NCBI RefSeq assembly: GCF_016433145.1
Contig: NC_058130.1
Span: 167,035,972 to 167,099,971 of the forward strand
Reading direction: 5' to 3'
From: Gracilinanus agilis
Taxonomy: Eukaryota
Length of the DNA stretch: 64,000 bases
The notes beneath the pieces were generated by a model. That model saw only the letters and a program-made list of their open reading frames with translations, did not search any database and had not been told where the DNA came from. Position 1 is the stretch's first letter. Each line of letters starts with the position of its first letter. The translations under genes were made by a program, and so were the position numbers. This document shows, piece after piece, positions 1-64,000 of this stretch.

Positions 1-1002
1 CCCTGACTCCTCCCCCCAACCCCCCACCCTTACCCCTCTCCGAGTGGGCTCCCTCCACCCTTTTTCTCACACACAATGCACATTCCCATCCCTGACCCCC
101 TTCCCAGCCCCCTGCACATTCCGGTTCCTCTTCCTCTCCCACATACACACTTTACCATTTGAGCCTCTGGAATGCAGATACCCCCAAACTTTCCTGTCCC
201 TGTCTTGTCTCCCCTAGACCTTTCCCAAATTTATACAGCACATGCTGATGTTCCTATCCCCACCTGTTCCCTTTCTCTCTGGAAAGCACTTTCCAGCCCC
301 AAGCATGCAGCTAGCTACCCCATCCCAGACCCCCCATAGGCGTACTACAGCCCCCCAAAGCTCTCCACCTCAGTCCCTCCCCAGAAACTGCTGCCCCCGG
401 GTGTATTGACATCCTGCATCCATCCTAAGCTCTCTTTACTCCCACTTTCATTTTACAGTTCTAGCCCCATGTACTCCCCTTTGCCCATGACTCCTATTCC
501 CAAAAAATACCTGGAGATTTACATTTGGAGGGGCTGCCCCAAGCCACTACCCCACAGATGCCCCGCCTGTCCCTATTCACACACACAGCCTGGCATTACC
601 TACCCTTTGGTGGCTACTTACACCCTTGGGAGGGTTAGCCCATCAGCCCCAAGCACAGCCAACATTCCTTATCCTCCACCATTCCCAAGACTCATACACT
701 GTTATATCCATTTATATCTCTTGGACAAACCATCTCCCTGGACTACCAGATCCCTTGACCCCTCTGGTACCACCCTTCCTGATCCCTGAAACCCTTCTGT
801 ATGTCAGCTAATGTGCACACCTCCAATAGTTCCCTTCCTCTCCAGCACCCCAAATCCCTCCCTGTGCTCCGCTGGTCCCAACCAGGCTAGCTCAGGTCTT
901 TTTGTTTTTTGTCTGTGTCCCACAGGCCATCTGTGACAGTCCCTTCCCCCAAGTCTCTCTTTTCCTAGGGTCTTGGTAGCCAGTGTAGAGGGAGGATCCT
1001 GA

Positions 1003-3494
1003 ATGATGCCCAGGGGCCGGGCCTGGACCCAGCAGGAGATCAGCTGCCTCCTGACCCTGATCCAGGACTCTGGGGAGGTCACATTGCTCATGGCCTCCAC
1101 TTCAAGGCCTAATGAGGCCTTGTGGCAGTCCATCTCCCAAGGGTTGGGGGCATCAGGCTATGGTCGAAGTGTGGCTCAGTGTCGATCTAAGTGGAAGGCA
1201 TTGAAGCAGGCCTTCTACTCAGAGTGGGAAACAAGTCGCCAGGCAGGAGGTCCCTCCTCTCAGCCCCCACCCCACTACCGCACCATGAAGAGGCTGTGGA
1301 AGGCTGCCGGGAGGCCTGTTTTTGGAGAACGTCGCCTGCCAGGTAAAGGAATACCCCTGGTGATGGGCCTCAGGGAGCCACTTTTTAACCTGCTTGTTTC
1401 TTTAAGGACCCTTTGGGTTAGCAGGAAAAGGAAAAGGGTTGCAAGTGTCTTCTTCCACACTCCATACTTATTCCTAGTCCTGCTAGGTCTGGTGAAGCTC
1501 CCACCTGGGAAGCACTGCACTCAGCTGGAGGCCCCCACCAGAGCTGAGCTACTGGAAGAGTGGGTGGCTAGAAGGAGAGGCACATTCAATCAGCAATCTA
1601 TTAAGTGCCTGCTGTGTACCAGACACGGCTTCCTCCTGAGGATAAAAAGACAAAAATAAAACAGCACACAATGCAGTCTTGGGAATGATGCAGAGATTTC
1701 TGGAATACAAAATTTCTGGTGGGGAACAAGGCACTTTATTTAGCCTTGAGCTGACATTCTTCTCTCCAACTACCTAGGCTCTGAAACAAACCTTGAAGCA
1801 GGTCCGCCATCTTGTGCCAAGAAAGAAACTAATAGTAAGTATTTCCAGCAGCTGTGGTCTAGAAGGAAGCTGAGGCTGAGGCCTATGGGACTTGGTGGAA
1901 AGGCAGAACTGGAACAAGAATTTGTGTGCCCTAGGCAGGGTTGGTAAATGGCCACCTTCTCCTTTGTTGGGTCCAAGTCAACACAACAGACATTCATTGG
2001 GTTCTTACTACACACTTGGCACTGATCTGGTTGCTGGAGATACAAAGGTAGAGATGAAACAGACTCTGCCTTCAAGGAACTTCTCTTCTTCTGGGGGGAT
2101 ACAACATAATTTGAAGAGGAAGAGACAACTGCTGACTGGTGCAGATCCAGGAAGGTTTCATAGAGAAAAAGAAGAGGAGGAGGCAGTGGCACCTGAACTA
2201 AGCTTTACAGTCCCTAGTCCACCCGAGACTTCTCTGGAGGACGTGTGCCCATGTGCAGCAGCAAGCATAATTTTCTGGGATTTAAACATGTACATTTTGT
2301 TAAAAGTGTCCTATTTGGCATGCTTCCCTCTCAATTGAGGTCTATACTGTGGAACCAGTGAGGTAGTCTTTCCCTACCTGGCACTTGTGGGAAAATAAGA
2401 TAGGAGAGGCTAGATTAAAGATGTCCATGGATGGGGTCCACATTAGGGTCAGCAGATAAAAGCTGAATGTATCTGTCCTTCCTCTGCAGCTCCTGAGGAG
2501 AAGCAGGACAGCCCTCCCCCCTCCCAGCTTCCAGGTAAGACCAATGAGTTTTGTTTTTCTTAGGTTTGGGATAGAGAACATGGAGTTGAGGAGGGAAGTG
2601 ATTTAGCAGACAGCAATACTATAGGGAAAGGGTCAAAGGGGTTGGATCACTAGACTTTCCCTTGGCTATTCCCCTCAGATTCCTGGTGCACCCCGTGCCC
2701 CACTTACTTAGAACCTTTCTCACTGTAAGGGAACTAGCTAACTTTGTCCATTTCCCCAATCTGTCTTCAAAGAAGCTGAGAACAGCCCCTACCTTGGAGC
2801 TGGATGAGCAAGGGGGTCTCCCAAGGCTGAGTTGGGAGTAAAAAGGGATAGAATCCTCATTGCAGTGAAGGATCATATAGAAGTGGAGCCCAACAGGACT
2901 TAGCAAGGTTTTTTTTTGTTTTTTTTTTTTTGCCTCTCCCTACCCCCCCCTTTCCCCAGAAGAGCCTCCAGCCTTGGTGCCAGAGATCCCAGTGAGGCCA
3001 GATCTGGTGCCTGAAGTGGCCAGAGAAGAGCCAGCCCATGTTTCAGTGCTCCAAGGTAAGCTGCATCCTTCTCCCATCCTTCTCTGGGGCTTGGGGCCTG
3101 GTCACAGGCCTCCATCTCCCACTGGTGCACTGTTGCAGGCCCTGGGGTGGTGAGCCTTCTCCAGAACATGCAGGAGCTTCTGGTGCAGATCTTGCAAACA
3201 TCAAGACAGCAGCAGGCACTGCTCGAGAGCTTGGCCCAGGACACCGTCTCCCACCTGCACCTGCTGTCCGATGGCCTGGGCCAGATGGGCCAGACCTTGC
3301 AGGCCCTGTTGATGCACAGCCCCAGCTGGCAGAGCCCCCGCTCCCTGCTCACGCCCGCACATACTGGCACTCGTTCTCACCCCTCCGTCCTGGGCCTGCA
3401 CTCTCCCCATTCTCCCTCCATTCCTGCTGCCCCCGTTGGCCCCTGCCTGAAGGAGGAGACCATCTTGCCCCCTCCCAGGTTTGCTCCATTATGA
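1003..3494 (+). CDS. Uncharacterised Myb/SANT-like (Myb_DNA-bind_4 / trihelix-type) DNA-binding domain protein with C-terminal coiled coil, ~297 aa, 5 coding exons
   Basis: Exons 1003-1342, 1778-1834, 2490-2534, 2960-3055 and 3139-3494. All introns are GT-AG and phase 1; total 894 nt, open frame, in-frame TGA directly before the ATG. N-terminus WTQQEISCLL...LWQSISQGLGASGYGRSVAQCRSKWKALKQAFY...PPHYRTMKRLW fits the MSANTD/ZSCAN29-type Myb/SANT-like signature. C-terminus LLQNMQELLVQILQTSRQQQALLESLAQ is heptad-like. ATTAAA at 3710-3715. Confidence 0.8.
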
Positions 3495-4318
3495 ATGTGA
3501 ACCCTCTCCCCAATGCTGTGGCGAGAGCCAGTAAGACCACTCTGTCTCTGATTTCCTTTTTTCCTGCCAGTGACTACAGAGCCCTTGCTTCCCTACCCCT
3601 GGTAGTCTGTACCCAAGACTGGAGACTTTTATGTAAATGTCCTCATATTTTAGAAAATATTTAATTTAAAAGAAACACGCATCCTTTTTTTACAGTGAGA
3701 GATTATTTGATTAAAGAAAAAAAATCGAAATAGCCGGAGAGGGGGCCGTGCCCCTGACTCCACCCTGTTCTTTCAGTTTCTTGGAACCTGTATTAGGGGG
3801 CTGAAGATGAGTGCCTCGGGCATCCCCCATCCTTTCAGGTGCCTGGCACCTCAGTGCAGACATCCCAGCTTAGTGGGCTCTCACACCCTTGCTTGCTTTC
3901 TGGGGCTCTTGTGTGCACATGCTTGTTCTAGCACATCTGCTCCTCCCAGGCAATCATGGCCCCCTCAGCCCCCAAATACCACCACCGCTTCCTGTGTTTC
4001 CGAAGAAGCTAGAGATGTGTCACGGGGGCCGGAACTGGCTAACCTCAGAAGGACTGAGATGGGAGGGGGTGCAAAAGCAACCTCCATCCAGCAGGGGTGT
4101 CTGAAAGTGGAGTTGGTCTCATGCCCCAGCGGGTAGCTTCCCCAGCTTTCTAGCATACCCAGGTGGGCTTCTCTCTCCCCCTGCTCTCTCCCATGGTCAT
4201 AACCCAAATTAAAGTGACCATGGGCTGAGCAGGGAGGTTGGGCCCTGTGTACTACAGCCTCTTTCCTCTCCTCTCTCCCCCCTGAGATGCATTTGGCACT
4301 TCAGCATGAGTCTTCCAG

Positions 4319-5306
4319 TCATCCATCCCCTGGCTGGCTGTTGGCATAGTCCTCATCGGGAAAGGTTGCTCGGCGGGCCTGGGATCCCACAGAAGCATAG
4401 AGTTCAGGCTCTGGGAGCCGGGGCAGGGGTGCAGGCTGCTCAGCATCCAACACCATCAGCACCTCCGAGTACTTGATGGGTGGCCCAGGACTGGGCCCTG
4501 GGGAGCGTCCCAGAGGGGGCTGCAGCTGCAGGCTGGCATAGCACATAGCTTCTTCCCCTGCCTGGGGACACAGAGGCAGATTAGGGGGTATGTGGGGACC
4601 TCAGGACCTCCTCTTCCTTAGCTTCCCTGCCCTTTGTGCCCCAGATCAGACTTACTCGAGGGAGGTCTCCTGTGGGTGGTTCTTGTAGGGTGGACCCTGG
4701 CTTCTGTGGGAGCCTCCCTGAGACAGGATGGAATTAGACCCTCGTTTATAAGTTCCTGAGGCCCTCTATCCCCCCTCATCACTTTGCTTCCCCCCAATTG
4801 CCTCACCTGTCTGCAGATATGTCAAGTTCCCATAGAGGGGTACCTCTTCCACAGGCCTTTTGGGGCTGCAATAGAAAGGAGGAGGGGGAGTGGATGAACA
4901 AGAAAGATGGGAAAGGCTGGAGTGCAAAAATATCCCTTTGGAGTCTAAGAGAGATTAGGGATGACTGAGGGGATGGCCTCTCTCTGGTGCCTCTCCTCAA
5001 AAGTACTCACCATTCCTGTCCCTGGAAGGTCCTGTTCTTCTCTCTGGTCCATCGGGCTAGGTGTTCAGCCAGTACCAAAAGCAGCAACAGGGACACCACC
5101 CCAAGCAGGGCCCACAGCCCATAGGCACACTGCAGGTCAGGGAATCCTGAAAGGAATAGTCACTAGGCCATCACCACACCCTCTTCTTGACCTGGCCCTT
5201 CCCCTTCAGCCAAGAAGCCATCCCCCACCTCCTCCCTGCTCAGACCCATCCACCCTCCTGTCCCCACCTCACCAGCTGTAGCATTTTCACATTTTCCCCC
5301 CATCAT
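4319..5306 (-). CDS. SIT1: Signalling threshold-regulating transmembrane adaptor 1, 177 aa, 5 exons
   Basis: Exons 5306-5273, 5146-5011, 4865-4807, 4717-4656 and 4561-4319; 534 nt, open. Protein MMGGKCENATAGFPDLQCAYGLWALLGVVSLLLLLVL... carries the SIT tyrosine motifs YGNL, YASL, YSEV, YASV and YANS. Synteny with RMRP/CCDC107. Confidence 0.95.
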
Positions 5307-6560
5307 TAATGCCAAAGATATCAGGGTCTGAGCCTACTGAGGGAAACCTGCAGTGCCCCTCAATCCCCTAGAGCTAGGTCCCTCTAGGCTCAGAGCCCCA
5401 GTTGCTTTCCTCTGTGGACAAAGACAAGGACAGAGCCCCTGTCCGCGCCTCAGTCACTCAGCCCCTGGCAGCTCAGCACATCAGCTGCAGCTATGAAAGC
5501 CACAGGAGCTTCCTTCCGGAGCAGAGATGGGGGAAACATCTTCCCCTCCCCAGATACGGGAGTCCCCTGAAATGTCTCCTACTCTCATTTCCTTTCTTCC
5601 CTCTACTTTAACCTCATTGTTCCTAGGGAATATTGAGGGAAGATATTCAGTGTTGACTTAAAGGTACTGGATTTCAGATCTACTAACCTGGGGCACTTTG
5701 GCCCAAGCCTCTTTATGATAAATCTGCTGCTGCTATGCCTTCCTATCTCTGAGAATCCCAAGCACAGGCCTTGCCATGCGCTGGAGAGAAGGAACAGATG
5801 AGGGATGGAGGGGAGGAATGAAATTCAAGACCTGATCTGAAAACTAGTTCTCCTTTCTAGTTTCCTCCTTACCAGAATCACCCACCTCAATTCTCCCAGA
5901 GTAGAAGGAACTTCCCCTCCCGGTTACCCCTTCTTTAACTCAATCTTTTCCTGGTCTATGTGCTACACGATTTATCTACTGTCTCTCCTCTTTCTATTCC
6001 CAGGATACCCACCTTAGTTTAGAACTCTTCCCTTTTTTTTTGGATTGCTAGAACAGCCTTCTAATTGGCCTCCCTTGCTATCTGCCTTTTCTTGTCTGCA
6101 ACATGCCCTCAACTTAGTCTTCCTAATGCTCAGATCTGATGGCATAACTCCCCTCCCTCAACCATATCTCAGCAGCACCCTAGTAAAAATTTCTTGCCCT
6201 CTTTGTTCTGACCCCAACCCTCCTTATCAGCCACCTCACTTTAGTTTCCTCTAAGCTATAGTTAAAGGTTAGGGCTTAACTTTCCTTTAAACTTGAATTA
6301 CAATGAACAGGGCAAGTGAGCTCTAGTGTCTCCAGCTCTGCCTTCATCTTTTCCCTTTCTGTTGGTATCTAGCTTTCTGGTGTTCAGTGCTTCCTTCTTT
6401 CCAACCTCCTGGCCTGGTCAGATAATAGCCCTTCTACAAAGACAAGAAGGCCCAGAGCATTCATCTCCTTCAACTACTTTCTTTTTTATGTAGGTGGGAG
6501 AGAAGAGAAAGGAGATACTACCCCCTCAAGTTTCCTTTTCCATTAAAGTGTGATCTCCCT

Positions 6561-6760
6561 GGGGCAGCTGGGTAGCTCAGTGGATTTAGAGCCAGGCCTA
6601 GAGACGGGAGGTCCTAGGTTCAAATCCGGCCTCAGACACTTCCCAGCTGTGTGACCCTGGGCAAGTCACTTGACCCCCATTGCCTACCCTTACCAATCTT
6701 CCACCTATAAAGTCAATATACAGAAGTTAAGGGTCTAAAATAAAAAAATAAATAAATAAA
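6561..6760 (+). mobile_element. Young tRNA-derived SINE (SINE1_Mdo-like) with 15-bp TSD
   Basis: GGGGCAGCTGGGTAGCTCAGTGG head, B-box GGTTCAAATCC, CORE segment and A-rich tail; flanks AAAGTGTGATCTCCC / AAAGTGTGACCTCCC. Confidence 0.9.
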
Positions 6761-7099
6761 GTGTGACCTCCCATCTAGGCTGAGGATTATTTTAGGATGC
6801 TGGGGTAGTGGAGCCTGGGCCAAGAGCTCCTTGGATGATATCTCCTCCCTCATCCCAAGCCAGAAACCCTTCTCTGCACCCAGGAAGGAAAGTCAAGTTT
6901 GTTACTATTAGTACAGAACTAACAGGCTTCTGTGGCTCATTCTAGGAATCTAATCTGAAATTTTTATTTCAGAAAATGGAATAAGAGTTCCAAGGACCCT
7001 ATTTGCAAAAGAACAGTTGACTGTTAAACTTAAGGATAGCCCTTTAGAGTTTCATACTAACACTCCAATTCATTCTCTTGTTTATTCACTAAAATAATT

Positions 7100-8760
7100 T
7101 CCCTAAAACAGGTCTGATGGTGTCCCCCCTATCTAATAAGTTTCAATAACTCTCTGTAACCTCCAGGGCCAAATGCAAAATGTTCTGTTTGCTATTTATA
7201 ATCTAATTCTCCTACCTTCCCAGGCTTCTTACACCTTATTCCTTACCATTGGCTGTTCCATCTCTCTGCACTGAGCATTTTCTATGGCATCCCCCATGCC
7301 AGGAACATTCCCACTTCCCTGCTTTAACTGCTGACCTCCCTAGCTTCCTTGAAGTCCCAACTAAAATCCCATCTTTGATGAGAAGCCTTTCCCATCCCCT
7401 CTTACCTCTAGTGCCTTCTCAGCCATTTCCTAGGTAGCCCTTGTGTGTCCTTCCCCTTCCCCTGCCCCTCCAGTTGGATTGTGAGCTTCTTGAGAGTGGG
7501 CACTTTCTTTTGCCTCTTGGATCCCTAGTGCTTAGCATAATGCCTAACTAGGCACTTATTAAAATACTTATTGACCAACTCTCCTCCCCAAATCCTGCCC
7601 TTATATCAGACTAAGGGACTTCAACATCCATTGATTCTCCCTCAAGTGCCTTAAACGCTCATTTTCACAACCTATTCACTTCCCACAACCTACCCCTCCA
7701 CCCAACCTCAGCCACATACAAAGATGGTTATACTTTTGATCTTGTCACCACCTCCCTGTTAAAGAATTCTGAAACCCTCTTATCTGGCTTTTCATCTCTC
7801 AGCCATCTGTTGCATAACCCTACTTTTCATCCTCACTGTGATCTCCAGGCCCTTGACCCCCACAATTCTCTCCAGGCTATCTCCCCTGTACTAGCCACTC
7901 TCTCCTAGTCTCCCCATCTTATGGTGAACCCATTCAACTGGATACTTTCTTCCTCTATTGAATTCCTAGGCCCTTTATCAGAGTGCCCATGTCACCCAGC
8001 CAGGCCTCAGTCTTGGATCACTCCCACCCTTTGTTGCCTTTGTGCAACTTTAGAAAGAAGGTGAAGATGACAAATGCTCTGACTGTGTCCAGGACAAATT
8101 TATCATACATGATCTCAACTGGACCTTCAACAACCCTGTGGCTGAACAAACCTCCTGTGCCTGCCTTGTCAATTTATTATCATTCTTCCCTAACTCAAAG
8201 TTCCCCCAGCTCCCCCCACCTCGCCTCAGCTGGCAACTTTGACTCACATTTTACAGGAAAAAAAGTTCATTTGATAGGAACTCCATCTTCCCTCTTCCTC
8301 ATCCCCTATCACTCAGATACCTTCTGCCACTCTCTCCTCCACCCCTTTCACATGACAAGGTAGCCTTCCTCCTTACCAAGGCTAAGTCCTTTACCTCATT
8401 CCATTCTTTCTCCCTCCCACAAGTTGCCCCCTCTGTCATCCTGACTCACTTATTTTTTATCTCTCCTTGCCCCGACTCATTTCCTACTGGCTGCAAACAT
8501 GCCCATGCCTCTCCCCAGCCTGAGAAAACCCTTACTGAATGCCTTCGTCCCTGCTCTCATCCTCTTTCTCTTCTGTCCTTCCTGGCCCCTACAGTAGATG
8601 CCTCCACTCCCTGGCACTCTCTTCTTAATGTCTCACAATTTGGCTTCTGACCTGATCATGGCACTGAAACTGCTCTCTCCAAAGTGCTAATGACCTTTTC
8701 TCAATCCTCATGGTCCTTGGCCTCATGGTCCTCAACCCGTGACACTGCTGATCCCCCCCA
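7100..8760 (+). mobile_element. Degraded LINE-2 fragments (3' end, then endonuclease-region fragment)
   Basis: Decayed GDFNIH...TH.DG.T.DLV-like coding remnant near 7615-7750 and L2-type C/T-rich composition. Boundaries are approximate. Confidence 0.65.
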
Positions 8761-8975
8761 TACTCAATCACCCTAGAAGGACCAGGGCTAGGCAATAGGG
8801 GCCAAGTGACTTGCTAGGAAGTGTCTGAGGTCAAATTTGAACCGAGACTACCCGGACTTCACCCAGATTCCCAGTCTGGAGTTTTTTGTGTGTGCAGATC
8901 TACTCTTTTAGCTTGCTCCTAGAGGGCTCCCCTTGGGCATTGCGTCAGGCACCACAGAATGTTGTTTTTGCAACT

Positions 8976-8979
8976 AAAA
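8976..8979 (-). terminator. Pol III T-run terminator of RMRP
   Basis: TTTT on the minus strand a few nt after the conserved 3' end, plus further short T runs. Confidence 0.7.
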
Positions 8980-8983
8980 GAGA

Positions 8984-9265
8984 AGACGCGCTGAGAATGA
9001 GCCCCGTGGAGTTAGTGCGCATGAGACGCACTGCCTGCGTAACTATCCAATTCTTGACTAAGGTTGGCCTCACCGCGCTCACTCCGCTCAGTGCTTCCAC
9101 TAAGGTAGAAGAACCTCTTGGCGGGAAGATATGGAGCTGCGACATAGGCCAGACGCACGTGTGTGCGTGGCACTTTCTGCCCGCGGTCCGGGGACTTTCC
9201 CCTAGGCGCAGAGTGGGGAACATGTCCCCCGTACGTAGCCTAGGTAACAGGCCTTCAGCAAGCGC
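8984..9265 (-). ncRNA. RMRP: RNase MRP RNA
   Basis: Minus strand reads GCGCTTGCTGAAGGCCTGT...CGCCTAGGGGAAAGTCCCCGGACC...GGGCAGAAAGTGCC (GARAR loop)...TAGTTACGCAGGCAGTGCG...GGGGCTCATTCTCAGCGCG, followed by a TTTT terminator at 8976-8979. Ends are approximate. Confidence 0.97.
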
Positions 9266-9290
9266 CTCCGAGTTGGCCCTTGGCACACAT

Positions 9291-9336
9291 TTTTATAAAG
9301 GCCCAAAGAACTTAAACCCTTTTATATTATGGTTAG
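9291..9336 (-). promoter_or_regulatory. RMRP type-3 Pol III core promoter: TATA box (~9291-9297) and PSE (~9317-9336)
   Basis: Minus strand has TATAAAA about 26-32 nt upstream of the RNA start and CTAACCATAATATAAAAGGG at about -52 to -71, matching PSE consensus and spacing. Confidence 0.85.
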
Positions 9337-9467
9337 AAAATTTCAGGGTTTTTTTTTTTGTTTGTTTTTTTAATGCTTCCATAAATGGAGTCTTTTACTT
9401 TACAAACAAAATTTTAAAAGGATAATATTTCAAAAATAAATAATATCTCCAGAGAATTTGAGAGAGG

Positions 9468-9516
9468 TAGCCCAGCATGCACCCGGAGACCCGTTAGGTG
9501 AATATATTATGTAAAT
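9468..9516. promoter_or_regulatory. RMRP distal sequence element: SPH/ZNF143 motif (9468-9486) and octamer variant ATGTAAAT (9509-9516)
   Basis: TAGCCCAGCATGCACCCGG resembles the SPH consensus. The octamer lies at about -245, the canonical DSE distance. Confidence 0.75.
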
Positions 9517-9667
9517 GAAAGGAGTTAGTCATTCGTGCTCGCTCCCGATGGGATGGGCGGGACCAGCTGGGCGTACTGCGTGTGTCGTCATGCGATGCGT
9601 CACTGCGTCTGCCCCACGTTCCAGGATTGTGCAGGCCTCCGATTCAGGCTCGCACCGCCCTCCCGCC

Positions 9668-10855
9668 ATGCCAGTCCCGGGGCTCAGCGGCCAGGCGCTG
9701 GTCCCGGCCGCTCTGGCGCTGCTACTCGTGGGCGTAGCGCTCCGAGTCTTCGAGGGCGGCGCCGGACCGCGGCCCCCCGCAGGTAATAGGCAGCAGAAGG
9801 AGGGGAGGAGAGTGGTGCGATCGGAGATGGGGACCTCCTCGCGCTACTCTGCGGTCGTGACCGCGACTCTGCTTTCACTGTGTAGGCGAGGCATCCCGAG
9901 ACGAGCAGCGGAAGACGTCGGAGGAGCCTCGGGCGGCTGGTCCACCGTGGGGGCCACTGCCCTTGGGAGCCTTGTATGCCGTGGGCGTCCTGGCCTTCGT
10001 GCTGCGCCGGTGTCTGCAGGTGTGGGGGCCCGGATCCCCGGGGTGGGGAATGGTTGACGCCCGCAGGGGGGGTCCCACTCCTGTAGGAGCCCTTGGGTGT
10101 GGTAGAGGACCGACCTGCCTTATCTCATTTTAGGGACAAGATGAGGCCGAAGTTTCCCCAAAGGAGAAGCCCACCGAGAAGGACCTTTTGCACAGAGGTG
10201 AAGGCCATGGGGGTGTGGTAGGGGCAGCGGGGCAAATAGAAGTGGGCTGGCCCTGTGACAAATGGCTCTTACTTTCCTAGAAGAGCAACTGGCCCAAAAG
10301 CTAGCGAAGACAGAGCAACTTCTGGGCGGCCTGCTGGATCAGCTGGACCCTCTCTTTGAGCGGTGAGAGGTGGTGGGCCCAGGACGGGATGAGGGTGGTG
10401 CTGGGGCATGGAAGAAGGCTAGTAAGAGGCGGCCTGACTGAGCATCTCTGCAGTGTGGACGCTCTGGCTGGAGCCCAGCAGGACCTGCTGACCTTAAGAC
10501 TTCAGACCATCAGCCAGCTGTTAAAGGACAAGGGGCTGGACACCACTGCAGCTTCCCAAGGTAGGGGTCCTTGGATAGAATATCAGATATTTGTGTCTGA
10601 TATTGTCTGATTTGAGGACTCATGCTGCCCCCTTCCCCCCCACACACAGAGTACAACCCCCCTATCCATGAGGACCCGAGTGCTGAGGAAGATGATGGCA
10701 GTGACCTTCAGACCTGGGGTTGGGGGGAGGAACCTGAGGAGAGAGGAACTGAGGCCTGGGCTCCACATGTCTCCTGGGACCAATTTGGGGAAAATGGAAA
10801 GTTGTGGGGACTCAGGAGGAGGAAATGGATTACAGGAATCCAAGTCACAGACTAA
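9668..10855 (+). CDS. CCDC107: Coiled-coil domain-containing protein 107, 235 aa, 6 exons
   Basis: Exons 9668-9782, 9886-10019, 10134-10197, 10281-10362, 10454-10560 and 10650-10855; 708 nt, open. Recognisable LPLGALYAVGVLAFVLRRCLQ, QLDPLFERVDALAGAQQDLL and WGLRRR. AATAAA at 10973-10978. Confidence 0.93.
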
Positions 10856-11177
10856 GAATGAGATTTAGCCTCTCAGAGGTTAAGGGAATAGTATCAGTTT
10901 TGGAGAGCCTGGCAAGGAATCAAAAGCTCAGATTTGAGGAAAAAGGCTCTGTTCAAGGAGCTGAGAAGTTTTAATAAAAATAAATTTTATTCTATTTAAA
11001 TATACAACTTGATCATCCAAAACATAAATCAGTGTGCTCCAATCAAAGGGAAATACATATCATACACACATCATCCTAGTCATCTAACACCAAATGGTTA
11101 CACAAGTCCTGGAAATGCTGGGCTTCAAAGCAATCAGTCTCCCCATATCTAATTGGAAACAGTTGTAAGGTGCTCTT

Positions 11178-14100
11178 CTACCTTGTCTGGCTGCTGTAGA
11201 AAAAGAACAATAAATAAGCCTAGGCCCCAGTTTATGAGTAAAGTACTCAAGAGCCAAAGAAATATAGAGTACATAAATGGTGATGGAAACACATGAATTC
11301 TGCACATTGCTAAATCATTCATTAGAACTAAGGGAGATGCAAGGCATACCTGATGGCTAAGGTCAGACTGTGGTACCATCGAGATAGTGACTCTTGGTTG
11401 GTGGACATGAGCAGCAGTTTTTCCTGGGGAAAAGAAAGCTGAGAGGAAGAAATGAATGACTTAAGTTCTCTATCCAGAAAACTCAGTCCTAAAGCTGAAG
11501 CCATTGCTATCTAAAAGAAAAAGATATATGTAGTCAAGGATGGTGTTAGACTCTGGACTTGTGATCTTACAGAGTTGTATAGACCAAGGATTGATAAATT
11601 GTAGCCTATTGGCTAAACTGCCTGTTTTTCTATATTTTTCTAAAACTTTACTTAAAAAAATATAAAGACTGGTCTTGACTTATAGCAGTACAAAAACAAA
11701 TGGCAGTCCATTTATCAATCCCTGCTCTGAAGTGATTTGCTCAGTGGGGGAGTATGTGTGTGTATGTAGAGAGAGGTGAGACTTGAACTCAGGTCTTCAT
11801 GGCTCTAAGATTAGCTCTGTCTATTCTTCACAGCCTATCATGTGAAGATCTTGGTGGTTATAGCAAACAAATTTAAGGTCTATGCTACATGGAGAGAAAC
11901 AGGGCTTATTCCTTGAACCCTGGGCAAGATTTAGGGGAGGGAGTACTAAAAGAGTGTTCTTTGAGCTGGTCTAATTCCCTAATTTTACAAATGGATAACG
12001 GGTTCAGAGTGCCCAAAGTCACACACAAGCTAGTGGTAATAAGTAGGACTGAAATCCAGTTCTCCTGACTTCTACCCAGTTCAAGTGATCTTATGCCATG
12101 TTTATATGTTTTAAAAGAAATTCCTAAAGATGGATCTAAACAGGTTACTCAGGGAAGTTTGGGGCCCCATATCTGTCTTGTCAGAATATCAGACTGGTCA
12201 TAATATGTCCTCTACAAATTGGGGCTTAATTTATTGTTTTGTTGATTGTCTAAACTTAAAAGTGATGGATATTAATAATGCTGCAGATTAAACTTAAAAG
12301 TGTGTCATAAATACATTTTATCTTGGGGGTAGTTATAGGCCTGATCCTAGGAATAACTTTGGCCTAACCCAGGGAACACTCTCCATACCCCTGAACACAG
12401 TCCCACTTACACTGAGCAGTCCACCCCCTGCTTCCCCTGAGTGGCCAAAGATCCTTTGGAGCCGACACTGGGCCATGGGGTAAAGGGCCTGACAAGCAAA
12501 GGTCCCTCCATACAGGACATGTAGAACAGACCGGGGTTTAGCCATCAAAAGTACATCAGAAAAGAGGAAGAACATTCGAGGTTTTGGCTCCCCCTTAGGA
12601 GGGACCACTAGTAGCCAGCCCTGTCGAAGGAACCAGCGCCCTGTGGTAGAGAGAAAAGGGTGGTTAGCATAGTTCACAAAGTCTAGGGGGTGACATTGTG
12701 GGAATGTGCTACTTCTCTAAGAATATTCTTATATTTTGAGGTCTTGGGGAGAAGAATCCTAAAGGCCTTTGTGGAGCAGGGGTACCAGAGGGGTAGGGGT
12801 TAGGACTGACCTTTGGTCAGACCTTTAGCCTGACGACCACTGAGCAAAGTCTGAATCCGGTGGAGTTGTCTGCCATTCTCCTGTTCCCGACCAATGGCAC
12901 CAACCTGCTGGATGGCCTCACTCAATTTCTGAGTAGCCTCTAAAATGACAACCCCCACCAAAATGCCATCTGATTAATAAAATAACTAGAAAAGAGGTGT
13001 TAAGGAATGGAGAAGAGAAGGGAAAAGGAGATGAAAGATCTAATTGTGGAGCTTAGCATTAAGAGTCTGGGATATACTCATGATGTTGGCTTGGGGCAAA
13101 CATACTTGTGAGCTGTGGATAGTCAGGGTTGTCAGGACCCGTATTTTCAGCCAAAGCTACAACCAGGTTTTCATATCTGGAAAAGATAGAATGAAGTTTA
13201 GGGATGTTAGTTGCCAAGTAAGCCTAGGAAAAGCAAACTTAATTATTGATTGATCAAAATATTGCTTTTCCACTAGGCAAACTTATGGACTCATTTGGTT
13301 TCTATGTTTTCTGGCTCATTTACTTTCCCTATCCAGAGCTCCATGTACTCAAACCTTGTTCTTACATCTAGGACTAGAGGTCACTCTTTGCCCATTTCTC
13401 TTTAAGTAACCACGATGAAATTTTTTATATTTACCCCATAGGTTAAGGGAGTGATATAGGGAGAATTCCACAAAAGACTACAGATTACCAGCTCCCTACT
13501 TAGTTTCCTGGAGTTATTTAATCATAGTCTTGTTCATGGTCCCTAAGGACAAAAAAGAGTGGCATACCCAGATATTTGAGTATTTAAATCACAAAATACC
13601 AATGCTCACTGTTCGGCAGCCAAAAGAGTTTGGCTAACTCTGGTCTTAATAATAACTTACCTTTATCTAGTCCTTTGAAATTTGCAAAACATTTTACACA
13701 CTTTATCTCATTTGACCCTTACAACAACCTGAATAGGTATTATATTATATATATACCTACAGATATTATTCCTATTTTACAGGTGTGGAAACTAAGGCCA
13801 AGAGGGATTGACTTTCCCAGAGACTTGAGACAGAATTCCAAACCTCGGTGTTAGTGATTTAAGCCCAGTGCTTCCCACCCTACCCTGTCAGTCAGGGTCA
13901 CCTCCCAATTGAGGGTGTTACCTTACAAGGGTAAGGGTCTGAGAGTAGATTGGCATCAGAGCAGGGATCAAGGTGGAATCAGAGGATCACTTACTGTTGG
14001 AGGCGTTGCAGTGGTAAGGGAAGCAGGTCCACAAGCCGAAGGCCCCCAAACTCAGGACGTCCCTCCTGAAGCTGTACAAACCTTCTGAAACACTTACTCT

Positions 14101-15087
14101 TTCTTAGCTGCTTCTAAGTTGAGAGTGGGATTGGGTTATAGAAGAAAAGCAATGAGGGGCACAGATGGTGCTTATGCTGCCCTTAATAGTTACTTGTGCA
14201 CACAGCTAGTCCATACTATTAACTTTCTGGGATGAAGGCCTTGTCTGATTCTTCTAGTTGTAGCATATACCTTAGACTCACAGTAAATGTACTGAGACAA
14301 AATAGGGAATGCACAAATGCCCTGAAGGGTAATACCTCTCGGAAGAGGTAGAACAGGAGTACCTGGAGCGTGGCTCTGGACTGCTCTTGGTTTGCAGCAA
14401 AACGAGTGTAGAATTCTAAGTGGTGACAGAATCTTTCTAGGCCTGCTCCCCAATTCCCAGCCTCCAGATGCAGGAGCAGCTCCCTGTGCAAAAGGGAAAA
14501 CACAGACTGCCTTCCACAGGCACACCTCTGGCCCACTGTTCTCCCACAAACACCCTTTCTACCCTTACTCACTGGCTGGCAATATGGATGGATTCCCAGG
14601 GTCCAAACACAGCCTGTAGCTCAGCTGGTCGCAGGGTCCCTTTAGCTCTCAAAATGCATAAAAAGTACTGGGGGGGGGAGGGGAAGGAGAGAGTCATAGG
14701 ATAGGGGAAAAGATTGAGGGTGGACAAGAACGGATGAAATTTTGAGAGATGGCTAAAGTGCTTAAGTGTAGACAGTACCCAACCACAGATCAAACCAGAG
14801 ATCTTTCTGGGCCTAGCAGTGTGCTACTCCTCACCCCCACCCCACGAGAATCCTGGCTCTACCCCTAGCCTGCCCCAACTCCCCACCGGTGCCTACCCGT
14901 CGGGCCCCGCCCCCCTCTCCCAGACCGGTGCCCACCAGCCAGCGTCCTCGCGCACCTGTACCACCAGCGCTAATTGTTCCTGGTAGCGGCGCTCAGTCTC
15001 CAGCAGCTCTCGCGCCGTGCGGCTTCGCTTTAGTTCCCAACGAGCCCGCTGCTCACTCACTGGGCACCGCGGCCCCGGACTCCCCAT
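11178..15087 (-). CDS. ARHGEF39: Rho guanine nucleotide exchange factor 39 (DH-PH), 333 aa, 9 exons
   Basis: Exons 15087-14956, 14667-14573, 14483-14363, 14113-13995, 13176-13106, 12939-12811, 12640-12411, 11438-11350 and 11193-11178; 1002 nt, open. Motifs RTARELLETERRYQEQL, LLPLPLQRLQQYENL and GRWFLRQGWLL. Confidence 0.97.
11585..11724. mobile_element. Old hAT/Charlie-type MITE in ARHGEF39 intron 7
   Basis: Terminal inverted repeats CAAGGATTGATAAAT ... ATTTATCAATCCCTG; degenerate 8-bp flanks GTATAGAC / CTCTGAAG. Confidence 0.6.
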
Positions 15088-15269
15088 GGTGGGGCAGGGG
15101 AGGCCGGACCAGGATTGAAACAAAAATAACCCTTCCCCGCCACCAAAGATGGGGGTGCTCGGTCACTTCACCCAGAAAATGAGACCCTAACGCACCCACT
15201 CTCAGCACGCGCCCACGTCAATTGCGAGCAGCTCCTCCACTCCAAATGCCAAAGGGGCTGGGATCTGCC

Positions 15270-15470
15270 AGGATTCAAATTCCAACCGCCACCAAAAGAG
15301 GCGGGGCCGGGGAGAAGACAGTCTGGTGAAGGGAATTCTGCACGGCGCCCCCTGCTGCCTGGGAAGTCACGGCACCGCCGGTACTGCGCATGTACCAAGA
15401 AGGCCTTGGGTTGCCAGCTTCATTCTTCCCCTCCCGTTTTCCGACTTGGGCATGCGCGCCCCCGCAAACC
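15270..15470 (-). promoter_or_regulatory. ARHGEF39 GC-rich promoter with CHR-like TTTGAA, GC box and NRF1/ZNF143-like motifs
   Basis: TTTGAA (sense) at 15274-15279 with GGCGG 6 nt upstream; GGCGGGG near 15300; TGCGCATG near 15386; GGGCATGCGCGCCC near 15448. Confidence 0.5.
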
Positions 15471-16129
15471 CGCCCATATCGGAGCATGAGGTGCTCTAGG
15501 TGGGGCCCCTCCTCCTTCCCCCATCTCATCCCAGAATTTGGTGTAATCCAATGTGGTGAGGACCACAAGTATGGTCTTTTAGGATTTTGTAGTGGGAGCC
15601 TATCGTCTCCATCCCCGTTTTACCAATAAGGAATACAAAGTTCAGAGAGGCGGATGTTTTTTTCCAAAGTCACACAGCTAGCAAGTTGAGCCGAAAGGAC
15701 TTTCATCCTAAGCTTTCTGAGTCATTGTTAATGTTCTTCCCATTAACTCAGTTGTACTCAACATTTATCAACTTTATTAGAGTCAAAGACAGAGGAGGTC
15801 TCAGTTTCCAAGGACATTAGCACCTCCTTAGAGTTCACTCAAGGGACCTTGCTCTGGGTCCAAAGCTTCACTGGTTCCAAACCCCCTAAACTCCTGCCTC
15901 CCCTGATACCTAAGCCTGCTTTCTGGGTACAGAGATCTGCCACACCCGAGGGCAAATTACCTGCCTCCTTCCTCCTGTTGCTGCCGCCGTGTCCTCATTT
16001 CCTCTTTTCCCTTCTTCACCTCAAAGTGTGGTCACACACAAGCCAGACCCCAGTAAAGAGCTTTGTTTTGGCTCACAAGCAATTTGCTACAAATAGCAAG
16101 GAGAGAGATTCTGGCCCTCAAAATAATGA

Positions 16130-17310
16130 GGCTTAAAAGGGGGCTTGGAAAATTGACAAATGGTCAAAGGATATGAAGAAATCAAAGCTATCAATAATCG
16201 TTTGAAAAAATACTCTAAATCACTCTTAATTAGAGAAATGCAAACAACTCTGAGATACCACCTCACACCTATAAGACTGGCCAGTGTTGGTGGGGATGTG
16301 GTAAAACTGGGACACTTTGACCACACTTTGGGAGTTGTGAATTGAGCCTACCATTCTGAGAGTAATTTAGAACTATGTCCAAAGGGCTATAAAACTATAC
16401 ATACCCTTATTTTATTTTAAATTTTATTTTGTCATGCAAGACACACTGCCATGGTCATTGTTCTAAGAGCACACTCACAGATAACCAGAATCCAAAATAA
16501 AATCAAAGATACACTGATGCGAAAAATTACTCTTAACAGTTCTTTCTCTGGAGGTGGATAGCATTTCCCCGTAAGTCTTTCAGGACTGTCCCAGGTCATT
16601 GCATTTGTGCATACCCTTTGATCCAGTAATACCACTGATGGGTCTGAATTCCCAAGAAATTTTAAAAAAGGGGAGAAAGGACCTACTTTACAAAATACAA
16701 AAATATTTATAGCTGCCCTTTTTTGTGGTGGCAAAGAATTGGAAATTGGAAGGATGTCCATCCATTGAGGAATGGCTGAACAAATCGTGATATATGATGG
16801 TGATGAACTATTGTGCTGTAAGGAATGAAGAGCAGGATGATCTCAGAAAGAGCTGGAGAGACCTACATGAACTGATGCAGAGTAAAAAGCAGAACCAGGA
16901 AAACATACATAGGTTTGCAATACTGTGGGATGATCAACTGTGAAAGATTTAGTTTCTCTCATGGATGACCCAGGACAATTCTGAGGGACTTATGACAAAG
17001 AAAACTATCCACCTACAGAGAAAGAACTGTTGGTGAGAGAATGAAGATTAAGGCAGACAATTTTTCACTAAATTTGTGTTTTCATTTAGAGACTTTGGGT
17101 TTATATGGATATCCTCTTACAACAATGAACAATATGGAAATGTTTTGCATGATAATATGTGTATAACCAGATCAAATTGTTTAATATTTCTGGGAAGGGG
17201 AAGGGGAAAGGAAGAGAAGGAGGGAGATAATTTGGATCTTATAACTTCAAAAAACTTATGTGGAAGATTGTTATGACATGTAATTGGTAAAATAAAATAT
17301 ATTTACATAA
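16130..17310 (+). mobile_element. 5'-truncated LINE-1 (ORF2 C-terminus and 3' UTR)
   Basis: SLLIREMQTTLRYHLTPIRLA is the L1 ORF2 C-terminal motif; marsupial L1 3' UTR features and an A-rich end. Boundaries are approximate. Confidence 0.85.
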
Positions 17311-17449
17311 AAATGAGGATGAGGGGAGAATAATGGAGAGAGAATGTCATCCAATTTCTTATTTTACAAATGTAAAAAGTAGGATACAATGATTTGCCTA
17401 AAGTCAGAGATTGCAAATCCAGGCTTTCTTGGATGTCTATCAATTCAGG

Positions 17450-18060
17450 AATGGCTAAACAAGTTATGGTACATGAATATAATGGAATATTATTGTGCTG
17501 TAAGAAACTATAAATGTGAGGAAATCAAAAAGGCAGGGAACAGTATATCTGAACTGATGTAGAGTGAAGTAAGCAGTACCAAAACTACAACTATAAATGG
17601 AAAGAAATACCAAAAAAAAGCAAAAATGAATGCTCAAAATTATTAAGAACAAGCATGTTGGGGGTGGGGGNNNNNNNNNNNNNNNNNNNNNNNNNNNNNN
17701 NNNNNNNNNNCCCTTACCACTCTTCCACCTATGAGCCAAAACACAGAAGTTAAGGGTTTAAAAAAAATTAAAAAAAAAAAATAAGCATGTTCTGGAAAAA
17801 AAAAAAGATGAAAAGACACTCCTACCCCAATTCCTTTCAGAGGTGGGAGGTCCTTAAGTGATGTATATTGTACTTATTTTTGGGCTTTTCCAGTATATTG
17901 ATGAATTAAGCTGATTTCCACCCCCTTTTTTTGTCCTTAAAAACTGTTTTAGGAAATGGCTTTCTGAAAGTGGGGAGGGATAAGGATACTGAGGGAAACT
18001 ACAAAGGTAAGAAAACCAAATTAAATAAAAATCTATTAAAAAAGATAAACCCAAACCAAC
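17450..18060 (+). mobile_element. LINE-1 3' fragment spanning a 40-N gap
   Basis: GGTACATGAATATAATGGAATATTATTGTGCTGTAAGAAA...GAACTGATGTAGAGTGAAGTAAGCAG is typical of L1 ORF2 end and 3' UTR. Confidence 0.65.
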
Positions 18061-19529
18061 CAGATCTTCTGTCTCCAAATCCCAGAGCTCTTTCTAGTAT
18101 GCCATGCTGTCCCCTAAATAAGGCTGGATGGTACTCAAATTTCCCAAGCTATTAATTTTTGTTAATCTATCTTTAAGGTTTACAGAACACTTTCCTCACC
18201 ACCCTATGACGTAAGAAATGTAAATATTCAACTCAGTTAAACAAACATCATGTACCTATGCTGATACCCATTTTGGAGATGAGGAAATGAGACTCAAAAA
18301 GGGTGAGGGCTTTATCTAGCATGGAACAATGATACCACCAGTACTGAAACCCAGATTTTCTGATTCCAAATCCAGAATCTCTCTGACCAAAAGGCCCTTC
18401 TTAAAAATAGCTCAAGTTTCCAGAGCTTTTAAAAGGTCGACAATACACTTTACTCAAAACAGGCCTGTGAGTCTGGGAGAACTTGGGTTCAAATTTGGCC
18501 TCAGATTCTTCCTAGCTATGTGATTCTGAGCAAGTCATTTAACCTTGATTGCTTAGCCCTGGGTGCTCTTTTGTCTTAAAAGTGATACTAAGGCAGAAAG
18601 TAAGGGGTTTTGAACGATATGGAAATTTGTTATAGTGATAATACATGTTTAACCCAGATCAAATTGCTTGCCAGCTCCAGGAGTGGGGAGAGAAGGATAG
18701 AGGGGGACAATTTGAATCTTATAACTTCAGAAGATTTACATGAAAATTTATTACAAATAATTGGCAAAAAAAAAAGTTGGGAAAAAATACATATTTTTTA
18801 AAAGTTCACAAATCCCAGGTTAAGAACCCCAGTAATAAGGTTTTGTGGGTTTTTTTAGCTAATACACCTGAGCCTAGTTTGGCCCCCGTAGGTCTCTCTA
18901 GGCCCAAAGCCCAAGTGTGTTCTTCTATAAATAGAAAAAAAAAAACTCAAAATAGAATGGTATCTTCCTATGGCCAACATGTCTCCAGCTGAATTGGGCT
19001 TCACCTGGGTACTCTCTTTAGAGTCTTTTCTGCTACCTGAGGCTGACTTTCCGGAAGTCTGATGAAGACTGCTTTGGGTGACCTGCCCACATTCCCACTT
19101 AATCCCTTGACTAATAATAATTGACTAATACTTTCCCGCATATCTTAAGGGTCTATGATTTTATTGCCGTGAGTATTGCTTCTACTAAGGCAGATCACAA
19201 ACTTTCCAGGCCTCAATTTTACAAGTTTAGTTAGGCCATCTGGTTATTAAAAAAAGAAATCTGCCATACCCGGTTCCCAAGTTTGGGGCAAGAAGCCCCT
19301 CCAAATTTAGCTGGGCTAAATCCACTGCCAGAGGGTTTAACCTTAACTTTAACAAACATTAAAAGCAACTCTAAACCATCATCAACCTGGGACTAGAATT
19401 TCTTAACTGAAAGATGCTTTCAGTAATTTTAAGTACAAAGAAAACTGGTACTTAAAAAATGGAATTGTAAAATTGGCCATTTAAAAAATGACCTTCCTCC
19501 TTCCTTCTTTCCTTCCCTCCTTTAAAAGT

Positions 19530-21005
19530 GCTTTTGTTTATCTCGGAAGTACTTATGTTAAAATTTTGTGATGGCAGTAACCTAGTCCCAAGTGTGTTCT
19601 CTAAAAGTAGACATTTCCTGTAACTGACCAATGCTTATTTAAATAAAACAAGCAGATATAGTTGCTGGAAGGGATTAAGAAGAAATTAATTGCCGAGTTA
19701 AAAATAACATTGGCTGATGAGACTCAAAAATCCCAGCAGACTTACATTCTGCTTCAAGGGCTTGTCCCCAAAGTCCTTCCAGCTGGGAAGGACCTGTTGG
19801 GGCACGCTTTCCCCTGTCATAGCCTCCCGGAGCTCAGGCTCACTATCCTGAATCTTGGAGGAAGAGGAATAATAAAATAAAAGCTTCTCACTCTGACACA
19901 CAAGGCTATGCATGATCTGGTTCTAACGTGTCCAGCTTTTTCTAATGCTGCTTCTCTTTATAGTCAAACTGGTTCATTCTGCAACTCTTTCTTTCCTTAT
20001 CTCTCTTGTCCCTTTGTTTTTGCTTGTGCTGGCTGCTATCTGTGACTGGGGACATCCTTCACCCCACTGTCTCTCTCCTGTGGAAGGTCCTTCTTTTCCT
20101 TCAAGGCTCAATTCAAATGTCACCTATTCCACTGTGCCTTTCTTGATTCATTTCCCCTTACTCTTTCCCCAAATCACCAGCTAAGATGGGGCAGTCAGAA
20201 TACTCCTTTGGCCCTCATTGTCATTTCTATTCTCTCCCACTACTAAAATCCTTCTCTTCCTTTGAGGTTTATTCAATGCAAATTTATCACCCAATCATGA
20301 TGCTGTTAGCTGTTATCTACCAACTCTAAGACACTCTCTTTCCTTCCGAAATAAGTTCAATGTCTGGCTCACAGTCTTTCTCTCTGCTTCCTGCCCTCAC
20401 TTAACTCCTGCCCGCATGCAAGAGGACTTATACCAGTACTTTCCCAAACCCCATAATTTCCCCACTCTTCAATCTTAGCATAACCAAAGACCTGTTCTTT
20501 CACTCTATTTCAACTGCACACAAAGACCCACTTCCATGTTCATGAACTTCCTCTTCTCCCTCCCTCCTCATCTCACATCCCTGAAATACCTTCTTGCATT
20601 ATCTCTTCCTTTACTCGTGTCTCATGAAAAGAGGTGACCTTTTTCCTTGCCAAAGCAAACACCACTATATATATATGCACATGTGCTTCCATTCCCTCCC
20701 ATCTTCTTCAGCAGATTGCCCACTCTCTCCTTCCCTCTCTCTTTCAATTCTTCATTCTCTCACTGGCTATTTCCCTGCTGCCTACAAACCAAGTCCATGG
20801 CTCTCCCATCCTTAAAACAAAACAAAACAAACAAAAAATCCTCACTTGATTTGTCCATCCTTCTAGCTTTCTTCCTTTTCATGGTTTACCTCCTTGAGAA
20901 AGCTGATTGGTGCCTCAATTCCCTTTCTTTTCACTCTTTTCATTTCTGTACTGCCTGGCTTCCAACCTCATCATTCAGTTGAAAAAGCTTTCTTCCAAGT
21001 TTCTT

Positions 21006-21036
<31 letters not shown>

Positions 21037-21690
21037 TTTACTTCAGTCTTAGAATCTATAATAAGAATTAGTTCCAAGGCAGAAGAATGGTAATAGCTAG
21101 GAAATTGGGGTAGGATTCAAGTGCCTTGTCCAGGGTCACACAGCTAGGAAGTGTCTGAGCCCAAATAAGAACCCAGGACCTCCCATCTCTAGGTCTGGCT
21201 CTCTATCCACTGAGTCACCTACCTGCCTCCAATGTTCCCTTAATTACAAAATCTATTGGCTTTTTCTCAGTTTTCACTCTCCTTGACTTCTCTGTTCTTT
21301 TTGATGCTGTCAATCATCCTCTTCTTGATACTTTCTTCTTGTTAGGTTTTTGTGGCACTGTTGTCTCCCATTTCTCGTCCTAACTCGTCTGACCACTCCT
21401 CAGTCTCTTTTTGCTGGATCTTCATCCAGGTCACAATTGATAATAATCCTAGGCCCTCTTCTCTTCTTCCTGAATACTATTTCATTTAGTGCTCTCATTA
21501 GAATCCATGGAATCAATTAACATTGAATTATCATTTTTATAGAGATGATTCTCAGCCCTAACCTCTCTCCTCCTGACTTCTAGTTTCCCATTACCAACTG
21601 CTTTTTGGATGTCTCAAATTGGATGTTCTATAAAAATTTCAAACTCAAAATGTCTATTTCTTTAAAACAGAACTCATCTTTCTTTGGCTT
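19530..21690. mobile_element. Cluster of degraded LINE-2 fragments with an inserted SINE (~21050-21230, -) and a (CT)n tract
   Basis: L2-like C/T-rich ORF2 remnants; reverse SINE core at 21050-21230. Confidence 0.55.
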
Positions 21691-23560
21691 TCTTTTATTT
21701 TTTTCCAGTTACATGTAGAAACAATTTTTTACAATTGTTTTCTGATATTTTGTGATTCAGATTCTTTCCCTCTCACTCTCCCCCACCCCAGGTTAATTGG
21801 TCTATTTAGATTATACCAGTGCTTTTATGCAATAAATATTTCCATGTTCCCCATGCCTTGACAAAAGACACATCACACATGTAATAAACTCATGAAGGAA
21901 AAAATGTGAAAGATGGTGTGCTTTGATCTGCAATCAGATTCCAACCAATAGTTTCTTCTTTGCAGTGGATAGTATTTTTATCATGAGTCCCTTGAGGTTA
22001 TCTTGGGCCTTTCTTTTGCTGATAATAGTTTAGTCCTTCCCAGCTGGTCATCTTATAATATTTCTGTTACTGTATAAACTGTTCTGGTTTTGCTCACTTC
22101 ACTTTGCATCAGTTCATATAAGTCTTTCCAGATTTTTCTGAACTCATCCTGTTCATAATTCCTTATGGTACATTAGTATTCCATTACAACCATATATCAC
22201 AACTTGTTCATCCATTCCCCAACTGATAGACACCCCTTCACTTTCTAGTTCTTTGCCACTACAAAGAGAGCTGCTAAAAATACTTTAGTGCAAGTAAGTC
22301 CTTTTCCCTTTCTTTGATCTCTTTGGGATACAGACTCAGTAATGGTATTGCTGGGTCAAATGTTTTGCATAGTTTTATGGCCCTTTGGGTACAAATTGCT
22401 CCCTAAAAAGGTTATGTCAATTCACAGTTCCACCAGCGGTGTATTGTGTCCTAATTTTTCTACATTTCCTATTTATCATTTTCTTTTCTGGTCCAGCAGT
22501 TTTTGTCAAATAGTGAGTTCTTCCCCAATAACTTGGATCTTTGGGTTTATCAGACTCTAGGTTACTATGGTTATTGAATATTGTGCCTTGGTTTTCTAAC
22601 CTATTCCACTGATCCACTACTCTATTTCTTAGTCAGTACCAAATTATTTTTTTGATTATCACTTTTATAGTTTGAAATCTGGTACAGCTAGGCCACCTTC
22701 ATCCTTTTTTTTTTATGAATTCCCTTGATGTTCTTGACCTTTCCTTCTTCCATATGAAAATTTTGTTATTATTTTTTCTAGTTCTTGGAAATACTTTCTG
22801 GATAGTTTGGTTGATTTAGCACTGAATAGGTAAATTAATTTAGGTAATACTTGTCATTTTTATTATATTGATTCATCCTATCCATGCGCAATTAATATTT
22901 TCCCAATTGTTTAGGTCTGATTTCATTTGTGTGAAAAGTGTTTTGTGATTGTGTTCATAAGTGGTTGGATTTGTTTTGGTAAATATATCCCTAGGTATTT
23001 TCTATTGTCTACAGTTATTTTCTTTTTCTTTTTCTTTTTTTTTTACTAAACCCTTATCTTCTGTCTTGAAGTCAATACTGTGTATTGGCTCCAAGGCAGA
23101 AGAGTGGTAAGGGCTAGGCAATGGGGGTCAAGTGACTTGCCCAGGGTCACACAGCTGGGAAGTGTCTCAGGCCAGATTTGAACCTAGGACCTGGCTCTCA
23201 ATCCACTGAGCTACCCCGCTGCCCTGTCTACAGTTATTTTCAATGAAATTTCCTTTTCTATCCCTCGATATTGAACATTGGTGGTGGTAAATAGAAATGC
23301 TAATGATTTATGTGGGTTTACTTTATATCCAGCAACTTTGCTAATGTAGTCATTGTTTCTGTTAGTTTTTTGGTTGATTCTCTGGAGTTCTCTACATATT
23401 CCATCACATCATCTTTCAAAGAGCAATAGTTTTATTTCATCATTGTGTATTCTAATTCCTTTCATTTCTTTTCCTGTTCTTATTGCCATCACTGGCTTTT
23501 CTAGTACAATATTAAATAGTGCTGGTGATCCTAGGCGTCCTCACTTCATCTCTGATCTTA
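21690..23560 (-). mobile_element. LINE-1 fragment (ORF2 RT C-terminal region and 3' UTR), interrupted by a SINE
   Basis: Minus-strand remnant DQWNRLENQG...DKPKDPSYWG is typical of L1 ORF2. Confidence 0.85.
23022..23224 (-). mobile_element. SINE1_Mdo-like element inserted in L1 with 16-bp TSD
   Basis: TGTCTACAGTTATTTT occurs at 23006-23021 and 23225-23240. Confidence 0.9.
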
Positions 23561-24864
23561 TGGGAAAGGAGAATTCATTTTTCTTCCTCCCAACCCTTCT
23601 CTCTTCCTATTTCCCTATGACTATCTAAGATACTCCCATCCCCAGTCACCAAGGCTCCCACCCTCTCCACTCCTCAACTAAAACTCGATCACATATCATA
23701 TCACAATCCGTTGCCTGCCTTGCCATTTCTACTTCTACCACATCTCTCATCTGTGTCCCTTTGGTCCCTTGGCACAACCCTCATCACCTTCTAGGTGTTG
23801 GCCCTGCCTCAGTCTGTCCCCACTCCTCGGATCTGGACACATCAGCCTCTTCAAGACCTCTGGATGGACTACAAAATCCTGTTTGGCTTTTCAAGCCCTT
23901 CCTGACCAGTCTTCTCCTGCCCGACTTCCCTGGGCTTATCCTGTGACTTGGTGCATCTTGTCTGTAGGCAGCTGTTTGCTTGTTATCTGCCCCCTCAGAC
24001 TGGGAGCAACCGGAGAGCGGGCACGGCCTTTCCCTTCATCCTAGCCATAGTAAGGGCACAGTGCCTGGCCTTTAAAAAACACTGTGTGGCTTGTTTGGAT
24101 ACAGACCTGCCCCAGTCCCTGAAGCAATTGGTTTGGCAGATAAATGCCCTCTTAAGCTATTCAGAAAGGAAAGGATTGGAATATGAATATTAATTAATAT
24201 TGATATTAAATCCAGGGCAGTTCAGTGGTTTAGTAGATAGAAAGCCAGGCCTAGAGACAGGAGGTCCTGGGTTCAAATCTGGCCTTGGATACTTCCTAGC
24301 TGTGTGACCCTGGGCAAGACACCTAAATCCAACTGCCTAGCCCTGATTGCTTTGGAATTTTTTTTTTTATACAAATTGTTAATGAAAATGAGTTTTATTA
24401 CATCAAGTAATAAATACAAAGATGCATGTAACAGTTTTAGTCATTTATCCAGATTTTTTCAGTCATTCTATGACAAACTCAAGACCTGAAATCTATAGTC
24501 TTTGTCTGAAAGGTAACTATCTGGGTTCTTAATTTTTCAGTAGGCTGATCAGTCCTCTGTATTTATAACTCATGAATTTAAATTCAAAGCACAGACAATC
24601 ATGCAAATGCTCACATACCAAAAAATTGATACTTAATATTGATTCTAAGGCAGAAGGTAAGGATTTTCAAAAACATATATCTATGGAAATGTTTTGCATG
24701 ATAATTCATGTATAACCCTGATTGAATTGTCTGCTGTCATTAGAGGGAAAGGGGAAGGGAGGGAGGGAGATAAGCTCAATCACATAACTTAGGAAAACTT
24801 GTGTGGAAATTTATTATTACATATAATTTGGTAAAAAAAATATATGTATACATAATAAAAATAT

Positions 24865-25507
24865 TGTGAAGATGGGATTAACTCTCCCCTGCCCATTTTT
24901 AGATTTAATCACCAGAAGTGTATACACCCCACTTATCCTTAAGTGGGGGAGGTCTGTGACCCACATGGGTGATAGTGGGTGATGAATCAGAATTGACCAA
25001 CTGCCCCCTGGGCAGGCCTAAGCAAAGCATTAGCTGTAATTGGTCCACATAAAGTGGAAGGAAGACACAGGAAGTGACGAAAGGAAGGGTCTTTAAAAGT
25101 GACAAGAACTTCCTGTGAGGAGGTTTTTTCGCCTTAAACTTGATCCTGAAGGAGCTCTTCAGCTGGGGACCTCAGACTGCTCTTGAATTTTCCTTTAGAA
25201 CTACCACGTGGGTGAAAAAGGCTGACTTCCTTTTCCTGGTTTTCTTGAAGGTACTAGCCTCCAGAGAGGCCCCTCATCTTGGAGGAGGCCCCCTGGCTAA
25301 AACCTTTGTTTAATTTATCAGGCCTTTTAAGCCCTTCCTGGTTCAGACCTGGCCAGAGTAAATAACCGCCCTCTTTGATATTCTTACTTTCAGTCTTTCT
25401 CCTTTTGTAAATAAACTACCATAAAAAGTCATTTGGAATTGAGTAATAATTCCTGGCGACCACACTCTTATAAATTTAGTCCAGCCCTTTTATTCTTACC
25501 CCTTACA
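24865..25507 (+). mobile_element. Probable solo LTR of an endogenous retrovirus
   Basis: About 640 bp, TG...CA termini (TGTGAAGATGG...ACCCCTTACA), internal AATAAA near 25410 and ETS-like GGAAGT motifs. No clear TSD. Confidence 0.6.
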
Positions 25508-26894
25508 TTCTGGTCCTCACAATATTGATACTGAATCTAAGGGTAGCTAGATTTCTTAGTGGTTAGAGTGCTGAATCTGAGTCAAGAAGACTTAAGTTCA
25601 AATCCTGACTCAGATACTAGCTATGTATCCCTGGAAAAGTCACTTAACCTTTGTTTGCCTCAGTTTCCTTAACTGTAAAATGGGAATAATAATAGCACCT
25701 GTCTCCCTGGCGATAATGTTTGTAAAGTGTTCAATATAGTGCTGGTAATATAGTCCTATAGTGTGTTTGTGTATGTATATAGGATAAATACTTCCATAAC
25801 AGCAATTATTTCACTCAACAGTAATATATATGTATACGTGCATATAATATAAATATAAATAATATAATATTATACATATGCTTATTTCCTTCTTCCTTAA
25901 TCTAAAATGATATTTCAACGTGGCATATAACCTTTTCCTCGTTCAATATTCCTAAAAACTTCAAATCATCTTGGAGTAGAGAGACACATCTGAGGGTACA
26001 ATTGGGGCTCCTATCAGTTTAGTGGTTTGTCTCTGAGCTAGAATGCTTGGATTTAGAATTATGTTAAATTAAATTAAATTGTTTCTGGCAGATTTTTGCC
26101 TAAAACTTATTGTTAATGTGTTTTTCCCCCCTTTGACACTGCCTTAGACCCAACATGAATTTGTTTTCCTTACCTTGAGTAAGACTCATATGGGATCCAG
26201 TTGTCCACATTTGGGAATACCAAGATATGCGCTATATTTAGGAGATTTTCCTTGATCCAGGAGGTAGCCGTGAGTCAAAGAGGAAATGACACCTTTGGGA
26301 GTCAGCTCCTGAGCCACAACCTTGTCTGTCCACATCAGAGCCCAGGTTGCAGCTTTTGTATCATAGTTCTTGATCTACTTGTTGTTCTTTCCATTTGACT
26401 GTAAACTCCCTGAGGGCAGATCCACATTGTGTTTATCTAGGTAGACCCAGCACAGGGCTCTGAAGACAGGAGGTGCTTTATGACTAGGTAGCTGAGGTCC
26501 CTTCCCTCTTCCCAAATAAAGGAGGAAATATAAAGAGATAGCCATTACCCAGCAAACAAAGTAATTTGACCTGCTCTTCACCCTCCAGGGTGACCCAAGA
26601 GCATGGTCCAGGCACTGGGGCAGACAGAAAGATGGGCAATGCCCAGTCCCTGCCTTCGTGAGCTAACAGAGGATATGACACATACACAAGTAACTACCAT
26701 GTAATACAAAATGGAACCCCATAAGTGCTTGAGAGACATACAGCTTAAAAGCCCTAAGGATTTGAAGAGATCACTAAATCTTTTCCCCTCAAAACCTCTT
26801 CTTCCTAGTTTCCTTTCCTCTGTCAATAACATGATCATTCTTTTAGTCATCAAGGTTTGAAACCTCAGCATCACCTTTTTTTTTTTTTTTTTTA

Positions 26895-27082
26895 AAACCC
26901 TAACCTTCCATCTTAGAATTAGTACTGTGTATTGGTTCTGAGGCAGAAGAGCAATAAGGCTAGGCAATGGGAATTAAGTGACTTGCCCAGGGTCACACAG
27001 CTAGGAAGTATCTGAGGTCAGATTTGAACCCAGATCTCCCCTCTCTAGGTCTGGCTCTCCACTGAGCCACCCAGCTGCCCCC
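26895..27082 (-). mobile_element. SINE1_Mdo-like element
   Basis: Full reverse SINE with T-rich tail; flanking duplication CAGCATCACCTTT. Confidence 0.85.
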
Positions 27083-28799
27083 AGCATCACCTTTGACATC
27101 TCTCTCCTTGGTCTCAGATAACAAATCCTTCCCCATCTCCTGTGGATTCTATGTCCACAGCATCTCTCTTGCATCCTTCCCTATTTACCATTTCTCCTTT
27201 TTCCATTGTAATTCATTAACTTCTGCCTGGACTATTGACTTCTTACAAATCTCCTGCCTTCCAGTCTCTCCCCTCTCCAATCTGTTCTGTTCTATACACT
27301 ACTGCCAAATTAATTTCCCCATTCATAGCTCTGTTCATGTTACTACCATACTTCAGAGCTTTCATTGGTTCCCTTTTGCCTATTGAATAAAATCCAAATT
27401 CCTTAGTCTGGTATTCAGACCCTCTACCATCTGTCTGAAACCTTCTCCAATTTTGTCGTTCAGTTGACAACTCTTCATGACTCCATTTGGGCGTTTCTTG
27501 GCAAGGATTCTGGAGCAGTTTGCCTTGTTCTCCAGCTCATTTTACAGATGAGGAAACTGAGGCAAATGGGGATAGGTGACTTGCCCAGGGTCACACCACT
27601 AAACCTAAAATATGCTCTTTTCTCACTTGGGTGACCCAGTGGGAAGAATAATTTGGGTCTCAAGTCAGGAAGACCCGAGTTCAAACGCTGCTTCAGATGT
27701 TTACTAGTGTGACCCTAGACAAATCAATTAACCACTATCTGCCTTTATTTCTCCATCTGTAAGATGGATATTAGAGCACCTACCTCCCAGGGATTCAATA
27801 AGATACTGTTTGCCAAGTGCTTAGCATGATGCCTGGTCCTTAGTAGGCACTTGCTAAATGCTTGTTTCCTTCCTTCCTCCACCTCTGGGAATCCCTGGCT
27901 TCCTTCAAGGTCCAACTCAGACACTGCCTCCTATTTTTGGCTTCTCTGATCGTTAATGTTCTTCCTCCCTAAATTTTTTTGCATGTGTTTTATTCTCAGT
28001 TATCTGTGTGTATGGGGTTTTCTCCCATATGACTATGAACTCCTCGAGGGGAGAGATTGTATCTTATTTTTATTAGCTCGTCTCTCCCAGTTCTTAGATT
28101 CTATAGATGAATGCACTGTTGAATGAATTTTAGATGGGGACTAGAATGGGGAAGAATCAAGGAAGACTTCCCGGCAAAGGTATCCTTTTAGCTGGTTCTT
28201 AGGTCATATTTCCATAGGAAATGGGGTGGAGGTGAGGGAGGGAAGGGGAGTCATGTGAATGAGATGATCTGTTTAAATAATGCAACAAAAAAACCGGTGG
28301 TCAGCCCAACCCTCCAGACCTGGATAGTGGACAACTCTCGGCCTCCTTTGCATGAACACTTTGTACCTCTCGAGGGATGGTTGGCCCTTCCAAGGTTCGT
28401 CTCCTCTACTAGAAGCTCTGTACTCGGGGGACACTTGGTCCAAGTGACCAAAGACTCAGCTCCAGGTCGCCGGAGAGGCCAGCCCTAAGTGATTAGAGGT
28501 GGTGAACCTGGAAGTGACTGGAGACAAGAGGGGGAAGGCACTCAGTAACCCCAGATTCCTCCTGGAAGAGCATCCAAGACTTAGCTCCATGTGCTACTAT
28601 TTCTTGCTGAATGAACGCACATCTTTAGAGCAATGGATGCCATGGAAGAACACAGACACAGTCCAAGAGAATCCTGCGAAGAAGCTCCTTCTCAAGTTAA
28701 GAGCAGAGCTGAGCTTTTTTTTTCATCTTTTGGGAGGACAAAATGAAGGCGGTTGGTATGTTAAGAGATGAGAGTTCTGGGATATACAAAGCTGGAAGG

Positions 28800-29600
28800 T
28801 AAATAGAGGCACGTCATCACGGCAAGAAGGAAAAGCAAAGCAACCTGGGAAGCCTTCAGAACCCTGATCAGTGCAAAACCCCAACATGACTTCAGATCAG
28901 GGATAATGAAGCTTTCCTCTGGCTTCTATAGAAAAAAAGTAAAGGATCAGAAGTGCAGAATGAGACATAAAATTTCCATTTAGGACAAATGTGTTGACTT
29001 GTTTTGCTTGTAACTTTTTGTTACCAAAAAAAAAAAATTAGGGAGCTCTATTGGGAGCTGGGAGGGAGGGATGAATTATGGTAAATCACAGAAATGCAAA
29101 AAATAAAAAAAATTTAAAAAGAACATCGGTATAACACAACTCAAAAAAAGAAAATAAAAGTTCAGAATGGGCCACAGAATAAACTGAAAGATTTCATTAC
29201 TGCTTTTTGCATTGAAAATGTTTCTTTTATTTTTAAAATATCTTTCTTTTGTATAGTACTTTACTTTAAAAAATATTTGATTTTCCCAATTACGTGTAAT
29301 AACAATTTTCAACATTTCCCAAAATTATCAGATCCAAATTGTCTTCTTCCCCCCTCCCAGAGATGGTAAACACTTTGATCTGGGTTATACATGTATTATT
29401 TTGCAAACACACTTCCATATTGGAGAATTGTTGGAGAATATTCATATAAAACACCCCAAAACAAAAACCCAAATAAAGTGAAAAATTGTCTGCTTTGATC
29501 CACATTTTGGCTCCAAAAGTTGTTTCTCTGGAGATGAAAAGCATTTTTTGTCATAAGTCCCGCAGAGTTGTCCTGGATCATTGTAATGCTGAGAGTAGCT
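28800..29600. mobile_element. L1-type 3' UTR fragments
   Basis: Similar to the other L1 3' ends in the window. Boundaries and orientation are mixed. Confidence 0.5.
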
Positions 29601-29634
29601 AAGTCTCACAGTTATATGATAATTTTTTTTTTTT

Positions 29635-29826
29635 AACCCTGACTTTCCATCTTAGAATCAATGCTCTGTACTGGTTCCAAGGCAGAAGACTGCTAAGGGC
29701 GAGGCAATGGGGGTTAAGTGACTTGCCCAGGGTCACACAGCTAGGAAGTATCTGAGGTCAGATTTGACCCAGGACTTCCCATCTCCTAGCCTGGCTCTCT
29801 ATCCATAGAGTCACCCAGATGCCCCC
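29635..29826 (-). mobile_element. SINE1_Mdo-like element
   Basis: Reverse SINE core and tail. Confidence 0.85.
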
Positions 29827-29919
29827 TAGATGCTACTTTTTAAACAGACGAAGTGACACCCAGTTCCATTCTACATATTCTGTCCTTTTTCGGTTTTTTG
29901 CCTGGTCAAGGGAGGAAGG

Positions 29920-30031
29920 GGAATAAACATTTATTAAGTTCTTGCTATGTGCCAGGCACTGTGCTAAGCATTTTTACAAATATTAGCTCATTTGATCCTT
30001 TCAACAACTTTGGGATGTAGTTGCTGTTTTT
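29920..30031 (-). mobile_element. MIR/MAR1-type SINE, left half (split by the ORMDL1 retrocopy)
   Basis: TGTGCCAGGCACTGTGCTAAGC...ATTAGCTCATTTGATCCT...CAACAACTTTGGGATGTAGTTGCTG continues seamlessly into 32040-32190. Confidence 0.85.
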
Positions 30032-32034
30032 TTTTTTCCATTTAAAAAATCTATTTATTAAAATAACACATCCATTCATATTAGTGTTTCAAAATGTGGG
30101 AAAAAGATAAAAACATACAAAGTTAATTTTACAACTGATTTTGATACTTAAGACTATCAATGCAAACAATAATCTCCCCAAGATGTTGAAGACAGTTCAG
30201 CTTTATTAGGATGAAGTGATTTTTAAGTAGTCTTTGAAGCTACTTAATTTTAGTTTATTTTCCAAAAATTACTGAATTTTGGAATGTTTAATTTTTTCAA
30301 TAATTTATTTTCTGATGTTTGTAATAGCTAATTATCATCAACAACAAATTTTGAGGAAATCTTAACAGGGAATTATGTGTATCAATTAGGACTGGGAGAA
30401 ACTGACTTAAAATGACAACTTTTAAGTTCACTTCCTTTGACCATTTAAATTGATACCTATTTTGAATGTAAAGTTAATAGATAAGGTATGGATAAAGAAG
30501 AGGGAAAGTATCCTTTAATGCAAAACTACAAAAAAAAAACCCCAGTGTTTAGTAGCTTACTTTGTACCATGGCTGGAGAAAGTTATTTTTTTACTAGACA
30601 ACTATTTTCTTATATAACTGTCTATCTAGCATTTAACTATCCTTCCCCAGATAAAAGATTTCAACCATTAAATGGTTCAACTAGAAAATCAGAGAATTAC
30701 ACATTATATTTCAGACTGCTTGGATTCAAATTAGTTTTTTCAATTAGCAGCCTTTTAAAAAAACAAAAATAAAAAAAAAAACAACAAAAAACCAGCAGAA
30801 CTTTGATTTGTTCAAAATTAATGGCTGAAGACTCACTAGAAAGCTGCAGGAAGCCATACTGAAAACTATTAATGAGGCTTGGAAGTACATCGCCAGGACA
30901 CACCAGTCCTCTGATACCTCCAGAACTAACCAGGTCTAGATATAAAACAGTAAGCCAGTGAAAACAAAGAATACATTTGTAAAACAAAAAAGAGCTGGCT
31001 GTCTTAGGAATAGGACATTTGACCTTTTAAAAGGATGATTCTGGTCCATATATAAATGTACTTCAACTTGACTATTACTGATTGGATAATTCTTTCTACA
31101 AAGTGCCCTTTCATTATAAACTAAAGCTACTCTTAACCTCAAGACTCCTATGTCATGCAGAGCTATTTTGCTCTCACCATACTGTCAATCATTTTGTAAG
31201 CCAGGCCTGCCTGGCTCTCCTGGAAAACTTCTGCAGAAATTAAGCAGACTTGTTAAATACTTAAGAGACATCTTCTCATAAAAATCTGCTTTTCTAAATA
31301 GCATACAAATAAGTATTAGGCCTTGAATGTAAAAACTTCCCATTGCACATTACAATGTAAACGGCATAGCATGCTACCTATTCCTTCCTTATAGAAAAAG
31401 CAGTAGCCACAAAATTTTGGTCAGAATTTCAGTTTCACATTTTCAGTTTAGTACTTATTAATACCAAAGATCTGAACACCGTGCAGTTGTGGCATTTTGG
31501 GAATTAGCACACTTAGAAGAGAAGCTGTGTTTAAGATGAAGTGGGTGGGATCATACTTGGTGTAGAAACTTGCCAGAAAATATAGAATTATTGGAGAAAT
31601 TGTGAAGAACTTCCGTGAAGAAGTAAACTGTACTCCATAGTCCAACTGTTCCCAGTGAGTCAGCAGCCTGGCTTTACCCTGGTCAGGGGTTTCAAAGGGT
31701 GTTCCTTTAACTGCATGTAAAAATACATACATTCCCAGATTATGTATTATATTTGTTAATGTCCAAGCAACAGAAACACTGAAGAAGGGAATGCTGAGCA
31801 AGACGATATGAAGTAAACCAACTCCCAATGCATATGTCAGCCACATACCACGACTGTTCATTACCCGAGTATTTGGATTTACCTCACTATGAGCAACTCC
31901 AACATTCATTTTTGCTCTCAAAAGGGGTACAGAGCAAGGGAAGCAGGCAGTACGCGGCAGTGGCCGTGTCCCGGCTAAGTACCCCAGCTCCGGCCAGATG
32001 CCGGCTGGCCCCAGGGAGCCAGAGCTCAACTCTG
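30032..32034 (-). pseudogene. ORMDL1: Processed full-length ORMDL1 retrocopy (5' UTR + CDS + 1.4-kb 3' UTR + poly(A)), ORF intact
   Basis: Intronless; AATAAA at 30054-30059 (minus), A-tail at ~30027-30037, identical 13-bp TSD AGTTGCTGTTTTT at 30019-30031 and 32035-32047. The locus is not syntenic with parental ORMDL1. Confidence 0.93.
31448..31909 (-). CDS. ORMDL1: ORM1-like protein 1 ORF of the retrocopy, 153 aa, uninterrupted
   Basis: [31 protein letters not shown]...[16 protein letters not shown] matches human ORMDL1 as I recall it, except P46S and R146Q. Expression is unknown. Confidence 0.75.
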
Positions 32035-32190
32035 AGTTGCTGTTTTTATCTCCATTTTCCAGTCGAGGAAACTGAGGCAAACAGATGTTTAGTGAGTTGC
32101 CCAAGGTCACCCAGCAAGTAAGTGTCTGAGACCAGAGTTGACCTTAAATCTTCCTGAGTCCAGGCTCAGTGCTCTATCCACTGAGCCTAC
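32035..32190 (-). mobile_element. MIR/MAR1-type SINE, right half
   Basis: TTTTTATCTCCATTTTCCAGTCGAGGAAACTGAGGCAAACAG...GCTCTATCCACTGAGCC is the MIR core in reverse. Confidence 0.85.
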
Positions 32191-32259
32191 CTACTGCCAT
32201 TGAATGTCTTATGAATGTTTGTTGACAAAAATGGAAGTGTTAAAAATAAGTGAAGGAAG

Positions 32260-32625
32260 GGCAGCTGGGAGGCTCAGCGGATAGAGAGTCAGGGCTGCAG
32301 CAGGGAGGACATGGGTTCAAATCTGGACTCAGATACTTCCTAGCTGTGGACAAGTCACTTAACCCCAAGTCAGTATTGGTTCTAAGATGGAAGGTAAGGG
32401 TTTAAAAAACATTTTTTAAATAAACAAATAAATAAATGAAGGAGGGGCAGCTGGGTGGCTCAGTGGAGTGAGAGCCAGACTGGGAGATGGGAAGTCCTGG
32501 CCTCAAATCTGGCCTCAGACACAACCTAGTTGTATGACCCTGGGCAAGTCACTTAACCCCCCATTGCCTAGCCCTTACCACTCCTCTGCCTTAGTATCGA
32601 TTCTAAGACAGGAAGTAATGGGCTT
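32260..32625 (+). mobile_element. Two adjacent SINE1_Mdo-like elements
   Basis: Two GGGCAGCTGGG heads at ~32260 and ~32444. Confidence 0.85.
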
Positions 32626-34263
32626 AATATACAAATAAATGACAGCATACAAAGTTGGGTGGGATGCAAACCCGAATCAGTAGTTTTCAGCCATCAAGCT
32701 GTGGTTTGCAATATCCTGTGGGGAGAGGAAAATAAAGAATTAAGGGATCCTCTTTGTTGTAGTTTTTGCCTAATCATGCAAGTCTAGCATAGATTTTCAT
32801 TGTTCTGCCAGAAGGAAAAAGGTCTGCCATAGTCCTTCACGATAGAAATGTCTAGTACATCCATAGCCTTTAGAAGGAATGACAAGTTTCCAGAAGCAAA
32901 CCAAAACTGTAGTCCTGGAATCCTGATTCCACAGTGCCCAGAAACCAATGCCCAAGGACTGGTGAACCGGATGGACTCCAGGGCTAGAAGTGAGGTTCTT
33001 GAGTAACTTGCCAACATTGCTTCAGAGTGACTCAAGGCACCAACCCCCAAGTGGTTGGAGATACAGCTATGAGTGATGGTGGGCTCACTGCCAGGAGAAT
33101 TCCTAAGAACCCCAAAGCACCCGAGGCACAGCCCTAACTCTTGGGACACGTCCCTACGTTGTTTAAACATAACAGGGAATGGCTTGCATCATGACCCTTG
33201 AGTGGCCCTTATAACTCATCTGTAAAATGGAGAAGTTGGACTAGATGACTTCTAATATCCCTTCTTACTCGAAGTATAATAACTTAGAGAAAGGCGACCC
33301 TGGGGAAGGAGGGGGGACAGGAAAGATTATGATCCATGGGTCTGAGCTTCAGCATGATAAAAGACATGATTCAAGGTGACCAGGAAAGAGGCCTGCCCCA
33401 CTCTGCCCCAATCACCAAAATGGCGGCATGGTCCAGGCTTGAGGGTGAGGTAGGATGGGTAGAGGAAGTCATTATGGACTGAATACATCCAATCCACTCC
33501 ATTCCCCACTGAGAGAACACATTCTGAGTTTCCAATAGGGAGAGTTGGCCTGGGATAAAAGTTGACATCCCTACTTAAGTGGTATAGTGGTTAGGACAGT
33601 AGACTTGGTTTCAAGAAGACTTGAGTTCAAATCCTGATGTGCTCACTCATGATATGACTCTGGGTAAGCCCTTAACTTCTCTCTCATCCTTCATTCCCAT
33701 AAAATGAGGGCAATAATAGCATCTGACTCAAAGGATCGAGTTAAATCAAATGGGTGAAGTGCTTTGGAGGTGTCTCTATCCTTAGCAGGATCTAAATGCT
33801 AAGTGTTATTATTACTCAGAGACTGGAGAAACATAGGGTTAGAGATTATGAGAGAGATGGAAAGTAGGAAAAATATGAGGCAAAAGGGAGCAAGAGAGAA
33901 GAAGAGAGAATAGGAGAGTCAGGGAGGGGAAAGGGAAAGGCAGTATTCAGGATGAATGAGACAGGCAATGGAAGCCAGAGAAGGAATCTAAGTAAACCTT
34001 GGAGCATTTGGGGTCCTTCTTGTCCAGGGTCACAAAGTTGGTAAATGCAGAAGTTGATAATTAAGCCCAATTCTGTTTCAGGGTTTCTTCCACTATAAAA
34101 TAAGGAGGATGGGCCAGCTGGTTTCTAAGGTCCCTTCTCTTTTTATTTTAAGGGTCTGTGAGATCCACTGACAAGATAATGCAGACAGAAATAGAAAGTG
34201 TGGCAGACACAAAGAGAAACAAAGTCACAGTGACATAGTCAGAGATAAGAAATATGGAAGTCA

Positions 34264-34750
34264 GGGGCAGCTGGGTAGCTCAGTGGATTGAGAGCCAGGC
34301 CTAGAGATGGGAGGTCCTAGGTTCAAATGTGGCCTCAGACACTTCCCAGCTGTGTGACCCTGGGCAAGTCACTTGACCCCCATTGCCTACCCTTACCACT
34401 CTTCTGCCTTGGAGCCAATACATAGTATTGACTCCAATATGGAAGGTAAAGGTTTAAAAAAAAATGGAAGTTCCCCCCCCCCGCCCCTCCCAATAAAGAC
34501 ATAAGGACTGACACAAAAAATAGATGTTTAAAACCTTTGGGGATTAAATCTAAAAATGGTCAGGGTAGATTTAATCTCATTATCAGTCTTCGGGGGCAGT
34601 TAGGTGGCTAGTGGATAGAGTCAGACCTGGACACTTCCTAGCTGCAGGACCCTGGGCAAGTCACTTAAACCTAGTTGCCTAGCCCTTGCCTCTCTTCTGC
34701 CTTGGAACTGATACTTGTGTGCATTCTAAGACAGAAGGTAAGAGCTAAAA
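34264..34750 (+). mobile_element. Two SINE1_Mdo-like elements (34264-34462, 34592-34750) upstream of CA9
   Basis: Canonical heads, cores and A tails. Confidence 0.85.
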
Positions 34751-35296
34751 ATAAATAAGTAAATTGATGCCTGCTTTCAGCGAGACAGACCCAGATACAG
34801 AGGGTCTCCCACATACACAAGCTCTCCACAGACATGGTGAGATATGTGTACATATTGAGACAAATACCCAGAGAATCCTCGGAGCCACAAATGAGGCTCC
34901 CTGGCCAGCCTCTGTTCCTCCTAGCCCTCACACACAGTTGGATCAAACAAGTGCTGAGAGCAGACCCCACCCCCTCAATTTCCCACTCTACCACTTCCAG
35001 ACCCTGGGGCTTGGGAAACTAAAAGATTCCTGGGAGCTTTCCCCGCTAGGGACCTCCTTCTCCTTTGGCTCCTTTTAGGCCCCATCAATTGAGAAAATAA
35101 TCAGGTCAGGCAGGCAGTTTTGGTACCAGGAAGGAGAATGCCCTGTGCATGCCAGTGCCTTGCACCCAGAGCCCAGCCTAGAACGCTGATAAGCTTGGCC
35201 TGAGCACACACCTGCTTTGCCAACCCCCTTTACATATGGGGCAGTGGGCCAGGCCAGGAAGACTTTGGTTCCATCACTATAAAAGGGCTCTCTCTG

Positions 35297-35361
35297 TGAG
35301 TCACCCTGCTTCTCTGCTTCTCTGCCCCTCCCCACACAGCTTTGGCTCTGCTAGCACGTAC
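35297..35361 (+). promoter_or_regulatory. CA9 proximal promoter: AP-1 site TGAGTCA (35297-35303), SP1/C-rich box (~35322-35335), hypoxia response element GCACGTAC (35354-35361)
   Basis: TACGTG on the minus strand 50 nt upstream of the ATG; same order as the characterised human CA9 PR2-PR1-HRE promoter. Confidence 0.85.
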
Positions 35362-35411
35362 AGACCGTAGGCACCACTGCTGGGGTATTCACTTCGCAGT
35401 CAGGAAGCAGC

Positions 35412-35868
35412 ATGGCTCCCCCTTGCCCAGGCCGGCTTCCCCTCCTGTCCCCAGCCAGGGCCCCCATCTGTCTGCTCTTGCTCCTCCTGCTTCTGGTCCC
35501 CTCCCGCCCCTTCAGTGTGGTGAGAAGAGAGAGAGATTCCTCTGAGGAGGAGGGAGATCCCCCTGAAACAGAGGATGGACCCCAAGAGGAGAAGCCACCT
35601 GGAGACGAGCAGCTTTCCAGGGAGAGAGAAACACCTGGCCAGGGAGATCCATCCAGGGAAGAGGATCCACTCAGGGAGGAGGTCCCACCCAGAGAAGAGG
35701 ATCCACCCAGAGAGGAGGATCCACCCATTGTCCAGGATTCTCCTGTCCCTGAAGATTCTGGTTCCCACAGAAATGTCCCAGAAAAGAAAGGTTAGTTTTC
35801 CTTTGCCTCTTTCTGCCCCATGACCACCCCCTTGCCTCATCCCCCTCCCTCAGAGGTGGGAGGGAGAA

Positions 35869-35917
<49 letters not shown>

Positions 35918-38900
35918 TGAGAGTACAAAGAGTAAGGACTGCTATATGTTGAGGCAGGGGAACAGCACAAAGGAAAGAGGTTGGGAGGAAAGGAGAGGAT
36001 GAGGGAAAGGGACTTTGCAGTTTTATTTAAAGCCCATATCTTCTGCAAGAAATGGTGCACCCTCTTTTCCCCCAAGAATTTTTTATTTCTAAATCATCAG
36101 AGAGATAGAAAAAGAAAAGGAGAAGTATGGAAGGGAAAGAGGGTGGGAGAAAGAAGAAAAGGAGGGAGAGAAAGAAGGAAGGAAGGAGAGAGTGCTTGAA
36201 CTGGGAAGGGCTGGAGGGAAACAGATGGAGTGAGACAGAAGAGGGAGAAAAAAATGAGAAAGGAAGGAGAAGAGAAGAAAGGTAAAAGGAACAAAAACTA
36301 AGGGAAGGAAAAAGTGAGGATTATGGGGGGAAGTGAGGAAAGATCAGGGAAAAGAGAGGAGATGAGAAATGTAAAGAGAGGAAGGGAAGAAGAAGAGAGA
36401 AAGAGGGTGAGGCAAGAGAGAGAAGAGAAAGAAAAAAGTGGAGAGGGAAAGTCAAGAAGTAAAAAGAGATAGGAGAGACAGAGAGACAGAGGAGAAGGAG
36501 AGCAAAGGAACAAAGAAAATAGGAATGAATGGGAGGGAGAGAGGAGAAAGGGAAAGAAGGGGCAGAGAAAGGAAAGTTAGGAAAGGAAAAAGAGAAAGGA
36601 GGGATGTGGTAACAAGGAAAAGAGGGAAAGGGACAAGAAAGAACAGGAAAAAGTAGACAAGGACCCTCTCACTTTTGGCTTTGTCCATCATTCATGGCAG
36701 AACCTGGCAAAGAGTTGAAAAAATAAATACTTGTTGGTTGATTTTAAAATGAGGGAAAGAGAAAAAAAGAGGGGAATAAAGAGAGAAAGGAATGAGTGCT
36801 GAAATGGACTAAGGTCACACAGTAAGTGGAAAAAAAGGGTTCAGACCTTAAATGTCCAAATCTACTTTGTCATATATAGTCAGAAGAAGAGGGCACAGTA
36901 TTTACAGAGTACTTCAAAGTTTGCAAAACCCTTTAGTTTCCTCATCCTGGAGTTCCCTGCAGATAAAATCACAGAACCAGTCTCCAATTGAGACTCTTAA
37001 TAATCTTTGTGAGGTAAGTACTGCAAATATTATTGCTTCAATTAACCGAGGAGGAGAAATGCAGCTTAGAAAGGTTTAGAGCTCATGACCTCAGAATAAG
37101 TGATTATCAAATGCCAGGATTTGAATCCGGGTTTTCCTAACTCCAAGCCCAAGGCTAAGTCATATAGCGTTATAAGAAGAGGGAGTAACGAGCAGAAGTG
37201 GCTGAGGAGATGTGGAAAGCAGGAAGCTGGGAAAGGAGCTGAGGATGAGGCCAGCAGCTTTGGCAGCACTGAGCTATATATATGTACACTGTGTTGGCCA
37301 TGGGGGGGCCAATGTCCTCATCGCCTCTATTTTTGTAGATGATGACCATCAACACTGGCGATATGGAGGTAAGATGCCACTTAGAGCCTGTGGTCTCAGA
37401 ATAAGTGACTGTCAACACACACTTCACAAGATCTAACAATCCCAGGTCTCGAGCTTCCTTCATCCCCGGTCCTTAAAATGACCACCTTCACTGCCCTCAT
37501 TCCAGCCTGGTAACAGTCTCTATTCCTGAGCAGCCCTGAGCCCCAAACCCTCCCCTGTCCCCTTTCTCCTGGCTTCCTCCCTTTCTACCTCCCCTTCCCT
37601 CCTCTTCATTCCTTCTCTCCCCTTCAGCCCTCACTGTCTCCCTCTTCCCTCTCCTCTTTCCCTCTTTCTTTGCTTTCTCTCCCTTCTTTTTTTATACTGC
37701 CCTTCTCTCACCTAAGTCCATGCCACATCCATTACTCGAGCCAAATACCCTGACCTTGGTCCCTCCCGACCTGATCCAATCACTCCCTCAACCTCTGGCC
37801 CCACTCTGGCCCCGCCCTCAGGCCCCCCCTTTTACTGACCCTCCCTGCCCCTGTCCCTGACCTTTCCCTGATCTCCACCTACCTAACGCGGCTCCTCTTG
37901 GCCCCGTTCCCAGGCGGCCCCCTCTGGCCCCAGGTCTCCCGAGCTTGCGGGGGGCACCTTCAGTCGCCAGTGGACATCCGGCTGGACACCACCTATTTCA
38001 GGCCGGACCTGGTGGCCCCCCAGCTCCACGGCTTCTTCCTCCCCCCTGACCAGCCTCTGAAACTGCAGAACAACGGCCACACAGGTGAGGCAGAAGAAGG
38101 GGGCGGAACCGAAGGGGAGGAGCCACGGCTGAGGGTGGGGTCCTGGAGGAGAGGGGGGTGATGGCCGGGGGGGGGGGCGGGCGTGGCCCCGGGAAGCCGT
38201 CGCCCTGGAGGTGTGTGTGTGGGGTGAGGCCCCCGGGCTCCTCTTTCCACCGCTTCTCCCCATCTCATCCCCAGTGCAGCTAACGCTGCCCCCTGGCCTG
38301 TGGATGACGATGGGCCTGGGGACAGAGTATCGGGCCTTGCAGTTACATCTGCACTGGGGGGCCCCCAGGGTGCCCGGCTCAGAGCATACTGTCAACGGTC
38401 ACCGCTTCCCTGCTGAGGTGAGCAGTAGCTTAAGGTCAGTGGTGAGGGCTGGGGTTAGCGACCTGACCAGGGTACTAGGGAGGTTTGCTTTGGGGGTTTG
38501 GGTTCAAATGTCAGTTCTCATTCTAGATCCATGTAGTTCACCTCAACACCCGATTTGACTCAGTCCATGAAGCCTTGGGGCAACCCGGGGGCCTGGCCGT
38601 GCTGGCTGCCTTCCTCCAGGTACTACCCCCAGAAGATCTTGGTTCCCCGGGAGCCTGCAATCTCTGAACCCTGTTACCCAACATCCTTTGATCTGGGCAT
38701 CCTCTGGCCCAGGACAAATGATCCCTAGGGACACCCCAGAACCCTCATCCTCAGGCTTCCCTCTTCCAAGACCTTTGTTCCCTTGATCCCAAGATCCACA
38801 ACCCTTCCCCTGGGATTCCCAGTTTCTGCACCCTCTATCTCCTTAACCCTCCAACCTTCTCCCATTGTCTTGGGACCCTAAAGGACCTAGTCTAGGAGCC

Positions 38901-39692
38901 CCTTTCCCCCTTCCCTCCAACCTCAGGAACTCTCATGGGGAAGGCCTGGGGAGGTGGAAGGAAGAGCTTATTGGGGTGGAAGCCCCTTTGGTATTAGTCC
39001 CCCACCTCATCCCTGCTCCCTAGTGTCCTTTCTGGATCCTAGTCTTGTGTCCACATGTGTGTCTCCCCCTAAGGAGGGCCCAGAGGAGAATGATGCCTAT
39101 GAACAGCTACTGTCACATCTTGGGGAAATTGGTGAGGAAGGTTAGTTTTTGCCTCTGCCCATTCCCCACTCCAGCCCCTTGTCTGAGGGGATTGATGTGG
39201 CCCCTTCTCTAAAGGGGTTCATGGAACAGTTTAGAAATTACCTAATTAGGGGTAGCTTCATTCCTCTAACATTAAGCAAAAACAGGAAAAGGAAACCTAC
39301 CCATAAGTTCAAAAAAGCAGCATGGTATATAGGACATGGAGTACTGTGGCGTCAGGCTCAAATCCTCTCTCTGAACCTTTCTAGCCATGAGCCCGAGAGG
39401 CATTCACTACCTCTCTGCCTCAGTTTCCTCATCTGTAAAATTAAGGAGTTAAGCTAGATCATCTTGCCACCTAGCTCTAAATAAATGTTACCCAGAGGCT
39501 TTATAGGAGCCAAATAAACAGTAAAATCGTAAAGTAAGTTTTCTGGGTGGCTAAGGATTTGCTTCCTTAAGCACCACAATTAAAAAAAGAAAGAAAGAAA
39601 TCATCCATCTTGGGTGGTTATATTTCTAAGATGTATGGCATCCCTTCTGGTCCTCTTAAAGAGAGGATCCAATATACTAAATTTAAAAAGAG

Positions 39693-39738
<46 letters not shown>

Positions 39739-42700
39739 CGAATCTATCCTTATCTTGATGACTTGCTCAGCATTTGTTGTGGACAAGACCTGTGATTTGA
39801 TTGGCACTGGGAACTCCCTTTTCTGAGGCAGCCGAGTGACTTGAGGGCACTGAGAGATTAAATGATTTGCCTGGACATACAGCACAGCCAGTATATGCCA
39901 GAGGTAGCATCCAGGGTCTTTCTGACTATAACATCAGCTTTCTACAAATACTGTCTTTATCCTTCTCTTCGCCATCATTGAGAAAGCCCAATGGTGCCAG
40001 GCTTGGATGCCTTGAGGGCCTGATGAGATACAGATAGGGTGATGGCTCATGCTTTACTTGGGGAACTGGGAGATCCAGAGCAGCATCACCCCTGCTCTGA
40101 AGTCTGGTTGGATGTGGTTTTTAAATGATTTTTCTCTGATACCAGCTTCCATTACTGGCCCTCACCCCACTGCTAACTTGTTTCTATTTAGAAGTAATCA
40201 GATAACCAAGTTTGTTAGGATTATGTATAAAATAATAAATAGACTCGGTCAGAAAGATGGGAGGAAAAGGGGAGGCTCTTCAGTGCATGAGCTTTATTGC
40301 CTGACACTTGAAATTTGATTTCTGAGAGGGTTGTGTGTGTGTGTGTGTGTGTGTTTAAATGCTAAAGTGGATCCAGAGTAAAGAAATGATCAGACCTGGG
40401 TGAGGTTAATCAAGAAATAATTGGGGGGGGGGGGAGGGGGAGCAGCTGGGTGGCTCAGTGGATGGAGAGCCAGACTTAGAGAAGGGAGGTCCTAAGTTCA
40501 AATATGACCTCAGTCACTTCCTAGCTGTATGTCCCTGGGCAAGTCACTTGACCCCCATTGCCTAGCCCTTACCATTCTTTTGCCTTAGAACCAGTACACA
40601 GTACTGNNNNNNNNNNNNNNNNNNNNNNNNNNNNNNNNNNNNNNNNNNNNNNNNNNNNNNNNNNNNNNNNNNNNNNNNNNNNNNNNNNNNNNNNNNNNNN
40701 NNNNNNNNNNNNNNNNNNNNNNNNNNNNNNNNNNNNNNNNNNNNNNNNNNNNNNNNNNNNNNNNNNNNNNNNNNNNNNNNNNNNNNNNNNNNNNNNNNNN
40801 NNNNNNNNNNNNNNNNNNNNNNNNNNNNNNNNNNNNNNNNNNNTGGAATAGAGTGCTGGACTTGGATTGTAGAGAGATCTGAGTTCAAATTTTACCTCTG
40901 TCACTATTTGTGGGATCATGGGCAAGTAAGTTAAATTCTCTGAGCTTCAGTTTTCCCTGTTGTAAAATGGGAATAGCATTCTCCATAGTAGCTCATTTGT
41001 GAGAATCAAATTAAATCATGTTTGGAAAGCATTCTGCAAACCTTAAAGCACTAAATTAGTATTATTTTACTTAGAAGGGCATTGTTCTATGTAGGACGAG
41101 ATTCTGAGGTTATGGGGCACTCAGAGAGACTCAAGTAAGACCCAAGAAAATGGAGGTAGGGCCAGACAGCCTGTGATAACCTCCTGTGGGTGACTGTTCC
41201 CTTCTGTTGGCCAGACTCAGAGACTTGGGTCCCGGGACTAGATGTGTCTGCCCTCCTGCCTCACAACCTCCAACGATATTTCCGCTATAAAGGATCTCTG
41301 ACGACCCCGCCCTGCTCCCAAGGGGTCATTTGGACGGTGTTCAACCAGACGGTGCTGCTGAGTGCGGGGCAGGTGGGTCTGGAGGGGAGTTCTGAGCGGT
41401 AGAGCTGGGGGGTCAGAAGGGCGTTCCTTCTGGTGCTCTTAAAGAGAGGATCCAAATAGGACCGACCCTTATCTCGAAGACTCGCTCGGCGTTTCTGTAG
41501 CTCCTCGGTAGTACCTCAGGCGTGAGGGGGAGGGGAGGGGCAGGGGGAGATGGAGGGGAAGGGGGAGGGGAAGGGGGAGAGGAAGAAGGGCAGTCACGTG
41601 CCGTGCTGAGGAGAGAAAGCCGAGGGAACGAGTCTCCGGAGGTGAGGGCTGGGGCTGGTGGTCGAGAGGGAGTCTTCTCCTGTCCCCTCGGTCCCGACGT
41701 TTAAGACCTTTTCTGTGACCCACCCTATGACCTGGGACCCTTGACCAAATCTTTCTTCCCTGCGCCTATCGCCGCCAGCTCCGGACCCTGTCCACATCCC
41801 TCTGGGGCCCCGAGGGCTCCCGGCTCCAGCGGAACTTCAGGGCCACCCAGCCTCTGAATGGGCGAATGATCGAGGCTTCCTTCTCTCCTTCTCCCACCGC
41901 CAACAACCCGCCCTCATCCCCGGAGCCAGGTACTGCCCCATTCCCTGCCTCGGTGCGTTCCTGTGGCCCAGGATCTTGGCTTCAGGCTCTGACTTTGCCA
42001 TTTCTCCCTTTTCAGTGCATTCGAGCTCCTGCCTGAGTGTTGGTAAGTTTCTGACAGAAAACAACAACAACAAAAAAAACGCTATTTCCCTCTACTTCCC
42101 TTCTGTCATCTTTTACCTAATTAGGAATCCCCCCCCCCCCAATTTATCCAGCCCCCATCCAATGGCCTCTATTTTTTTTTTTAACCCTTACCTTCAGTCT
42201 TGGAGTCAATACTGGGTATTGGCTTCAAGGCAGAAGAGGGGTAAGGGCTAGGCAATGGAGGTTAAGTGACTTGCCCAGGGTCACACAGCTGGGAAGTGTC
42301 TGAGGTCAGACTTGAACCTAGGACCTCCCATCTCTAGGCCTGGCTTTCAATCCACTGAGCTACCCTGCTGCCGCCCCCCACCCCCACCCCCCATGGCCTC
42401 TAGAGCACTGACACTTCCTAAGGATTTTTTTTTTTCTACTGGGTTTGGGTGGTGTGGGATGAAAGAAGGGACTTTTTTTAAATAAAAGGGGAAAAGTTGG
42501 AAGTTTCCCAAATCTCATGGGAAAGGCTAGGATGTCCTTGGAGCCTTTGATGTCACTTTTGAACTTTGAGATCTATGCTGAATATAGTGCCTTGCACACT
42601 TTAAAAACGTTTTCATTTTTAAATTTTTTATATTTTATTTCTATTTATGTATGTATCATATATTTATACTTATTTGTATTTATATTTTAATAAATGTTTG

Positions 42701-43920
42701 TCGGTTTGAACTTAATAGCCTTCCACAGAAACACTGCCTGTCTCCTCTGTTTTGCTTTGTACCCCCTACAAAGCTCCATTTGCTTTTTTTTTTTCCCCTG
42801 GCCAGGACTTTGGAGATCATATTCCCCTTAGAAGTTCTTACATAGATCTAAAGCTGGAATAGACTTCAGAAGCCATCTAGTCCAATTCTTCATATATAGA
42901 TGAGCCAACTAAGGCCCACAGAGCTTAAATACTTTGCCCAAGGCTATAAGTATCAAGGGTAGGATTTGAACCCAAGGCCTCTGACCTCTGAGGCAGGCTC
43001 TTTCCACTGTATTTCCCTGTTAGGTGTTCACTCTGTTATCCCTTCCCTCCCCCCATCACCATTTCATGACCTCATACACACACATCTGATTTGTGACCAT
43101 TTTTGGCCATTATCCACACCCACAGCTGCCAATCCTACCCTTATATCTTTTTTTGCAGCCTCACTAGGTAACTCTTTATGGGACAGTGGGACAGAGATTA
43201 GATTGTTAGATGTACCAAAGGCTTAAGTAGGATTAATTTGCTTTATGTAAAAAAGCCCCCATCTAGCAATGCCCTTCTTTCACCTAAAGCAGTCTCTTTC
43301 TCTCTTGTATCCATCACTCCCACGGCCAACATTTCTTTCCTCCAGGTGACATCCTAGCCCTGGTCTTTGGACTTCTCTTTGCTGTCACAAGCGTGGCCTT
43401 CCTTGTCTATATGAGGCGTCAGAAAAGGTAAGGATGAGATCCTTTTTGAGTCAGGCAGAGGACCCCCCTCTGGGCTTGCCAATGAGGAGCCTCCGAGAGA
43501 GGAAATGGCAGCTGCCCATCATTCCCCAGTTCCTTCATCCCTAGAAAACCTAGTTCCTCTTTTCGTATTTCACTCAGCACCATTGACCTCTCTGCCTCCT
43601 CCCTTATTACTCATCGATTCATCATACACATCATTTAATTCATGTCTGGTATATTCAGCCCGGACACCCCCGTGCTTCCTTTCCTTGCTCACCATCCCCT
43701 GACCCCAGGGGCTCTGCCATCTTAGCTCAGCCGGTCCCAGACCCTCTTGAGCCATCTCAAAGAGAGCACACTAACTCTGTGAAGAGGAAACCCTGATTAT
43801 ATTGGCTTCTAGTAAGTGCCCAGGCCGGCCCTGACCCCCCTGTTTCCTAGGCAGAGGAATGTTGCTGAAGAGAAGAATATCATCTACCAGCCCACAGAGG
43901 TGACAGAAACGGTCACCTAG
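35412..43920 (+). CDS. CA9: Carbonic anhydrase 9, 456 aa, 11 exons
   Basis: Exons 35412-35790, 37339-37368, 37914-38084, 38275-38417, 38527-38619, 39074-39140, 41215-41372, 41779-41929, 42016-42042, 43346-43427 and 43851-43920; 1371 nt, open. Signal peptide, acidic PG domain, [28 protein letters not shown] and TM helix. AATAAA at 44029 and 44042. Confidence 0.98.
35630..35730 (+). repeat. 18-nt coding tandem repeat (REEDPP-type hexapeptide) in the CA9 PG domain
   Basis: [24 protein letters not shown], encoded by (A)GGGA(A/G)GAGGATCCACCC-like units. Confidence 0.85.
35868..36660 (+). repeat. (GA)n microsatellite followed by ~700 bp purine-rich low-complexity tract, CA9 intron 1
   Basis: Direct inspection: almost exclusively A/G from about 36100 to 36660. 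Confidence 0.9.
39695..39733 (+). repeat. (GA)n microsatellite, CA9 intron 6
   Basis: Direct inspection. Confidence 0.9.
40438..40606 (+). mobile_element. SINE1_Mdo-like element running into an assembly gap
   Basis: Canonical head and core; N-run from 40607. Confidence 0.85.
42180..42372 (-). mobile_element. SINE1_Mdo-like element, CA9 intron 9
   Basis: Full reverse SINE. Confidence 0.85.
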
Positions 43921-44174
43921 CTGGGGCTACCTATTGAGAGACTGATCACAGAATCCAAAAGAACAGGAGGTGGAAAAGTGCTTTTTACCCCTGACCGCTT
44001 TACCAGGAATCCCCTCTATATTTTTTTAAATAAATGTTTCTAATAAAATGACCCAGTCTCGTGTTATCTTCCAACCCTGGAGAATGGGGTTGATTTTAGT
44101 CACTAAGTTGTTGCTGGCTGTGTCTCTGGGAAGATGAAGAGCAGGGAGATAATACTTAATGAAATATTCCAAGG

Positions 44175-45222
44175 TCAGTTAGGTGGTTTGAGAGCCAGGA
44201 CTAGAGATGGGAGGTCCTGGGTTCAAATCTGGTCTCAGACCCTTCCTCACTTTGTGACCCTGGGCAAGTCATTTAATCCCATTGCTTAGCCTTTACCACT
44301 TTTCTGTCTTGGAACCAGTTACACACTAGTGATTCTAAGACAGGAAAGTAGGGTTAAAAAAAAAAAAAAGAAATCTTCCTAACAAATGGGGGGAATTGGA
44401 CTAGTAACCATAGTAGTTAACATTTACATACTGACTTGAAGCTTACAAAGTGGCTTTCCTATGCTATCCTCATTCCATCCTCATGACAACTCTTTAAGTA
44501 CTGCTATTATCCTTGTTCTATGCAAAAGGAAACGGGAGGCAGAGAGAAGTCTCAGAGATACATCTGGGGCCAGCCAGATAGTATTTTGAGGTGGGGTTCA
44601 AATTCAACTCTTCTAAGTGCTAAATCCTCTGGTCCACTTTTTAGATTTCTACCTGAATAGGTTCCCCTCTCTATAACAACCCCTGCTACGTCACCTCTGA
44701 CATCCTTTTTTTAAACCCTTGCTTTCTGTCTTAGAGTTAATACTAAGCATTGGTTCCAAGGTAGAAGAGCCGACAGTGCTAAGCAATTGGGGTCAAGTAA
44801 CTCGCCCAGGGTCACACAGCTAGGATGTGTCTGAGATCAAATAGAATCTGGGACTTCCCATCTTCAGGCTTGGCTCTCTATCCACTGAGCCACCCAGCTA
44901 TGCCAGGTTTTTTGTTTCTAGGTTATGTGACCCGTAGAGAGCCACTATTCTAAAGAGGAGCTATAACTTAACTTTCTAGGATTTCTGGAGCTTGTTGGGG
45001 AGGGAGGAGAGAGGGTCTGGATTTCTGGAGGCCACTGAGTTGACCACACCAATAAAAATGCTCAGTGGAGTGAGAGTCAGGCCTAGAGACAGGAGGTCAA
45101 ACCCGGCCTCAGCCACTTCCCAGCTGTGTGACCCTGGGCAGGTCACTTGACCCCCATTGCCCACCCTTACCAATCTTTCACCTATGAGACAATACACCGA
45201 AGTACAAGGGTTTAAAAAAAAA
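44175..45222. mobile_element. Three SINEs (44175-44370 +, 44710-44900 -, 45060-45222 +) between the CA9 and TPM2 3' ends
   Basis: SINE cores and tails. Confidence 0.8.
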
Positions 45223-46155
45223 TGCCTTAGTGGTAATAATTCAGGAAGATGCCAGAAACTGAAGCAGGTATACTCAGTGGGAATGAGATGGATGATGTTA
45301 CTGTGGTGAAAGAATTAAGGGTGATATATCTTGTTTTTCTCCTTTTCATCTAACTTGGTATGAATCTGTTTTGCTTCTTGCCATTTGATTTCAAATCTTG
45401 CTTTCCACTTGAATTTCCTGCCTATGGCTGGCCTCACATTCATCACTGGGATGTGGTCCTCTTGCTCCACTAGCCTCCCGGGTGTTTGATGTTCAGGACT
45501 GTCCTAGGAACAAGAGGGACGTCTAAGAAAGATCAGACACTGGACATGGCTGAAGACCAACATCCATGGTGTCACTATTCTCACTCTCAGAGGGGCTGAC
45601 TGGTGAGAATGCAACCCAAACATTCTATTGGCTCTGTCTGGTTGCTTCTTCCAGAGATTGGGACCTTCCATCTTGGACAAAAGTTCCAAGGCCTCTTTTC
45701 CTGATGACATCCAGGAAAAGGCATGCCTAGCCATCTAGTGACCAAGAATCATTTGGGCTTGAGAAGCAGTCAGCTTATACAATGATGCCCTGCCCTCGTG
45801 TGCCCCTGTCTGGGCAAAGCAAACCTCCTGGATGGCCTGAGGTCCTTTGGAGAATCCCCTTCCCCCTGAACAGTGACCCTTCCCATTGTAATTTGCAGAG
45901 GGGAAGGGAAAGAGAAGACCAAAAGGACTTGACTCAGTGTTGCTAGAAAAATCATTCAGGTGTGTCTGTTTCAAATTCCAGAACTCTTTCTGAGAACCCT
46001 TATGTCTCCCCCCACCAAGAAATGGCTCATGCGTGTTGAGTTGGTGGTTTTAATGGGCCTGAAATACAGGGAAGGGAGCCCTGAGCAGGGAGGGAGTGAG
46101 GGAAGGAAAGGAGAGCCCCTGCAGAGGGTAAAGCCAGGTCCACCTGGGCTGGGCT

Positions 46156-56262
<10,107 letters not shown>

Positions 56263-56389
56263 GGCTGCGGCTGGGAGTGGGCTGGAGAGGCTGTACTGGG
56301 GCAAATGGACTGTGCGGACCGGGTTCGGAACGGGCCGGGTGGTCGACTGACTGTATGGACCAGGAGGCACTGAGACGTCCCAACTCAGA

Positions 56390-56910
56390 GCCGCCGCCTA
56401 AAAGGCGGGGAGGGATCGGGCGGAGCCGGGGACCCGGGACCCTCCCCCACCAGCCGCCCGAACCTTGTAGGGGCAGAAGCAAGAGCTGGGCAGAAGGGGG
56501 AGGGGCAGAAACGAGGTGTGCGTGTAGGGGGGAGGGGGACGCAGGCGGTAGGGACTTTACTTCTCGGGTCTCTACCTACACAGCTGCCCCTCGGGATCAC
56601 CCCAATCTTCTCTGACAGAACTGCCCCTCCCCCCTAAGTCCCTCCCTGGCCCCGCCCATTGTGGGTGACCTGGGCTGGAGTCCTGCTGTCGGAAGTGGTG
56701 ACCCTGATCTTTGAGGAGGCTAGGGATAGGGAGAAGTGGCGTCGGGGAGAAGTCCCCGGGAACAGGACGGTTTGCTCCGAATACGGACAGGGGACCCCGG
56801 GGTCTTGAGAGAGAAAGCACCCACAGTCAGGGGTCCGGGCTGAGTGACACGGGGCAGCTGCCGCCTGCGGTCCCTGGGGCTATTTCGGTGCGTGAGCTCA
56901 CGGCAGCTGG
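56390..56910 (-). promoter_or_regulatory. TPM2 CpG-rich promoter with TTTTA TATA-like element, GC boxes and three CAGCTG E-boxes
   Basis: CCGCC-TAAAA-GGCGG at 56394-56408; CAGCTG at 56581, 56855 and 56904. Confidence 0.55.
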
Positions 56911-58644
56911 CGGGGGGCAGTCACTCCCCTCTCCCCACCCCCGCCCTGGGTTTGCAGCAGTCGCTACCCTTAATTTAGATATTTCCACTAAATCCACCCC
57001 GGATAGAATGTCTCCTGGGAAGCTGTCAGGGGCTAGCAGTAGTTATTCCTAGCCTTGGCTCTCCGTGTGCCTCAGTTTCCCCCTGGAGTTTGGTATTCTG
57101 CTGAGAACGAGAGAAGAGCTAAGAGGAAGAAGGGCAGCAGCATTACAGCTGAACCCTCGCGCCTCAGTTCCTTCCCTTGGCCCACCTCTTTTTTGGGACG
57201 GGGCGCGAACGTCTCTACCAAGGACTTTAGGGCGAAACTGAGGCCAAGAGGGTCTCGAAGATAGGACTGAAGGTTAACAAGGCTGGTGCAGAGCCGAGCT
57301 ACGAAGAAGAGCCAGAAATCCGCCGGGCAGCAGAGACACAAGCGGTGTCCAGCGAGGTGGTGTGATCCTGGCGGAAGAACCAATGCCCTTCCCGCCCAGA
57401 CTCTAGACGGATGGCGCGACGCTCAGGATCGACGCAGGATGTGACAGTCCGGCTTTCCCAGATCGCCCAATAAATGGTCCTTCCTAAGGACCTGAGCAGT
57501 CTGCCCTCTCTCTTCTCACTTCCCTTCCCCCTTCCCTCGCTTTCCTCCCCTCCTCCCCTTGGCACTGGGACACGCCACTCCCCCCCCCCCCACGTGCCCA
57601 GCATTTTTTCCACGATGCCTTCGGCAGCCGGAACCCTTCACCCCAGTTCCAACTCTGTGCATGCTGGCCACCCAGGGTTCCCACCTTGAGTCTACGTCCC
57701 TGGGGGCTGTCAAAGGACGGGATCGCTCTCATTCCTCTGGTCCCAGCCCTCCCCCTCATCTCCCATCTTCCCCTCCTCCCCACTCTTTCCAGCTCACTCC
57801 CCTTTCTCCCTTCCCTCCCACTCTCTCCGCCCTTCCAACTTCGCTGCCCAACTTTGCTCTGAAATTTCTTTTCGGCCCTTTTTTGGGTTCATTTTCCGCG
57901 GAGAGGCGGGGCCAGGCTGGGGCGGAACAGAGGTGGTACTGGTAGCGGGCAGCCTCCTCTACTACCCCCACTCCTCCCCGCCCCCCCCATCTCTGCTCTT
58001 ACTCAAGTAAAAAAAGAGAGATCCGCTACCAACCCCTTGGAAAGAGGGGAAGCATCCCTGGGAGCTAGCCCGGGTTGAAGTCGGGGGTGGGGTTGCTCAG
58101 AGTCGACCTTCCCACGAATTATGGCATAACCAAAGGAGGAGACCCTTCAGGGACATGGCCTTCGGAGGGGGCCCACAGTGGCCAGGGAGGGAACCAATAG
58201 TGGTCAGACTCGCCTAGAGTTTCACAAGCGGGGGGCGGGGCGAGAGGAAAAGATGCTTTTATGTGTTTTTAGTATTAATCCCGAGGATGAGGAAGAAAGG
58301 GATGATGGCCGGGTCCAAGAGAACTAAACAGGGGGGACCCTATTCACAGGGCTTTGGGAGTGAGAAGAGGGACCCACATCTAGGATTTGGGGCTGGCGAT
58401 CTATGTATGGGAGGGAGATGCACTGAGGATACAAGGTCTGGCTGGGGCTTTCCCCTCTGCTGACTTCCGCTGACTTCCACTGCCTCGTAGAAGAGACTGG
58501 AAAATGCCCAAGAAGGAGCCCCCAGGCAGTCTACATCTAATCTGTCCTGGAGGGGGTGAGAGATGAGGGAGGGGGTACCACAAACCAGACTCCCGGTTAA
58601 TGAGATAGTGAGAGCTCATAATAAATCGTCCTTGATTTTTTTTT

Positions 58645-58830
58645 TTTTAACCCTTACCTTCCATCTTGGAGTCAATACTGTTTATTGGCTCCAAGGGCTA
58701 GGCAATGGGGGTTAAGTGACTTGCCCAGGGTCACACAGCTGGGAAGTGTCTGAGGCCACATTTGAACCTAGGACCTCCCTTCTCTAGATCTGGCTGGCTC
58801 TCAATCCACTGAGCTACCCAGCTGCCCCCG
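58645..58830 (-). mobile_element. SINE1_Mdo-like element
   Basis: Reverse SINE; flanking duplication GTCCTTGATTT. Confidence 0.85.
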
Positions 58831-59473
58831 TTGTCCTTGATTTCTTAATCGCAGTTACTGAGACTTGTCTACATAGGAAAGAATGATTGTTGATCAGAAT
58901 AAAAATAGATGCCTTCTGATTCTGCCTTTGCTTAGGCAGCTCCCATGTTTAGAATAGGCTCCACTTTCCAACTCCACCCCCCAACATCTTCATGTCACAT
59001 TCTTTGCCCCACCTTCCTTGCTTCCCATCCATTCTAAAGGTGCCTCTCCTTCAAGACTTTACCCTCTAGATCTCGCCTTCTAATTTCTTGGGACGAGGAT
59101 ATTAACTATAAAAAGTCCATAACTTTTAACCTTATGTCATTACTTGTACACTGATCGTGTTTCCTTGCCTTCTGGAACCATTAGATCCCTTAATGGAAAG
59201 AATCCTTTATAAAAGATCTTTGATTTAGAACTAAAAGAGACTTTAAATTATCATCTAGTTCAGCCTTTACATTATGTAGATTAGATAATTTAAGCCCAGA
59301 AGCCTGTGAGATTTTTATTAGACTAGTCAATGTCTAAGGTAGGACTTAAATCCAGCTTTTCCTGCTGCCAAGACTGGGAGTCACCAGGTTGTTTTTTATT
59401 TTATCTTTAAATTGAAAATGCCTAACTTGAAGTGCTTAGAGTTGTCAAGGGAAACTGAAGAGAGGGTCTGGAG

Positions 59474-59734
59474 CAGTGATGGCGAACTTTTTAGAGACTG
59501 AGTGCTGCCTCCCCTCCCCTTACCCCAGACAGGGGAGGGAGGAAGTGCTCCCATTGTGTTGCTGGGCAGAAGGGCAGTGAAATGAAACATTGTCCTCAGG
59601 CAAGGTGGAGAGGGGGAAAGGAGCAGCTCCACTTGAGTCCCTCTGCCTTTCTAGTCATGAACCCTGGCAGGTGATGGCTCAAGTATCTACAGAAAGGGAT
59701 CTGTGGCACATGTGCCATAGGTTTGCCACCATGG
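59474..59734. mobile_element. Non-autonomous hAT element (hAT1-type TIR CAGTGATGGCGAAC)
   Basis: 5' CAGTGATGGCGAAC, 3' GTTTGCCACCATGG, subterminal palindrome TGGCACATGTGCCA; 8-bp flanks GTCTGGAG / GTCTAGAC. Confidence 0.8.
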
Positions 59735-59742
59735 GTCTAGAC

Positions 59743-59929
59743 CAGGGATCGGCAACCTTTTTGGCCATGAGAGCCATAAACACCACATTTTTAAAAATGT
59801 AATTTCATGAGAGCCGTACAGTGCTCACAGTGCGCGCTCCTGTAACAGTGCCTGAAAAAAAAAATTGACTTTGTGGCTCCTGCAGAAAGAGCCACATCTG
59901 GCTTGAGAGCCATACGTTCCCGGCCCCTG
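59743..59929. mobile_element. Non-autonomous hAT/Charlie MITE (TIR CAGGGATCGGCAAC ... GTTCCCGGCCCCTG)
   Basis: TIRs plus NTCTAGAN flanks GTCTAGAC / CTCTAGAG. Confidence 0.85.
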
Positions 59930-60049
59930 CTCTAGAGGGTTATTTCTGATTGGGGGCCAGGTGTTAGGTAGATTTGAGAGAAGGGACTAAGAGGAATACT
60001 TATCCTATACTCCAATATCCCCATTCCTCAAGATTCTTGCTGCTGGAAT

Positions 60050-63000
60050 AGATAGGTAGCTCAGTGGAAAGAGAACCAGGCCTGGAACCAGAAGATCCTG
60101 GTTTCAAATCTGCCCTCAGACACTTCCTAGTTGTGTGACTCTTGACAAGTCATTTAATCCCTTTGCCTAGCCCTTACCTCTCTTCTGCCTTGGAACCATT
60201 ACTTAGCATTGACTCTAAGACAGAATTCTGGTAAGGGTTAAAAAAAAAAAAAGACAACTTTGTTGCTGCCTCCCTTTCTTCTCTGGGTCTGAGTCACTCT
60301 CTCCAAAGATCATTCAAGTCCTAGGAATCCTGGCAGAGATTATACATTTCTTTCTCTACCTCTAATTTACTTCTTTAAATCATTCCATGGATATTTATTC
60401 CACACCTACTATATCTTTTGTGCTGGGGACTGAGTGGGATACTTAGATGCTTCTCTTAGAAATAGCTGGTGGCCTAGAGGTGCTGAGCTTGGAGTTGGGA
60501 AGATTTGTGTTCAAATCCAGCCTCAGACTCTTACTGTGTGATCCCTGGCAAATCACTGAACCTTTGTCTGCCTCTGTTTCCTTACTTGTAAAATGGGGAT
60601 AATTATATTACTGGCCTCCTAGGATTATTGTATCAAATGAGATAATATTTGTAAGAAAACATTTAGCACATAGTAGGTGCTATGTAAATCCTTATTTCAT
60701 TCCTTTTCCCATAAATAAACATGCCCTTAAGGAATTTACAATCTAGTAGAGGGGGAAAAAAGGCATCACAGAAAAGATCTTGCATCAGAAGGCAGTGGAA
60801 ATCAGGAAAGCAAAGGGATCCCATTGGCTTTGGAGCTGGAGCTGGGGAGACCAAAGATAGCTTCATGAAAGAGGTAGCATTTGAATTCAGTCTTGCAGGA
60901 TGAGCAGGATTCCATGGGTATAAGATGAGGTTAAAAAGTTCTGCCGAGGGGGCAGCTAGGAAGCACAGTGGATAGAGCAACAGACTGGAGATGTGGCCTT
61001 GGGCAAGCCACTTAACCCGCATTGCTTAGCCGCTCTTCTATCTTTGAACTGATACTATGACAGAATGTAAGCGGTTAAAAAAAAAGTTTTGCTGAGGACA
61101 TGAGAGGGGTAAATCCCAAAGTAAAGAATGTGCAGCAGCTTGGAGATGTCTATTTCCAAAGATATGATCAGTGATTTTCAGTCTGATCTCATGTGACTTT
61201 ATAAAGTCTGTTCTTGCCCCTGATCTTTAATAGTGTAGCCCTTCCACTAGGGCTGCCACACTCCAAGTGAGTTTTTGAGTTCACAGGCTGGGATCCCCAG
61301 AAGTTGGCTGATCACTTCTTCCCTCATGGTTCTAGAAGTAATGCTTAGGGAGTAAGGCTTCTAGTATTGTTGCTCACATGCCCCCATTGGTATGTTTCTC
61401 TTTGGTTATCAGCCAGTGGCCCCAATGAGCTTCTTAGCCAAGGTATTTATTAAATGGTATAGTAAGAATAGTTGGTATAAAACAATTCCCTATAAGGTAA
61501 AGTGGGGACAGGAAGACTTCGAGACATGGTGAAGAAATCATTGTAGAATGTGGGAGTGTCCTGGAGGTAGATGGTTCAGCCTTTGAAACATGAGATGTTT
61601 CTGAGTGGCTGACAAATTCAATTCCTAGGAATGGCAACTAAGAGCAAGGAGAATCCTAATTCCTTACCTCAGGGGTTAGGGAGATTCGGAGGAGAAGCCT
61701 CCATTGAAAATGGGTATAAAGGAAGTGGCACAGATTTGACTGTTCACTTTCTTTATTCCTAGGCTGCTGAGAATTGTTAAACTGTGCTGACTAGGTTTAG
61801 TATAAATTTATACCCTTCTATGAAGAAAAACCTGGGCAGGAATGGACCAATGTTCTCAAGCTATCACAGCTGTTCTCTTGTGGTTTCCCTTTGCCCAAGA
61901 ATGTGAGTTTTATGAATCCAAAAGACCTGGAATCATAATTTCATAGATTTAGATGCTAGAAAGGACTTACTACTTAGTCTGATCTGGTCATCTGACCTGT
62001 CAGAAGAGGAGACTGAGGTTCGGAGGTTAAATGACTTGCTGAGGGTCATACAGCTATTAAACAGGTGAGGCAATATAGAAGCCTATTCTTTTTGATTCAA
62101 AATCCAGTATATCTATGTGTAGCTCTGGGCAAGTCAAATTAATCTCTGAGGGGGCAGTTAGTTTATACAGTGGATAGAACACCAAGTCTGGAATCAGGAG
62201 GACCTGGGTTCAGATGTGACCTCAGTCACTTCCTAGCTGTGTAACCTTGGACATGTCACTTAATCCCATTTGCCTAGCTCGTCTTTCTGTTTTAGGGTTG
62301 TATTAAGACAGAAAGTAAAGGTTTAAAAAGAAATTAATCTCTGTGAATCTTTGTTTTCTCAACTATAAAATTGAAGGGTTTCAACTAAAAGACTTCTGGG
62401 GCTCCTTCCCGGTTCTAGTTCTGCGTTTTCCTTGAGCTTTAAACTCTACCTAATTAACTCTGTGCAAATGACCTGAACTCTTTACACTTCCTTAGACTCA
62501 TTTCTTTTTTCTCCTTTATCTCATTCCTCCTTCTTTAGTAACCCTTTCACCTGTGTTCTTTATCCCATTCCCTCTAGACTTCTCCAAGTCCTTACTCCAT
62601 CATTTCCTCTTTTTCCTCAGATCTAAGGATAGTGCCTGGTATACTCTAGGTATTTAATAAATGTTGATTGATCTTTCTTCCACCTTTAGTCTCTCCTTCT
62701 CTACTCATTTCTTGCTGTAAAGATCAGAGACCTCCCAAGCACCATCCTCAAGGTGCTTTCTCAGTTCTTATTGTTCTTGGCTTCTCTGCAATATTTCTCA
62801 CTCTGGGCCATACTCTTTTTTGAAGTTCTCTAACTTTTCTGATAGTTTCTTTGGTTCTCTTCAGGGAGTCCTTAAGTTTTTTTTTTCCATGGTTATCTTT
62901 TCTCTTTCTGGGGTCTTACTGAATCAGCTCACCCATTTCTGTGATTGCGATTCTTATTTCTGTGCAGATGAGTCCCCAGTCTTTATCTCTAGTTGTGTCT

Positions 63001-63960
63001 CCAGGTTCCAAACTAGCACTTCCTGTTAGAGATCTGTGCATTTCCTTTAGTGTCGTAAATTCAGGATATCCCCAAAGGAATTTATAATGTCTCCTTCCTC
63101 CAAAGAAACTCCAAATAGCTCCTTTCCCATTTCTGTTAATAGCACCACTAATCTCCCCCTCATTCAGGATAAAAACCCCAAAACCCAAATCTCTCTCTGT
63201 CTTCCTCCTTCCCTCCATTTATTCAATCAGCAAGGCTTTTTCAAATCCTTTCTCCCCAGTACCTCATAGCATCCTTCCATTTTCAGTTTCCTTGTTACAA
63301 GCCTAATTCAGGTCTTTATTGCCTTTTGCCAGAACTACTTCAGTCACCTCCTAATTGTATTTCTTACATTTAGTCCATTCTGTACCTGGTCACCAGATTC
63401 ACTTTTCTAAAGAATAGCTCAGATCATGTCATGTCTTTGCAAAAAATTTTTTTTAAACCTTTACCTTCCATCTTAGAATCAATACTGTGTATTGGTTCTA
63501 AGGCAGAAGAGTGGTAAGGGCTAGGCAGTAGGGGGTCAAATGACTTGCCTAGGGTCACACGGCTAGGAAGTGTAAGAGGTCAGATTTGAACCCAGGACCT
63601 CCCTTCTCTGGGCCTGGCTCTCAATCCACTGAGCCACCCAGCTGCCCCCTTTGCTAAACATTTTTAAAAAGTGTTCTAAATTAAACTTAATAAACCATTT
63701 TAAAAGTGTTCTAATTAAATAAAAACTCCTTAGTCCAGCATTTTAGAACCTTCTGTTTAGTATCAATTAACTTTTCCAGTCATATTTCTAGTTAATTCTT
63801 TGAAGGCACCCTCCATTCTAGTTGGACCGACAAGCTTATTCTTGCCTTCTTTCTTCTCCCCTATTTGGAATGGCTGCTTTAGCTCTCCCTCAAATGCCAT
63901 TTCCTCTAGGCAACCTTTTCTTATTCCCCACTTAGTTGTGCTTTTCCTCTTCTCAGAATC
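60050..63960. mobile_element. Repeat-dense block: SINEs (60050-60250, 60460-60720, 60950-61085, 62152-62330, 63455-63648) and LINE-2 fragments (~62400-63960)
   Basis: SINE cores, MIR cores and L2-like remnants. No coding exons recognised. Confidence 0.7.
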
Positions 63961-64000
63961 CCTATAAAATTGTACCTTTCATAGTTGAATGACCTAATCC

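What the first reader, a model, noticed from the sequence alone, without database searches (positions are those of the whole stretch)
1003..3494. Uncharacterised intact Myb/SANT-like (trihelix-type) DNA-binding gene tail-to-tail with SIT1
Seen: five exons with canonical splice sites. The three internal exons (57, 45, 96 nt) are all symmetric phase 1-1 and give an open 297-aa frame with an N-terminal Myb/SANT-like domain, a Pro/Glu-rich linker and a C-terminal coiled coil. Known: this architecture typifies MSANTD/NAIF1-type proteins, several of which derive from the DNA-binding ORF of PIF/Harbinger transposons. I know no named protein-coding gene between CD72 and SIT1 in human. Inference: a conserved but unnamed, or lineage-restricted, domesticated-transposon-type transcriptional regulator beside lymphocyte genes, possibly lost in some eutherians.
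Basis: partly seen in the sequence, partly recalled or inferred. Interest (0 to 1): 0.78.

Follow-up and report, generated by a model that had tools for sequence, protein, structure and literature searches.

The report
Conserved UTF1-like trihelix gene beside SIT1
This is a real, spliced and strongly conserved gene for a small DNA-binding (trihelix Myb/SANT) protein with a leucine-zipper tail; amphibians, reptiles, birds and marsupials have it, no placental mammal or monotreme protein matches it, and it may bear on how the placental stem-cell gene UTF1 arose.

Summary
The five exons, four GT..AG introns, phase 1 junctions and 297-codon frame are all there. The database protein P0002 (Gracilinanus agilis, uncharacterized LOC123231064) contains all five exon peptides in the predicted order. 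Contigs from three runs join all five exons at the predicted junctions with no mismatch.

The protein has three parts:
- Residues 1-105 form a GT-1-type trihelix domain (PF13837, 55 bits).
- Residues 106-180 form a disordered Pro/Glu-rich linker.
- Residues 181-238 form one confident eight-heptad Leu/Gln helix.

Orthologues with both conserved blocks occur in caecilians, salamanders, squamates, turtles, crocodilians, birds and all marsupials found. Two word searches and one profile search of 1.8 billion representatives found no eutherian or monotreme protein. Among four marsupials, dN/dS is 0-0.03 in the Myb exon and 0-0.10 in the helix.

Nearly all annotations call it "uncharacterized", but NCBI names the chicken orthologue UTF1. 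Eutherian UTF1 has the same two-module layout and is published as eutherian-only with unclear origin. I could not obtain a UTF1 sequence, so that link is untested.

Harbinger ancestry is plausible for the wider domain family: a gecko relative sits beside a DDE_Tnp_4 transposase. It is not shown for this gene. The gene itself is a new member of a known kind.

The parts
900..1002 (+). 5' leader (transcribed, non-coding). An in-frame TGA lies at 1000-1002. A possible splice acceptor AG lies at 924-925.
   Evidence: RNA-type contigs cover 900-1032 and 923-1028 (records 9 and 14). Sequence read.
1003..1342 (+). Exon 1 coding part (codons 1-113 plus 1 nt). It encodes the whole Myb/SANT-like trihelix domain.
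   Evidence: (PF13837, E 9.5e-15), (joint 1340/1776, cut +2).
1012..1317 (+). Trihelix (GT-1-type Myb/SANT-like) DNA-binding domain, residues 4-105. Model helices are 10-23, 26-31, 38-50, 57-81 and 92-102.
   Evidence: AF2 pLDDT is about 90. The best Foldseek match is Arabidopsis GT-1, 2ebi/2jmw. The PDB profile hit to GT-1 has E 1.7e-6. W8, W41 and W64 are invariant.
1778..1834 (+). Exon 2 (57 nt, phase 1-1), linker.
   Evidence: joints 1340/1776 and 1834/2490.
2490..2534 (+). Exon 3 (45 nt, phase 1-1), linker.
2960..3055 (+). Exon 4 (96 nt, phase 1-1), Pro/Glu-rich linker.
3139..3494 (+). Exon 5 coding part, including the stop TGA at 3492-3494.
   Evidence: joint 3053/3137, cut +2.
3141..3314 (+). 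Conserved block 2, residues 181-238. It is one long amphipathic helix of eight heptads. The d positions are L187 L194 S201 L208 T215 L222 M229 L236. The a positions are V184 Q191 L198 Q205 A212 L219 L226 L233.
   Evidence: AF2 pLDDT is about 93. It contains 23 invariant columns across 17 tetrapod orthologues. Heptad read-out. dN/dS is 0-0.10.
3495..3691 (+). 3' UTR, at least as far as the contigs reach.
   Evidence: Contigs end at 3631, 3680 and 3691.
4319..4927 (-). Neighbour read as SIT1, convergent (tail-to-tail). Its last coding exons carry YGNL, YSEV, YASV and YANS motifs. This is context, not part of the gene.
   Evidence: ORFs 4319-4546 and 4766-4927. The gene at the same relative position in Trichosurus has a faint PF15330:SIT hit. 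Pfam on the window pieces themselves was negative.

Best explanation
The locus is a working single-copy host gene, RefSeq LOC123231064 of Gracilinanus agilis. It encodes a 297-residue nuclear chromatin or DNA-binding regulator.

The basic N-terminal GT-1-type trihelix domain most likely contacts DNA or chromatin. The acidic Pro/Glu-rich linker is a flexible spacer. The C-terminal eight-heptad Leu/Gln helix most likely drives self-association or docking to a conserved partner.

The protein would therefore act as an oligomeric transcriptional regulator. By analogy with UTF1, it is probably a repressor-type factor that stays bound to chromatin.

The gene dates at least to the tetrapod ancestor. 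It is kept in caecilians, salamanders, sauropsids and marsupials, and it appears to have left this locus or been lost in eutherians and monotremes.

Shown here: the gene structure, splicing, domain identity, fold, conservation, purifying selection and taxonomic spread. Inferred: DNA binding, oligomerisation and regulatory role.
For: - Structure and frame.
- All five exon peptides are found in a database protein in the predicted order.
- Spliced contigs in three runs.
- PF13837 at 55 bits. It is found in 17 of 17 orthologues.
- GT-1 is the best match by sequence profile (E 1.7e-6) and by fold (prob 1.0, 32% identity, TMt 0.61).
- The AF2 model has a confident N-terminal domain, one confident 58-residue helix and a disordered linker and tail.
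- Two conserved blocks run from salamander to marsupial. Block 2 is found only in the orthologue group.
- Among four marsupials all splice sites and the stop are kept and there are no indels. dN/dS is 0.06-0.20 overall and 0-0.03 in the Myb exon, with dS 0.26-0.37 between orders.
- Synteny: the neighbours are the SIT1 candidate, the next 235-residue gene and a RhoGEF gene in four marsupials. In emu and chicken there are Lectin_C genes upstream.
- Charge pattern: the Myb domain has 14 K/R against 6 D/E. The linker has 15 P and 14 D/E in 75 residues. The helix has 15 L and 11 Q in 58 residues.
Against: - No experiment shows DNA binding, oligomerisation or any target.
- SANT-like domains can bind histones rather than DNA.
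- Conservation in block 2 covers several faces of the helix (L186, Q188, Q191, E209, S210, H220 and S223 are invariant). It may therefore be a partner-binding surface rather than a simple zipper.
- The tissues of the three expressing samples are unknown.
- The run type is not on record.
- Absence from eutherians and monotremes rests on protein collections, not on genome searches.
Confidence: 0.85

Rival explanations
1. The gene is the non-eutherian orthologue, or the direct progenitor, of UTF1. On this reading, the eutherian stem moved a copy to the KNDC1-VENTX interval, where it evolved fast, and the copy beside SIT1 was lost. UTF1 would then be an old tetrapod gene rather than a eutherian invention derived from ZSCAN20-like.
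For: - The two-module layout is the same. UTF1 has CD1 Myb/SANT at residues 55-124 and CD2, a putative leucine zipper, at residues 271-334 of 339 (PMC2064617). Here the trihelix is at 4-105 and the eight-heptad Leu helix at 181-238 of 297.
- The taxonomic spread is complementary. UTF1 is reported only in eutherians (PMC3706607). This gene is found in every tetrapod group seen except eutherians and monotremes; frogs gave only a domain-level hit.
- The published opossum search used blastx and named only an annotated protein (ZSCAN20-like) as its best hit, so an unannotated gene could have been missed. My own inference is that the opossum gene's identifier LOC130455554 is recent.
- The nearest named non-orthologous relative here is ZSCAN20-like. 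That is the same subgroup to which UTF1 was tied.
Against: - No eutherian UTF1 sequence could be obtained from any tool, so homology of block 2 with CD2 and a tree including UTF1 were never tested.
- Names given by annotation pipelines are leads, not tests. All other birds remain 'uncharacterized'.
- The locus differs: SIT1/RMRP synteny here against KNDC1-VENTX for UTF1.
- This gene has five exons. UTF1 has two.
- No Sox-Oct composite element like that of UTF1 lies near the gene.
- No UTF1-like representative was recognisable among the 150 best hits of the profile search.
Confidence: 0.4
2. The gene is a domesticated Myb-like ORF of a PIF/Harbinger transposon, a further member of the MSANTD/NAIF1 class of co-opted genes.
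For: - The gecko protein P0161 matches the family profile at E 3.8e-19.
- It lies in a 7.4-7.6 kb segment present at 99% identity on three chromosomes.
- That segment has a DDE_Tnp_4 transposase ORF about 1 kb upstream on the same strand, E 1.9e-30.
- MSANTD1 and MSANTD2 are published as Harbinger-derived (PMC9392472). That they carry the same Pfam domain type is my own recollection and was not checked here.
- The gene is single-copy and syntenic, as a domesticated gene should be.
Against: - In the domain tree the orthologue group sits in the half that holds the ZSCAN20-like and KRAB-Myb proteins. It does not sit with the Harbinger clade, and the deep forks are unresolved.
- PF13873, the NAIF1/MSANTD3 type, is below its cutoff.
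- No transposon relative carrying block 2 was seen.
Confidence: 0.3
3. It is a decaying or non-functional ORF, either an unprocessed pseudogene or a chance open frame, that gene-prediction pipelines happen to annotate.
For: - Nearly all names are 'uncharacterized'.
- The promoter region is CpG-poor, with observed/expected CpG of 0.07-0.2.
- No run is on record as RNA.
Against: - The 113-residue Myb exon is 100% identical between didelphids and bilby, with 18-24 synonymous changes between marsupial orders.
- All splice sites, the stop and the frame are kept in four marsupials.
- Orthologues run back to amphibians.
- Spliced contigs occur in three samples.
Confidence: 0.02

Closest known systems
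[quoted passage not shown]
   Same: The layout is the same: an N-terminal Myb/SANT-like domain, a long Pro-rich disordered linker and a roughly 60-residue leucine-zipper-type helix near the C-terminus (PMC2064617). The size is similar, 297 against 339 residues. NCBI gives the chicken orthologue this name.
   Different: The genomic location differs: beside the SIT1 candidate and RMRP here, against KNDC1-VENTX for UTF1. This gene has five exons against two. It is extremely conserved (Myb exon dN/dS 0-0.03), whereas mouse and human UTF1 are only 62% identical (PMC3706607). No Sox-Oct element lies nearby. Sequence homology outside the Myb domain was not tested.
Plant GT-1 / trihelix DNA-binding domain (PDB 2jmw, 2ebi; Pfam PF13837 Myb_DNA-bind_4)
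   Same: It is the best solved relative by profile (E 1.7e-6) and by fold (prob 1.0, 32% identity). It shares three helices with conserved tryptophans, followed by a fourth helix.
   Different: GT-1 is a plant factor with no relation outside the domain. The vertebrate protein adds its own conserved C-terminal helix, which is found only in the orthologue group among the proteins held.
ZSCAN20 / ZSCAN20-like (SCAN + Myb_DNA-bind_4 + zinc fingers)
   Same: It is the nearest named non-orthologous relative of the Myb domain: P0146, 88.7 bits to the block 1 model. It falls in the same half of the domain tree.
   Different: This gene has no SCAN, KRAB or zinc-finger domains and only one Myb domain. 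It has a zipper helix instead.
MSANTD1-4 and NAIF1 (Harbinger Myb-like derived genes; PMC9392472)
   Same: They are small vertebrate proteins built around one Myb/SANT-like trihelix domain. They are fixed, syntenic and under negative selection.
   Different: That survey started from human proteins, so it could not have found a gene missing from eutherians. The PF13873 type of MSANTD3/NAIF1 is below cutoff here. No direct comparison with MSANTD1 or MSANTD2 was possible.

Membership tests
Pfam PF13837 Myb_DNA-bind_4 (GT-1-type trihelix) | Score above the curated gathering cutoff | tested here: met
   55.2 bits against a cutoff of 27 for exon 1. All 17 of 17 orthologues match.
Pfam PF13837 Myb_DNA-bind_4 (GT-1-type trihelix) | Helical fold with regularly spaced conserved tryptophans, similar to the solved GT-1 structure | tested here: met
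   W8, W41 and W64 are invariant. The AF2 helices are confident. The top Foldseek hits are 2ebi and 2jmw, with prob 0.99-1.0 and TMt 0.61, but the E-value is only 0.03.
Pfam PF13837 Myb_DNA-bind_4 (GT-1-type trihelix) | Binds DNA | not testable with these tools
   Only the net basic charge of the domain is known: 14 K/R against 6 D/E.
Pfam PF13873 Myb_DNA-bind_5 (NAIF1/MSANTD3 type) | Score above the curated gathering cutoff | tested here: not met
   20.1 bits for exon 1 and 17.2 bits for the whole protein, against a cutoff of 21.7.
Domesticated Harbinger Myb-like gene | Significant similarity to the Myb-like ORF of a bona fide Harbinger element | tested here: met
   P0161 matches at E 3.8e-19. 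It lies in a three-copy, 99%-identical element with a DDE_Tnp_4 ORF.
Domesticated Harbinger Myb-like gene | Branches from within transposon sequences in a phylogeny | tested here: inconclusive
   The orthologue group falls in the other half of the tree from the Harbinger clade. Deep forks have support of 83/52 or lower, and only one sequence is verified as a transposon ORF.
Domesticated Harbinger Myb-like gene | Single copy at a fixed syntenic position, without a transposase | tested here: met
   There is one copy in the window. The neighbours are the same in four marsupials. The Lectin_C and Galactosyl_T neighbours are conserved in sauropsids.
UTF1 | N-terminal Myb/SANT domain plus a C-terminal conserved domain with a leucine zipper | tested here: met
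   compared with the published domain map (PMC2064617). This shows shared architecture only.
UTF1 | Sequence homology to eutherian UTF1 over both conserved domains, and grouping with UTF1 in a tree | not tested
The only pointers are source names: chicken 'UTF1' and Limosa 'UTF1-like'.
UTF1 | Position between KNDC1 and VENTX | tested here: not met
   The gene lies beside the SIT1 candidate and RMRP. The literature reports nothing UTF1-like between KNDC1 and VENTX in opossum or wallaby.
UTF1 | Sox2-Oct4 composite enhancer at the 3' side of the gene | tested here: not met
   The pattern CWTTGTNATGCW with up to one mismatch has no match between 1 and 6293. The nearest is at 6294. This is a crude motif test in one species only.

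The most novel reading that the evidence does not exclude
The gene beside SIT1 is the ancestral UTF1. On this reading, eutherian UTF1 is published as a eutherian-only innovation, possibly made from ZSCAN20-like, but is in fact the relocated and rapidly diverging descendant of a tetrapod-wide trihelix-plus-zipper gene. Marsupials, birds, reptiles and some amphibians would still keep that gene, almost unchanged, at its original place.
Probability: 0.4. Interest if true: 0.75.

Novelty: new member of a known kind. Interest (0 to 1): 0.6.

Why it matters
A transcription-factor-type gene that is nearly frozen in sequence across marsupials, and recognisable back to amphibians, has no placental-mammal or monotreme counterpart in the protein collections and no published description that I could find.

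It was invisible to surveys that start from human proteins, such as the MSANTD/Harbinger study (PMC9392472).

It also makes an open question directly testable. The authors of the UTF1 evolution paper state that how UTF1 arose is unclear, and they found no orthologue outside eutherians. This gene has the UTF1 architecture, the complementary taxonomic spread, and the UTF1 name in chicken. A simple alignment and tree would show whether UTF1 is an old gene that moved or a true eutherian novelty.

Either way, marsupial and chicken systems offer a way to study what this protein does.

Tried and rejected
**UTF1 sequence.** I tried to reach a eutherian UTF1 sequence in three ways, and none worked.
- A word search with block 2 at E up to 10.
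- Inspection of the 150 best profile hits for UTF1-like length, domain position or composition.
- Following P0187, the most orthologue-like unnamed fragment. It proved to be a caecilian protein.

**Other checks that led nowhere or were set aside.**
- A Sox-Oct composite motif near the gene: none found.
- Pfam on the two SIT1 ORF pieces: no hit. SIT1 identity rests on the tyrosine motifs and a faint annotation hit in Trichosurus.
- CD72: tblastn of the chicken neighbour lectin against 10 kb upstream in four marsupials gave nothing.
- The 52 loose letters before position 923 in one contig were not found within 10 kb upstream.
- Two contig look-ups, for wombat and devil, failed because only the longest isoform is on record.
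- The weak similarity of block 2 to the RFXAP C-terminal domain (E 0.18 against PDB; PF15289 in 9 of 17 members at E below 1) I judged to be probably compositional (Leu/Gln-rich helix). I did not pursue it.
- X2, a run of a related organism, covers introns as well as exons, so it says nothing about splicing.

- The joined spliced protein was never built or sent to a tool. Searches used exon-wise references, the natural read-through ORF 1003-1656 restricted to residues 1-113, and the database protein P0002.
- No human sequence was consulted.
- The N stretches were left alone.
Full report
**1. The observation**

Reading window 800-3800 confirms the model base by base. The exons are 1003-1342, 1778-1834, 2490-2534, 2960-3055 and 3139-3494 on the + strand. 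Each intron begins GT and ends AG. Every junction splits a codon after its first base.

The coding length is 340+57+45+96+356 = 894 nt, which is 297 codons plus TGA at 3492-3494. An in-frame TGA at 1000-1002 stands directly before the ATGATG start. The exon-wise translations are open.

Instead I found that P0002, returned by the word search, contains the five exon peptides at residues 1, 115, 134, 149 and 181, with exactly one junction residue between them. P0002 is 'uncharacterized protein LOC123231064' of Gracilinanus agilis, 297 residues. Its gene lies on CM028235.1 of assembly GCA_016433145.1 and spans 2492 nt, the same as 1003-3494.

**2. Transcription and splicing**

The run index lists one run that holds 0.99 of the stretch's words. 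It also lists three small runs from the same organism and study that hold 0.30-0.34, about the exonic share.

Laid on 900-3700, each of the three small runs gives one contig of 935-1023 nt. Each contig runs through all five exons with skips 1340/1776, 1834/2490, 2530/2956 and 3053/3137. All skips are GT..AG and equal the predicted junctions within the stated cut shifts. There are no mismatches and no intron cover. The contigs reach 3631-3691 at the 3' side and at least 900 at the 5' side.

The run type is not on record, so 'RNA' is my inference from spliced, intron-free contigs.

One contig has 52 unplaced letters before 923, next to an AG at 924-925. This hints at an upstream non-coding exon, but those letters are not within 10 kb upstream. 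A run of a related organism covers introns too and is uninformative.

**3. The protein**

- **Domain identity.** Exon 1 alone matches PF13837 Myb_DNA-bind_4 at E 9.5e-15, 55.2 bits against a cutoff of 27. PF13873, the NAIF1/MSANTD3 type, is below its cutoff at 20.1 against 21.7 bits.
- **Solved relatives.** A profile of 17 orthologues finds the Arabidopsis GT-1 trihelix domain as the only significant solved relative, E 1.7e-6.
- **Model.** The AlphaFold2 model built on that alignment has four parts:
  - a confident helical domain at residues 4-105, pLDDT about 90;
  - disorder at 106-178;
  - one continuous helix at 181-238, pLDDT about 93;
  - a disordered tail.
- **Fold search.** Foldseek against the PDB puts GT-1 (2ebi, 2jmw) first, with prob 0.99-1.0, 32% identity and TMt 0.61. 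Other Myb, SANT and Zeste domains follow. No hit reaches E 0.001.
- **Composition.** The domain is basic, with 14 K/R against 6 D/E. The linker is acidic and proline-rich. The helix has 15 Leu and 11 Gln in 58 residues.
- **Heptads.** Read in heptads, the helix has L187 L194 S201 L208 T215 L222 M229 L236 at one core position. It has V184 Q191 L198 Q205 A212 L219 L226 L233 at the other. This is a leucine-zipper-type pattern of eight heptads.

**4. Relatives and spread**

A word search with exon 1 gave 120 proteins. The query was the natural read-through ORF 1003-1656, restricted to residues 1-113 so that full-length proteins fell within the length filter. Identities over exon 1 were:

| Group | Identity over exon 1 |
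|---|---|
| All marsupials found (296-298 residues) | 98-100% |
| Turtles | 82-85% |
| Birds | about 63-79% |
| Squamates | 73-76% |
| Alligator | 73% |
| Salamanders | 63% |

A second word search with block 2, at E up to 10, returned the same kinds of animals.

The profile search of 1.84 billion representatives gave 480 hits, 31 of them at E 1e-30 or better. Every top-tier representative that carries a name is a bird, turtle, crocodilian, squamate, salamander, caecilian or marsupial. The two that carry no name are C-terminal fragments from Logan or ENA.

The caecilian Microcaecilia has both blocks. The frog Ascaphus gives only a domain-level match. No eutherian, monotreme or fish protein appears in any of the three searches. 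Because eutherians are the most densely annotated tetrapods, this is good evidence that no intact annotated orthologue exists there. It is not a genome search.

In the 17-sequence alignment two blocks are conserved, residues 1-113 and about 181-240, with 74 invariant columns. The linker is free to vary. An HMM of block 2 finds only the orthologue group among all the proteins held.

**5. Selection**

I located the exons in Monodelphis, Trichosurus and Dromiciops loci. All align without gaps, and all eight splice dinucleotides and the TGA are kept. Nei-Gojobori counts were summed exon by exon without joining.

| Region | dN/dS |
|---|---|
| Whole gene | 0.06-0.20 |
| Myb exon | 0-0.03 |
| Helix | 0-0.10 |
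| Linker | 0.15-0.32 |
| Tail | 0.12-0.46 |

In the Myb exon, 18-24 synonymous but only 1-2 non-synonymous differences separate marsupial orders. This excludes a pseudogene.

**6. Neighbourhood**

In four marsupials the gene is followed, tail to tail, by a 175-266-residue gene. That gene has a faint PF15330:SIT hit in Trichosurus. Next come a 235-residue gene and a RhoGEF gene.

In the window the convergent ORFs carry YGNL, YSEV, YASV and YANS in order. From my own knowledge, these are the signalling tyrosines of SIT. RNase MRP RNA lies at 8985-9267 on the minus strand, as beside human SIT1, again from my own knowledge.

In tortoise, emu and lizard the downstream neighbour is instead a single-exon Galactosyl_T gene. 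In emu and chicken, C-type lectin genes lie head to head upstream. The chicken gene is on the 86-Mb record CM028522.1 at 9.61 Mb, with a DUF3522 gene downstream.

No lectin exons lie within 10 kb upstream in the marsupials, so 'between CD72 and SIT1' is unverified.

**7. Transposon ancestry**

Below the orthologue tier comes a continuum of Myb_DNA-bind_4 proteins from amphibians, coelacanth and squamates. It includes 'ZSCAN20-like' SCAN+Myb proteins and KRAB+Myb proteins.

One of them, gecko P0161 (E 3.8e-19), is encoded on three chromosomes inside a 7.4-7.6 kb segment that is 99% identical between copies. A DDE_Tnp_4 ORF (E 1.9e-30) lies upstream on the same strand. This is a young PIF/Harbinger element.

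The domain family therefore does include Harbinger Myb-like ORFs. In a maximum-likelihood tree of 61 domains, however, the orthologue group sits in the half that holds the ZSCAN20-like and KRAB-Myb proteins. It does not sit with the Harbinger clade, and the deep forks are weak. Domestication of this particular gene is neither shown nor excluded.

**8. The UTF1 lead**

[quoted passage not shown] A Limosa annotation says 'UTF1-like'.

According to PMC2064617, UTF1 consists of CD1, a Myb/SANT domain at residues 55-124, and CD2, a putative leucine zipper at residues 271-334 of 339. Both ends are needed for stable chromatin association and repression. That is the architecture found here.

[quoted passage not shown] It calls the origin of UTF1 unclear. 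It proposes derivation from opossum ZSCAN20-like, on 36% identity in one SANT domain found by blastx.

The distributions of UTF1 and of this gene are complementary, so relocation of one gene is an economical reading.

I could not test it. No tool returned a eutherian UTF1 sequence, and I did not type one. Against it stand the different locus, five exons against two, and the lack of a Sox-Oct motif near the gene. I put this reading at about 0.4.

**9. Verdict**

The MSANTD/NAIF1 affiliation and the transposon origin are not established. The closest named relatives are ZSCAN20-like and, by annotation, UTF1.

The most likely mechanism is a trihelix domain that binds DNA or chromatin, tethered by a flexible linker to a zipper helix that oligomerises or docks a partner. 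This would give a UTF1-like chromatin regulator. The binding and oligomerisation steps are inferred, not shown.

Noticed in passing
window 8985-9267 (-): A full-length RNase MRP RNA gene (RF00030, 175.9 bits, model 1-266 of 266) lies a few kb beyond the SIT1 candidate. This fits the SIT1-RMRP order that I know from human 9p13.3.
   Followed up: no
window 923-926: One contig (X22, record 14) has 52 unplaced letters before 923, next to an AG at 924-925. This may be an upstream non-coding exon of the gene. The letters do not occur within 10 kb upstream. Another contig runs colinear through this point.
   Followed up: partly
L010 3078-10699 (also L011, L012; Eublepharis macularius): A young PIF/Harbinger element of about 7.5 kb is 99% identical on three chromosomes. 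It has a DDE_Tnp_4 ORF (L010 4291-4995) and an intron-containing Myb_DNA-bind_4 gene (6001-8982). Its 3' end carries a variable array of roughly 236-bp tandem repeats (9932-10699, more copies in L012).
   Followed up: partly
L009 128-817 (-) and 1428-2756 (+) (chicken, Logan contig of SRR18455591): One 2830-nt contig holds the intron-free coding sequences of both the C-type lectin neighbour and the chicken 'UTF1' orthologue, head to head and about 600 nt apart. This suggests overlapping or bidirectional 5' ends in chicken.
   Followed up: no
L002-L004 (tortoise, emu, lizard), downstream of the orthologue: In sauropsids a single-exon Galactosyl_T (PF01762) gene lies tail to tail where marsupials have the SIT1 candidate. 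The downstream neighbour changed between the lineages while the lectin side stayed.
   Followed up: no
P0123, P0257, P0149, P0150 (Microcaecilia unicolor): The caecilian has two loci of the orthologue (LOC115462756 and LOC115461768). Judging by consecutive accession numbers, each has a further Myb_DNA-bind_4 gene next to it. This looks like a local duplication of a gene pair.
   Followed up: no
P0002 residues 148-214 (window exons 4-5): There is a weak resemblance to the RFXAP C-terminal domain that binds RFX5 and RFXANK (PDB 2kw3_C, E 0.18; PF15289 in 9 of 17 orthologues at E below 1). It may be only Leu/Gln-rich helix composition.
   Followed up: no
P0120 (wombat isoform X2, 370 aa), P0015 (Petaurus, 343 aa), P0131-P0134 (birds): Several species have annotated isoforms that keep block 2 but replace or lack the N-terminal part of the Myb domain. 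This hints at alternative first exons that would give zipper-only products.
   Followed up: no

Follow-up and report, generated by a model that had tools for sequence, protein, structure and literature searches.

Results

The insert and its target site

The window analysed here, a stretch of 64,000 nucleotides of the genome of the agile gracile opossum, Gracilinanus agilis, contains an insert of 2,003 nt (30032-32034, minus strand) that is shaped like an ORMDL1 mRNA and lies between identical 13-bp duplications. The insert interrupts a SINE and points away from a neighbouring gene that can reasonably be called CA9-like from its sequence. The features of the locus, in window coordinates, are as follows.

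29920..30018, no strand assigned: left half of a split SINE, presumably MIR-type; the rebuilt empty site is spanned by alignments to other copies in the window
30019..30031, minus strand: 3' target-site duplication, one of an identical 13-mer pair
30032..30037, minus strand: remnant poly(A) tail of 6 A, directly abutting the A-rich duplication
30038..31447, minus strand: 3' UTR of 1,410 nt, with AATAAA at 30054-30059
31448..31909, minus strand: intact 462-nt ORF, 153 aa and stop, ORMDL1 protein with R146Q (codon CAG)
31910..32034, minus strand: GC-rich leader (5' UTR) of 125 nt of the retrocopied ORMDL1 mRNA
32035..32047, minus strand: 5' target-site duplication (sense AAAAACAGCAACT), the other member of the 13-mer pair
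32048..32215, no strand assigned: right half of the same split SINE, on the same alignments
35412..35795, plus strand: first coding exon of the CA9-like gene, with signal peptide and acidic repeats; context, outside the element

The initial annotation had described an intronless mRNA copy of about 2.0 kb with an intact 462-nt ORF, a leader of about 125 nt, a 1.4-kb 3' UTR and an AATAAA signal, and each of these elements is present in order on the minus strand. The ORF translates uninterrupted to 153 aa, and the product matches the Pfam ORMDL family PF04061 with E = 6.3e-53 over profile positions 1-134 of 135. The leader is 63% GC with 6 CpG (obs/exp 0.48), has an A at -3 of the start codon and contains no upstream ATG within its 125 nt. 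The 3' UTR is AT-rich and its AATAAA lies 22 nt before the A-run and 28 nt from the end of the insert. An A-tail had also been described and is indeed there, but it is short: only 6 A lie beyond the duplication, or 11 when the duplication's own As are included. No repeats common to the insert and the rest of the 64-kb window were found, indicating that nothing has inserted into the retrocopy since its arrival.

The last ~34 nt of the leader (31910-31950 region, minus strand) are pyrimidine-rich and end in AG just before AGCAAAAATG, so that the end of the leader resembles a 3' splice site. The leader may thus derive from parental sequence that adjoins the ATG exon, either through an intronic or proximal start or by retention, instead of being a spliced first exon.

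A direct-repeat scan identified the 13-mer AGTTGCTGTTTTT at both 30019-30031 and 32035-32047, with 13/13 positions identical. The chance expectation for such 13-mer pairs anywhere in 2.3 kb is ~0.04, and this pair is placed exactly at both ends of the mRNA-shaped insert, in agreement with the perfect target-site duplications claimed initially. In sense orientation the insertion target reads GGAGAT/AAAAACAGCAACT, i.e. AT/AAAAAC, as had been reported. The endonuclease of L1 prefers TT/AAAA, and by its letters the AT/AAAAA target of the ORMDL1 retrocopy is close to such a site.

The empty site was rebuilt from the two flanks and one copy of the duplication, giving 315 nt, and aligned to repeats in the window. 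Two of these repeats align across the rebuilt junction, one at 60670-60483 (70% over 196 nt) and one at 27878-27665 (65% over 234 nt), and a third SINE copy in the window begins at the duplicated stretch. Given that copies elsewhere in the window run across the junction, the empty site is one continuous SINE, presumably MIR-type by its core; the earlier statement that the insertion had split such an element and that its removal restores continuity is thereby borne out.

The parental gene

The parental ORMDL1 protein (P0123, 'ORM1-like protein 1') is identical in Monodelphis domestica (XP_007494568.1) and Gracilinanus agilis (XP_044522386.1). The protein of the retrocopy shares 152/153 residues with it, R146Q being the single difference. 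In G. agilis the parental protein is encoded on a scaffold of 683,521,856 bp and the retrocopy lies on one of 801,374,265 bp, sizes that correspond to the scaffold N50 (683.52 Mb) and the longest scaffold (801.37 Mb) of the published assembly (PMC8390783). The retrocopy and its parent are on different chromosomes.

Evidence that the retrocopy lacks the parental introns is indirect and comes from the points at which annotated isoforms diverge. Three annotated opossum isoforms (P0130, P0001, P0132) have differing N-terminal leaders that join a common sequence just upstream of RAK-M, and the retrocopy bears a fourth leader that extends up to the same point. Similarly, sloth ORMDL1 isoforms part ways after residue 109, and the retrocopy is continuous across 109/110. 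Two putative splice junctions therefore appear to be crossed uninterrupted.

The R146Q substitution

ORMDL proteins regulate serine palmitoyltransferase as subunits of the complex and have a role in ceramide sensing (PMC10261145), and mammals have three ORMDL genes (PMC8167824). The parental protein matches the ORMDL3 of solved serine palmitoyltransferase complexes with E = 6e-89. Where the family has a conserved C-terminal VRIFGIN motif the retrocopy reads VQIFGIN, a loss that bears on function and not on descent. Residue 146 is arginine in 128/129 other ORMDL1/2/3 sequences recovered; the plant ORM in PDB 7yjk has arginine here too (VRIFGIN). The sole other Q146 belongs to a slow-loris 'ORM1-like protein 1' (P0034, Nycticebus coucang), which has 16 differences from the retrocopy.

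The change is most simply derived from CGG to CAG, which would be a CpG transition, a type of mutation that outpaces all others in methylated DNA. Purifying selection for the canonical function would be expected to eliminate a change of this kind, although as a single change it is anecdotal. No mention of R146 of ORMDL3 was found in the literature, nor was a structure or an assay of a Q146 variant. If translated, the protein of the retrocopy would be expected to dock on the same complex (PMC10261145) and to compete for the same site with Q146 in place.

P0034 (153 aa) and a second sequence, P0031 from Callithrix jacchus (166 aa), are annotated as ORMDL1-like and carry ~15 substitutions against an otherwise near-invariant ORMDL1. 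Both are, from their sequences, probably old and decaying retrocopies that have been listed as proteins, and the presence of R146Q in both P0034 and the G. agilis copy suggests that this codon has been struck more than once by CpG mutation.

The CA9-like neighbour

The initial annotation had placed CA9 head-to-head with the retrocopy and close by, and there is indeed a carbonic-anhydrase gene in this orientation, its ATG (35412) lying 3,378 nt from the 5' end of the insert. The first exon encodes tandem acidic REEDP(P/L) repeats that are proteoglycan-like; this repeat region has no Pfam match. Further along, successive parts of the eukaryotic carbonic anhydrase domain are recognised in ORFs at 37.9, 38.2 and 41.2 kb. 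An HRE-like TACGTG is found at 35354-35359 (minus strand), ~55 nt before the ATG, which is in keeping with CA9 biology, and a TATAAAAG box stands at about 35279-35286, just upstream of the ATG. Within the first intron, between 35800 and 36700, there is a strongly purine-rich GA/GAGA low-complexity tract with a GC skew of up to 0.69 and an AT skew of 0.56, and an assembly gap or masked run occurs at about 40600-40850, inside the gene (484 N in the window). On the far side of the retrocopy, a by-eye look at 18-30 kb found no obvious coding exons into which the copy might read.

A possible link between the retrocopy and hypoxia had also been suggested and finds no support here. In their catalogue of mammalian retrocopies, Carelli et al. 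(2016, PMC4772013) counted a bidirectional promoter as shared where a head-to-head neighbour lay no more than 2 kb away; the orientation here is the right one, but the distance of 3.4 kb to the CA9 start is beyond that limit. The HRE core RCGTG occurs 38 times in the window against 25.7 +/- 5.5 expected, a count reached by 3/100 shuffles, and the occurrence closest to the retrocopy is 1.1 kb upstream of it; near the copy these 5-mers are no commoner than chance. With a motif that is barely above chance in the window, the HRE-core scan was rejected as evidence for hypoxic control of the retrocopy, and any hypoxia link is speculation.

Public records

The exact 153-aa protein of the retrocopy is present in NCBI, UniRef and nr, presumably as an automatic gene model, and public annotation treats the retrocopy as coding. 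No Monodelphis protein of this kind occurs in the same 90% cluster. Neither the retrocopy protein nor the parental protein has a Logan source; given that the parent is broadly expressed, this absence is uninformative on expression of the retrocopy. A search of the literature for ORMDL1 paired with retrocopy, retrogene or pseudogene found no paper, apart from one match to the name 'ORMDL1P'. The locus is new to the literature found and its protein is already in public databases.

Youth and selection

Neutral evolution was simulated on the coding sequence of the retrocopy with a transition bias of 3, a CpG rate of 10x and indels at 12% of substitutions. At each neutral divergence (d), the ORF stayed intact and gained no more than one amino-acid change with a probability of:

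d = 0.2%: 0.77
d = 0.5%: 0.37
d = 1%: 0.08
d = 2%: 0.005

Since neutrality alone predicts an intact ORF with no more than one change at divergences below ~1%, the intactness of the ORF is no evidence of selection. Under this model the retrocopy is either very young (d <= ~1%) or constrained. Perfect duplications, an unbroken A-run and a retrocopy free of nested insertions are all in keeping with youth, yet these are weak clocks: the probability that the 13-bp duplications are still identical is 0.27 even at d = 5%. It is from the protein and the duplications only that we infer the retrocopy to be young. The short A-tail (6 A) and the leader CpG obs/exp of 0.48 could indicate more age than assumed, provided that the leader of the parent forms a full CpG island. 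Were the retrocopy older than assumed, a protein altered at just one of 153 residues would be a sign of purifying selection.

Discussion

Taken as a whole, the locus is most likely an ordinary, young processed retrocopy of ORMDL1 of the L1 type that is intact by youth, a reading that we consider probable. The insert has the mRNA-shaped anatomy of an L1 retrocopy, with its poly(A) signal and (short) A-tail, it is flanked by the 13-bp duplication and leaves a continuous empty site when removed, its endonuclease-type target is TT/AAAA-like, and the parental protein is encoded on another scaffold. We suggest that the copy arose by LINE-1 target-primed reverse transcription from a G. agilis ORMDL1 mRNA that had been spliced and polyadenylated. 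It would have been inserted at an AT/AAAAA site within an old SINE, presumably a MIR, that lies in the spacer on the upstream side of CA9. The insertion would have been recent, with a neutral divergence of roughly <= 1%, and the ORF would still be open merely because too little time has passed, R146Q being the first step of neutral decay. The retrocopy presumably has no promoter of its own beyond whatever the 125-nt leader may carry, so that it would probably contribute little or no ORMDL protein.

The ORF is intact over all 153 aa, with an A at -3 and a leader free of upstream ATGs; the UTRs are complete, a poly(A) signal is present, and only 1/153 residues is changed. These features would suit a working retrogene: a possible fourth Gracilinanus ORMDL, driven by a proto-promoter in its leader or flank, kept by purifying selection and adding to or tuning the inhibition of serine palmitoyltransferase. 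The presence of its protein in the public databases is in line with such a gene, and many families of intact retrocopies have been selectively preserved in other mammals (PMC4772013). However, a retrogene is unlikely. Youth fully explains the intact ORF in the neutral simulation, and the sole change removes, via a CpG-type mutation, an arginine that is conserved from plants to mammals. Furthermore, no promoter was seen, the 90% cluster holds no Monodelphis counterpart, and it is well established that young retrocopies are mostly not preserved (PMC4772013). The initial annotation had offered a retrogene and a pseudogene intact by youth side by side; of these, intactness by youth is upheld at divergences below ~1%, while the retrogene gains nothing, given a substitution at so conserved a residue. 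That the copy is specific to its lineage, as also proposed there, is likely. A stronger version of the retrogene reading would give the semelparous G. agilis a fourth, expressed ORMDL gene whose R146Q alters the regulation of serine palmitoyltransferase and brings about a lineage-specific change in sphingolipid homeostasis; it is very improbable.

The copy might also act, if at all, as RNA only. Read from upstream-antisense transcription of CA9 or from a neighbouring unit, it might pair with the parental mRNA as an antisense or serve as its decoy, and could then be hypoxia-linked. The divergent orientation to the CA9-like gene and the TACGTG near its start would suit this scenario, as would a near-identical 3' UTR, presumably with the parent's microRNA sites. 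Against it stand a CA9 start that is 3.4 kb away, more than the 2 kb allowed for shared bidirectional promoters (PMC4772013), and the scarcely elevated frequency of HRE-core 5-mers in the window, and it is very improbable. Finally, contigs of the G. agilis assembly are short (N50 56.9 kb) and 8% of it is gaps (PMC8390783), and it might be argued that cDNA or reads from the parental mRNA were mis-joined into the scaffold. A mis-join makes neither a duplication nor a restored SINE, whereas the insert lies within one SINE, is bounded by an exact 13-bp duplication at an endonuclease-type target and gives back the SINE on removal. An assembly artefact or cDNA contamination is therefore rejected, and we consider it to have hardly any likelihood.

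As an ordinary young retrocopy, the insert is a clean didelphid case of a gene retroposed by LINE-1, and would imply that the L1 machinery was recently active in the lineage. As it stands it matters little, the event being of an ordinary kind. Expression and selection of the copy, of which there is no sign here, would make it a natural experiment, in dosage or in sequence variant, on a regulator of sphingolipid synthesis that is sensitive to dosage. Its database record illustrates how automatic annotation lists as proteins retrocopies that are, like this one appears to be, very young.

Comparison with known systems

The retrocopy has, like its ORMDL1 parent, a full ORMDL domain; it differs from the parent in having neither the introns nor the parental promoter, in the R146Q change within the C-terminal VRIFGIN motif and in its location on another scaffold. 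Over its whole length the predicted protein belongs to the same family as the ORMDL3/ORM subunits of solved complexes (6m4n, 7k0m and 7yj2; 7yjk from plant; 8c80 and 8iaj from yeast). P0034 and P0031 resemble it in that all are ORMDL1-derived ORFs of approximately full length that are listed as proteins; these two, however, appear much older than the G. agilis copy. Compared with the L1-mediated processed retrocopies of mammals (Carelli et al. 2016, PMC4772013), there is no difference in kind: the G. agilis copy is likewise intron-less, with UTRs, a poly(A) signal, an A-run and a 13-bp duplication, and is on a different chromosome from its parent. It stands apart from them only in its A-tail, whose shortness is unusual given how young the copy looks in other respects.
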